A stretch of 63,626 nt of DNA, the filler included, from Neolecta irregularis DAH-3 (Eukaryota), in assembly GCA_001929475.1 (NCBI GenBank). It is 8 parts of 8 records of this genome, joined end to end, with 100 filler letters (N's around TTAATTAATTAA, not from the genome) between each part and the next. Parts side by side here need not be neighbours in the genome. Positions count along the whole stretch, not along the records: positions 1 to 17,730 come from LXFE01003563.1; 7 more parts are not named here. One strand, written 5' to 3'. Position 1 is the first letter of the stretch; every line of letters starts with the position of its first letter. The position numbers and the translations under genes were made by a program. Below, piece by piece: positions 1 to 63,626 of the stretch. The notes beneath the pieces were generated by a model. The model saw only the letters and a list, made by a program, of their open reading frames with translations. It did not search any database and was not told the DNA's origin.

Positions 1-515
1 TTGCTAGCATAAAATGATTTCTATCTGGCCATTTCTTTCATTGGTGAAGTATGCTGCACATACAAAGTTCACGTCGAATCATCCTGATCACCGTGTCACG
101 TGATCCGTGACAAATCTTGCGAGTGTAACTTTGAGCAAATCGCAATCAATTCACAGTTGAACAACCAACCAACGTATTCAAACGAAACAAACACTATCGG
201 GATCAAAATGTAAAGGCAAAACTAATGGTCTGCCAACAAATTCAATACAAGAAAGTCAAAAGGGGACCTTTGAAGAAACCTCACATGGAGGAAACTACCA
301 AACTGCCATACAACCTAACAACCTGCCAGATTATTATCCATGTGGATGGTTGGATCTCTTGTTGAAGGTGGGAGGCATAAATATCCATCCGCCCACCAGC
401 CCCGCCAGAGAGGCTCCGGCAGGCGGACAGGTCAGATTTCTCCGGCAGGATGGCGGCTTACTAATCTGCCTACCTGCCCGCCGGCGGCCCGCCAGCCGAG
501 CGGGTGGACACACTG
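1..515 (-). mobile_element. Non-autonomous hAT-family element, one end, reverse orientation (continues beyond window start)
   Basis: Bases 1-261 are a near-perfect reverse complement of 768-1028 and of the copy at ~62690-62950. It ends in the TIR GGGTGGACACACTG (502-515) after GC-rich CCCGCC/GGCGGG subterminal repeats. Confidence 0.75.
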
Positions 516-1361
516 GATGTTTCCTGTTGATGCAACTGGGTGTCTCACCATATTGTAGGCATTGGAGATCACGATGGCCAGTGCCTCAAAAGATGGCATT
601 CGCCATATTTTTTATACCTGCAATGAGTGCAGAATGTGAAAGAGTACTCAGCCAAGTAGAAAAACTGATTACTGATGAAATAAATCATCCTGGGGATGAC
701 ACAGTCGAAGTAGATGAATGCCAGAAGAACTGGCTGCTTAATGGGCTGTTTTGTAAATAGTTATGAGTTTTCACTTTCTTGTATTGAATCTGTTGGCAGA
801 CCATTAGTTTCGCCTTTAAATTTTGATCCCGATAGTGCGTGTTTCGTTTGAATACGTTGGTTGGTTGTTCAACTGTGAATTGAGTGCAATTCTCACAAAG
901 TTATACTCGCAAGATTTGTCACGGGTCACGGACACAGTGATCAGGATGATTCGACGTGAACTTTGTATGTGCAGCATACCTCACCAACGAAAGAAATGGC
1001 CAGATAGAAATTATTTTATATTAGAAATTACGGTTATTTAGTGAATTTGGTATTGTACCTATGTAAATTGTCAAAAAGACCATTTGCCCGCCGGAGATTG
1101 GTTGACCCTCCCGCCCGCCGGAGGGTGTAAGGATATATCCGGGGTATTACCGGATATATCTTACCAATGAAGCAAGTGGCGGAAAAGAAATAACGGCAAT
1201 TGTGTTTAGAAAGTATACAGACTTAGCGGGCATACCTTAACCTAAGCTCATAAAGTCTACAAGCTTAGGTTAAGGAATATAACCTAGTCTTATTGGTACA
1301 CAAGAGCTCAACACGTTACAGAGGGTCTCCGGCGGGGTCGGGCGGGCGGGTGGCCACTCTG
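516..1361 (+). mobile_element. Degenerate hAT transposon 3' part with transposase C-terminal dimerisation-domain remnant
   Basis: 560-760 translates as WP..KMAFAIFFIPAMSAECERVLSQVEKLITDEINHPGDDTVEVDECQKNW, the hAT dimerisation motif (P..S...ER.FS). A degenerate TIR GGGTGGCCACTCTG ends at 1361. Confidence 0.8.
1126..1320. mobile_element. Solo LTR inserted in the hAT subterminal region
   Basis: 195 bp with TGTAA...TTACA termini, flanked by a perfect 5-bp TSD GAGGG (1121-1125 and 1321-1325). Confidence 0.8.
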
Positions 1362-2185
1362 TCGGTGGTACGAATACCGATTCTGTTTTGATTGATCTGT
1401 CACGTGTAAATGAGCCAAACCATTGCTTTCTCGCATGGCATCAGTTTTTGGGGTTTCAAGAATCGGACCCAAGTATGACTAGTACGATTTTCTCTTCGAT
1501 TCCATTTTAGTGATTATTTTTAGCATTGAACTATTCATGTACTCAAGAGAGCAATTCCACCGTAATTTATCCCTTAATCGACTATGCGACAGCATCTCGC
1601 TAAGCCCCGCCTTCATTAGGTGCTAGCCTATGGGTAAACGTCAACTTGCTGAAAACCTGCTTAAAAGCACACGCGGTTCAATATAATAGCATATTTACTC
1701 TTCTTTCCATATGTGGGAAATCATCTAAGAAAACATACTTATGTCGTGCTTTTATGTTTATTCGAAACGACAGCTCTTAGAGCGCAATCTTTAAGAAGAA
1801 TTACACATGGACCTCTTGGGGTATCTTTTTAGCTTTCAATGCTTCCAAAGAATAGGCTGAATTCAAACTGCACGGCAAGTCTACAGATCCATGTATTGCC
1901 TGTTGGAGGTACAGAGATACTTTGTTCATTCAAGCAACGTCATTTTGTTTCGCTTTTGAGACATTTCGTCTTCGCTTCAATTTGTCGCTTTGTTGTTCAC
2001 TCCTCAAAACACTCTTTGTCTACAGAGTACGTAGGCATGTCACGTCACAACCCGAAAGTTGGCTTCATTTGTAAGTCAAAGTTGACTATATAACACTGGG
2101 ATACTCCTTCATTTGATATTCCCTGTCTCTGATTTCTTCTTCTGCTATTTTAACTCATTTCATACCTTGTGTTGAACGCAAGAGT

Positions 2186-4092
2186 ATGCCGACCAGAGCC
2201 CATGATTCAAATTGTCATGACACTGCATCTTATATGTTTATTGGGGTTATGGGTTTGTTGGTCTTCTTTTTCGGATTAATAAGAGTTTGGAGCTGTTGGG
2301 TTTCTGGCTATCGGTATGTGGCATCCACTTGAATCAATCAAGTTCCTCAATTCCTTATAGTCTTCGAACTTCAACCCCAAGTCACCGACCGTTAGGCACC
2401 TTGACCTCTTTCTTTCGACGTATTAACTATCGCCAACCCGTGGCTGTTCTCCCATCCGTTGACCGGCTGGTTGTTCTCGGTATCCTTGGCTTCGCTGCTA
2501 TTATATTTTCATTTGCCGAAGTCGAGTTTGCAAAGTCCACATGGATGCTTTTTCTCAGCATACGTACCGGTTACATGTCTGTTGTCGCGGTTCCTACCAT
2601 TCTTATACTTGTCATCAAATTTAACATTATTGGAAAAATTACGGGGCATTCTAATCAACAGCTTAACTATATTCATCGATTCGGAGGCTGGCTTGTGTTC
2701 ATTCTTGCAAGCGTTCATTCTATTCTACGCATCATCTATCTAATCCAGATTGATGACTTTCAAGAACGCTTAAAGACATCCTTCGCGATCAGGGGTGGGT
2801 TCGCCTTATGGGGCCTTCTCGGTTGGATATGTATTTCAAGTGAATTTCGACATCAGGGCTATGAATTTTTCCTTGTACAAAAGTTGTTATCCAGTTTCGC
2901 ATTCCTTATTTTGTCGATTTTCTTTCACTTGCCAAAAGCATGCGCCGCGTACATCTTTCTCGGACTAGCGCTCATTAGCACAGATCAGCTTTGGCGGCGT
3001 AGTCGAATGTTGCTGAAGAATATCCCGTGCTCAAGGGCCATGATCGAACCATTTGGAGAAGCGACAAAGGTTACGGTCGAAACCTCACACATCGATTGGA
3101 AAGCCGGCCAGCATGCATACATTTTGATTCCAGAACTATCGCTGTTTCAGTCCCATCCATTCACAATATCATCTCGAAAGAAGCTCGAATTTATGGTCCT
3201 TTCAAAGCATGGATTTACGCGGAAGTTACTCGATCATGCAAAAGTATCAGTGACTTGTCGAGTCCTCGTGGACGGTATGTATGGGCATGCTCCGAATTTC
3301 AAACAATTTGGTCAAGTGATGCTTATTGCCGTTTCCACGGGTGCCTCGTATACAGTTCCTATATTCGAAGACATCCTTCAGTCTCTCAGCTGCGTTCGTC
3401 GAATTCACTTCGTGTGGATCATCAAGCTGAGCGAGAGCATTGGATGGTATAGCGAAACGCTAAAGAACGCAGCGTATTCTGCAAGGAAGCTTGGGGTAGA
3501 TGTAAAAATTTCGATCTACGCTACCAGAGAACGAGAACTCGAAAAGCCGTATTATCAGACCATTCTTCCCGCTAAACTAGCTAAAAAGAAGCCTAAACCC
3601 CACCTTCAAGGTTATATATTTACGGTAAACGAACTGGAATTATCACCGGAAGAAGATGTTGCGCCATATATTTATCCCAGCTCTCGCAATATCGCATTTA
3701 CGCCGCCTCGCCAGCCCCAGCTTGGTCATAAAAGCTCCTTTGAAACAGAATACTTTGATCTTTATCTCAGCCGGTCTCAAACCTTTCGCTCTCAATCCAT
3801 AAAATCAAATGTAGGCGACATGAGAAACGCGGCCAAATACGCCATCACACCACCAAAGGAACACGCTATACAAGAGCGTGGATTTCGTCCGATAAAGGGC
3901 CAATCTTTGGATATCCCGTATAAAAAAGGTCGTCCGTCGATACCAGACCTGATTCGAGATGAAGTATCGGAAAGCCCTTATGGAGAAATTGGGATGTGCT
4001 TTTGTGGAAGTGCAGCATTGGCAAGACAAGTCCGCAATACAGTCTGCACAACCCAAAAACAAATATTTCTACATGTCGAAGGGTTTGATTGA
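2186..4092 (+). CDS. Ferric/cupric reductase-like transmembrane oxidoreductase (FRE family), 2 exons
   Basis: ATG 2186, intron 2314-2360. Motifs: HR..G.......H helix, YEFF, FAD motif HPFTI, DGMYG, CFCGS, C-terminal HVEGFD. Confidence 0.85.
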
Positions 4093-4200
4093 CTACTTGT
4101 AATAAAGTCCATGTAAATATACTTTGTCAGTATATTTTGAGGTGTCAGTTTCCAGAGAACTCATTCAACTCCACCTAGGCCTGACTGCTTGCAACCAACC

Positions 4201-5040
4201 ATGTCTATCAGATCGACTTCAATATCACGTCTTCCAGATGGTTCTTCTTTTTCCAGTAGAAATTAATATTGAATTCAAAGGTCTGCCACTGGCAGCTTCT
4301 GTGGATGATGCACAAGTATGGCATCCTCGGCTCTACTTTTCTAAACACCCAAGGCTGAAACAGACCTTGCAGAATACAAACGCCAAATCAAACTCATCAT
4401 CCGGAAACTAACTCCGACATCGGAGCCTCGGGCTTCGATCGAGTCAGGGCCTTATTACATACAGTATGATTAATATCCCTGTATCAACTGATTCCAAGCT
4501 ACCTTGTTGAGAACAATATCTGCTATACAGTCATCACAGACAGATCTCTTCCGAGAAAGGTTGCTTTTGGATATATGCAGGATCTCGCGAGCGAGTTTTA
4601 CAGTCAGTTTGCTCAGGAGATGGAGAACCCTCGCTTAAGAGCCTATGCATTCGTTCAGTTCGGCACGATATAACGATAATTATCACCCTGACTTGATAGA
4701 CTCATATATGCATACAAAGAAAAAGGAGTACCAAGACTCCAGAAATGCGAATAACTTGGACAAATTAAATGCAGATTTGCAGGATGTTACAAAAGTAATG
4801 ACGAAGAACATCAAAGATCTGCTAGAGCGAGGAGACTCTTTAGATCGTAGGATTCTTATTCTTTTTGATTGCTAATGAGTAGGAATGTCTACACTGTCAA
4901 GTTCACTTAGAGATGAAAGCGCAAAATATAGGAGACGGGCTCGAAACATCAACCTTCAAGCTTTGTTAAGGCAGTGGGCTCCTCTAGGGGCAGCAGGATT
5001 GTTTTTCTTGATTTTTATTTATGTCAAGTTCTTTTGGTAA
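4201..5040 (+). CDS. SEC22: ER-Golgi longin R-SNARE Sec22 (multi-exon)
   Basis: Spliced product MSIRSTSISRLPDGLPLAASVDD...ASIESGPY...NLDKLNADLQDVTKVMTKNIKDLLERGDSLDRMS...C-terminal TM ending VKFFW*. Confidence 0.93.
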
Positions 5041-5130
5041 TAATTGCATAGGAATGTGCTCTGGATCACACTTGATCGGCATTCAGTTTCGAGGATCTTG
5101 TACTATCTAACCCTAACCATATATGAGATT

Positions 5131-6184
5131 CTATAAAAACAAATCCTCATCTGGGTCTTCTTCGTCAAAGTCATCTGCTGAATCGGGATCGTAGTATATC
5201 ACGCCCAGTTCGCTACTGGTTTCTGCATTGTCAACAACGAAACCTTCCTCAAAACGCACCCTGAGCCTTGAAATGGGGTAGCGTAACACTTTCTTTGGCC
5301 TTCTTCTGCTCTTCATTCAAGGTCAAATTGAAGGTTGTAACAGTTTCCCAATCTTGTTCCTTTGTAGGGATCTCGATCCTCTCTACTTTTAGTTTCTGAA
5401 AAACACTTTTCTCAAAAATATATTTCTCAGATACTCCGCGTCCGCTCTTCCTTCTCTGTTCTAAAGTAACAATACATTTCAATCCGTTCGAACCTTTTGG
5501 GACGACTATCCCTTCAACATCACGCTCGATTTCAATAATTGAAATCTCAGCTCGAGATTTCGCGAAAAGCTCTTGTTGGTAATGTATATAGCTTTCCGTA
5601 TGGATAATTGACGTAGATAATATTGACAGTTCTCTATCAGCAGGCGGTGAATACGGCGGTCGAGCGATGTTGACGTCGAGATGGTATATTAAAACAACCG
5701 ATAATGCTTCAAAAATCAGAACATTATCTGCAAAACACCTACGTCTTAGTTTTAATAAGCGAGAAAGGAAAGATGTTAGTATCGATGAATCCTCTAACAA
5801 AATTCTGGTATATGAGCTAATTGTGATGATAAACTTTTTTCCGTCTGTCTAAGGTTAGTAATGCATTAATTATCGCAATACCATTTGTGAATGATTTTTT
5901 TATCTCTGAAACGATATCCTCGGGAACCCGGTTACGAATCACCACATCGGGGATGTCAGTCTTCCTTTTCGATCCTGTAGTTTCGATATGCACAACTTGA
6001 AACCCGCTATTCCAAGTCACTGTGATTAATGAGTATCATCATACGCGTTTTTCGCTCTCTTCTGAAATTCATAAAGTACAGGAATACCACTCTGAGCGAT
6101 TGTATCGAATATACTCACCAGTGGCGAAGGGTTTTTAAAGTTGAGCAGAGTTTCAATCAGCGAGGAATGGTGTTGAACGGACAT
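5131..6184 (-). CDS. ELP5: Elongator complex subunit 5 (Iki1/Hap2), multi-exon
   Basis: N-terminal SPLVSIFDTIAQSG segment. Diagnostic C-terminus TTFNLTLNEEQKKAKESVTLPHFKAQ...IYYDPDSADDFDEEDPDEDL. Confidence 0.85.
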
Positions 6185-7195
6185 GTCAAAGTTTCCATTT
6201 TCTCGAAACCTGAATGACAAACATTTACAATCATCTTCCGATGAGATCTTTGCTCAAATATCTCAGATCTCGGACAATACTGACGCTTTCAGGGTGGATC
6301 AAGCATTTTGGGGTGTCAACTCAAATGCTTAAGTAGTGAAAAACTTTTCCATATCTCGAGAACTTTTGAATTGAAAAATGAGCTGGTTTCTGCTTTCTCT
6401 TGATAAACTTACCCATGGGAGTTCTCGGGAAGTTGAGGGTATATAGCAAGAAGGCAAAAGCAATTGAAAGCTATATATATATTGCTCTGACTGCGGTCAA
6501 ATCAAATGTTCTAGTAGAGTGCAACATGATAGAGTCTCACTAATCGAGGTATCAATAATATTTTTGCAGTACAAGTAACAGATATGGAAAAAGACGATTA
6601 AGTGTCAAGAATCTAACCTTTTGTTTCGACAATGAATGTCTATATCTCGGCCCCAAACTGAGATGCACAATGAACGAATAGCCTTGGATCATATAACGTT
6701 TAATCGGCCTCCAGGGAGTCGCACGTTGTTGATTGGCGCAGATGGGGCAGGTTTTCAAAAATTCCAGGATGCTCTGGAGCTTCAGGAAAGACCACGTTGC
6801 TTCGAATATTAGCTGGTAAACGATTAGCTCAACATGGGCTAGCTCGGGTACAAGGAATTGATCCCTTCCGAGAGGGGAACCAAGTATTTCTTCATATCCA
6901 AGACGAATACTTACCGAGAAGAATGTTACATATCTTGGAACGGGTATCATTGATGTGTTGGCATGTCTGAGATAAACCGCCAAGAACAAAAGCAATTAGT
7001 AGTAAGATCGCGAAAACCGCCAATACTTTTCTACCTGTTTCATTGTGCAAGATCGATTTAGACTAGCAGTACATTTAGACACCTTCATGAATAGCTGCAT
7101 CACCATCCAATAGCCAGATCCTGCTTTCAAGAATGACACGTCAGTAACTTTGGATCAAACTGGCGTTATTCTAGTCATCAATTCTTTTTTTCAGT

Positions 7196-8473
7196 ATGTT
7201 TCCATTCTCACCAGCAACCGTTACTGTAACACACACGGTTACTCCTGAACCCGTATACTTTCCCGATTGTCCAGTGTTGGACTATTTGGCGAGGATTTCA
7301 GCAAGTCAATTACCCGAGTGCATCTCAAACTCTGCCCCTGTTTTGATAATTTTAGATTAAGTTTTGCATCCGGGATCCTGGTACCTTTTGTTCATTTCGA
7401 AAGCTCAAATACCCTTAGCTTGGTCAACTGTCATTTCTAATCGTTACATTTATCTTTGTAACTTCGTTCGTATGTGGAACAGCAAAGAAACCAATCTCAG
7501 AATCGGTCGAATTTACAGTAGTGTTCTCGACGGAGAAAAGTTGATCATCTCAGGCACCGAAAGCAGAGAACCTGTCAATAACACCAGAACCGCTTCTCAG
7601 CAATACCATACTTCTCAAGAAAACGAAATACTCCGTTCCCAAAAATGGGAGTGAAAGCTTATGTTGGCTCAACGTCTTGGTTGCTCAAGCATTGACACAC
7701 TTTCGCGATCCCAAGATAAAGGAAGCTATGGTCAATACTTTAGAAAATATTATGAATGGACCTGATAAACCTGGAATTGTGGTATGATCATTTACTCCAC
7801 ATAAACTGATCGCCAAGGAGCATATCAGTATAACAAGACTCGAACTCGGAAATCAGTTTCCCATTATGAGTAATTGTCGTGTATCTTCTTGTGGTGATAA
7901 ATCGGAACAATTGGTACAAAACCGTCATATTGTCACAAGTTAATCCGTATAGAGAGTCCAAATTGACATCGATTTCACAGATTTTATTACTCTGGGCGTT
8001 GAAACAAAGGTCCTGCTGATTGGTGCCCTCCCAATTGCGCTAGAAGTATCTCTCTTAAGATTTAATGGAACGGTAGAGACTATCTGATTATCACCTTTCT
8101 TTACACTTTCTAGATTACTATTGCCTTCATGCCCTCTACAGACTCTATGGATCCTCTTAAACCAAGCGCCTTCAACTTTAATTTCACACCGAAATATAGG
8201 CTTGTCCTCGACGTTCGTTCAGTCGTTGGCGCACGTTCTCAATTCAGAAATATCCCCAAAATCTCCGAACTTGTTGAAGGTCAAATTCGTTCTACTTTCG
8301 CATCGCTATGTGTTGAACCCCAGTTTCAAAAAATTGCCATGCCAGGATTCTGGTCAAGTGAAAAGGAGGGACTTAATCCGTTTACAGTGTTTGAGAGTGA
8401 TAGTTCATTTGAAGCCGAGCTTGGTGAAAGTCTTCGCAAGGCTTCGGCGTTTTTTGGCGAGATCTGGTATTAA
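7196..8473 (+). CDS. Divergent MMM1 paralog (ERMES SMP-domain protein), multi-exon
   Basis: Spliced LSFASGIL|LGQLSFLIV TM segment, ESLCWLNVLVAQ, ELGNQFPIMSNCRV, LPIALEVSLLRFNGT, VRSVVGARSQFRNIPKI, CVEP.FQ.I..P.FW. Confidence 0.8.
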
Positions 8474-8576
8474 TCATTTCTGATAACATGGAAATTTCGA
8501 GTTTTCTTTGACATTTTACCTTCATAAGATGATGATATTTACAAGTATATACATGCATCTAGATATATGGGATGAG

Positions 8577-11198
8577 CTAGAAGTTGAAAGAGCAATTGTG
8601 GATCCGCAAAGAGAAATCATCACTTGCTGTAGCAAGTTGCCACTTGGATGGCTCTGTATGATCCGTCTTTGGTCGCCATTCTACCTGGGTAACAGTACCT
8701 TCATGGCCATTCCTATCCGTAAGATACAGTATGACAAGGTTTACATACGCTATGCCAGACTTCCATAGAGGTTCCCACTTAGATAAATCCGTTATATTGC
8801 ATCCCAGTATAAAGAATTGACCATCTTCAAGCCCAACAGCAAGAATAATGCTACGAGTAAACAAGAAAATCTTAAAGAAAAACGTACCAGTGATTAACAA
8901 CTGCAGGGACAAAATCCACAGCAGTAACAGCCTCTGGAAAGGAAACACCGGCGGTCAATTTAACATCACTCTCTCCAAATTGCCAAATTTTGATCTTTAA
9001 AGAATTCAAGCCCGGTTTAAAAAGTCAAAACATACCATTTTATCTCTCGATCCAGTAGCAAACACTCGTCCAGCACCAATAGGAGCCCAAGCGCAATCCC
9101 AGATAATCCTTGTGTGAGCTTTAGTCTGAACAAACTTTTCAACATATCGTTCCTCTTCAACACGATCATAAACAGTCCACTGTCGATCTCTACCAACGCT
9201 CAACAAAAATCGATCATCCCTAGAAAACCGGATTCGGGAAACAGTTAACGAATGGCTTGCAATTGGCGGTAGAATCTCTTTGAAATCGCTTGTGTTGTAT
9301 AAACGAAGAACGGCGAAGTCAGAGGCTGTTGCTTTACATGCCGATGCTATTATTTTGTGGTCATGAGATACAGAGAGGGCTATCAATTCGTAACCATGGC
9401 CATACATTTTCTCGCGTTCAGGCCATAGAGTGTGTTTTTGAAGATATCCTTCAATTGGTGGTGTATTTAGAGACTCTAGTAGATGTTGAGACTGTTCTGT
9501 GGGCTTACTGTCTGACACTGCTTTGTTTGAGAGACCTAGAACTGGGACGCTAGCGGAATCTGGAAGAGCAGTCTGCAAGTTAGCATAGCCCTCAAGTAGT
9601 TGGATAGACCTCTGAAGCGAGATCAGTGATACTGCACACATTCTTCAAGAGATGGGCTACGCATCTTGGTAGATCAAACACCCGGATAACCTTTTCATCT
9701 GCACCACTGGCGAACCGACCTGCGGAAATGCAGGATATACAATTGATATCATAACCATGAATCTGCGGGCGTGACATTTCGTACCAGATTTCACCCTTTG
9801 AAGCCCAAAGCCTTGATGTCTGGTCCAAACTAAAATGATTAGTAGAACTGAAAGAGAATTATATACCTCGTAGTCAAAAGATATCGACCCTTTCCTTCCC
9901 AAGAAACCCCTTTGACCTGCTTAAAGTGCCCACTCGATGTAACAATAGAAACCCACCTGTCATCTCTACGTACCCACACATGCCAACAGCCACCTCTGCC
10001 CCATGAAGCAACTGACATTCCATCGAGACCCCAAAGTCCACCCCAAAGCCCACCGGCGCTTCCAGTAGCAGTAGTCGAGCCCTTCGAAGCGCTGACTTCG
10101 CCGAGTCGACTTGTGCAGACCCAAATTCCCGTCTGAATGTCTGGAGACCAAAAGATAAGGGATGAATCTGCGGAGGCGGTCAAGAGACATAGCTTGGGGC
10201 TTGGTCTCCAGGAGACTGTGAAAACCCAGTCGTCATGGCCTGTCAATAAAGCTTCAAAGGTGAAAGAATATCGAGAATTGTCGAGACTGAAATACTGGGC
10301 TTTGCTCGAGAATATCGAGTCTCTGTTATAAATGAATAGGACCAAGAAGAAGACATACGGACTGGGTAACTCTAGGGGGCTTTTTACAGATCCCTGCTCT
10401 TGTTTAATCCTCCATATTCTAATATATCGATCTTGGCTACCACTTGCCAGTAACAAATCACCACGTTCATCCTTCTCAAACTTGAAATCTAACCCCCTAA
10501 TCCAATCCATATGTCCTTTCACACCTATCTTTCGAGTGAAATGAATAGTTGGAGACGATGCGTATAGTTGTATTGAGTTTGATGACCCGCCCATAGCAAG
10601 TAGCAACGAGGATGAGTCTGGTAAAGGGGATATTGATAACGTCAAAGCATTGAGATTTTCAAGTTTTATAGTTTGTAAAAGTGTAATTTCAGGAAGATTT
10701 GAACAAGAGTCGCTGATTTTCCATAATCGCACAGTCGAATCTGCTCCAGCAGTGCCAACCAGTGAGCCAAAAGCAGTGATTGTGATGATTGAAGCATCAT
10801 GCTCTTTGATAAATGAGATATTTTCGAGCTTCACAAGTCACTAGAGTAAATTAACGGCAATGTACATGGTCATCACTCGATTTCCAGAACCCCAGGACTC
10901 CGTCGGTTGCGCCAGTAAGAAGAATATCATACGGGAGGTCTTTGAGCTGCACAAATTTTACTGCTTTTATTGTTGCGGAGTGACCTTTGTTGAGTTTTCT
11001 TATCCCGGGTAATTTTTGATCCTATAAAATTAATATTTACCTTTACAATTCCAAAAACACCAAAGGTTTGGTCAACGCAATACTTTTGTTGGCTGCAAAG
11101 GCGAGTATTCCAGTTCCGACATTCCAATCCGCGGCATCAGGATTTCTATTCGCAGCGCAGGCGTAAAAAGTTGTTGATAGTTTGAAACTCGAGATCAT
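8577..11198 (-). CDS. ELP2: Elongator complex subunit 2 (WD40), multi-exon
   Basis: GHMDWIRGLDF, LLASGSQDRYIRIWRI, FEALLTGHDDWV, RPQIHGYDINCI, SGADEKVIRVF, HTLWPE.EKMYGHGYE, HTRIIWDCAW. Confidence 0.95.
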
Positions 11199-11270
11199 CG
11201 GAAGAAATCGGAATTTTTCCAGGTGGTGTGTCAACCGGCGCGAATCAAAAGTAATTGACTGCCAGCCCAC

Positions 11271-11685
11271 ATGTCGCAAAATAACGAGAAACAAATAGAA
11301 CCACCAAAGCCACAAAGCAAACCGGCTTTCTATGACGAAGTCGAAATTGAAGGTATTTTCTAACCACCAAAAAGACCTTACTCCACAGACATGGAGTGGG
11401 ACGATGAAGTCGAGGTTTTCTATTACCCATGTCCCTGTGGTGATCGGTTTGAAATCACAAAGGTCAAATCTTTCTAGGTGAAAGCCTCATTGTTTTAGGA
11501 TGATATGGCTGAGGGGGAAGATATTGCTCGGTGCCCTTCTTGCTCTTTGATTATCAGAGTCATATTTGACCCAGTATAATTTCTACTAACTCCGCGGGGC
11601 TGACATTGAGCGGGACTTTGAGGAGTATGACACAGATGAAGGAGATGATATCCCCATCTCTGCACCGACAATTTCTGTTTTCTAA
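11271..11685 (+). CDS. DPH3: CSL zinc/iron-finger protein Kti11/Dph3 (not in ORF track)
   Basis: Spliced [58 protein letters not shown]. The end is at 11579 if the last putative intron is not spliced. Confidence 0.93.
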
Positions 11686-11804
11686 GTCGAGAAGTATGGT
11701 GTTTTACGAGTGGCATGGTTTTTGTTGGATTTTTGGGATTGTCTATACACGGATATCATTTTATTTAGGCAAAAGGTGACCAAGGTATTCAAAAATATAA
11801 AAAT

Positions 11805-12417
11805 CAGTGTGTCTAACCTCCCGCCCGCCGGAGCCTGCGGTTGAGCAGATTTCTAAGCCCCCTGACCTTCCCAAGAGATCTGAACCACCCGCCTGGAAAG
11901 TGCTCGCAGTTGGGCAAGTTGGATAAAGGAAACATGATGGATGATAAAGTGTACAATATGGAATATTGTTTCAAATTCGGTTTCACAAGGTATATGTTGT
12001 TCCCTTCTTTATATACCCCTCTTCTTTAATGCCATCCATATCCCTTAAGCCACCTGCCATATTGGTAAGAATATACCTCATATTCCTACAATGTCCAACC
12101 ACCCACATGGCCAATGAATGCAGAATGTGAAAGAGTATTCAACCAAGCAGAAATACTGATTACTGATGAAAGAAATCGTCTTGGGGATGACACAGTTGAA
12201 GCAGATAAATTCCTGAAAAACTGACTGCTTAAGGGACTTTTTGTGGATAGTCATGAGGAGAAATAATAGCAACTGAAGAATTGGCCAGATAGAAATTAAT
12301 TTATATTAGCAATTATTGTTGTTTAGTGAATTCGGGATTATGTAGATTAGTAATTGCTGCCGCCCGCACGAGGGTCTCTGTCGGCGGCGGGCGGGCGGTT
12401 GGACACAAGAGTCACGG
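11805..12417 (+). mobile_element. Internally deleted hAT element with 8-bp target-site duplication
   Basis: Starts CAGTGTGTCTAACC and ends GGTTGGACAC(aagagt)CACGG, flanked by ATAAAAAT at 11797-11804 and 12418-12425. Contains the remnant AECERVFNQAEILITDERNRLGDDTVEA, homologous to 620-730. Confidence 0.85.
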
Positions 12418-12479
12418 ATAAAAATTCTTTCAAAGAAATGTGGATGCAAGCTTTGATCCGTGAATACAATATTTCGGAG

Positions 12480-12841
12480 TTAACCACCATGCAATGTACT
12501 AATAAATACAATCTCATCTCGTTCGCAGAGTTCATATTCTTCTCGTCCTTCCAGCTCCCAATCTGCATCATTGACAAGAACCAATATCCCGGGAGTCACA
12601 GTTCCTTCTTGAGTGAACAGAGCCGCCCGTCTATCTTTTAAATGATTATTCCGGAGATATTCAATCAGATGCGCGATATTGAAAGCTTTTCCGTCCTTTG
12701 TTCTGGGTAGTTCTAGGTTTAAATGTCTTATATTTTGGAAGAGCAGTTCTAATCCTCCTCTAATGCGTTACTTCCCAGAAAACTCGTTTTGGGATACCCA
12801 AATTCCACTTTAATCTTTATTTTCTTCTCCTCGTTTGCCAT
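12480..12841 (-). CDS. URM1: Ubiquitin-related modifier / tRNA thiolation sulfur carrier Urm1 (2 exons; not in ORF track)
   Basis: MANEEKKIKIKVEFG|GGLELLF...GTVTPGILVLVNDADWELEGREEYEL...IVFISTLHGG*. Intron 12760-12797. An in-frame upstream ATG exists at 12898. Confidence 0.96.
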
Positions 12842-12952
12842 GTTCTCCCCCAAGTTAGCATCTTTTGCAAGGAAGTTATCTTTTGGTGGTGAGACCATTT
12901 GCGTCGGGTCTCGGAAAAACATCACTCGAACTTCATCTTTTGAGAAAAACAG

Positions 12953-15699
12953 ATGGGTGAATATCGTACCCCAAGAAAACGCAATAGAGGCGAGTCTATT
13001 ACTCTATAATTCTTCTAATTAGATTTCAGACAATGACGATGATGGCCGAGATCGAGATTCGTATAGAAGACCCCGAATATCGCACGCGGAGGAAACGTTG
13101 AAGCGCATCAAACGAGATTTCATGTGTATTGCTGATCCAGTATATTATCCCAAATGAGCTTTATAGTTGACCGAGTAGAGAAATAAAGTTCGACTGGACG
13201 ATGATATCGCATATGTTGCAAAAGCACTCGCCGGTGACTTTTCCCAAAACGATATAAAAGCCGGCTTTCTAAGTCATCTCCGATCATGGTTCCTTCTTTT
13301 TTCCCTGCAACTAACAACCTAAAGTGTTCTTGAACATCCTTACAAGACTCCACACTTTGCTGCTGTGATCGCTCTAGCCAATTCTCGGGAAGAATCTATT
13401 GGGAAGGAGATTTTAGAATACCTGATCATTGCGACTCAAGCGTATCTTGAACAGGGACAATGGCGGAACGTGAAGCTCATGCTACGGTTTCTGGCTTGTT
13501 TGAGTTGTATGATCGAAGGAGAAGGGATTATTGAAATACTTGAAGGACTCGTCAGTGCTGTGGAAAGTTCGACAACAGACGTACAAGGGCGATCGGCACT
13601 CTTTTCTGAGTAATTAATACTAACGCAATAGGGATATGCTGATGAGTTATCTCGAATTGTTTTGTTGACTCTGCCCTTTATTGTTGTTGAATCAGCGGAC
13701 ATATCGCTCAAGGGGATGCTCGACGGCATTGTAGACCGGCTTGGACCATACTTGAATAAAAGGACCGTGGATCTGCGGTTAATCACGCTTTACGATGCCT
13801 CATCTGCGCCATACGAACAGATTGATGCAAGTACACTGTTTAATTCTGCTAATCTATCAGACCCTCGAACTGCTCTGGAGGCAGATCCAGAATCTCAAAA
13901 GATCTAATTGGGAACTCCATTTCATCTCGAGGCCCTGGACATTCTTCGAAAAAGAACTAGCGGAAGGCTTAAAGCATAAACTTCCCGAACTCTCAATCCC
14001 TGCTGCTTTTGAGACATCAGGCTTATTCAGTCTTCCAGAACCATTCTTCCGAGTATATTACGACCAACCGGTTGAGGTATCTATTGATTTGTCCAAACAT
14101 TGATTCCAAGATTGTCCCTCCACCGACAAATATTATCTCCTCCCTGATGCGCGACATTCTTCTAGATACAATCGATATTTTTGAAGTCAACCGAAAAGAC
14201 GCTGCAAAAGTATTCGCTGATCTCGATGTTTACTTTCCTCAAGATCTTTTCGCACCACGAGGGACTCCAGTCGATAAGCTACAGTCCCCAGATATTTCAT
14301 CGACCTGGAAACAAGAAGATACTGTTGTTGAAGCCATTTTTGCAAGATTGTTCAAGTTACCAAATCCCCCTCATCGAGAAGTTTATTATCATTCGCTATT
14401 GATGGAGTTATGTATGGTCGCTCCAAAAGCTCTTGCACCAAGTTTTGGACGAGCTATTAGAGCTATTTATTCAAAGTTAGCGATCACAGATGGTGAGGTT
14501 GCGTATAGGTTCTATGATTGGTTTACGCATCATTTGAGCAATTTTGGATTTTCTTGGAAATGGAATGAATGGTATATTTCTTGTCATAAGTAATGGTTTA
14601 CTGGTATAGGACTGGCGACATTGCGCTTCCAGAGAGTCATCCGCGACGGGTGTTTATTCGAGAAGTCCTTGAGAAGGAGTTACGGCTGAGCTATCACGGG
14701 CGTATTCAAGGAACCATACCGGAAGAATATCAATTCCTAATTGGTGATGAACCACCCAGTACCAATTTCAAATATGCAAATGAAGGTTTGGCTTAGTTGC
14801 TGTATTGTTTTTGACATTTGAAGACGAAGAACTTTACCCTGAAGCATCTGCTCTCTTAGAATCCATGCGTCAAAAGAAAGACCAATCCGAGATCCTTCAA
14901 CAATTGGTCCATATTGAAACCCGAGCACGGGAAGAAGGTCTTGAAAATCCTGAATTTGAATCTCTCGAGATTCTTGTCCAGATTGTCCTTTACTTGGGCG
15001 AAATGTCATTTAGTCATGCGTTAAACAATATCGAACGAAACCTCCAACCATTAATTCAGAAATGTAATGCCAATCAACAAGCCAGACGACATACGATAAG
15101 TGTCGTGATGGATTTCTGGAAATTTCAGCCTTCAATTGGGGCGATTTTATTGGATAAATTGCTAAACTATACTGTCTTAACGCCGTTGAGTGTTATCGAG
15201 TGGCTGTTGGTTGATTCAACATTCGCTGATCGTGCATTCGCATGGGAAATTTCATTCAAGACAATTGATAAAGTCAACGCTAGAGTAACTCGCCTAAGCA
15301 CCCAAGTATCCAACCTTGAAACTCAAGAAATGCAAAATGAACCTCAGCGAGAACATTTCGAACGGGCAAAAAAGACCTTAGCTGGAACTCAAGCTGAGCA
15401 GAAAGAGGTTTTTATTATGCTCGTCGAAAAATTTCCTGGTTTGATCGAAAAGCTGAAAGAGAAGGATGATAGCGAGATGTCAACTGAGGATGGTGGCCCT
15501 TGGGGCGAATGGTGGGGCAAACAGTGGATGAAAGTCATTTTTAGACGGGTAATGCCAATGCCAGTATGGCCTGCTGATGGTCTAGTATTACAAGGAAGTT
15601 GGAGAGCTTGCTGTCCCTCTCAAAGAACTAGCTATTAAGAAAGGTTCACCAGATTACCTCAGAGAAGTATTGGAACAAGTAGCTGTATTGTCACGGTAA
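12953..15699 (+). CDS. CBC1: Nuclear cap-binding complex 80 kDa subunit (Cbp80/Sto1), multi-exon
   Basis: Basic N-terminal NLS RKRNR...RRPR. MIF4G-like motifs YYHSLLMELC, APSFGRAIR, RFYDWFTHHLSNFGFSWKWNEW, KELRLSYHGRI, SFSHALNNIER. Confidence 0.9.
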
Positions 15700-15937
15700 C
15701 CATCCCACTGGTTCATATTCAACACAAATTCGTAAAGCTATTCTTTACTGCAATGAAAAAGAAACCAGCGATTTTTTGTTTTTAATCTAATTTCACATTT
15801 AGTTGAACAGCAGTAACACCCATGATGTCGCCAGTGCTTTGTAGTTAAAGGAAAACATCCTGTCCTATGTATGATCATTGTCCGATTGCCACTGGACTTC
15901 AGAAATCATTTCTTTCAAGACTTGATGCTCGAGGTTC

Positions 15938-17228
15938 TTAAATTTCTGCGAAGTCTGACTCCTGGCGATCTTCATCACTGCTCTCAACTTTTATTTCATC
16001 TAAATCATGTCTCTGAGTCGCATGTCCTTCTTTCGCTTTTGTGGGCCAAAAACTAGGGAGTATAATTTGCTGGAAATAGGGCTCCACACAACGCAGGAGA
16101 AACCATGAACGTAATTGATTTTCAACAAGTTGAGTAAGTTTGGGAATATCTTGGAACCGAGACCGAGCGCCAACCAACGATCGGACTGAAAGTTCGAGCT
16201 GAAAATCTTTTGCAAAGTTGAAGATAAAAGTACTCTCATTGGAGGAACTGATTGTTTCTGTTGATGAAATGAAAGAAATTGACAGCTATTAAATGAGCTA
16301 AAACAGAATTCTCAGAACATACTGTTCCTCGAAACTTGAGGATCGAAATCTCTAGGGCAACTGGAAGGACCGCGAATTCTAGCCGCGGGTAATTTAGTAA
16401 AAGTTTTGTTTCGATACCGAGCGTTATTTGATCTGACAGCTCGATATCCATCTGCGCCCTCTGTTTCTAATCAGCTTCTAGACGATTCATGAAAGGAGAT
16501 ACCAGACGTTCAGAATCACCCTCACAACCACAAATCCGACAATTTCGCATTGTTGGAAATTCCTCTCCAAGATTCACCTCCGTGACCCTCATTTGTCCCT
16601 ATGCCATTACCCGTCAGTTTAGAATTGGACCTTACTACATATCCCGACTTCATTGGCCCATTCAGGATTTCATCGAGTGTAGCCAAGATGGCGTCTTTCG
16701 AGCGGGCATCTTCTCGGAACTGCGAAACTGCTTGGGCGATCAGAACATTTAGCCAATCAAGGCTTTCTGCAGAATGTGTAGATATATTATAGTCTACTTT
16801 GTGCAGTAGAGACGAAATATTGAGCGCAGGTGGGTTTCGTAGGATGGAAGACTTCTTTTTACGGAGCTCGGCAAGTCAGTCTTGACGGTCAGGTTGAGAC
16901 ACACTTGGGTTGGAGAGAGAGATCTCGTTAGATGATCAGGAGTAGGATTTCCAAAAATGAAAAACTTGAGAAAAAGGCAGACCATTAGTATAACGGTCAA
17001 TTGACCGGCCTAGGTAATTAATATTATATCACACTTTTTTCAATGAACCAAGAGTCCTTGGGTAAAGGTCCATCTTCGTGTCAGACTGTTGATCCAGTTG
17101 GATTGGATTTACCTTGGAGTCTGAGCAACAGTTATTCTAGCTATGTATTCCAAAACTGAGAGATCGCCTGATGAGGGTGGTTGAGTGGATACGATTGTCT
17201 TTGTCAATGTAACCTGAGAATCGGACAT
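15938..17228 (-). CDS. MMM1: ERMES subunit Mmm1 (canonical copy), multi-exon
   Basis: WTFTQGLL|LGQLTVIL..FLKFFIFG, HSAESLDWLNVLIAQ, LGEEFP.MRNCRI, LGIETKLLLNYP, VGARSRFQDIPKL, RCVEP. Confidence 0.9.
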
Positions 17229-17774
17229 TGCGGTAGCTTGAAGGTTTCCGGCAATCCTGAAAGCGGATAACCTTTGCCAAACAATTTCTTATTGAAGAAA
17301 TCCCATGATATAGGATTTGTTTGAAACTCAAACCGAAGTTGATACTCTCAAGACATATATCGTATATCACGTGTATAACCAGTCGTGTATCAAGGCACTC
17401 TACTGTCATAGACATCGCCCAGAAAGACATCAAAACTATTCGGGAATACAATGTAAATTTTCCATGTCACCACCTCTTTATATCCTTGCTTCATAAATAT
17501 CTGTTCTCAGAGGCGTATAGCGGTCGCCTTGACTTTATGGCGCAGTATACTCGACTCCACATGTGGGGACACGACTTTACCACAACTTCGCAACCCCCAC
17601 CAGCTTGCCACCGCCACCGCCAAAGTATCGGAACCGGCACAAGCAGCAGCAAGNNNNNNNNNNTCAGCTTGCCACCGCCACCGCCAAAGTATCGGAACCG
17701 GCACAAGCAGCAGCAAGGGTCGCCGATCACNNNNNNNNNNNNNNNNNNNNNNNNNNNNNNNNNNNNNNNNNNNN

Positions 17775-17786
17775 TTAATTAATTAA
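17775..17786. other. Artificial contig-joining linker TTAATTAATTAA inside N-run
   Basis: Identical 12-mer with stops in all six frames, also at 38838, 40286, 42051, 54703, 60768 and 62398, always centred in N-runs. Confidence 0.95.
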
Positions 17787-17830
17787 NNNNNNNNNNNNNN
17801 NNNNNNNNNNNNNNNNNNNNNNNNNNNNNN

Positions 17831-17960
17831 ATTTAAGTCACTACCTACTTGTAGTATGCAATAGTTAAACCTAAGCTCACTAGGAATTCTATGCAAATAA
17901 GCCTCGAAAATAAAGCCTTATATCTTGCTTCTTCGGGCCTTTAAACTTCCCTGCTTGTAA
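17831..17960. repeat. Second copy of the transposon end found at 23571-23699
   Basis: Near-identical to 23571-23699 (atttaagtcactacctacttgtag...ttccctgcttgtaa). Confidence 0.8.
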
Positions 17961-17970
17961 NNNNNNNNNN

Positions 17971-18293
17971 CAACATCGCAAACTGCTCGACCGTGTCAGA
18001 CCAGGCGGGGCTCGCGTGCCTGTGCACGACCGCCATCCAGAACGGGCTCGAGGCCTGCCAGCTGTGCCTCACCTCTGCCGACGCCGGCGGCTCCAACCAG
18101 TATCTGATCTCCTTCCTGCTCCACTGGTACGCGCCCTGTCCCGCTGCTCCACTGACCCTCCAGCGCCAACAACCTCCCCAGCTCCAACGGCACCGCCCCG
18201 AGCCCCGCCGCCCCGCACTCCGCCGCCACCCGCCCCGCCGCCCAGACCGCCGCCCTCGCTGCGCTGCTCTTGTTCCTGCTCGCCGCCCTGTAG
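17971..18293 (+). CDS. Cys-rich, probably GPI-anchored cell-surface protein (5' end in gap)
   Basis: ACLCTTAIQNGLEACQLCL; putative intron gtacgc...ccag; Ser/Ala/Pro linker then hydrophobic tail AALAALLLFLLAAL*. Confidence 0.55.
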
Positions 18294-18677
18294 CCGCGAA
18301 GCCGCTGTTTGTTCTGTATTAGTCTGTTAGTCTGTTTTCTGGCGCTGTGGTCATAGATATCAATGCATAGATTTTGTTCCTCATGGCTCCCATCCTCCTA
18401 TTCATACGGGTGCATTATTCGGCATTTATACATTCATGCCAGGCATTATTCGTGCAAGTGCAATCAACAGCAATATTTACGCACCAATACACATCAATAT
18501 ATCATAGAGGGGATCTCCACAAGACCCGATGCTTAATTTCCCGACCAGGAGGAGGTTCCAGCTACATAAACGCCAAGTGAAAGTATACAAAGGTAAACAC
18601 ATCCCTCGGAACGCTAGACAAATCCCCAACTATAACAAACGAATGTTGAATGAATGAAAGTTTGACAACAGTCCCCA

Positions 18678-20142
18678 TCAAGCAGAATCTTCCCAGACTG
18701 GCAATGCATTCCAGAAATCATCGTCTCCGTCATCAAACAGTTCTCCCAGCTCGGAGCTTTCAGATGAGCTCAAGGCACGTGGTCGTCCAAGCCCGGTTCC
18801 AACGCACCCAACACTTTTACTCATCGTTTCTTCGTCTTCAGTGAGATCACTCCAGCTGACACCAAACTTCATGTGTGATCGAGCTGGCTGATAGCTGGAG
18901 CTGCTCCCCAAATTGACTTTTCGTGCTTTTTGAATCTTCATAGGTGTGAAAGAATGCCCAATACTTGCTCCCAAAGCAGAATCAGCATCATCTTCAGGCA
19001 TAGTTTCCATTCGGTTGAATAAATGTTCATTCGTCGGACCAGCAGACTGGATTTTCTGCGGCTGAGCGGCAAGACGCGATTGCCAGGGAAAGGCAGAAAA
19101 CGCCGCAGACTGAACACTAGGCGTTCGCAATGGTTGTCGATTCTTCGTTGCTAAAACATACACGAAATTGTCCGCTTCAGAAATGCTAATTCTTCGGTAA
19201 TCGTCAGACTCTTCGAAAACCTCAAAATCGTTGGTCCATTCGACAACATGGAGGACGGCCTCTCGCATGGCAGAGAGCGAGCGTTTAGAAGGATCGAGTT
19301 GAAGCGCATGACGAAGGACGTTGTAGGTGTCCTCGGTCATTGATGGTAACGCATCCATAAGGGATATCGGATCTAAAGTCAGAAAGCCGATAAAGATCAC
19401 AAGCACCTCGAGCAAAGTCTGCAAAAATGGGGTCAGACATGTCTGGAGACTTGAAGATATTCTTCCCAAAGACAACATTCAACAAAACAATACCAACAGA
19501 CCAGATATCAGCCTTCTCAGCCGAGTATTCTAGACCGTCAAATTGCTCAGGTGCCATATAGCGATCACTGCCACAACCAATTTCGTCACTGGCTTCGTTC
19601 AGGGTCGCCAGCCCAAAATCGGCTAGCTTGACCTTGACACCTCCTTCTGGTTTAACGCTGAGAAGGAGATTCTCTGGCTTGACATCTCGATGGTAAACGC
19701 GCATCTTATGGCAGTACATGATGGCATCAATGACCTGAAGCATGAGGTTGCGGATACTTTCGGTTTCCTTGGGGGCTCTGTCAGTGCTAATAGCTTCGTA
19801 CAAATCTCCAAGCGGGCAGTACTCCATGACGATGAATCTCGTAGTTCGATTGTCAAAGGATTCGTTAAAGCGAACAACATGCTTGGATTCCAATCTCTGA
19901 AGGATTTTGAGTTCACGGCTCAGGGGTTCATCTTTTGAGACGCATTTTATAGCAACAAGATTCTTCCAGTCATCGGCAAAGTTGAGTCGGAGATCTCTGG
20001 CAAGGATGACAAGGCCAAAGGATCCACGGTTGAGTGTGTTGATGACTTGGTAACGCCTAGATGTAGAATTAGCATAAGCGCAGCATAGAGGCACATACCC
20101 TTTCAGGACAGTACCGATAGGAATATCCTGGACTTTGCTCAT
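18678..20142 (-). CDS. Ser/Thr protein kinase, Ksp1/Ran1-like
   Basis: GSFGLV, VAIKC, HRDVKPEN, DFG, GCGSDRYMAPEQF, DIWSVGIVLLN; two introns; long low-complexity C-tail. Confidence 0.88.
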
Positions 20143-20707
20143 TAGGCGAACTCCGAGAGACGTGCAAATGGAACAGTGGTGCTTATATGCGTTTTGGATG
20201 CAGATGCAGACAAATGTGGATTATTGGAGATAGGAATAGAGTCCAGCATGAAATCGCACAGCGGGGTTCCTGGTGTAGCCGAACGGGAGTCAGTATTCGG
20301 ATTACAGTTGCATCTAACAGACGGCGAGGGCTGGGCGAGATGCAGAAGTGCTTTCGAAAGGGAAGAAAGGGGTATACGGCGTAAGAAGCACAAGCTCGCG
20401 GGTTAGATGGAATGGGGGATGGGGATGGAGAGGGACGGTATATAAGGGCAACAGTGTGTGGGGGATGATAGAAGGGTGTGGTGGGTGGAAGTTGGTTTTT
20501 ATAAAGTGGGCGGGGGTGTGTGGGTCCGGTGATTGGGAGTGGAGCGATTCTGTTTCTGGGTTGGCGCCAGCGTGTCGTTTCCGTCTTTCCAGAAGCCTCC
20601 AGATGTCTCATCTGCACGGTGACGCGCAAGGTGGCTGCAGGCGGATGCGCTACAAAAGGGGCGCTTTATTCCTCTCCTGCCACCAGATAAGGAAAGCTAT
20701 GCGCTGA

Positions 20708-20806
20708 ATGCATAGTAAACGGGCAGATGTATGGGATGTATGCATAGTCAACGGCAGATGTATAGGGTATATGCATAGTAAACGAAGCCTGGCATGGAAT
20801 GTATGC
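20708..20806. repeat. ~32-bp tandem repeat x3
   Basis: Units ATGCATAGT(A/C)AACG...ATGT start at 20708, 20740 and 20771. Confidence 0.7.
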
Positions 20807-21637
20807 GGTATTTAGTGCCGAGGAGACATTCCAAGGGGACCGAGTAATTGCTGCGGCGAACCTGCTGGACCGCTCTTCCACTTTACGACATCCGCATGGC
20901 CTGCCAAATGCCTGTATGTCAGTCACCACCCAGTCCAGTGTAAAAACTCCCACTGAATACATTCTTACTCGAACCATGCCCTTCATGTCACCCTGTGATG
21001 CTTGGCTGCATCTCTTCATAATCTAATCTACCCCATACGCCTCTAGCTATTCCGGAGTGCAAATCGGGACATTGGATGAACAGAGGTCCGCAACTGGCTA
21101 CTTTGAACCCCTTTGAAATAGCACATCTACCGTTATTCACTGCCAAACAGACAACCTCGTGAAGACCAATAAGCAAATAGCCCCAATATTCCTATATGAA
21201 ATTTACGCCTAGAGTTTGAAAGTACCCTTGGAAACGGTGAGTCATTTTCCTTGAAACACCACGAGATCGAGACAGAAATAAAACAATTATTTAATGCCAA
21301 GAATCTTCTCAGACAGGACCCCAACTTGTTCAGTTTATTGAATGTCAATGAGGATGTTGGATTTTTGAGTACCTTGAATGACTAAAATGCCGCTCCCAGT
21401 TGATCTCTGAAATCTCCCCGCGATCACCACAAACAACAATTCCCACATTAGGTAATTTTCAAATACAAAGGATCTGGAAATCGAATTGGACCTGCACTCG
21501 CGTTAAAATTAGCAAACTTGAATATTCTATATTGCAAATGAGATATACTTGCTCCGTCAGATGTAGGGCGAAACTTGCAGCAGACAACAGATGTGGGATT
21601 GTATCAATATTGATGACCGCACATCCCCATTGCCACT

Positions 21638-21867
21638 TCGTTACATATCAGAATAAGATTTATCTGCAATGTATCCAATCACCTCCACTGTATATCGTTA
21701 CATATCAAAATAAGATTTATCGGCAATGTATCCAATCACCTCCACTGTACATCGTTACATATCATAATAAGATTTATCGGCAATGTATCCAATCACCTCC
21801 TCTGCACATCGTTACATATCACAATACGATTTATCTGCAATTTAACCCACCTCCACTGCACGTCGTT
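21638..21867. repeat. 57-bp minisatellite x4
   Basis: Units tcgttacatatcaNaataagatttatcNgcaatgtatccaatcacctccactgtaNa start at 21638, 21695, 21752 and 21809. Confidence 0.9.
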
Positions 21868-23570
21868 CTTTGACACTGAAGCAGAGAATATTTACTGCGT
21901 TCAAGATGTATACAGATACATGACAAAGGGAGATTTCCAAGGAGGGAAATTCACTCGGGAGATTGGTTCGAGTTTCATCGCACACATGATTAAAGTGCTT
22001 CCGGGTGTGAATAATTAAAGGGGATGAAAGAATGTTACATCCGCCCTAACATGGTTTTCATCTTTCCCTCGACTTTAAAACTACAAAATCTTCCCTATCC
22101 GGGATAGTCTGATAATTTGCCAGCCGATCATAAACATCCCATGCCAGCCAGATTATCTTCTGCACCGGTATCGACAATATTTTGAAATTTGGGATATTTC
22201 AATAATTCGCGAATATCCTCAAAGTAACTCGAATTCTTTGCTATTTCTATCGATTCCTCCGTTATCTTCGCTGGGATATAGACGTTGATCGTCGGTTTTT
22301 TTGGAAGAGATGAATCAAGGACTGCCAAAAACGACGAGTTTTCAGAAGGTCCTACCTCGTCCGTCATCAGTATAGGCTGCGGAATTTTCGTCAGAGGTTG
22401 ACTGGAACAAATGATATTAGGGCTACGTTTGTTAATCTTCAATAATTCTTGCGGATGTGATATCGTGGTAAATCCGGTGAAAATTTGTGTATTCCATTTC
22501 GCAAAGGTGCCGTAACCCAAGAGCCAAAAATCGCAGCGACAACGAGTTCAACCGACTCTAAAGGCGGATGTGATTTCGCCAGTTCTCCTAATTCATGCTG
22601 TATCGCTTTATCCGAGAAAGGTATTCTTATTGTTTAGCACCCATGATCTTCGTAGCAAATACCAGTTGTTTATTTTCTAATAGCCTAGACGGTGAAAGAT
22701 CCGCAAATTCTTGTATTCTAGAGTGATCGCAGACAAATTTATTAGTTTCAACTGTGAACTGACGAAATTCTCTTTGATATTTATGGAATCTGTACGGAAT
22801 CGCTAGCAACATGAGGATGGTATTTAGGCTGTAGATTGGTAAGGTATCCATAGAAGCTAGAGCACTTAAATACTTAAACAGCGGAAAGATTTACAACAAA
22901 TAGTGGGATGGCGGACCAAGCCTAGACTTGCTATTAAGTCCAAGTGTGGCCTGTGGGCTTACTTGCTTATTTGGATATTAAGGCTTGCTTGCTTGGACTT
23001 GCTTGATAACTTACTTGCTTGCTAGGATAGATTTGATAGATTTTTGGCATTGCTGCAACTGCGAGTCTTGGGGAGGAGCGGTCGGGCGGCTAACCACGCT
23101 GAGAATAGGAGATTATTATAATATTTGGTATTTTTCCCGCTATGCCGAAAGGACTGGTTCTGCTCTATCAAACCTTTTTTGACTTCATCTTCTTATAATT
23201 CAACTTTGACAACTTCAATTTCTCAAACTTTGGGCTTGAAGTCGGTTTGGCATGATTGATCTGGTCATTATAGCAAGAGGATTCTTGTGATCAGAGTTGA
23301 CACATACAACATGAAGGCTCCTCAAGTTTGTCTTTGCCAGCACGAGAGAACCGAGGATCTAGTCTTGTTTGGCAAGTTGTTACTGATTATCACTAAATCC
23401 TGTCTAGGTTAGTTCACTATCAGACGAAGATTCCTCATTGACGGGATAATAAGCTTCAGCTTCGGTCTGATCATCTGCTGGGAGCTCATCAGCTGTTCTG
23501 TAAGCAGACGAAGCAGCAGTTTCAAATTCTTCCCCAGTTATAGAGATTTCAGATATGGGTCAAGGTTTGG

Positions 23571-23960
23571 ATTTAAGTCACTACCTACTTGTAGTATGCA
23601 ATAGTTAAACCTAAGCTCACTAGGAATTCTATGCCCTAAGCCTCGAAAATAAAGCCTTATATCTTGCTTCTTCGGGCCTTTAAACTTCCCTGCTTGTAAA
23701 ACACACTCTTGGTGGTCAAATTGAGTAATCCAAGCAGCTTAGCAGTGTTCCCATTCTTGGGTTCTTCATGTAATCTTTCATCTGCTGTTACAATTGACAG
23801 CTCCTCAACCTCTTCATCTGACTCCCGCTCTACCTCTGGGTCAAATTGGGAGGTAATGAACTCCTCAATATCATCTGGTCTACCGTGTGTAGCCTCCTCT
23901 GCCAGGTTAAGATAATGAGTATCCATAGCATCATGGATCTAGGCCACATGCTTTAATCTT
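23571..23960 (-). mobile_element. Pogo/CENP-B-like DDE transposon 3' remnant
   Basis: Acidic C-tail YLN.AEE...DIEEFITSQFDPEVERESDEEVEEL resembles fungal pogo-type transposase ends. The terminal segment is repeated at 17831. Confidence 0.5.
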
Positions 23961-24510
23961 GTAATAGTGGAATGGAGTTCCGTGTATTCTTTTTATAATG
24001 AATTTCGCATTAATATTCACTTGCAGTTGAGTCTGTAGTTGTATCCAACCGATGGCAGCAACTGAGACACCAGAGTCACAGAACGAGTCAGCTGGCCATG
24101 AACGGAAGGATGCAAGAGGAACCGCGGAGGCTCGGAATTAAACCCTTATCCTACCTCCGACCCGAAGAGCCGGATATGGGGGATGCCCACGAGCGACGTT
24201 CTATATCATAAACTATACAAGGTAGCTCTATCCCGACAAACCGGAGAGCCTTGGTATTAGTTACTTTCTTGAAAAGTAACGCCCGACTATTCGGCACGAC
24301 TCTAAGGCTCACGAGTATCTGGTACGAATATGGCACACGTGGTTCCTTTCACTGTGGAAGGAAGTCGCTTTTGTTTTACGTTTCTTTGATCTTTGTCTAG
24401 TCACGACAAGTGACGTGGCTGTCTGTCTCCTATATGTAGTACTGTAGCAGTAAGAGTCACAGTTCTTATGATAGGAATCATGAAGGCATATCTCACGTGG
24501 AGATGTTATC

Positions 24511-24845
24511 TGTAAGCTTAACGCCAGAAGTTACAAATAAGACCAGGATATGTTTCTAGTCTAAGTGTTGTAACTCCGTACAGGGACATACCTAGCCTAA
24601 GTGTTGTAACTCAGGCTAGGTATAACTACAAACTCCGCTACTTATTCCACCAACGCCTAATTACTGTATTGGTAATACCGGCTGGATATATCCTTTTATC
24701 ATTATTATATAAACCTGTCACATTACGCATACCTAACCATGTCCACGTATTGAGGTTAGGGTTAATGCTCTCATGTATATGGGTGTCCACGTACCGAGGT
24801 TAGAATAAAGCTTAGTCTTATTCGTACTTGGGTCATCGTCTTACA
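24511..24845. mobile_element. Probable solo LTR
   Basis: TGTAAG...CTTACA termini; 3' end (tagtcttattcgtac...ttaca) resembles the LTR at 1126-1320. The flanks TTATC/GTAGC form only an imperfect TSD. Confidence 0.55.
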
Positions 24846-25273
24846 GTAGCCGCCCATTTGTAGGCTCTTGGATATGCTCTATTCCTCCAAGCAAAAAAAA
24901 GAATCTATTTCGTTTTATCCAGTTTGTCAGAATTCCCCAGATTCCACAACCACAACCTGTGTGCGACAAGTACCAAAGCGCAATACACTCATAGTAATAC
25001 ACAGGCTGCGGTTTGAGTTTTTGTGGGATTCTGCACTGACTTGTGTTCTGTCCCACCTGTGGAATCCACCAACCCCACCATGGGACATGACACTTGGATA
25101 ATTCGTAGACAGACCAAAGAAGAGTTAAAAAACAGGGGCGCTTTATATATCATCTATAAAATTACATGTATCAAATCGATACAAGTTAGTTGTTCGTAAA
25201 TCTTGCTTGGTGGGCAGCACGATCCAGTCTCAAGTCTTTCACCGCACAAGCGAACGTGTTAATCACACTTGCC

Positions 25274-26585
<1,312 letters not shown>

Positions 26586-26905
26586 TGTTTATTCACTGCG
26601 TTTTATTTACAGTTATGAATAGATCTGAAGGGTAGAGAGAAAAAAGGGAGATGTTGATACATGTGCTCACTCGTCCTAATGTTCTACATCGTTTTCATAC
26701 AGTCGCTTCTTACTAGAGATTACAAGTGTCTCCAGAAAGATATTTCCATTCTTGGGGTTGCCCATATTTGAATAGAATATTGCACTCCCTAATCGATACG
26801 CGACTACCCTCAATATGGGCCAGGGTCAAGGCACGAACATTATCTTATTCATATAATCATGTACACATATGACAAAACGTCAACTTCCCAACTTTCTTGA
26901 AGTGG

Positions 26906-28005
26906 TTATACTTCATTCTCGGTCACTAGTTGGTTTCTATCTTTAATCACTTGAGAAACTTTACTAGCATTACTCCCGGTTTCGTCGCCGTCCTGGCCAG
27001 GCATGACAGTCTCATATTCGAGCACCTGAACATTTAGTAGTTTTCTTGCCGCAGTGGTATCAACTACCTTTAGCATTTTATAAAACCCGGCAGCAAGAAT
27101 AGCACCCAAATATGGGCCGACCCCTGAAAGTATTAATGGAATATAGCATCGGGAGATCACAATATATCCAATGGTATCCTTTAAAAGATCTCGCTACTAC
27201 TGCAGGCCCAAAAGATCTCGCTGGGTTCAGGGATCCTCCGGTATAATAAACGCCGACCAACTCGGCAATGAACAAACTCAACCCAATAACCAACGGTGCG
27301 AGGAAGGTCGCTTTATGCTGTATCGTCAATTCCTCAAGCCTCTTGATTAGGGGGTACCTTCTCAGCAGCAAGCATGAAAATCGTCAACATCAATTCGGCA
27401 GTCAAAAACATTTCTATGAAGAGTCCTTGAGTTATAGAGGCACCGCCTCCAAGCCCCGTTGCAACATTCAGACTTCCAGGCAATAAAGCTTCTATAATCG
27501 CAGCACCAATTATGCCTCCGAGTATTTGCGAAATCGACAGTAATGCTGCTCTAAACTATCATTCAAAGGACCAAATGAAAGATCTATTACCGAAGTGGTG
27601 TAATAGCCCCTGCAATTGCGAGACCTAAGGAAATTGCGGGATTGAACAATCCTCCGCTTATTCGGTAAAATATCCACACATTTACGGCAAGCGAAAATCC
27701 AAACGACAAAGAAATATACAAAAGCTGCGAATTGTTTGTATCACCTGACGGCGAATTTGCACTACAAGATGTTACCGATTCCTTGAAATTTCAAAACGCG
27801 CCGAGTTACTTTGCAACATTCGTTCCGCCCAGTGCGAATATCATGAAGAGAGCCGTCCCCACGAGCTCGCCCAACTGCTTTTCAGATACCTAGAACGCAG
27901 ACAAGATACCATTGCAACAAAGTCTACTTTTAGCCTAATGTTGCGACTTAAGACCTTACGATTTTTCATTTTGAGATCTCGGAATCCTGGCGTCTTGGAT
28001 ATCAT
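26906..28005 (-). CDS. Orthodox aquaporin (MIP family), multi-exon; start uncertain
   Basis: [27 protein letters not shown] and [16 protein letters not shown] (two NPA motifs), HWIYWVGP. Confidence 0.9.
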
Positions 28006-29650
28006 TGTTACCAACAGTCTTGTCACCGAAGTAATGTGTTTTGTCGGGAGTGGTATCTTGCGTATTTATGTAAATTCAATGATCGTCATGAGCTTCGTCG
28101 ATTCAATCAGACCTGCACACGCAAACCCATTAGCTATCTGTACGACAGAATATGGGAAACGAGATATATTCTACCAAATTCTATCGTGTGTAATACCGGT
28201 CAGAGAAACAGCAGTGATATTCCACCCTGGAAAGGCAGCACAACGAAGAACAGGGGTTTATCCGAGTATCAGGTTATTTAATCTTCTTCTGCGGCCATTC
28301 AATTCACTAACCGCTCAATTGATAATAAAATCTAAACGAATACCTGCCGCGGATGTCCATTTATTTCATATTTTAAAGTTTAGCTTTCAAGATGGTCCGA
28401 AATTTATATCGGTGCGGTAATAAATCCTTACTTCAACTGAACTCGGCGAATAGATATGCAAAAACGGAAAAACAAACAAATACCACAACTCGACTAGACA
28501 CCGAAACATCTTCTATCACTCTGAATCAAAGGAGGTCGTGATTTGTTCAACCTAGGGTAAAGTCGGACAGTTGGCTAACACTTGGAGCTTGCTGAGCGTA
28601 ACATTCTTTCGGGTATTCAGCTCGGTCGTCAAAGCATCTATCTGCGTAGATCGAAATTAGGCTAAATATCTCTTCCTTTCAAGAAAACCTGATTCGTAAA
28701 TATCGATCTACCTTCAATTATGTTCTCTGAAATGTATCATACGTAGACATCAACCATTTACATCCCACACACTGTACAGTCGCATCGCTGCATTCTGTAG
28801 CACATGATCTCATAATCTTGTTCAATTTTCTTTTTCCCAATATACAAACCCAATAGACCCTTCTAGTCAATAAATCAGACACTTGTGGGACCATGGTCTT
28901 GAACAGGATACATTCCTCCATTTTCATGGGTCAATCCGGAACTCTGCGGAGGGCCAGCAATCTCATATTCGAAATACTAAGAGTGGGTCTAGAGAATGAA
29001 TGAAGAGGAACGTATCAACCTTGATGAACTAGCAGCCCATCTGGAGATCAATTTCGAGAAATGGGCCACCCCTGGTAGTAACTGGGATTTATAAGTAAGA
29101 GAATACATCCGGGACCAAATGATCTCGAAGTTCAGCGATCCTTTTGTATGACATGGAATGAAGAGACCGAATCTAAGCCGATAGGCACTAAAGAGAATTC
29201 ATGATTGATATACCAGTCGTATACCTTCTCGACACATAAATGTAGATTGTGAACACGAGTTCTGCGATTGTAACCGGCTGAATAAATAAGCATTGAGCAA
29301 CACCCGTTTATCCGACTAGTTTATTTGAACGTTGAGGCTTTCAGATTTCGGTCTCGAGAATACTTTGGGTTTTTTTATCGCGCTAGAGAGCGCGATGTCA
29401 TAATAACGGCAATTGTGTTTGGCGCCACCACGTTTTTGTGGGGACTAAAGAAAAATTCCCTAACAAAAAACAAACATTTATCACTAGGTGCCTATGAACA
29501 ACTGATAGAACAACATTCCCCCTTCGCGAATGGCAAGAGGATATTTGAAGGAGAAAATATTGTAAACGACAGATCGGCCTCACACACGGCTCTTGGACAA
29601 AGCAATCTCAGCCAAACGAAGATAAGTATCCGTTCCCATTCAACAATCAT

Positions 29651-31154
29651 TCAACTTTGTTTACATTCATTGGGATCCTGTTTGACTTGTCCGCTGCCTT
29701 CTTCTTCGCTCTCAACCTCGTCAATCTCCTCGAGGTCTGAATCTGGTTCGTCTTCAAACACATCATCTAGAATATGAATTATAGATTCAGGACCCAAGTA
29801 CCTTCATCAAAATCATCCTCGTCATCGAGTGCTTCATAGGCAAGAGCGGCACCAGTAAACCAGTCGACTGCACGAGGAATCAGCTTTTCCTTGAAATCCT
29901 CACCGAGTTGATAGTCGAGTTCTGTATGTACGTTAGTAAAGAGTTGAAACGTATCAGGATACCGAGTTTTTCGTCGAGCTCGTCATCAATGTCATCTGAC
30001 TCGAGGGCTTGAAGAGGTTTGAAGAAATTGAAAAAACTGTCGGTGGGGAAAGTCTTCTTTATGGTTCGTGTCTGATTGGTGTCTGCAAGGTAAGCACCAA
30101 ATTCAGAATGCCGTACTTTTATTGCGCTGCTTTTTTGTTTCGACCTTTACGGCGAGGTTTTTCCCTTCCTTCCAGTTGATATGAGTGCCCTCTGCATGAC
30201 TGTAAACAAAGTCCCCGCCATAGCCAACTTCTTCTTGATAAAAGTACGTTTTAGTAAGGATGTCATTCGAAAAGAACTCGTTCTGTTTGAATTCAAAGTC
30301 TAATTTGAATCCTGGTTTATCGAAATATTGACACCGAATATCGACAAGGGATTTCAGGGCTTCTTCATCTTTTACTGTTATGAGCTCTGCCAGGATGATA
30401 TTGTTTTTCAAAGCAGTCAGCCAAAACTCTGGGATTCCTTTCATTGTGTCATCCGGAGTTGACTCTGGGATTTCGAGAACGACTTGTTGCGCAGAATTGC
30501 CCTTCTCTATCTCTTCCATAGCTGGTTCTGCTTTGCCATTGACAATGGCGGCCCGTCTATCGTACAGAGGTTGATACTTTTGCAGATACTTCTTTTCTAG
30601 CGCGAGAATCTCGGCTTGGAATTCATTTTCAAGTCTTTGGTGGTCAATCTGAAGGCCTTGAACCCCAAGGAGTCGACGCCGAACGGATGCTGGAAGCGAC
30701 TCGATATACCCTGAAGACTTTCCAACGAGATTATTCAGCTTTCCCTGAATCATTGAGAGGACGGCAGGATTCTGAGCCAAGGCAGACACATCGGGCTTGT
30801 CGTTCCCTGGGTAAAATTAGCATTGACTGAGTAACGATCGAGTAGAATGATGAGGCAAGGGGTCGGAGTTTGGGTTGCGTGGCAGAAGCATGTGTAGGAT
30901 ACCAAAGCCTACGTCATTTTGCTTCAAATGCCGCCTGTATATTCGTATGGAAAACACTGCATGCAAGGATGTAGAATATGCAGTAAAGAAAATGCAAAAC
31001 AAGGTCGACCTGACGCACCTTCCTCATCGATCTTTTCGACCGTAGGCTGTCTGGCGACAGAACCAATGGGAGCACTGGTTGCCGGTGTATTTTGTGGTGT
31101 GGGAGCTGAAAGACCTTCCAAACGCTTGTTCTTGATATTAACGTTCTCTGCCAT
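29651..31154 (-). CDS. NAP1: Nucleosome assembly protein 1
   Basis: [54 protein letters not shown]-terminal ECKQS*. Confidence 0.95.
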
Positions 31155-31454
31155 GTCGTAGTGGAATGGAGGTTTGCAGGGAAGAGGTCTTGTGTAGGGC
31201 CGGGGAGTGAGAAAAAGCTGAAAATAACCACCCTTACTTGTTTATCCTACACCACCATCCAGTACATGGATATGCTGCATTGTGTCTAATATCTGTCTTT
31301 AAACAAACAACGGTATGTTGGATGTATATATGTATACATTGGGGAAACCCCCCTAAAGAAACACTACACGCGCCTATTGATAGGCTGGCTTTGCTTTGAG
31401 ATCAACCATTAACCTCCACTGCTTCTTTATTATCCAGGCATATAATCTAAAGGA

Positions 31455-34400
31455 ATGGCTTCGTTCGATCCCGGAACGTACATTGCATCTCCTTTTGCTG
31501 CACAATGCTGACTTTTTGTGCAGTGTATGCTGGTTTCCCGACGAGAAAGAAGGATGGGTCAGTTATCACGTCACAGATAAACAGGTCGATGGGGATATTG
31601 TCAAGCTTACCCTACTTCCTGATAACGAGAATGCATATCTGCCAGAATGGAGCGTGTCTAAGCGTGATAGGAAGGACCAGAACAAAAGGTAGAAACAACT
31701 GTAAGCGAACTCCAGATTGCCAATAATGGAAAACTCCCGCCTTTACGTAATCCCCCCATTCTTGAAGCTACAGAAGGTGCAAAAATCTGCTTAATTGAAC
31801 CTGCAAGTAACCTTTGTAGATCTAACGAATCTGTCATATCTAAACGAACCCGCAGTCCTCAACACCATCAGAACCAGATATGCTCAACTACAAGTACTGA
31901 TACGTCTACTAATCTCTCTTACAGTTAGATTTACACCTATTCTGGTATCGTTCTTATCGCGACGAATCCTTTTCAGAATATGTCTCAGATATATTCGCAG
32001 GATATCGTTCAAGCGTATGCCGGTCGACGACGAGGAGAGCTCGAGCCCCATTTATTTGCTATTGCTGAAGATGCTTATCGATGTATGCTCCGTGATAATG
32101 CAAATCAAACAATCGTCGTATCAGGTGAATCAGGAGCCGGCAAGACTGTTAGCGCCAAATATATAATGCGTTACTTTGCTACGGTTGAAGATCCAGATAA
32201 ACCGCCAAAGAAAAAAAAAAGTACTCTGACCAACGGAACAAAGAAGGGTGAGATGAGCAAGACAGAAGAGCAGATTCTTGCAACCAATCCGATTATGGAA
32301 TCATTCGGCAATGCAAAAACCACTCGAAATGATAACTCCTCACGGTTCGGAAAATACATAGAAATCTTGTTTGACACAGCATCCGAGATCATTGGTGCAA
32401 GGATACGTACTTATCTTCTGGAACGATCTCGGCTTGTGTTTCAACCCAAGATTGAACGGAATTATCACATATTCTACCAACTTTGCGCGGGTGCACCCTT
32501 TGGATTACGAGCAGAACTTGGTCTAGGTTCAGTTGATGATTTCTATTATATGAAGCAAGGTGGCGAGCCAGTCATCCATGGAGTTGATGATGCCGCGGAA
32601 TTTCGGTTGACTTGCGAAGCTTTAGATACAATCGGAATCAAGTCCGAGCGACAAACACAAATATTTCGGATTCTTGCCGCATTGCTTCATGTAGGCAACA
32701 TCCCTATTCAAGCTTCGCGTACAGATGCAACCTTATCGCCTGACGAGTCGAGTCTGGTTAAGGCATGTGATCTCCTGGGCCTCGATGCTGCATCGTTTGC
32801 TAAATGGACTATCAAGAAACAAATTTCCACTCGAACGGAGAAAATCATTACAAATCTTAGCCAGAAGCAAGCGATTGTTGTACGAGATTCTGTCGCCAAG
32901 TACATCTACTCTAGTCTTTTTGATTGGCTTGTTCGAACGGTAAATGTCAGTCTTGCAGATGACCAAGTTCGGAGTCGTGTACATACATTCATCGGTGTAC
33001 TTGATATCTATGGATTTGAACATTTCCAGAAAAACTCATTTGAGCAATTTTGCATCAATTACGCCAACGAAAAGCTTCAACAAGAGGTACTACTTTCATG
33101 ATTTCGAACTGCACTCATTTTAAGTTCAATCAGCATGTATTCAAGTTGGAGCAGGAAGAATATGTTCGTGAACAGATCAACTGGACCTTTATCGATTTTT
33201 CAGATAATCAGCCCTGTATAAATCTCATCGAAGCGAAGTTGGGAATTCTCTCTCTTCTTGACGAAGCATGATTGGAAAATTGGGTTTAAGACTGACAATG
33301 TAGGAAAGCAGACTACCATCTGGAACCGATGATACCTGGGTCACTAAACTGTATCAACACTTTGCAGTCCCAAAGCACGAAAAGTTCTTCAAGAAGCCCC
33401 GATTTGGAAAGACAGCTTTTACTGTGTGCCACTACGCTCTTGATGTCACATACGAAGCCGAAGGGTTCCTCGAGAAAAATCGGGATACTCTGCCCGACGA
33501 ACACCTTGAGGTTCTCATCGCCTCAGAAAATAACTTGCTCAAAGAATGCCTTCAGGTTACAGCTGAAACGCCGCCAAAGGTTTTTTTTTCCACACATTCT
33601 TGTCTGATCCTCAGGCGCCCGAAAGTGGCATTCCTAAACGCAGCGGCATGAGTAGCAGGAAGCCCACTCTTGGTTCTATTTTTAAGGGTTCACTTATCGA
33701 TTTGATGACAACTATCGACTCTACAAATGTCCACTATATCCGATGCATTAAGCCCAATGAGGCTAAAATTGCCTGGAAATTTGAGCCCCAGATGGTTTTG
33801 AACCAACTTCGGGCATGTGGTGTTCTCGAGACTATCCGAATCAGCTGTGCGGGATTTCCTTCACGATGGACATATGAGGAGTTTGCTACCAGATATTATC
33901 TCCTTGTCCGTTCAGGTCTTTGGAGTCCTACCATGGATATCAAGGAGCTATGTACCGGAATTCTGAAGCATACTATTACCGAGGAGGATAGGTTCCAGAT
34001 GGGTCTTACTAAAATCTTCTTCCGAGCGGGAATGGTAGCAGTCCTTGTTACTTCAAGAGCTTAACAAAATTTAGCTGGCTTACCTTGAAAGACGACGCAG
34101 TGATCGATTGAATGCATGTGCAATCATTGTGCAGAAGAATATGCTGAGATATTTATATCGAAAACGATATATTCAAATCAAGAGATCGGTTTTGGCTATT
34201 CAGGCTTTGACTAGAGGATACATTGCTCGACAGAAAGCCAAACAAATGCGAGAAGATAGAGCTGCGACCAAGATTCAATCAGTGTATAGAGGATGGAAGA
34301 CCCGCCAATCGTACGACCAGGTCCGCCTTCAAATTATCAAATTTCAAGCAGGTCCGTTATTTGTCTCTGAAAAAGCTGATTTGAAGTTGCTCGAGGTTGT

Positions 34401-36758
34401 TTTGTAAGAAGCCAGTTCAACCGTCTCAGATCTGAACTGGCGGCTGGAAAGATCCAGACTGCTTGGAGAAGATAGTGCGTTGAATTTTAAAGAAATCATT
34501 TGCTAACTATCAGCCGAGCGCGCAAGAATTACATACATATCTACAGAAATGTTATCTATTTGCAATGTTGCTATCGTAGGAAGATGGCGAAGAAAGAGCT
34601 CAAGCAACTCCGAATTGAGGCAAAATCTGCGAGCCACTTCAAGGAAGTCTCGTACAAACTGGAAAACAAAGTCGTTGAGCTTACTCAAAACCTTACTAAG
34701 CGGACACAAGAGAATAAAGTACTGTTGTCTCAAGTCGCTGCTCTTGAAATATCTCTAAAAGATTGGCAAGATCGGCACTTGAGCTCGGAAAACCGATTAT
34801 CTGTCCTTCAAGATGAAGCGGTAAAGGGTAATGAGGCTATTGTAAAGTTGGGTCTCCTTGAAATTGAGATGCAGTCATTACAGGCTACTTATGCGGAAAC
34901 AAAAGCAAAAATAAAGAATATGGATAGAGAAAGTACAATTCTTCGAACAAGCCTTACCTCAAAAGCCGCTGAGCTTGAGTCGGCGTTGATTCAACAAGCA
35001 GATAGCGAAGCAATCCAATCATCTCTATCGGCCGAAGTTGAAAGACTTCGAGACGAAGTTCAACGATTGAGTATTCCTGGAGTTCTTGCTTCGCCTTCTT
35101 GCAATGGGAATCTATCGAGAAAACCTAGCCAGCTCTTGGCGCCGGTTGCCGGTAAACGACAGAATCGAGGACTTAGACGACGTAGCGCGAATGCTACTCC
35201 GATTAAAGATCATCTAGCGCATAGTGTGTACAATCCTCGACCAGCTTCACTGGCTATCACTCCGTCGAGATTGAGAAATGCCCTTAGCAACTCTGGAACG
35301 CCCAATGGGCTTAGTGGAATATCTTCCGTGGACGATGAAGTGAGGCTTGGTTTTAGTCACTACTGATGATGTCAGATTTTGAACATCTTGGAGGACGATG
35401 ATTTGATGAATGAAGAGGTTATGCTGGGTCTGATTCAGAGTCTCAAAATCCCTCAACCAAGTTCGACAAACCCCCCATCTGAACGTGAGATCATGTTTCC
35501 GGCGCATCTTATCAACCTTATTACATCAGAAATGTGGAAGTATGGCTATGTCAAGGAGAGTGAACGTTTCTTGGCCAATGTGATGCAGAGTATCCAGCAA
35601 CAAGTGATGGTATTCGCTGATGTGACGAGACTTGACTGGGATATAGACTTACGAGGGAGAGGAGGCAATCTTGCCTGGCGCTTTCTGGATTTCAAACGTA
35701 CACGAAATGCTCTCCTTTGTGTTTATCGCGGAAAAAGACATGCTCTTGAATTCATCTTCCGAGATGGATGAAGCAGAATGGCAAGAATTTGATCGCTTGG
35801 TGTCGATTGTCAAACACGATCTGGAGAGTCTAGAGTACAATATCTATCATACATGGATGAAAGAACTGAAGAAACGGCTTTATAAGATGACCATTCCGGC
35901 AGTTATAGAATCGCAGTCGCTGCCAGGGTTCCACACTACCGATGGAAATCGGTTTTTCAATAAATTGTTACCTGGAGCGCATAATCCGATGTACAGCATG
36001 GACGATCTGCTGAACGTTCTTAATAAGGTTCACAAAGCAATCCGCAGTTACTATGTCGAGCAGTCGATCGAGCATCAGACGTTTATCGAACTGCTCAAGC
36101 TAGTTGGGGTAACCGCGTTCAATGACTTGTTGATGAGGCGGAACTTTCTCTCTTGGAAGCGGGGGCTGCAGATCAATTACAACCTTACCCGGATTGAAGA
36201 ATGGTAAGTAGCAAGTATGGCTTTGCTGACAGGGTAAGGTGCAAGAGTCACGAAATGCCAGAGGGTGTACTTCAGCTGGAACATCTCATGCAAGCCACGA
36301 AGATGCTTCAACTCAAAAAGTCTACGCTGGGCGATATTGAAATCATTTACGATATCTGTTGGATGCTTACGCCGACCCAAGTCCAGAAACTTATCAATGT
36401 ATGTCTTCCTGCATGGATACGGGGTGACTCTCAAGCAATATTATGTCGCAGATTACGAACATCCTATTCCTTCTGATATCCTCAAAGCTGTTGCAATGAG
36501 GGTCAAAGCGGATGATTCAACCGACGCCTTGCTGCTGGATGCTGTTCCCTTGGACGACAGTGGCTCTTACGAGATTCCTAGTCCGAGGGAGATCAAAACG
36601 TTGGAAACATACGTCCCATCATGTACTCCTTTTACCGAGAGCATCACTGACGAATAGGGCTCCAAGTTCCAAGTGTGAGGAAACTGTCGCAGCTGGTTTC
36701 GCAGTCAACGGGAGTCGAACCGCCCTCGTCACCCGGCGTTTCGACAGACACATTGTAG
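31455..36758 (+). CDS. MYO2: Class V myosin heavy chain (Myo2/Myo52 type), multi-exon
   Basis: [35 protein letters not shown] motifs, coiled coil, DIL cargo domain ([16 protein letters not shown]). Confidence 0.95.
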
Positions 36759-36853
36759 AATACAGGTTATCTTTTCGGAATGTCGTACGGATGGGTGGAG
36801 CTAATGTGATTTCACGATCGAGTATATGTAATGATCTATTTTTGATTCCCAAA

Positions 36854-38143
36854 CTACGTGAGCCTATAAATGGGACCAGCACCTGTTGTAAGTTGAATGA
36901 AAGTAGAGTTCCAAGGACGAACCTGAATCGCCGTCGTAGATAAACATGTTGGAAATGGGACACTCGCGCCCACACAAAACATTGAGGACATCTTGTCCGA
37001 GTACTCCACCCACGATAGCAGCTACGGGCGACAGTTCTGTTGCAATGCCGTCAAGAAACGAGCAATTTTTCAGCGGGATATGTGTGTGGCAGTCGTACCC
37101 AACAATATGATCGGCCAATATAGAGTCTGGTAATCCAAGCCTGAGAATGCGACTCCGCACGTCTTCTTGGAAAACCTCGAGATCGGCAATGGTGGGCAAC
37201 CTTTTCTCCCTCTGCTCAAACTCCAATGCAGCAAACCGTCAGTCACACGATAATGCTCCTGAGGATACCCAGCACGCATCCAAGCACAGGCGACACCTTT
37301 GCAGCCGTTTTGTTCTTTAAAAACTTGCCGAATTCACTTTGCAGAGCCTGTGCAAGCGCGACATGGGATTCATGCCTCTTTTCTATCTTCTTCGTCGATG
37401 CGGCTTTCTTGTCGACTGGCGGGACCTGGATTTCTCTGAGCCGTCAGTAGAGATATAGAGGAGAAGTGACAATATATAGTCGTGTTCGATGATGTCTGCA
37501 AAAGTGTATGCGTAGAGACCATAAAGAGAAGCTGCGTAAAAAGGCTTGCCTAGATTCCTGGTAATGCCAGAAAAATGGAGCTTCCATGAGATACATAGGC
37601 AAAAGCAAGACTACCAAATCGTCGAGATTCAAGTGTGTGGCGATGATGATGTCAAACTGGGAAAAGAAGTCTGATTGCAAGGAAAGAACGGGTTCTGTGA
37701 CAACATTTACAGTAACTCTGGGGTTGAGTTTGCGAATAGAGTAGGCAGCGGCTTGTGCTTTCTACGAGGATAAGATGCAAACGGATGACGATTGTACATT
37801 TTTGCCAATGTCTGCTGAGGATAGCAGGAACTGCGAGCCGAGGTCTTCTAGAGTTACTGAATGGGAATCGAAGACGGAGAGCTGGCCGATGCCTGCGAGC
37901 ACAAGGTTCTTTGCAATCTCGTTTGACAGGGCAGAGAGATTTATAATCAGGACATGGGCAGTGCGCATCCTGATGGATGTAAAGCGGGGTATGAGAATGG
38001 ACTGCTGATACCTGGCCTGAGCATCGATGCCCCATAGACGGATCTGCCTGTCGTAAAGGGCAAGTTCATCTACGGTAAGCTGAGGACTCAAGGGATATAT
38101 GCATACCTGGAGGGAAGGTGGTGGAGGTGGAGGGGAGAGTCAT
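36854..38143 (-). CDS. AOS1: SUMO-activating enzyme subunit 1 (Aos1/Rad31), multi-exon
   Basis: ELALYDRQIRLWGIDAQAR, NEIAKNLVLAGIG, ELSPVAAIVGGVLGQDVLNVL...P..N. Confidence 0.9.
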
Positions 38144-38893
38144 GGTGGATGGTTTGGGTTTTGAGATGACGTCAGAGCGTTTGAGGTGGAGGTTTAAGGA
38201 CAGAGTTAAGGATTTGTGTTTGCAGTCACCAGAAAAAAATATCATGATATTTTAAAATAGGGAATATCGTATTTGTCGGTGGAAATTATCATTTTGGGTG
38301 CGTTCTGTGGCAGGCTCTCTTCCAGCGCAACAGGCAGAAGGGGAGAGTTCTGGGGCTGAAACACTTCGTCTGGAATTGACGATGGTTGACGAGGCTGAAT
38401 CACCAAAGCCAAAGTCTATGAATCGGGAGCAAGTGAAATCTACGAGGCCTTTTGCCATCTGGGACTCGCTGAGGGATCGTCTGCGCAGGCATAGGGTTCG
38501 GCGAGAGCGTGGGAGTCATTGTAGATGTGGTATCTNNNNNNNNNNTAGGAGGGGTTGTTTATGGTGGCGATGCATTTCAAGACACACGCCCATTCGTCTG
38601 AGAGACACTTTGAGGGATCGTCTGCGCAGGCATAGGGTTCGGCGAGAGCGTGGGAGTCATTGTAGATGTGGTATCTGACAGCGCGTTTTAGGAGGGCAAA
38701 GGGGTTAGCAATAACTGTTATTGACTCATTCCTCGTCATTCCCTATTACCACCTAATGACGGTTCTTATCTTAGCTCCATTCCTTAGAGCCACNNNNNNN
38801 NNNNNNNNNNNNNNNNNNNNNNNNNNNNNNNNNNNNNTTAATTAATTAANNNNNNNNNNNNNNNNNNNNNNNNNNNNNNNNNNNNNNNNNNNN

Positions 38894-39932
38894 TAATGCT
38901 GATCCCGTATTATCACGATCGTATGCACCTATTGGAACTATTTGATGATGACGAGAGGTCCGTTGGTAGCCTATAAGATTCATAGCTCCTAAAAACATTT
39001 TCAAGGCAGGTTCGGACTGGATTTTCTGATTGGGACCCACTACAAACATGACTGGTGTTGGTCCAGACAGACTGTAGAGTATGATAACGTAATCTCCGTT
39101 GCCATATGAAACGATGAAAAGGCAAAGGTTTTCTCCATGGATAAACAAAGACTTTTTTATTGGATCAAAAACGGTAGTGAAATCTCGACCAATGTTGTGG
39201 CTGAATATATCGAGAAAAGCCAGCGCAATTATGTCTGAGAATTCCGAAGATTCAGGCCATGATTTGAGGCCAACGCCGATTTCTTCATCGATCGAATGTC
39301 TAGAGATTGTGCGTTCAATGCTGATTTCTTCATCGCCAGAGAGTTTGCGTCGTTTAGCGTCTCGCTCTCCTGAATCACGGGCAGCTGACAAAAGACCATT
39401 TTCCTCAATAATATCGACTACAGTTACTGGTTTTCCATTCACCGCAGACTCCCAGCAGCCAAGCAAAAAGGATTCCCAGTATTTATCCTGTACGGATTCT
39501 GGATATCCCGTTTGAACGTCCTTGATCCACTCTTGACTGGATTTTATATTGCGAGAAAACTCATTTTCCAAGTCAACTTTTCGTGGTTCCTTGAAACTAG
39601 ATTATCAATTTCCATAGTGTCACAGGTGCTTACTTGGCGCGTGCTATCATTGGATGCCTAGATGTAGCATGCGGTTTAAAATCCGTGTACTCAGATGTTA
39701 CACATTGGATTTTTTCGTTCGTAGTAATGACGACGGCGAATGAATTACAGAAATACTTTTCCAAGAAGCATTTCTCTGCACATTTCTCTATCTTCTCTTG
39801 TACGAGGGGTTTGTCAAGGCCGCGAACACGAGGATTACACAAATTAATTTCGACCTTTGTGAAATGACCGAGATATGAGGCAGCGCAAAGGAGATTCGTA
39901 TGAAGCACGATCGACCATAAGAGCTTAAACAT
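38894..39932 (-). CDS. Putative secreted protein with N-terminal PAN/apple-like Cys motif (3' end in gap)
   Basis: Signal-peptide-like MFKLLWSIVL..LLCAA and CAEKC...FCNSF...C. A canonical 37-nt intron 39597-39633 joins ORFs 39630-39932 and 38846-39571 in frame. Confidence 0.55.
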
Positions 39933-40341
39933 AGTATAGGGAATGGACTGCGTAGAGAAAGGATGCGGTATAGTGAAGAGTTGGGTAACCTGATGGCATC
40001 AAGCCTTTAGAGATGTCACAAGGATTCTATTTCGCCTTGCTGTCTCTGAAAAAGCCACAAATGATGAAACATTTGGCTGAGGTCAGCCAAGAGTTGAAGT
40101 AGCAATATCCAGGCGCCAAATCAAGCGCAGCCACCACTGTTTGAAGATGAATATTCTTTTTGATGANNNNNNNNNNGAGGTCCGTTGGTAGCCTATAAGA
40201 TTCATAGCTCCTAAAAACATTTTCAAGGCAGGTTCGGACTGNNNNNNNNNNNNNNNNNNNNNNNNNNNNNNNNNNNNNNNNNNNNTTAATTAATTAANNN
40301 NNNNNNNNNNNNNNNNNNNNNNNNNNNNNNNNNNNNNNNNN

Positions 40342-40601
40342 TGACATGTACTACAAGGCTTGTTTTTATCACATTTTGTCTTTCTTTGGCGGCATTTCTG
40401 ACATGCAGTCACGGTGCGAGTGCCAGTTGAGGAGGGCATTGTTTTGAAAGACAGAGATGAAACGGTGGCGGGTATTGAAAGAAGAGATGGAACATTGGAA
40501 CGAATTTTTGGTTTCCTAGTATCATCATTGCCAACGTTGATTCTAACTGTCCGATTCGACGAAGGAAAATCATCTAACCTCAAGGGGGAAGCCTGCTCCA
40601 T
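40342..40601 (-). CDS. Zn(II)2Cys6 transcription factor, N-terminal fragment truncated by gap
   Basis: TACQKCRQRKTKCDKNKPCSTC. Confidence 0.8.
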
Positions 40602-41456
40602 GGGTTATAGTTGTGAATTTCTAGTAATTAATTGAGCCAGCACCGGTCTGTTGAATAAAAACGGTAAGATCGTATGCGCTAATCGCGATGGTACCGAATT
40701 TCTGGAGCTGCTAAAAATGCTATTGGGATGAGATCGCTATCTAGGACATACTTAGTCCTCATCGTAGTTTATATCCTATAGGTGTGAAACTACAATGTTC
40801 ATTTCCACCAATTTAGAAAGCCGTCAGTTTAGTGTCAGAGGTAGCTCATAAGTGAATCGATTAAATATCAAGTATTCATGCAGAAGACGAGACTCCAATC
40901 ATCCCTTACCGCCCCACTCGCACCAGGATACTGTTGACAAATCCGATACTGCCTTTCATTAATTGATCTTCAAATTCAACGTAGAGACAAACTATTGCGC
41001 CCATAGTATTCCTTCATATTTTGGTCTACGCTCCTTCATTGGTTATTGTCAACTATGTATCTTTCAAGTTTCATTCTGGAAGCCACTCATAACTAGGATA
41101 TCCATGGTTTTAGTCAAACATGACGCTGGCTAGAATCAACTAGACAGGGGTCTTAGGTTCCACTATACTAGCATATAGAGTTGCGGGGATTTGGAGATTG
41201 CAAAGCACTCCCAGTTGTACTAAACAAGGCCGATCTACAAAATTTCGATTGGTTAGATCGACATATATCTATTAGATATGTTGTTTATGGCCGGTGTAGT
41301 TGAGTTTGTGAGACAATGCTGCAAGAAACAACACTAATGTGGCATTTGAGATCCTTTGATCGTAATATTTTATAGTCAAGTCATCAATTTCTCGTAATAA
41401 GTCACATTGCATGTATAATGAGACTTGTGCTACCTGTTAATAAAACATATACTTTG

Positions 41457-42006
41457 CCCATCCCGCCTCTCCTGTTCCGCCCGTCCCTCCCACCTCTCCC
41501 ACCCGCCTGCTTAACCGTTCCTCCCGCTCGCCCGCTTACCCGCTCCTCCCTCCCGCCTTCCCGCTTGCCCGTTCCTCTTCGCCCTCCCGCTTGCCCATCC
41601 CTCCTTCTCGCCCTCCCGCTTACCCGTTCCTCCTCGCCCTCCCGCTTGCCCGTCCTTCTCTCCCGCCCGCCTGTCCCGCCCGCCCGCCTCTCTCCCCGCT
41701 CGTCTCGCTCCCTCCCGCCCGCTTGCCCGTTTCTCCTCCTGCCTGCCCGTCCCTCCCTTCTGCCCGCCCGCCTGTCCCACCCGATTCTCTCCCTGCCGCC
41801 CGCATCTCTCCCTCCTACTCGCCTCTCTCCCCCACACCCGCTTACCCTTCCCTCCGCCTCCCCGCTTGCCCGTTCCTCCCTCCTTCCAGCCCACCTGCCG
41901 CCTCTCTCCCTCCCGCTCTCCTCTCTCCCGCCCGCCTGCTTACCTGTCCCTCCGCCTGCCCATCCCTCCCTCCCGCCCGCCTACCTCCCACCCGCTTACC
42001 CGTCCC
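41457..42006. repeat. C-rich low-complexity repeat (CCCGCC/CTCCC units)
   Basis: Pyrimidine-rich degenerate repeats running into a gap. Similar tracts at 43350-43655 and (G-rich strand) 62095-62353. Confidence 0.8.
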
Positions 42007-42106
42007 NNNNNNNNNNNNNNNNNNNNNNNNNNNNNNNNNNNNNNNNNNNNTTAATTAATTAANNNNNNNNNNNNNNNNNNNNNNNNNNNNNNNNNNNNNN
42101 NNNNNN

Positions 42107-42518
42107 AGCAATAATATCCTTGGAAAGCTTATATTGCATGACATATTGTAGTTTTTGGGCCCATAGATAACCTTCACGGCTCAAATGACGATCAGGAACG
42201 TTTGATAATAACAGACAATCAAAATTTTGGAACCATACAGTTGGTTGATTCCACGTTTGTGATATTTGGAATGCTTTGCAAGATTCTGGGTAGTATCAAT
42301 GAAGTGTCTCGAATGGAAATGGTACCAGTTTTCAAGCACTTTCGAGCACAGCGATCATGAGCCTCTGATCCATGCGCAATGTCGAAGAATCCGTCTTCAA
42401 GAACCGCGGAGTTACTGGAGGAAATGAAAGTAGGAAGTTTTTCATGAACAAAGATGTCTTGTAGAAAGTGGGCTCCAGCTATCGAAATTATAACACAAAT
42501 GAACAACGCGACAGTCAT
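42107..42518 (-). CDS. Putative secreted protein with PAN/apple-like Cys motif (3' end in gap)
   Basis: MTVALFICVIISIAGA signal peptide; spliced CARKCLKT|ESCKAFQI...FDCLL. Confidence 0.5.
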
Positions 42519-44397
42519 TGCTTTTAGTCGACGAAGAGGGTTCGAACTGCAGGAATGACGAGAGAACACCCATTTAATGCTAACCAGGCCAAACATGTCT
42601 CAGCCCATTGACGACGGAATAGAGCTCGAAAGTTGAGGCTGCTGTTTCCAGAGTCAATCTGAGACATAATTTTGGAATTGCGAGATATCCAACTGGCATC
42701 TCCAGGTCCAAAACAAGTTGATCTAGGATAAAACTTGAGTCGAGTGGCAATCACAGGGGTCCAAGCGGTGCAATTTCTCGGGTTTTCTGCTTTCTGATCT
42801 CAACTTTTGGTTGTAGACTCTGACACTCTCTGACTGAGACAATCTCATGGCTCCATTTCTGTTTCAGCCTCCCTCCTCGGTTACCACTATAGATTTCTCT
42901 TTACAGGATCTAGGGGTGCTCTGCATGTAACATCTAGCCTGTGGTTGCAGAATTTTGTAGTGATTAGCATATAATTGGATAATATAAAACTGTTATTTAA
43001 TTCTTGACTTGGACGCATAGAGAATATTCGCTCTCATGACTAGGAGAAGCTACCGTACTACTTCTAGAAAACCGATACAGCTTATAGCAGCCAGACAAAG
43101 ATCACATACTAGAAACAAAAAGAGATCCCCTGAATATCAACGTATCATTTCCCTATCATGGGTATTTACAGAGTTTCCCTCCCTTGTTTCACCTGTCTTG
43201 AACTTCCTGTATGCGGAAAGCGACTGGAGGAGTATATGGGGCCTCGAGAGGAGTATTGGGGACGGACCAAGAAAACAGCCTGGCCCATTGGCCGATCCGA
43301 AACGGGCCTTATCACGTGATATTAAATAATACTCTGTAACCGTTCTCCCATGTCTTCCCGATCCGCTTTCCTACCCGCCTCGCCTGCCCGTCTTTCCCAC
43401 CTCTCCCACCTCATCCTCCTCACGCCTCTAGCCTTGCGCGCCTTGCCCGTCTCTCCCACCCCGCGCGTCCAACTCCACCTCGCCCACCTCTCCACTCTTG
43501 CCTGCCCGTCTCTCCCAACTCGCGTACCTCTCCCGCCTCGCGTACCTCTCCCGCCTCGCGTTCCCATCTCTCCCGCCTTTCCCATTCGCCTATTTCTCCC
43601 ACCTTGCGCTTCCGTCTCGCCCGTCTTTCCCGCCCGGTTCACCCATCTTTCCCACGACAGACGAATTGCGGTAGTTGGCAATGCGCACTATTTTTATAAG
43701 TAGCGTCCACCCTGATTAGCAGACTAGACTTCAACTAGGTAGTCAATCTAAGTAGTTACTATTATGCCAAGTGACTAAACCTGAGCTTAGAGGAGCACCA
43801 AATCCAAATACGTGTGCTTGTAACACGCAGGCTGCAATTCTAGAGCTTTGCAGACTTAGATGACTTGGATAAACAGAGAAAACCCGATTGTTAGATTCCT
43901 TTGTTGATGGATAGAGCATTATTCACCAGTCCTACAAGCAAGCACCTACAGGTCTACTTATAGGAAACAGAAATAGCCGCATCGGTTATAGAAACCTAGA
44001 CTTTGACCAAAGGAAAAGCCAAACAAGAAACCCAGCCAATTAAATATATATTTCTATACTTGATCTCGACGATCCCGTAAAGCACTATTTGCCCGCGCTC
44101 ATCCAATAGAGTATTGCCTTTTCTATACATCATAACGACGCTGTAGATTTGAGCTACACGTTTCATGTCATAGGTGTTGCTGTACCAACTAAGGGAGCAC
44201 AAGAAAACAAGTACAGAATGCTAATAGTTTCTGACAGAAGACGAGTTAAATGAGACGAAAGTAGGAAAAGGTGGGCGGAGTGCGTTCGAGTCTATTATTT
44301 CTCTTCCCAATCCAAAAAAAGATAACCTAGCCGAGATGACCCGAACACTCTGAGAACGAAACATCTTCCACCCGGCTCCACCCGCATCCCAGACTCC

Positions 44398-44955
44398 ATG
44401 GCTGCCCCTGCTGCTTCCACATGGTCTCGTTTCAGCAGCTGGGTCAAGTCCCCAGACTTCCGCTCGTATCTATGCTCCACCCATTTCTGGGGTCCGGTTT
44501 CTAACTTCGGCATTCCGCTGGCCGCCATTATGGACCTGAAAAAAGACCCCGAAATCATATCAGGCAAGATGACGGCAGGCAGGTGTTTTCTATTGTGGCT
44601 ATGGTCTGATTTTTCAGCGTTGGTCGTGTATAGTGCTACATTTGCGAGGTATGCATGTATGCTGGTGCTCATGCCAGCGGATAGCTAATGTAACAGGGAT
44701 GGTTACACCTAGAAATTATCTGTTGTTGGGATGTCACATCATAAACGAAACCGCCCAATTAGGACAAGGTGCTCGGTATCTCAACTACTGGCAGTATATA
44801 TATCCCTATTGCATATCATAATTATGCTAAGAGCCAGTTTTGGTGGCCGAGAAAAGAGTCTAACGACGGCTACAAAGGCGAAGGACCAGATTCCGCGCGC
44901 AGCTGGAGAAGTGAGAGACGCTGCAAAGAAAGTAGAGAACTCAATCAAGAAGTAA
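44398..44955 (+). CDS. MPC1: Mitochondrial pyruvate carrier 1
   Basis: [54 protein letters not shown]. Confidence 0.95.
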
Positions 44956-45136
44956 CCCGAATTCAAGCATTTACTACAGCTGGTGTCATCCCTATTCACG
45001 TTTATAAAGATGGTAGTGTACACGGAACTGACAATAATTGCCCACATTAAAGCATAGATGAGTCATCAAAACATCATCCAAAGACCCATACATTGAAAGA
45101 AATATTAGGCATTAACTGTCAATTTAGTCGTGTGCT

Positions 45137-46190
45137 TCAACGATTTCGCAAATATTTAATCTCGACATTGCGTTGTGTACGTAGAAGCTTGCGGCCAATG
45201 TTCCCAAAGCATATCAAGCTAGTGAACAGAAAGTTGACAATCCAGCAGGCTTGACTTATATGCCATCAGTGTTGATGGTGCAGATGGCGAACGAACCTGA
45301 ATGTGGAGGACCCAGAAGTCAAGGCACCTCCAATACCAATTACTGCTCCTAAGCCAAACCCAGCCAATGTCTGATCAAATATGAACCATAGCCCTAGATT
45401 CATTACTCCTAGTGCCACTTCTACTTGCAAGTTTGATGTCCACTGAAGCTTCTGCAACAGTCAACATATATAATACATTAAAACAAGAATACTCACATTT
45501 GCTGCCCATGTAAATGCTACTAACCCCCCTATGACACGGATGATGATGCTCCAAGGGGCCCCGTTAACGTCTCGTTGGATGTTGGTATTAGTAGACTGGT
45601 CAATAATCGGAAGCAATATCCCGAGGAGCAATGCACCAGCACCGCATGCTAAGGGCGATTGATAAACCAAATGTGAACTGGGGGGGAGAAACTCGCTCGC
45701 CTTTTGCAGAGTTCCAACTGTTCTGGTTTTTTGGTTAATCATATGTTCTGTAGGTGGAGACGTACCGGGCAATGGAAAATCCCAGCAAGAATAAAACCCC
45801 GCTCCCTAAAATCAAAGAATAAGAATTCGTCTCTGTGGCTTTAATATTGGTATCCGAAACCCGTCTGACCTCTTTCATTTCTGGAAAAAGGTTTATATTG
45901 TTATGTGGGCTCGAAGGCGAGAGATCTGCACTTTTGAAAATATTCGCCAGGGCAGAAGAGTTTTGCGCGACTGCCATACTAGCTATCGAAAGATAGGAGG
46001 CAATGCGACTAGGCGGCCGAGATTGCGAAGGTGTTGAAGGCGGCGAATCGTCGAGAGACTGCGAATTCGAGTGCCGACTTTTCTGTTCCAGCTTTTGATT
46101 AGTGACCTTTTGAAGGAAAGGATCCGAGAACGACTGTTCGGGGTAGTTGGCTGAATAAGATGGAACTGGTTGACTCACAGGAAACGCCAT
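45137..46190 (-). CDS. INSIG-family ER membrane protein (Nsg1/Ins1-like); 3' end approximate
   Basis: WSIIIRVIGG.VAF, KLQWTSNLQ, LWFIFDQTLAGF, ICFGNIGRKL. Confidence 0.75.
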
Positions 46191-46773
46191 GGCGATTTTC
46201 GTTGTCTTGCGGTGTGTCGTCTTAAAGTATTGGCGGAGTCTCAACTTACACATTATTGCATTTCCCCATGCGTCACTCCCTTTTTTGCCCTTTCCATAAT
46301 ACAACCGCCAACCAGGGGTCTGCCTTAATGAATATTCGTGATTCCAAAGGACTAGAAGACAAAAGAGTCTAGCTCGCTATTTATTAGACCGGGTAGACTG
46401 GTTTAGGATTATGGAAGGATCATTTTTCTGGCGGCGAACTCGTGTGTTTGCAAAGGCCGGACTGGTGTTCATCCGATATCTTGCAAGAATCTCAAGATTC
46501 CAAGTCCGAAGACTAAAATATCTTGATTATTGCCTCCCTTTCTCGGTTTCCAACCAGCCCCCTGTAATTATGAACAATCCAGAATGCTTTGATGTATTTC
46601 CAACACGACTTGATCCAAATTTACAACTGCTAAAAAGGAAATGCGCATGCCTGTATAAAAGAAAAGATGCAGTTGACAAAATTATGAGGAGAAAAAAAAG
46701 AAAGAAAAATGCATCCTTGTAGATTTCCGCTAAAATCCACAGGCTCAAAGGTACAAAATTAAGAAATAAACGC

Positions 46774-49700
46774 CTAATTCAGTGTTCCCCGACATATTGT
46801 ACTTCCACAGAGACACGGTATCTTTTCATCTTCGATCGGAAATCGATAATCTGAAACGTGTCAATGAAGAAACAGAAGACAAACGACTTACCGTATGTGA
46901 TTTCCTCTCCTACTTGGATGTCTCTACTAGCGTAAATGACAATTTTCTTTTGTCCAGCCAACTGGATGATCTTGGCAATACAATTCGGCTGGCATTAGCA
47001 TCGATCACACCATGGGAGATTTTTACATCACACGAATGATTAATAAACCTAGCGACATTCCCCTTTTTCGTAGCGTCGATGATATTATTCTCATCAATTC
47101 GAAAAAGGTAACTGCTACCAATTCCCATCCGTTCATATCGTCGCTCCCGTAAATCAGCAATTTGTTGCCGGACTATCTCGCCTATATATTCGATAACGAA
47201 ATCTGCAGCATCAATCTTTTCCATAGCATAGAGTCCCCAATCGTGAATTGGACTACGCGCGAATCGAAGTTGCTTCTTTCGAGATTTGAGTTGATTGAAT
47301 CTCATGATGTCGGTTTCACTATTTCCGGCTATGAGACGCCGTTGATTCACGCGATTTCCGCGGGATGATACGGCTGTTGCACCCTGATCGACAGCGATAA
47401 TTGCCTTGTTACGTTGGGGCAGGTAAAGGGATTTTTCGGCATCGGTAATTGGAAAGTATCCTTCTGAACGGGCACAACCAGTAGGATTGACGTGTCTATA
47501 GCCCTCCTCCTTCGGAATTTTGATTACTCCTTCAAATATTAGTGAGGATGACAACTACAGCAACAGAATACCTTTTCCAGTGTCTGAATTGAGAGCCTTT
47601 ATTTCTTTTTGTTTCCATGCCCAAATAGATATACTCCCCAGGTCCGCCTCATCAATACTATCCACTGATCTCTTGAGACATTCCAAATCCTCATCGTCCT
47701 TGACAATACTCTGCAATCCATCCAAGTCCAAAAGAATATCCAAATCATTCTCAAAGATTTCTGGAAAACTAGATTTTACTACTGCAGATGGATGAACTTC
47801 AGGGGGAGCAAGAGGCGACAGGATATGAATCTCAGCGACAGGAGAAGATTTTTCTATAACATCGTCAGCGAAGATCTCAATTTGATCCGAGATAGTTTCA
47901 ATTGGCTTCTTATTCTTGCTTCCTTTTGGACGACCACGAGGTTTCCCCGTCACACCTTTAGACTTTTTGGGGATATGAACAGCAGTCTTTGATTTCTTGC
48001 CCAATTTTCCGTAATCTGAAATATCTCCTTCACTTTCGCTGATCGGAGGTAACGGTTTCGAAAAGTCTTCAGAGTCTGAACCTAGCGCAACTTCACCTCG
48101 ACCGGTCATCCATATATCCGAGTCTGAATCTGCTTTGACGGTGACGGCTTCACTCTCATCCTCACTTGCCTCTGCAATAGGTTTATTTGCAATGTACTGT
48201 TTGATTTTGTTGAGATACTGTTCATCGTCCTGCATCTCATCTTCTGAAGATACATAATCTCGAAGTTTTGAACCTTCACGAACTTTCTTTTTCGTTTGAA
48301 GTTTCTTGACGATGATATCTGGAGAAATACTTCGAGGTGTTGTAACGCTATCTGTCTCGTCTTCACTGAGTGCATTCTTGCTTCCGGTACCCTCTGAGTC
48401 ACTATCATTACGATTGAGAAGTTGATGCATCGGCATGATGTCTGCCTTTGTCGGCTTACGACGAGTACCGAGAGTCCCCGAAGATGCAACCTCCTTTGCG
48501 CGTTTTTTAAAACGAGGGAGAGCGGAAAGTTTTGGGTAAGAATTCTCGAGATTTTGGGTGATTCGGTTACGAGCGGTTTCATTGATCTTGGAAATTCGGG
48601 ATTCTTGTTCTGACGTTGTGATTGGTGCGTTTGCTGGATCGAGACGGGAAATAAGTGATATATTATGCAATGGGTTAGGGTATTGTTGGGTTGGTTTGAG
48701 GTTTCTAAATCGGGAGGGGTCGAGAAATTCCAAGAGCTTTGGACCAACAATGAATCTCTGGAAATCTCTCATGATGACTTTTTCCAAATCCGAGACTATT
48801 ATGGAAGCCGCTTCATGTACAATGTCAACTGGTCCATCGTACCGAGATTTCTTGGGGACTTGGATATGTTTTGACATCCTGAAAACATTTCGAAGGATTG
48901 TTGTATCGTTCATCGTCACATAAAACTTTTCAGCTTGTCTGTAGTCGCCGAACACGATATAAAAACCGCGAGAGTCTTGCAAAACCTGCTATATCAACAT
49001 GATTGTTACCAAGAGCATACCTCATCATATCGCTGCGCATGAATATGGTTTTTTAGATCCTGCAATGTAATTTTGGAAGACGGAAGATCTCGTTCACTAA
49101 CGAACAAATAACTCCGTTTCCCGATACGAGCAACAATGTCAGAAACATCTGGAGTATTCTCTCGCCGCGGGTCACTTCTCCTCCAAGAATCTGTTGGTTG
49201 GTCACGATCTCTCCGTTCTCGCGAGCGGTCTCTAGAGTATTCCCTACTTTTACGACCTGAATCATCTCGCAACCGGCGGTCCCGATCCCACTTGCTATCT
49301 CGGTCATCGCGACTAGGACGATATGAATTGAAAAATGGCTTTGTAACACTGCGAGACTGTTCATATGGCGATCTAGATTCCTGGTTCCTCGAGTCAAAAT
49401 ACTTTGGACCCGTTGGGATTCCAGGATCTGCCTTTTTCTGAGTATACTGCGCAACTAACGCAGCACATTTCTTTCCATCAGCATCAAAGTCCACTCGAAT
49501 CCTGTCTGCTCCAATTTTCATACCATTTCCTTGCTCCACAGCCTTTTTCGCACAAAGATGAGAGGCCAACTTTCGATTTTGCATCGATGACGACGCGCGA
49601 TATTTGATCCGGCATATTCCCAGCGGCTGTCCAACACTGTCAACCTGTACAACAAGCTCAGATATATCGCCAAATGTTCGAAGGTGAGAACGTAGTATCT

Positions 49701-50374
49701 CCTTTGTCACTGTTAGACAATTGTACCCACTGACCACAATTTGACAAGGCGGGGGTAGACCAACCGAATTTTCATCAAACTAAACACATTATCCAAATTG
49801 TTGCAATTGATATTTACGTCGAACTGGGGTCTGTGGATTTTTAGAGTCCATAATTTGCGACCATGGGAGTTGAGTCGGATCGCGTCATCTAGAGGTTTGT
49901 CAACAACCTTTTTCCTCGGATCTTTGCATGCAATGCCAGATTCCTGATCGATTAGTATAGTTATGCTAGTTAGGAATAGAATACACTGCCTCCGCCGTTG
50001 AATCGATATTCGCATCTTTTTCCTCGACGTTGGGATTTCTCAAGAACCTCGGGATCATAGATACATTTATAGTCTTTTCTTTTTAGGGGGAATCTTGGTT
50101 TGCGATCTGTGATTGTTGCACCATTAGAAATTGGGTTGAGTTTGGGTATTTTCTCCTTGCCAGGAGGCGACGAGAGTTTCGGATTCTCGCTCAGTTTAGG
50201 GTTTTCTGCTCGACTATGCGAAACACCATTTTGAATCGGCGGAGGATTATTCGAAGGCGAAGTTCTTGATGAACTTTTACCAGCACTCGAAGGTCTATTT
50301 AGTGGTTTCGCAGCACCGGGAAACAGTGCAGCGAATTTTGCACCACGATGATCGGGCCGGTCGTTTGAAGGCAT
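46774..50374 (-). CDS. SET1: Histone H3K4 methyltransferase Set1, multi-exon
   Basis: RRM region, n-[42 protein letters not shown], post-[16 protein letters not shown]. Confidence 0.95.
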
Positions 50375-50703
50375 TGGGATGCCTGAAACCCACTATCGCA
50401 TGCGATTCTGTGCTATTTTGTGCTCGTAATGTAATTTGTTGAGAAAAAGTAATGGTGCTGCGATTCACCCCTTGTTGTATGTATACGCGGCAGAAAATAT
50501 GCAGATACACTATCTCTAGATACTTACCGAGTTCTCTTTCTGTATTGGCGGGACGGTTATTTGGTGTTTCGGGTAAATATCTTGCAAAGTCCTTCTGTCG
50601 AGATGGGATGTCGTTGAACAGAAAGTCGAATTGGGTTGGCGTGACTTTTCTTGTTCTCGGCAACTTACTTCCACTTTCCTGACTTTATCCCGACTTTTTT
50701 AAA

Positions 50704-52038
50704 ATGGCTTCTAATTCGCTGCTGGTCGTCGATGGCCAGGCCGATGGCCAGGTAAGTAGATCAAATATATCCGGCATTTTTTGATGTGTAGATCAAAGAA
50801 CTGGGAGAATTCATCGACAAGTTGAAAGACTCATCCACACTTTTACAGCAAGTCGATACTTTGCTTATCGAAGGCGATGAAGAGCGTGCACTTTCAAGAC
50901 TAGTCGAAGAAAGCGCGATACTCGCAGGCGCAACCAAAGAAGGTACATGTCAAATTCATGTATTTTTCATTGATTACGAACCAGAATACGAACCGGCGTA
51001 TACGCTTTTAATCAATCTGATAATTTCGTCACCGTCACTCCCAACATATCTTCCAAAAGTCATTTCAAATCTAAGTACACAAATCCCAAATTTACCAAAT
51101 GGAGCATTGCGAAATCTGAATATCCTTACTATCTTATTCAACGTTATCCCATCGAACAGCATTCTGCGCTACAAAACGTTTGATGCCATTCTCGAGGTTT
51201 CCAGCAAAAATAATCTTTTTGAACTTGTTCTTCCTCAAACGAAATATGTTCACGAGTGGATAACTGAGTGGGGCGACTTGAGTTCTCAAGACCAACGAAC
51301 ACTTCTTTTGAAACTCGCATTTGCATCCGAGCCGTTTAATGCAGAGTATTCTCGATTTAGAGTGCATGCTAATTGAAGGACATCTCTCTCTTTTCTCATC
51401 GATTCCCTCAATTTATACTCTACAGATAATGAAAATGCGAGACCCCTCGCTCAAAGAGTAGTAATGCAAGCTCTTTCTGCGCCTAAAAGATTTGAATTTG
51501 ACGAAATTTTGGAAATTGAGGCAATCCAAAACTTGAAAACTTTGAATGATCCAGCATATACCATTCTCGATATTTTTGCTTGCAAAGACCTAGTTGCATT
51601 TCGAAAATTTGCACAAAGCAGTTGGCTAAAAGAGAATGGTACGCCAACATTCCCCTCTATTAGATAATAACCAACACAGAACTGGACCAGGTTTCTCTTG
51701 AACGCAAGATCAGATTTATCACAATCGCATCTCTAGCCTCTAAATCTCGAACACTCACTTATTCCCAAATTGCATCGGCTCTCGACATTTCAGAAGATGA
51801 AGTTGAACTCTGGATTATTGACGTGATCCGAGTCGGGCTTGTTGAGGGTCGACTTTGTCAAATTCAGAAAACCTTTCTAGTCAACCGAACTACATATCGA
51901 ATGTTTGGCAAGAAGGAATGGGAGAGTCTTGGAATACGTCTAAAGAACTGGAAAATCAACTTGGATGAACAGCTAAAGGTTCTGCATGGGGTCTCTCCTG
52001 TGAAAGAGCATGGGGCAGATATCCATGTCGATGCTTAG
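50704..52038 (+). CDS. Translation initiation factor 3 subunit M (PCI domain)
   Basis: LERKIRFITIASLA, EVELWIIDVIRVGLVEGRL.Q, YRMFGKKEW..L..RL..WK. Confidence 0.8.
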
Positions 52039-52360
52039 GTTTGTCTTTCTTTGTCCCCGTACCTTTGATTCGCTTCTTTTCTTTGTTAGATATATACCAC
52101 ATTCTTGTTTATCTAGACGTGGAGATGGCAGCACTGAGAATATTGCATCCGCGGTTTTACATGGGTTCCTGCCGATGCAGTTTACAGATATTCACTTTAC
52201 AAGATTATACTATCTCAATTTGTACAAGTCTAGTTGCTATTCGACTCTCTGATTATCCGATTGGATATGTTGCCAAGTTCCAATGGTTCAGCGACGCATT
52301 TTCACTAGAAAACTTTCTGAAAACCAACCTCCATCCTCCAAAATCGCGGGCTATGCAATA

Positions 52361-52797
52361 ATGGAAGATCCTTCTTTTGCCCTCTCATCTTCAACCTCTC
52401 CCGAACCACACAATCAGTTTCCATGCGAATTTTCTCGAAGATGGTACAAATTACAGCGTCGAATTGCCCGCAAAGTCCGCGAGCGAAAAGCCTACGAACG
52501 ACAACTAGCCGTTGATAAGGAATTTGATAATCTGATCGAGGTAGTGTACCCCGGTTTAGTCTCTCTCGGTGCCAACTCTTCGTTGGGGTCAAAGTATATC
52601 CTTGTTTGGTAGAGGGATAGGCTGATCTTAATAAGAGAGTCGCTGAAGGACGAGCTAAAAAGTCGATTTGGGTAGATGGCCAATTCTCAGAACCGCGGCT
52701 AATTGCCCAGAACAGTCCAAGATATGCTCGATTCTTTCAAAAGAGACAAGGTGGTGCAAAATATACTTTCTCCCATTACCAGACTGCCGCCAACTGA
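52361..52797 (+). CDS. Hypothetical basic protein
   Basis: Plausible two-exon ORF; no recognisable family. Confidence 0.3.
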
Positions 52798-53151
52798 AGA
52801 AGACATCTTTGGTCGAACATAACTTAATCTTGCTTATATTCGTAAACTTTGGATGTTCCGTCCTCCTTTCCCATTGTTCGACGTAATCTCGTCTCCTCCC
52901 CGTATTTCCTTCCTCGACCATCGTTTTCTTTTCGCTTTCTTTTTTAGTGATATCGGTATAGAATACAAATGGGTTTGGGGTTTCTTCGTATGACTATCCT
53001 ATCATTTTTCACATATACCAAGTATATTAGGTTGACAATTTAATTGAGAGTTGTGCATATCCTTCAAGCTTGACTTGGAGAACTAATATGTAATAAAATT
53101 ATGGTTTTACATTTGCAAGAAAACACAACGCCTGATTATAACTATTCGAAA

Positions 53152-54078
53152 TTAGAAATCTCGATTTCCAGAGAGTTTCTTCCCCGCAACCCTTCGAACT
53201 ACTTCATTGGGGCCTTCTTTCAGAGCGCGACAAACGGACAAGCCAAGATGGAACAAGTAGTGTGCCCATAATACACTCCAAGATATTCCCCATGTTTTCT
53301 TTCGAGCGAGCTCTTTAGCAAAGCCCCGAGCATCGAGATTGTTCTCAAGTTCATCAAATAGGGTTTGAGAGTTCAAGAGGGTTCGATCGTGGGTGTCAAG
53401 GACCGCGCTTTCAATGTTAACCATAGCAAGATCATTCAATTCAACAATTTCGGTTTCTCGAAGACGTGAATTAAGATGATCGAGTTCATTTTGCATACCA
53501 ACAATTAATTTCTCACTCTCCTCAATATTCTGTTGCAACTCTTTATTGGATTCCATCAACAGGGGAAGCATTTCAATTTGTTTTAAAAGGATTTGATTTT
53601 GATTTTGAGCCCGCTCAAGACGTTTTTCGAGAGGTCCAATTGTGCTTTGCGATTGACATAAGTCATTTTCGAGTTCATCAATTCTTTCGAGCAGAACGAC
53701 ACGCCCCATATCTTTTGAAGTTTTTGGTGGTGGAGCTGATGCGAAGTCATTCACTCGATCCTCAAATTTCGTTTGCCATTGTTCGAGTTCTTGTTTCAGG
53801 GATTTTCTCTCATTATTGATTTTCCGAATTTGAGCTCGATAATTCTTTTCATTTGCTGAGAGTTCAAAGGTTAGATTGTCAATCTTCAGATTCAAGGTTT
53901 CTATTTCCTCCAATAATATTTCTCTTAATTGCTCGTTCTTTGGTTTAGTGGGAGTTGTGGGATTTGAATGTGGCGGAGTGAGACTTGAAAAATCACCTTG
54001 TCTCGTCCGTGGTGATTTTTCCGATTCATCGTCCGGGTGAGTTGAAAAATTACTCGGCGATATCATTAACTGAACCAC
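53152..54078 (-). CDS. Uncharacterised coiled-coil protein with hydrophobic C-terminal segment
   Basis: 308-codon ORF with heptad-rich E/K/L composition; true start uncertain. Confidence 0.55.
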   Translation of the reverse strand: MVQLMISPSNFSTHPDDESEKSPRTRQGDFSSLTPPHSNPTTPTKPKNEQLREILLEEIETLNLKIDNLTFELSANEKNYRAQIRKINNERKSLKQELEQWQTKFEDRVNDFASAPPPKTSKDMGRVVLLERIDELENDLCQSQSTIGPLEKRLERAQNQNQILLKQIEMLPLLMESNKELQQNIEESEKLIVGMQNELDHLNSRLRETEIVELNDLAMVNIESAVLDTHDRTLLNSQTLFDELENNLDARGFAKELARKKTWGISWSVLWAHYLFHLGLSVCRALKEGPNEVVRRVAGKKLSGNRDF

Positions 54079-54593
54079 TTTCTTCTTGCCAAACTGAGAT
54101 TCGAGTCCCTCGTGAGCTTGGGTCTATTATATATAACTGAGTGGAAGTTTGTGGGACGTATCTCATTAGTCAATAAACTCCTGGTGAGGTGGCAAGAGTT
54201 CATTGATATTTATTAGGTCTGAAGTGGCTGGAAAGTTGCCGGTTGCGGGTTGGCAAGGCCGCATTAATAAAAAGTGGCGATAGCCTTTGCTTGCAATTCC
54301 AGATGCCAGCCGTGTTTATCAGGTATTCAATCTCACTGGCGGGGTTGATGTAAGAGATCTCGGGAAATGTAAATATACTAAATATTTTTAATTCGCATAA
54401 CAATAACCATAACCATAACCGTAAGCTCTGGGTGCAGTATCTCTCGCATTCTTAGATGAATGGTTCTATCTCAAATCTTCCTGGCTTGACAATCTATTTC
54501 TCAGACTGTTGAGGAATTGATACAGAAGGTCGACAGTTGGTCAGTGTTAATGGAATGCGAGGGCCGTCCGTAGGTGGTGGTGACTATAAAAGC

Positions 54594-54658
54594 CAGGGTT
54601 CCTAACCGACTGGACCAGACCGACCAAGACCCCTGGTCTGGTCGGTCTGGACCGCTGG
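54594..54658 (+). mobile_element. Possible DNA-transposon (hAT-like) terminus at contig edge
   Basis: CAGGGTTCC start followed by repeated and inverted GACCAGACCG motifs, then a gap. Confidence 0.35.
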
Positions 54659-54846
54659 NNNNNNNNNNNNNNNNNNNNNNNNNNNNNNNNNNNNNNNNNN
54701 NNTTAATTAATTAANNNNNNNNNNNNNNNNNNNNNNNNNNNNNNNNNNNNNNNNNNNNGATATGGTGATGACCAGAAGACCTATGAACATCCTCTTTTCT
54801 ATAATAACCCCTCCAAAGGATGCTCAACCCCATTAACCCCTGAGTA

Positions 54847-55059
54847 TTAAGAGATAATTCGAGCAGAAACATACTGTCTTTGTTTATGTTTTTTATTAGT
54901 GCTGCAGATAACATAGAGTCTTCCTTTTCTTCTTACTACCGAACATCCAGAGCACAACTTTTTTACGCTACTCCGAACTTTCATTCCCCTCGTTTGAATC
55001 GCATTCGACGGGCTCAGGAAGACTGGGACTGCGGCTCGAAATATTGAGCCGAAAAGCAT
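54847..55059 (-). CDS. RTC6: Mitochondrial ribosomal protein bL36m (last codons probably spliced)
   Basis: Presequence followed by [39 protein letters not shown]. Confidence 0.88.
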
Positions 55060-55113
55060 TCCTTGGTCAATTTGGCGGAGTATAAAAAAGCAAATTCCGC
55101 TTTCAACTGCAGT

Positions 55114-56165
55114 ATGCTTCCAAGCTCGATTCGCAGGACATGGGCTTTCAGTTTGAAGTTGCCTGTCTATTCACGGAAATTCTTCGCTTCAAATAATCCA
55201 TTCTTACATCAGAAAGCGCAAAGATTCTTTTCATTTACTGCTCATCGAACAGCAACTCACAAGTCTCTAAGAGAAACTTCAAGATCATTCTACTCACAAA
55301 AGCAATCATCCGCATTAAAAATACTCGTTAAACCTACTTTGTTTGCGATATTTATTTCAGGATCAGCCTGGATAGTTTCAGCACAATTCACTGATTCACA
55401 AGACACAATAACTCAAACTCCCTTTGGAGCTCTCTCAGAATCTCATAAAACAATAGCTGCAATTATTGCAGGCAATATCTTTATTTTTCTACTCTGGAAG
55501 TTTCCACCTATGCAAGCTAAAGTATTTGACGCATTTCTTTTAAATCCAAGCCAAATTCTTTTGGATAGAGGCGGTTCTGCAAAATCGCTGTTTTCCCTGC
55601 TTGGATCTGCATTTAATCACCAGTCATCAACTCATATATTTCTCAACCTATACGCACTATGGCAATTCGGTCCAATGCGTATATATCCATAGAGAAGGCA
55701 GCAACTCACCATCTAGTCCATGATTTCACTGGCAGGCCAAATTTTCTGGCTTTCTATGTCACTGCAGCAATGTCTTCATCGTGGCTATCTCTAGCAATGG
55801 CTTTACTCCAACGTCCGTTGCCCATGCCAAAGTCTTTAGGCGCTTCTGGAGCGATTTTTGGAATTTTGGGAACAGTATGTATACTGGAACCTGATCTCAG
55901 AATTTCGATTATTTTCCTACCATTTATTGTTGGAAAGATAAAATATTTTATTGGAGCAACGGGATTGCTTGAATTGTTTGCGATGCTTGGTAGAGGAAGA
56001 ATCCCTATGCCTAGGAGGATTTCATTAGATCACGCGGGTCATGTAGGTGGACTTGCTGCTGGATTGGGCTACGGGTTTCATATTCGGAATGAAGCTGAAC
56101 GAAAGCGGAAACGCCTCGAAAAAGTTAGAAAAGAACGTTTAGTACGCTTTGGAACGTGGTGGTAA
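55114..56165 (+). CDS. PCP1: Mitochondrial rhomboid protease (Pcp1/PARL-like), 2 exons
   Basis: Basic presequence, FNH....HIFLN, catalytic GASGA and DHAGHVGG. Confidence 0.8.
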
Positions 56166-56250
56166 GTTATATTACGAGTCATATTGCTTCTTGAAACTAT
56201 CAAATAACAAAGCGATAATTGGAAATTGAAATGGAATCTGAGACATTTTG

Positions 56251-58446
56251 TCACTCAAGTCTCTTCTTTCCTCTACCAAGTTCAATTTCAGATAACGTAT
56301 TTTTGGGGTTTCTCTGTATATTGGTGGTTTTTTCCGCATCGATCCAATCTGGTACTACGAGAGTAGGCCAATTGACATATTCAAGACCATTGACGATGAG
56401 AGTCTTTGCAGACCACAGGAAAATCGCAAACCAAAGCATGAAAAAATACCGGAGAGGCAGCCGAGCGTCATCGTCTCGAGGAAGAATCAAGCCAGCCAAC
56501 AGCATAACAATAGAAGTAAAGAGAATATATGGAATCTAATCTGTCAGAGAGTTGATCTTGCAAAGAATATACAGATTGCAGGAAGAGAGACTTAGTTTGG
56601 AAGACCGGTATAGGCATTTCGTCAGGCGAGAAATTACCAAGAAACAAATCGTAAGCATCCTCGACATGTCAGGATATGCAACACTTCATCAGTATACCTG
56701 TCGACCTCCATCAATAAAATTATTTCTCAGATACCGCATGACGCTGTGTTGAAAATCCTGGAATGCACCCGCTTTTGTCCGCAGTCCAGTTCTCGTAAAG
56801 TCCGTTTTCAAGGCTCCTGTCCCTGAGTATGCTCTTGAAACAACATCAGCGTTATCAGCCCACACTGTTCAGTATCAGTCAAAATGGTTAAATGAAACCC
56901 CACTGTTTCGAAACACACTCTCAAACTGGGGAGAGTCACTGAACGTTTCATTAGAGTTTAGTAATCCAATATCGCGAAGTTGTCTTGTCAACACCCATCG
57001 AGCGAGACTGGATTGTACAACATTGGTTCGATCAAGACAATCCATACAGTTGCTTCTGACGACTGAAGTCTGCATCTTTTTGATTTCCTTTCCGACGTGA
57101 CAATAGCTAAAACCATCATTATAATACAGTAAAGTCGGAAATTACCCCTGTTGAACCAAATTCGGTTCAAGCTGGTCAATCAATATCTGCACGCGATGCC
57201 ATCTCATTTTGCTGCATTCATGGTGGAAATCAAAGTATGTGTAATGAAGTCTGAGATTCTTCAACTCATCTATCATGTCTTCATATGCCCTTTTGACGTC
57301 TGCTTCTCGCCCCTTCTGATTGACCAAATTGACGAGGTATTGGTCTCCATATAAGCTTAATTGAGACTCAAAGTGGTTGCGCGCAGCTTGAATCTATGAC
57401 CATAAGCCAAAAACCCCCCAAAAGTGCTAACGGAATCTTCAGATTGGTGTATTCTTAAGCGAGGATGATATTTTAAATGGACAATTTCGTTCCACTGCGT
57501 AGGAACGCTCCCACGAGTCTGAACATATGACAATTGGACAAATCCTTCTGTTGGAGTCTCGCAGAGGACAATTTGCTCAGTCTCATTGAAGTTGGACGCA
57601 TTGCCAGCTGCATCAAGGCCACGCGAGAAATATCGAGTTCCAGCCCGAAACCGGGATCTTCGAGATACTAGGACTAGAGTGAAAGGTTGGCCTTTCAATC
57701 TAATGTCTGCGATCTCGAAATTTCCGTACATTACCGGCAGAATATATTTATCTAGCTAACTCAATGAGCCAAGTGTCCTCGACGGCCTGTGGGATACCTC
57801 AGCACCTGAAGTCTTACGAAAATTGACGAGTTCGCTTTGCAAGTACCTGTTCCAGAAAAACCGAGTATCTGCCCGTTGCCATAATGCATGATCTGGATAC
57901 GGAGTTGTAACTTGTCTTTGGAGAGTATTCGTGACATCCAACGTTCTGGAGAAATACAGAGGAGCACTTCCGAGATGCGACTTTAGGAGATTCAGACAGA
58001 TTTCGTCTTCGGGTGACTATGAAACTCAGATAGGGATTCAGCAGAAATACGTACATTGGCCCGCTTGAATACCGGTATAATGTCCCATTCTTCAAGTTTC
58101 CATACTTTATGCTGACCCAGTTTTCCGATTTCCCTTTCTTTGGTGATGACTATTATGTATTTGTCTGGAACTATTAATCATGCATCCATTGCCATTAGGA
58201 TACTTGATTGTAACTTGATGATTCCTAGGATCCCGCTTACATATCTCTCCGAGTAGCTTTTGAATGCTGATTGATCTAGAATTAGTACTCATTTTTTGGC
58301 CGGATACCCTTTAAACTCAATTGGCTGTTTTCTCGTGATATACACAGCGCCTTCTCCGAAACGCCAAATGCTTGAGGCGGAAAGAAAACATAGTTTGAAT
58401 CTGATGTCGAGAGCTTGAGGTATTGATGAAGGGGTTGAGATGCCAT
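56251..58446 (-). CDS. SAC1: Phosphoinositide phosphatase Sac1, multi-exon
   Basis: [37 protein letters not shown], catalytic [15 protein letters not shown], two C-terminal TMs. Confidence 0.93.
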
Positions 58447-59698
58447 TGCAGAGATCGATATCGATGATAGTATCTGGAATAGCTTCGGAAGAGATGCAGT
58501 GAGGAAGCCGATGGAGAATTCCCTACAGACTGGACCCGTATAAATCTTGGAATTCAATCGAACAAAAGCCGATCTTATTGCAGAAGGTTTGAGTAAAGAA
58601 TGATGTGATAATAGGGCAGAAATGGGTAACAGGGATGGGAGATGGTGTAGCGTTCCCCTTGAAACTCTTCGATTAATTTATCAACTCGCTAAGACACTGT
58701 ACTACACAATTAAACAATACATCAAAAACATGATATGAACAAATTGAGAGGCAGACATTAGAACGGAATACAGATATATTATTATTTAGATGAAGGAAAA
58801 CTACATAGATCGTCAGTCGAGAACACGGTGGCTTTCCAAAGGCGGCAATATCTTTAGGACCCCTTCATATTTCACCCACATCTCGATCCTAGTTTTGATT
58901 TCGCTTTTGCTACTGTAAATCGTGTTGTTTAGTCTTGCTCGCCTCTTCTAATCATGCCTGATGGCGTAATAAATCTGCGGGACCAATGGATTCAGCAGCG
59001 TGGGATGTTTTACTTCTTAATCAACTGTTCTTTGGGGGGTGACTTTTCTTGCTGATCTCAGAATTCAAAAAGGCTAGATGGTAATTCCAATGAGTATCTG
59101 AAATTAATAAAAGATGTTGCTAGATTATTGGCGCAAAACACGTATTTTATGGGACAGTATACCGGGCCATACTTTTTATTATTAAGGGTTATTTCGTATT
59201 TTCTCATTAAGTTGAATTGACGGGCCACGATTTCTGTGGATGCTTCGAGATGGCAATATCTTGGACTCGAATGCATAGGAACTCTTCAATAGGCGCCAAC
59301 GGCTATATTTAAGGCAACATTCGGCAACGGGGGATTCGTCGTCGCCAGCTCAATTCTCTGGCATATCATCGCGCTTAGCACTAATATTCCCTGGCTTTTT
59401 GTCCTCAGCAAATGGTGAAACGTGCGGAATATACTTTCCATTCTATTCAATTTATGGATATCTTATGGTCGATTGCCTGTCACTATTTGGAGAAATTCGG
59501 CATTCAAAGCTTATCCTTCCGTATTTGCTATTACATCTAGACAGAAAGCTGGAACAACCCATACATCTCTCAACCAAAGTGTATCTGCAACCTCCACATG
59601 AACGCCTTGATGTTTACGGTAAACTGTCTTCGATGACTTGTACATATCAATGCTCTTTCTTATGTGCATATCACTGTTACATTACTTTTTTCGCTGTA

Positions 59699-60148
59699 CT
59701 ATAGATCCTCAACATCATCACCACAGTCTGCAGCAACACTCTCTGCTTGCTGAGCCGCCTTTCGAGACATATGGAGCCGTGAATCTAGTTCCCTTAATCC
59801 CTTCCGAACAGTTTTCGCGTCTGTTTCAAGATCCTTACACCACGCTCTAACCTCCCTTGCCGCAAATTCCAGGTTGCTCTTTTGCTCTTCAAGATCTCTG
59901 ATCCGAGCTTCCAGCGTACGGATATAATCAATTTTTTGATTACATGCAAAGACTAGCGTTTCATTTTCACAGTGAACACCTCGAAATCTGCGTAACTCTT
60001 TTGCCTGGTTATCGATCTGAAGCTTGAGCTGTTCATTGGAGCCATTTTTTGCCGCTAGTTCTGACAAGAGAGTGTCTGAGACTTCCGGGGAATCCTTCTT
60101 CTTTAACGAATCACGGATGCGAGTTATCAGATCGACCTCTTGAGACAT
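59699..60148 (-). CDS. Uncharacterised coiled-coil protein (possibly one exon of a larger gene)
   Basis: Heptad-rich ORF from ATG 60148; no family recognised. Confidence 0.4.
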   Translation of the reverse strand: MSQEVDLITRIRDSLKKKDSPEVSDTLLSELAAKNGSNEQLKLQIDNQAKELRRFRGVHCENETLVFACNQKIDYIRTLEARIRDLEEQKSNLEFAAREVRAWCKDLETDAKTVRKGLRELDSRLHMSRKAAQQAESVAADCGDDVEDL

Positions 60149-62453
60149 GATGATTGAAGGGTCAGGAGGTTTCGAAAACCCGAGCACAGTACACTACAGG
60201 AATGACGTGAAGGACAAAATAATGCCCTTTGTAGTGAGATTAGATTGTGAGACAGATCATTTAGCAACTGTAGGAAAAATGCGACTTATTTAATGGCCCG
60301 TTTCTCCCTTCCCCTTCAAGAATGTCTTCTTGAAAGCCCTCGAGTAGAGCAGATCCTGAGAGGCTGAAGTTAGGGGCCATCTCATTGCTTTGGTTCAAAG
60401 TTCTGTGCTTTTCATTTAAATGCCAAGACCTGATACGGCACACAGAAACACAATATTGGATAGATAAAACATCATTTTTATACCCAATGAATTCTAGAAG
60501 TTTACAAATGACTTTTTGCAGGAGGTCTGAGCATTGGAAAATTCAATTCCACTTTTCGAAAACATTTGCCTATCGATAAAGTCATTGAAGTATTTCTGTC
60601 AGAAATTTCAATTATCACCATAGTATAAACTTATACACATCAGATCAAATACCTACGATATATTGTGTATTTCTGCTGGAAAATAAATTCTATAAAGCTC
60701 AAAAAGTGGGTCAAGTTAAATAANNNNNNNNNNNNNNNNNNNNNNNNNNNNNNNNNNNNNNNNNNNNTTAATTAATTAANNNNNNNNNNNNNNNNNNNNN
60801 NNNNNNNNNNNNNNNNNNNNNNNTGAAGAAGAAGGAGCCTACTGACTGCATGCCCTCCAACCCTTCCACCACCTATGCTTCCTCAACCTCACCTCCCTCC
60901 CTGTTTATACTGGCCTGACGCCTGACGAACCCGTTTGCAGTAGCAAAGGCCCTTTGTGCATCACTTTGTGCATTGCTGCTTGCATGGAGCAGTCCTCGTG
61001 ACCAAGTTCAAGCTTGCAGAACCCCTTGCGCTCCTCAGCATTGTAAAGGATCTGGGGCCGCATCCCTGGGAGCATCGTCTCCTGCGAGATCTTTTGCCAC
61101 AAAGAAGCCGCCCTATCGCACCCGCAAATGCTACCCAGCACATCTTCTTCGCCTAAATGAGATCCATAACCCTCGGATGCTGGTTGCAGTAATGCAGGTG
61201 AAACCTGCTATCCCTCGCCCCGCACCCGACCAGCTCCACTCCATCCTCAAAATCTCCCATCCCCAACATTGGCTGAGTACATGGTAATTCTTCCCTTTTG
61301 TCACTTTCCAATGGCGTAGCTCGATGCGATTGGCGCCTGGTCTATTCCTGCTGCGAGATTTGGGTGAGCTCTGGAATGAATCCGTGGAACTTCGGGCTAT
61401 CAAGGATGAAATCACACGAATTCGAACTGCGTAATCGCAAAATGAACAACTTGAGACTGATACCCGAGAATATGCTGCTCCCCTACTTTATCAACTTAAG
61501 ATTGTCTTCTCAAGGGCTAATCTCACATTTTGGCGATCGAAAGATTATGGATTCATTCGGTAATAACTCCATTCTGGACGAGGCTAATTTTCTCAAGTCT
61601 TTATGCATTTCACTGTCGCTTTTTTGACCTCGCCCCAGCCCCCTGCGCGCACTCGCCCGCGATCCCGCCAGCCTTTGCTCTTGTCCTTGACGCCGCTCCA
61701 GACCCGCTGCTACCGCTGTTCGCTGGTGTACCCGCGCCGCCGACCGCCTTTCCTCGCCCTGCCGCATCTCGCTTATTCTCTTTTGCGCTCGCCACACGGT
61801 TTCCTCCCGTCTACTCCGCTTCCTGCCGGAGCCGCTGGTGCCCGCTGACCGCTGCGCCTCCATGTGTGCCCCGCTGGGCAACGTCGCGCTCGACCGCCAC
61901 AGCTGCTGCTCTACGTCCTCGACCTGGTCCCCCATCTCCGCCTCCAAGGCCGCTCTACGTCCTCGACTAACCCTAAGCTCAGTGCCGATTTAAGCGACAC
62001 CCCCCTACACGCGACACAATGTAATTACATAATAAAAATAAAAATATAGATTTTTCTCCACCAATCCCAACCTTCCTCCCCCTCCCTTCGTCAGATGAGC
62101 GGGACAAGAGAGGCGGGAGGATGCATGGGATGGGCGAGGTGGGACGGGACGCGCCGGACGGGCGAGGCGGGAGGGGTGAGCAGGACGGGCGAGGTGGGAG
62201 GGACGCGCTGGACGGGTAAGGCGGGAGGGACAAGAGGGTCGTGCGAGGTGGGACGGGACGCGCGGGATGGGTGAGGAGGGAGTGATGCCCGGGATGGGAG
62301 AGGCGGGAGGGATGCGTGCGATCGGATGGGCGGGACGGGAGAGGCGGGACGGGNNNNNNNNNNNNNNNNNNNNNNNNNNNNNNNNNNNNNNNNNNNNTTA
62401 ATTAATTAANNNNNNNNNNNNNNNNNNNNNNNNNNNNNNNNNNNNNNNNNNNN

Positions 62454-63091
62454 GAGAAATCTGAACCGCCCGCCCGCCGGGGAGACTCCGGCAGGCGGGT
62501 GGGCGAATGCATTTTTATGCCAACTGCCGTCACCAAGATCCAAAGCACCCACCTGGAGAGTGCTCCAATCTCAACGACTTTGGTACCGTTAGAAAGCCCT
62601 TGTCAAGGCGCATCCGCCAGTGGTAACTACAGTTGCCTGTGATGCGTTTTGAATACAGCGCTTACATGTGATGCTTCCTCAAAGGTCCGCCTTTGACTTT
62701 CTCGCATTGAATTTATTGGCAGACCATGAGGTTTGCCTTTAAATTCCGACCCCGATAGTGCTTGTTCTGTTTGAATCCGTTGGTTCGTTGTTCAACCGTG
62801 AATTGATTGCCATTTGCTCAAAGTTATGCTCGCAAGATTTGTCACGGATCACTTGACACTATGATCCGGATGATTTGACATGAAACTTTGTGAGCATGTG
62901 CAGCATACTTCACCTATTAAAGAAATGGCCAGATAAAAATCATTTTATGCTAGCAATTTTGGTTATTTAGTGAATATTGTATTGCACCTATCCTAATTGT
63001 CCAAAAAAACGATTTGACCCGCCCGCCCGCCTGCCGGAGATTGATTGACCTGCCCGCCCACCGGGGGTCGGGCGGGCGGGTGGACACACTG
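62454..63091 (+). mobile_element. Further copy of the non-autonomous hAT family
   Basis: 62690-63050 aligns with 768-1110. It ends with the TIR GGGTGGACACACTG at 63091; the left end is in a gap. Confidence 0.8.
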
Positions 63092-63626
63092 TAAAATATT
63101 ATCGAGCAAGTCCAGACAAGCAAGTTCAATTTCCAAGGAATCGTATTTGCTTGGAAACGGTGGTCTGCGTGACTTGCAGGCATGCGCCACCAAGGCTGAT
63201 AGATTGGCGCTAAAGCCTTGACATGGAAATGATAGACAGAAATGTAGATATATGGGGCGACGAGGGCGGCTTCCCTTGACTCAGCCTTGAATATCGGACT
63301 GAGCTGAGACACTCAAATCAAATCATTAAGGGCTCTTTTTTTAGGCTGGNNNNNNNNNNGCCTTGAATATCGGACTGAGCTGAGACACTCAAATCAAATC
63401 ATTAAGGGCTCTTTTTTTAGGCTGGCAGACCTAAGGGAAGCTAATCGACTGTACAGAGCTCTTCAGGACGGTTCACAGTATCTCGAGAGTGGCAACGGCA
63501 CCTGATATGAATGACACATAAATATATCGAAAGGTTTAGATTCAAAAGACTAGAATACAGCTCATCGAAGATAGGACCGAGCTTTACTGCAATAGATGGG
63601 GATCGGAACAAAGGCAAGGCTACTAA

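Follow-up and report, generated by a model that had tools for sequence, protein, structure and literature searches.

Four genes of the pathway that builds mcm5s2U34 lie side by side in Neolecta irregularis DAH-3, and the question is whether ELP5, ELP2, KTI11/DPH3 and URM1 form a selected, co-regulated neighbourhood or came together through accidents of gene order. All four are intact and transcribed within positions 5131-12841 of the window, that is, the whole 63,626-nucleotide stretch of DNA that was analysed. The reading favored here, with a probability of roughly 55%, is that the locus is a real, expressed mcm5s2U34 neighbourhood, with an old co-regulated ELP2-URM1 pair as its core, that was enlarged and rearranged in the Neolecta lineage.

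Identity and transcription of the four genes

The initial annotation named the four genes from sequence alone, and every one of these calls passed both family and best-hit tests at its coordinates (Table 1). Their physical linkage in N. irregularis was also correctly described. The public annotation of strain DAH-3 gives the same order, with OLL22266.1 (ELP5) and OLL22270.1 (URM1) on one contig of 17,730 bp.

Table 1. Features of the locus, with positions counted along the window.
Feature	Position	Strand	Basis or detail
ELP5/IKI1 (Elongator subunit 5)	5131..6184	-	CDS complement(5131..5223, 5261..5706, 5743..5844, 5882..6006, 6045..6184), 301 aa
Relic of soluble ABC-type ATPase gene	6634..6968	+	N-terminal ~85 residues with Walker A only; weak PF00005 match
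Intron of spliced transcript antisense to ABC relic	6813..6851	-	X2 joint 6812>6852, ends CT..AC
MMM1 (ERMES SMP-domain protein)	7361..8473, span without called start codon	+	Two exons match PF10296 (E values 3e-10 and 1e-21)
Full-length ELP2 (Elongator subunit 2, double WD40 propeller)	8577..11198	-	PDB, collinearity, spliced X2 contigs
ELP2/KTI11 head-to-head spacer	11199..11270	.	72 bp ATG to ATG, by sequence reading
KTI11/DPH3 (CSL zinc ribbon, 101 aa)	CDS 11271..11352, 11389..11462, 11499..11573, 11611..11685	+	PF05207, PDB
Non-autonomous hAT-type element (MITE-like)	11808..12407	.	Lies where KTI11 and URM1 converge at their 3' ends; its 23-nt terminal inverted repeats are 91% complementary
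URM1 (ubiquitin-related modifier, sulfur carrier, 107 aa)	12480..12759, 12798..12841	-	PF09138, PDB
URM1/CBP80 spacer and CBP80/NCBP1	12842..15650	+	191-bp head-to-head spacer; ATG 13033; PF09088 and PF09090

The Elp5/Iki1 assignment is carried by a family profile well above its cut-off and by Elp5 being the only structural relative found by sequence. PF10483 (Iki1) matches two exons with E values of 3e-27 and 5e-5 (96.3 bits against a curated cut-off of 22.5), and Elp5 (8asv_E, 7.5e-14) is the sole match in the PDB. A word-indexed homologue search returned only the organism's own protein, and an exhaustive search was used instead; three exons score 1e-42, 8e-11 and 3e-10 against an HMM built from 112 homologues. 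The product is 99% identical to the Elongator complex protein 5 of N. irregularis DAH-3, and its length becomes 313 aa when the in-frame 36-nt intron 5707-5742 is retained, as it is in the public model.

ELP2 encodes a full-length double WD40 propeller that matches Elp2 far ahead of other WD40 proteins. Two of its exons match the PDB Elp2 (5m2n) at 1e-49 and 2e-54, the best WD40 proteins other than Elp2 reaching 5e-16 and 2e-22. The product aligns collinearly with residues 1-800 of the Saitoella Elp2, which has 804 residues. Among the 120 homologous matches listed, those named in their source are Elongator protein 2 and the others are unnamed or carry generic names.

KTI11 and URM1 are small and split by introns. 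In KTI11, exons 2 and 3 each match PF05207 above the cut-off (3e-9 each) through adjoining halves of the profile (8-31 and 32-55), and all seven PDB matches of exon 2 are DPH3/Kti11. The product is small, consists of one domain and has the CSL ribbon with its four cysteines, carried in the motifs YPCPCGDRF and CPSCSL. Because its CDS is so short, there is no space for the J domain that marks Dph4, and the spliced leader contains no in-frame ATG further upstream. URM1 matches the beta-grasp Urm1 profile PF09138 at 3.5e-31 (107.9 bits against a cut-off of 21.8), and all eight of its PDB matches are Urm1-type proteins, with Urm1 itself at 1.4e-26. Its ORF ends in ...STLHGG followed by a stop, the expected C-terminal Gly-Gly, and the 107-aa model is contained in a public protein of 134 aa.

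Intron-less contigs of run X2 cover all four genes, indicating that they are transcribed, at levels that can be neither ranked nor correlated. Three of the four ELP5 introns are gone from an X2 contig, the 38-nt first intron (6007-6044) being unspliced in the listed piece. Also missing from X2 contigs are ELP2 introns 11021-11059 and 10323-10358, all three introns in the KTI11 CDS (11353-11388, 11463-11498 and 11574-11610) and the URM1 intron (12760-12797). One X2 contig joins spliced ELP2 to spliced KTI11.

Arrangement of the locus

[quoted passage not shown] The 11-mer TCATCGGAAGA, common to this spacer and the region upstream of ELP5, was considered as a shared motif and left out as evidence because 20 of 100 shuffles match as often with one mismatch. 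ELP2 and URM1 are both on the minus strand, in tandem, with KTI11 and the MITE between them. URM1 instead faces CBP80, where X2 reveals a GC-AG leader intron at 12990-13029.

Several features interrupt the series. Two of them, MMM1 and the hAT element, had been recognized at the outset; the ABC ATPase relic had been overlooked. MMM1 has no relation to the pathway and sits with this relic on one side and the ELP2 3' end on the other. In other ascomycetes ELP2 is followed by an intact ABC gene, which was seen 2-5 kb beyond the mid-exon of ELP2 in 20 of 38 loci whose downstream flank was long enough, and full-length ABC ORFs from six loci align to the window only at 6636-6913, corresponding to their residues ~17-101. 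A 147-aa minus-strand ORF antisense to the relic has no Pfam match. The hAT element contains a weak match to PF05699 at 12069-12224.

The ELP2 neighbourhood in other fungi

The gene context of ELP2 was compared in 80 fungal loci from metagenomes, those most like the window among 337, a set that leaves Basidiomycota, Mucoromycota and budding yeasts outside the comparison. URM1 is present in 63 of the 80. In 62 it is the immediate upstream neighbour of ELP2, on the other strand. Among the 62 loci whose upstream sequence reaches 1.5 kb or more, 53 have it in this position, and all 62 pair loci fall within the crown Pezizomycotina part of the ELP2 tree. Counted by ELP2 cluster, 40 of 54 at 95% identity and 16 of 24 at 70% include the pair. 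The two genes are arranged head to head, and the distance between their start codons has a median of 170 bp (range 135-277) in the 27 loci, out of 34, that allowed placement of URM1 exon 1; in Loekoesia the two genes have the consecutive locus tags Q9225_002458 and Q9225_002459. Thus, the initial view that the whole arrangement is unique has to be given up for ELP2-URM1, a widespread ascomycete neighbour pair. That the two are neighbours in most of the filamentous ascomycetes sampled hints at selection for joint expression.

Enriched k-mers in the 34 ELP2-URM1 spacers (GTCGAGTTC and similar) were tried as a promoter motif and rejected, as they are the unannotated first exon of URM1 (..VEF) and not regulatory; the Neolecta spacers contain none of them. 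In Eurotiomycete- and Lecanoromycete-like loci, the gene for the i6A37 enzyme MOD5/IPPT lies two genes downstream.

The pair is absent from nine loci that had room for it (L004, L005, L030, L032, L034, L045, L067, L074 and L077), which include the Taphrinomycotina-like and Pezizomycete-like loci nearest to Neolecta in depth. The neighbours in five of these (L004, L005, L032, L045 and L077) include no U34 genes, being GH63, SDR, mitochondrial carrier and ABC proteins or without a match. Four named Orbiliomycetes have 11-15 genes between ELP2 and URM1. KTI11 was found near ELP2 in none of the 80 loci and ELP5 likewise in none, within up to 10 kb of ELP2 and less in many short loci. Conserved linkage in relatives had been set beforehand as a test of selection, and it was borne out for ELP2-URM1 and failed for KTI11 and ELP5, which are lineage-specific additions. 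Neither the ELP2-URM1 linkage nor the Neolecta cluster is described in any paper found, in a search that did not extend to supplementary tables, possibly with synteny lists; the available part of PMC11705076 mentions neither.

Origin of the cluster

In the favored reading, the core of the neighbourhood would be an old link between ELP2, of the cm5/mcm5 branch, and URM1, of the 2-thiolation branch, which crown Pezizomycotina keep head to head with ~170 bp between the start codons. The old block probably also included an ABC ATPase gene downstream of ELP2. Evidence for such a block comes from the ABC relic downstream of ELP2 in the window and from the adjacency of URM1 and CBP80, which is common to the window and the Orbiliomycete-like locus L005 (URM1 7582-8018, minus; CBP80 10159-11602, plus). 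In the Neolecta lineage, URM1 would then have been inverted so that it now faces CBP80, KTI11/DPH3 would have taken the head-to-head place at ELP2 with a 72-bp spacer and overlapping 5' ends, ELP5 would have been placed past MMM1 and the ABC relic, and the hAT MITE would have been inserted between KTI11 and URM1. We infer that the cluster is co-regulated and under selection: shared or overlapping bidirectional promoters would couple the dosage of both branches acting on the same U34, and interleaved transcription units may bring selection against breakpoints between them. Against this reading, the enlarged cluster is seen in Neolecta alone and may be neither old nor maintained; the tandem order of ELP2 and URM1 in the window, the nine loci that lack the pair, the wide spacing in Orbiliomycetes, the unrelated genes within the cluster and the small share of the pathway that it holds count against it as well.

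The most serious alternative is a neutral history, in which ELP2 and URM1 became adjacent by chance in an early ascomycete, random rearrangement added KTI11 and ELP5, and the grouping is without regulatory significance. The pair would have persisted only because its ~170-bp spacer offers no harmless breakpoint. Such a history is quite possible, at less than even odds. The chance adjacency of some pathway pair is about K(K-1)/N = 4-11% with assumed values (K 16-25, N 5,500), the additions belong to a single lineage, unrelated elements interrupt the cluster, and the gene neighbourhood is visibly scrambled from lineage to lineage. The cluster was moreover singled out after the fact in a very large scan. 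The per-genome probabilities, which use an assumed pathway size of 16 or 25 and an assumed gene count of 5,500-7,000, therefore exaggerate the surprise; under them, four-gene clusters within seven slots are expected 3e-6 to 4e-5 times per genome, and chance alone is a poor explanation for the four-gene linkage. Even given an inherited ELP2-URM1 link, two more pathway genes within 5-10 slots have a probability of 5e-5 to 8e-4. A neutral history must also accommodate KTI11 in exactly the head-to-head slot at ELP2 and the retention of URM1 adjacency above ABC adjacency in the same loci (53/62 compared with 20/38).

Mutants in ELP genes, KTI11 and URM1 are zymocin-resistant, and this background raises the idea of a co-inheritance unit for toxin susceptibility or resistance, since one locus could turn off both mcm5 and s2, the joint determinant for anticodon nucleases of the zymocin type. 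Each of the four genes is intact and transcribed, and no toxin or immunity genes were found among the window ORFs tested, which makes this idea highly improbable. Least probable of all is a false KTI11-URM1 join at the high-copy MITE, where word depth is 3,800-13,100 compared with 384 in the flanks (10-34 times flank depth), Logan contigs of run X1 end at 12148 and restart at 12177, and none of the listed pieces spans the whole stretch, because a 67-nt X1 unitig covers 12124-12190 with 0 differences, conserved synteny predicts URM1 beside ELP2, and the public annotation places ELP5 and URM1, with accessions four apart, on one contig whose length of 17,730 bp matches that of the contig analysed here, albeit in assemblies possibly made from the same reads and so not independent. 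No N occurs between 5 and 13 kb, the nearest run of N beginning at 17654 (666 N in the entire window).

Comparison with known clusters and gene pairs

If a functional cluster is taken to be at least three non-homologous genes of one pathway, a few genes apart and beyond chance expectation, then the four genes in about seven slots qualify, given the assumed set sizes. As for conservation of the whole in related lineages, ELP2-URM1 alone is conserved, among loci that include no close relative of Neolecta. U34 modification is not known to have a toxic intermediate that would favor linkage. The DAL cluster is a fungal metabolic gene cluster. GAL1-GAL10-GAL7 is another, as presented in the available part of PMC7898345, and the Neolecta locus resembles GAL, as outlined there, and DAL in its adjacent non-homologous genes of one pathway and in a core enlarged by lineage-specific recruitment. 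It differs from both in that the pathway is neither catabolic nor devoted to a secondary metabolite and that no pathway-specific regulator gene is present. The metabolic-type cluster proposed initially does not hold as a tight one: MMM1, the ABC relic and the hAT MITE break it up, it contains 4 of at least 16 pathway genes, and those further large ORFs of the window that were tested include none of the remaining ones.

Another parallel may be the fungal histone pairs H2A-H2B and H3-H4, which the available part of PMC6900853 describes as conserved divergent pairs with a bidirectional promoter. As in those pairs, the genes are head to head and only a very short distance apart (ELP2-KTI11 72 bp here, ELP2-URM1 ~170 bp in other ascomycetes), the partners share one process, and ELP2-URM1 is retained across classes. 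Unlike the pairs described in that part of PMC6900853, the products of ELP2 and URM1 are not in one complex and belong to two enzymatic branches that meet on one nucleoside, and in the window ELP2 has switched its partner from URM1 to KTI11.

Implications

The URM1-ELP2-ABC block can be used as a synteny anchor over ascomycete classes. It aids in finding the small, intron-split URM1 and KTI11 genes, and it exposes probable mis-fused public gene models in which 6PF2K is joined to ELP2. A wider proposition, which we regard as doubtful, is that ascomycetes maintain an anticodon-loop modification neighbourhood, nucleated by the ~170-bp bidirectional promoter of ELP2-URM1 and selected to keep mcm5 and s2 in step, with lineage-specific recruits that would be KTI11 and ELP5 in Neolecta and MOD5/IPPT in Eurotiomycete- and Lecanoromycete-like fungi. 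In yeast genetics the two halves of mcm5s2U34 are interdependent, and double loss is far worse than either single loss. If the conserved shared promoter is real, it would be the first genomic sign of dosage coupling between the two mcm5s2U34 branches.

Identity and Order of the Genes

ELP5, ELP2, KTI11/DPH3 and URM1, the wobble-uridine (mcm5s2U34) modification genes that the initial annotation had grouped in one cluster, were all borne out by Pfam profiles or PDB matches. The two exons of ELP2 matched solved Elp2 structures at 1e-49 and 2e-54, compared with 5e-16 and 2e-22 for the next non-Elp2 WD40 proteins, and the gene extends over residues 1-800 of Saitoella Elp2, which has 804. ELP5 matches PF10483, and its sole PDB match is Elp5. 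The CSL zinc-ribbon profile is matched by KTI11 exon 2 in one half and by exon 3 in the adjoining half (3e-9 each), and all seven PDB matches of KTI11 are DPH3/Kti11. URM1 matches PF09138 at 3.5e-31 and ends in Gly-Gly. An exon of ELP5 and one of URM1 are 99 and 100% identical, respectively, to proteins listed under Neolecta irregularis DAH-3.

The DNA of the window is nuclear and fungal, with introns of 36-40 nt. The counterparts of the cluster genes in budding yeast are presumably on different chromosomes.

Gene order at 2-16 kb of the window, with introns absent from the contigs of run X2
Feature	Position	Strand	Introns absent from X2 contigs
Ferric reductase	first in the order	+	
SEC22-like longin/synaptobrevin gene	between ferric reductase and ELP5	+	
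ELP5	5131-6184	-	5224-5260, 5707-5742, 5845-5881
ABC ATPase relic	6634-6968	+	
MMM1	about 7361-8473	+	
ELP2	8577-11198	-	10323-10358, 11021-11059
KTI11/DPH3	11271-11685	+	11353-11388, 11463-11498, 11574-11610
hAT MITE	11808-12407		
URM1	12480-12841	-	12760-12797
CBP80 (NCBP1)	from 13033	+	

No N bases occur within 5-13 kb, and the DNA contigs of sequence run X1 show no differences from the window over 5000-12148 and 12177-13100. These contigs break within the hAT-derived MITE, which is covered 10-34 times as deeply as its flanks. The element ends in 23-nt inverted repeats, and its word depth of 10-34 times single-copy indicates a multi-copy family in the Neolecta genome. At the start of the window (161-757), a 199-aa ORF encodes a hAT dimerisation domain. 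In the public annotation, ELP5 (OLL22266.1) and URM1 (OLL22270.1) share one 17,730-bp contig and differ by four in accession number, in agreement with the gene placement in the window, but the same reads may lie behind both.

Elsewhere, the window holds 666 N in 19 runs (17654-63359), mostly twin 44-N runs with 12 bases between them and none near the gene cluster, which look like masking or scaffolding, not biology. Among the ORFs tested at 16-63 kb, matches were to the protein kinase, PfkB-family carbohydrate kinase, NAP1, SET1, eIF3m and SAC1 families, and no further wobble-uridine pathway genes were seen. Ten further large ORFs in this region had no Pfam match, and a myosin-like ORF (31929-33098) was recognised by eye only.

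Transcripts and Gene Models

Run X2 was recorded as 'DNA?'. Short GT..AG segments in all four genes are missing from its contigs, so it is read as transcript-derived, and on this reading ELP5, ELP2, KTI11 and URM1 were all transcribed in the sample. X2 also reveals a plus-strand leader intron of KTI11 (11226-11265), which places the KTI11 leader exon across the ELP2 start codon (11198); the ATGs of the two genes are separated by 72 bp. The CBP80 leader has a 40-nt GC-AG intron in X2 (12990-13029), and its leader exon extends back towards URM1. The head-to-head URM1 and CBP80 genes may thus also overlap at their 5' ends.

Two public models differ from these structures. The ELP5 model retains the in-frame 36-nt intron 5707-5742, which is spliced out in X2 (313 vs 301 aa), and the URM1 model begins 27 codons upstream (12842-12922) of the ATG that fits its homologues (134 vs 107 aa). 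The same 11-mer occurs on the sense strands about 50-75 nt 5' of the ATGs of ELP5 and KTI11, at 6234-6244 (-) and 11195-11205 (+); as a common upstream element it was dropped, not being significant by shuffling.

The ELP2-URM1 Pair in Other Fungi

An ELP2 protein alignment was used to retrieve fungal ELP2 loci from metagenomes; of 337, the 80 most similar to the window were taken, each with as much as 10 kb of flank. Linkage of ELP2 and URM1 recurs in these relatives. URM1 was found in 63 of the 80 loci (tblastn, window proteins as queries), and in 62 it is the immediate upstream neighbour of ELP2 and is read from the other strand, so that 62/80 are head-to-head; in the exception, L005, it lies 3 kb downstream. 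Among the 17 loci with no URM1 match by tblastn, upstream sequence was too short in nine and sufficient in eight (L004, L030, L032, L034, L045, L067, L074 and L077). The pair is present in 53 of the 62 loci whose upstream sequence reaches 1.5 kb or more, and in 40/54 and 16/24 ELP2 clusters at 95 and 70% identity, respectively. In the 27 of 34 inspected loci where URM1 exon 1 could be placed, the two ATGs lie 135-277 bp apart (median, 170 bp).

When ELP2 was analyzed by FastTree with named references, all head-to-head loci fell within the clade of Eurotio-, Lecanoro-, Dothideo- and Sordariomycete references. Of the loci with room and no pair, L004, L032, L034 and L067 belong to a Taphrinomycotina-like clade near Saitoella, L074 and L077 stand beside the Pezizomycete reference and L005 beside the Orbiliomycete reference, and L030 and L045 are inside the crown clade. 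Neolecta ELP2 forms a long branch without a resolved placement. Among named genomes, the URM1 and ELP2 locus tags of Loekoesia are consecutive, and four Orbiliomycetes carry both genes on one contig, 11-15 genes apart. The portion of the literature searched held no description of the pair or of the Neolecta four-gene arrangement.

Two side observations concern the wider neighbourhood. In 19/80 loci the second gene downstream of ELP2, past an ABC gene, encodes a tRNA isopentenyltransferase (PF01715, MOD5 type, i6A37; e.g., L006:13362-14957, +). In the resulting order, URM1-ELP2-ABC-MOD5, a stretch of about 7 kb includes a third gene for modification of the tRNA anticodon loop; the MOD5-type gene is absent from the window. 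Beyond URM1, 17 loci have a 6-phosphofructo-2-kinase gene on the same strand as ELP2 (e.g., L062:6936-8312, +). Public '6PF2K + Elp2' proteins of ~1,300 aa from two Aspergillus species and Drechslerella (P0027, P0040, P0052) look like gene models fused across the opposite-strand URM1.

Probable Enlargement of the Pair in Neolecta

The four-gene form was not found in any of the 80 loci. KTI11 was near ELP2 in 0/80 loci by relaxed tblastn and a motif scan that recovers the window's own copy, and ELP5 in 0/80 by an HMM built from 112 homologues, against which the three exons in the window reach 1e-42, 8e-11 and 3e-10. With three CDS introns and a leader intron, KTI11 is not a retrocopy.

Of the 38 loci with sufficient flanking sequence, 20 have an ABC ATPase gene directly downstream of ELP2. 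The relic in the window, comprising only the N-terminal ~85 residues, is on the expected side and strand, with MMM1 now between it and ELP2. This position, together with the head-to-head URM1-CBP80 adjacency common to L005 and the window, indicates that Neolecta inherited the ELP2 neighbourhood and then rearranged it. By our reading, splicing of a 35-nt GT..AG segment would leave the relic with a clean Walker A; X2 shows a minus-strand intron (6813-6851), antisense to the relic, at low depth.

With 5,500-7,000 genes and 16-25 pathway genes, figures that are assumed rather than measured, 1e-6 to 4e-5 four-gene clusters in 6-7 slots are expected per genome. If the ELP2-URM1 link is taken as inherited, and with the same assumed gene numbers, the probability of two further members within 5-10 slots is 5e-5 to 8e-4. 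Both figures are per genome, for a finding chosen post hoc out of a very large scan. The main rival explanation is a neutral history, with a very short spacer that is hard to break. Most likely, however, an old ELP2-URM1 pair, constrained and probably co-regulated, was enlarged in the Neolecta lineage, and its genes would be coupled by promoters that are bidirectional or overlap.
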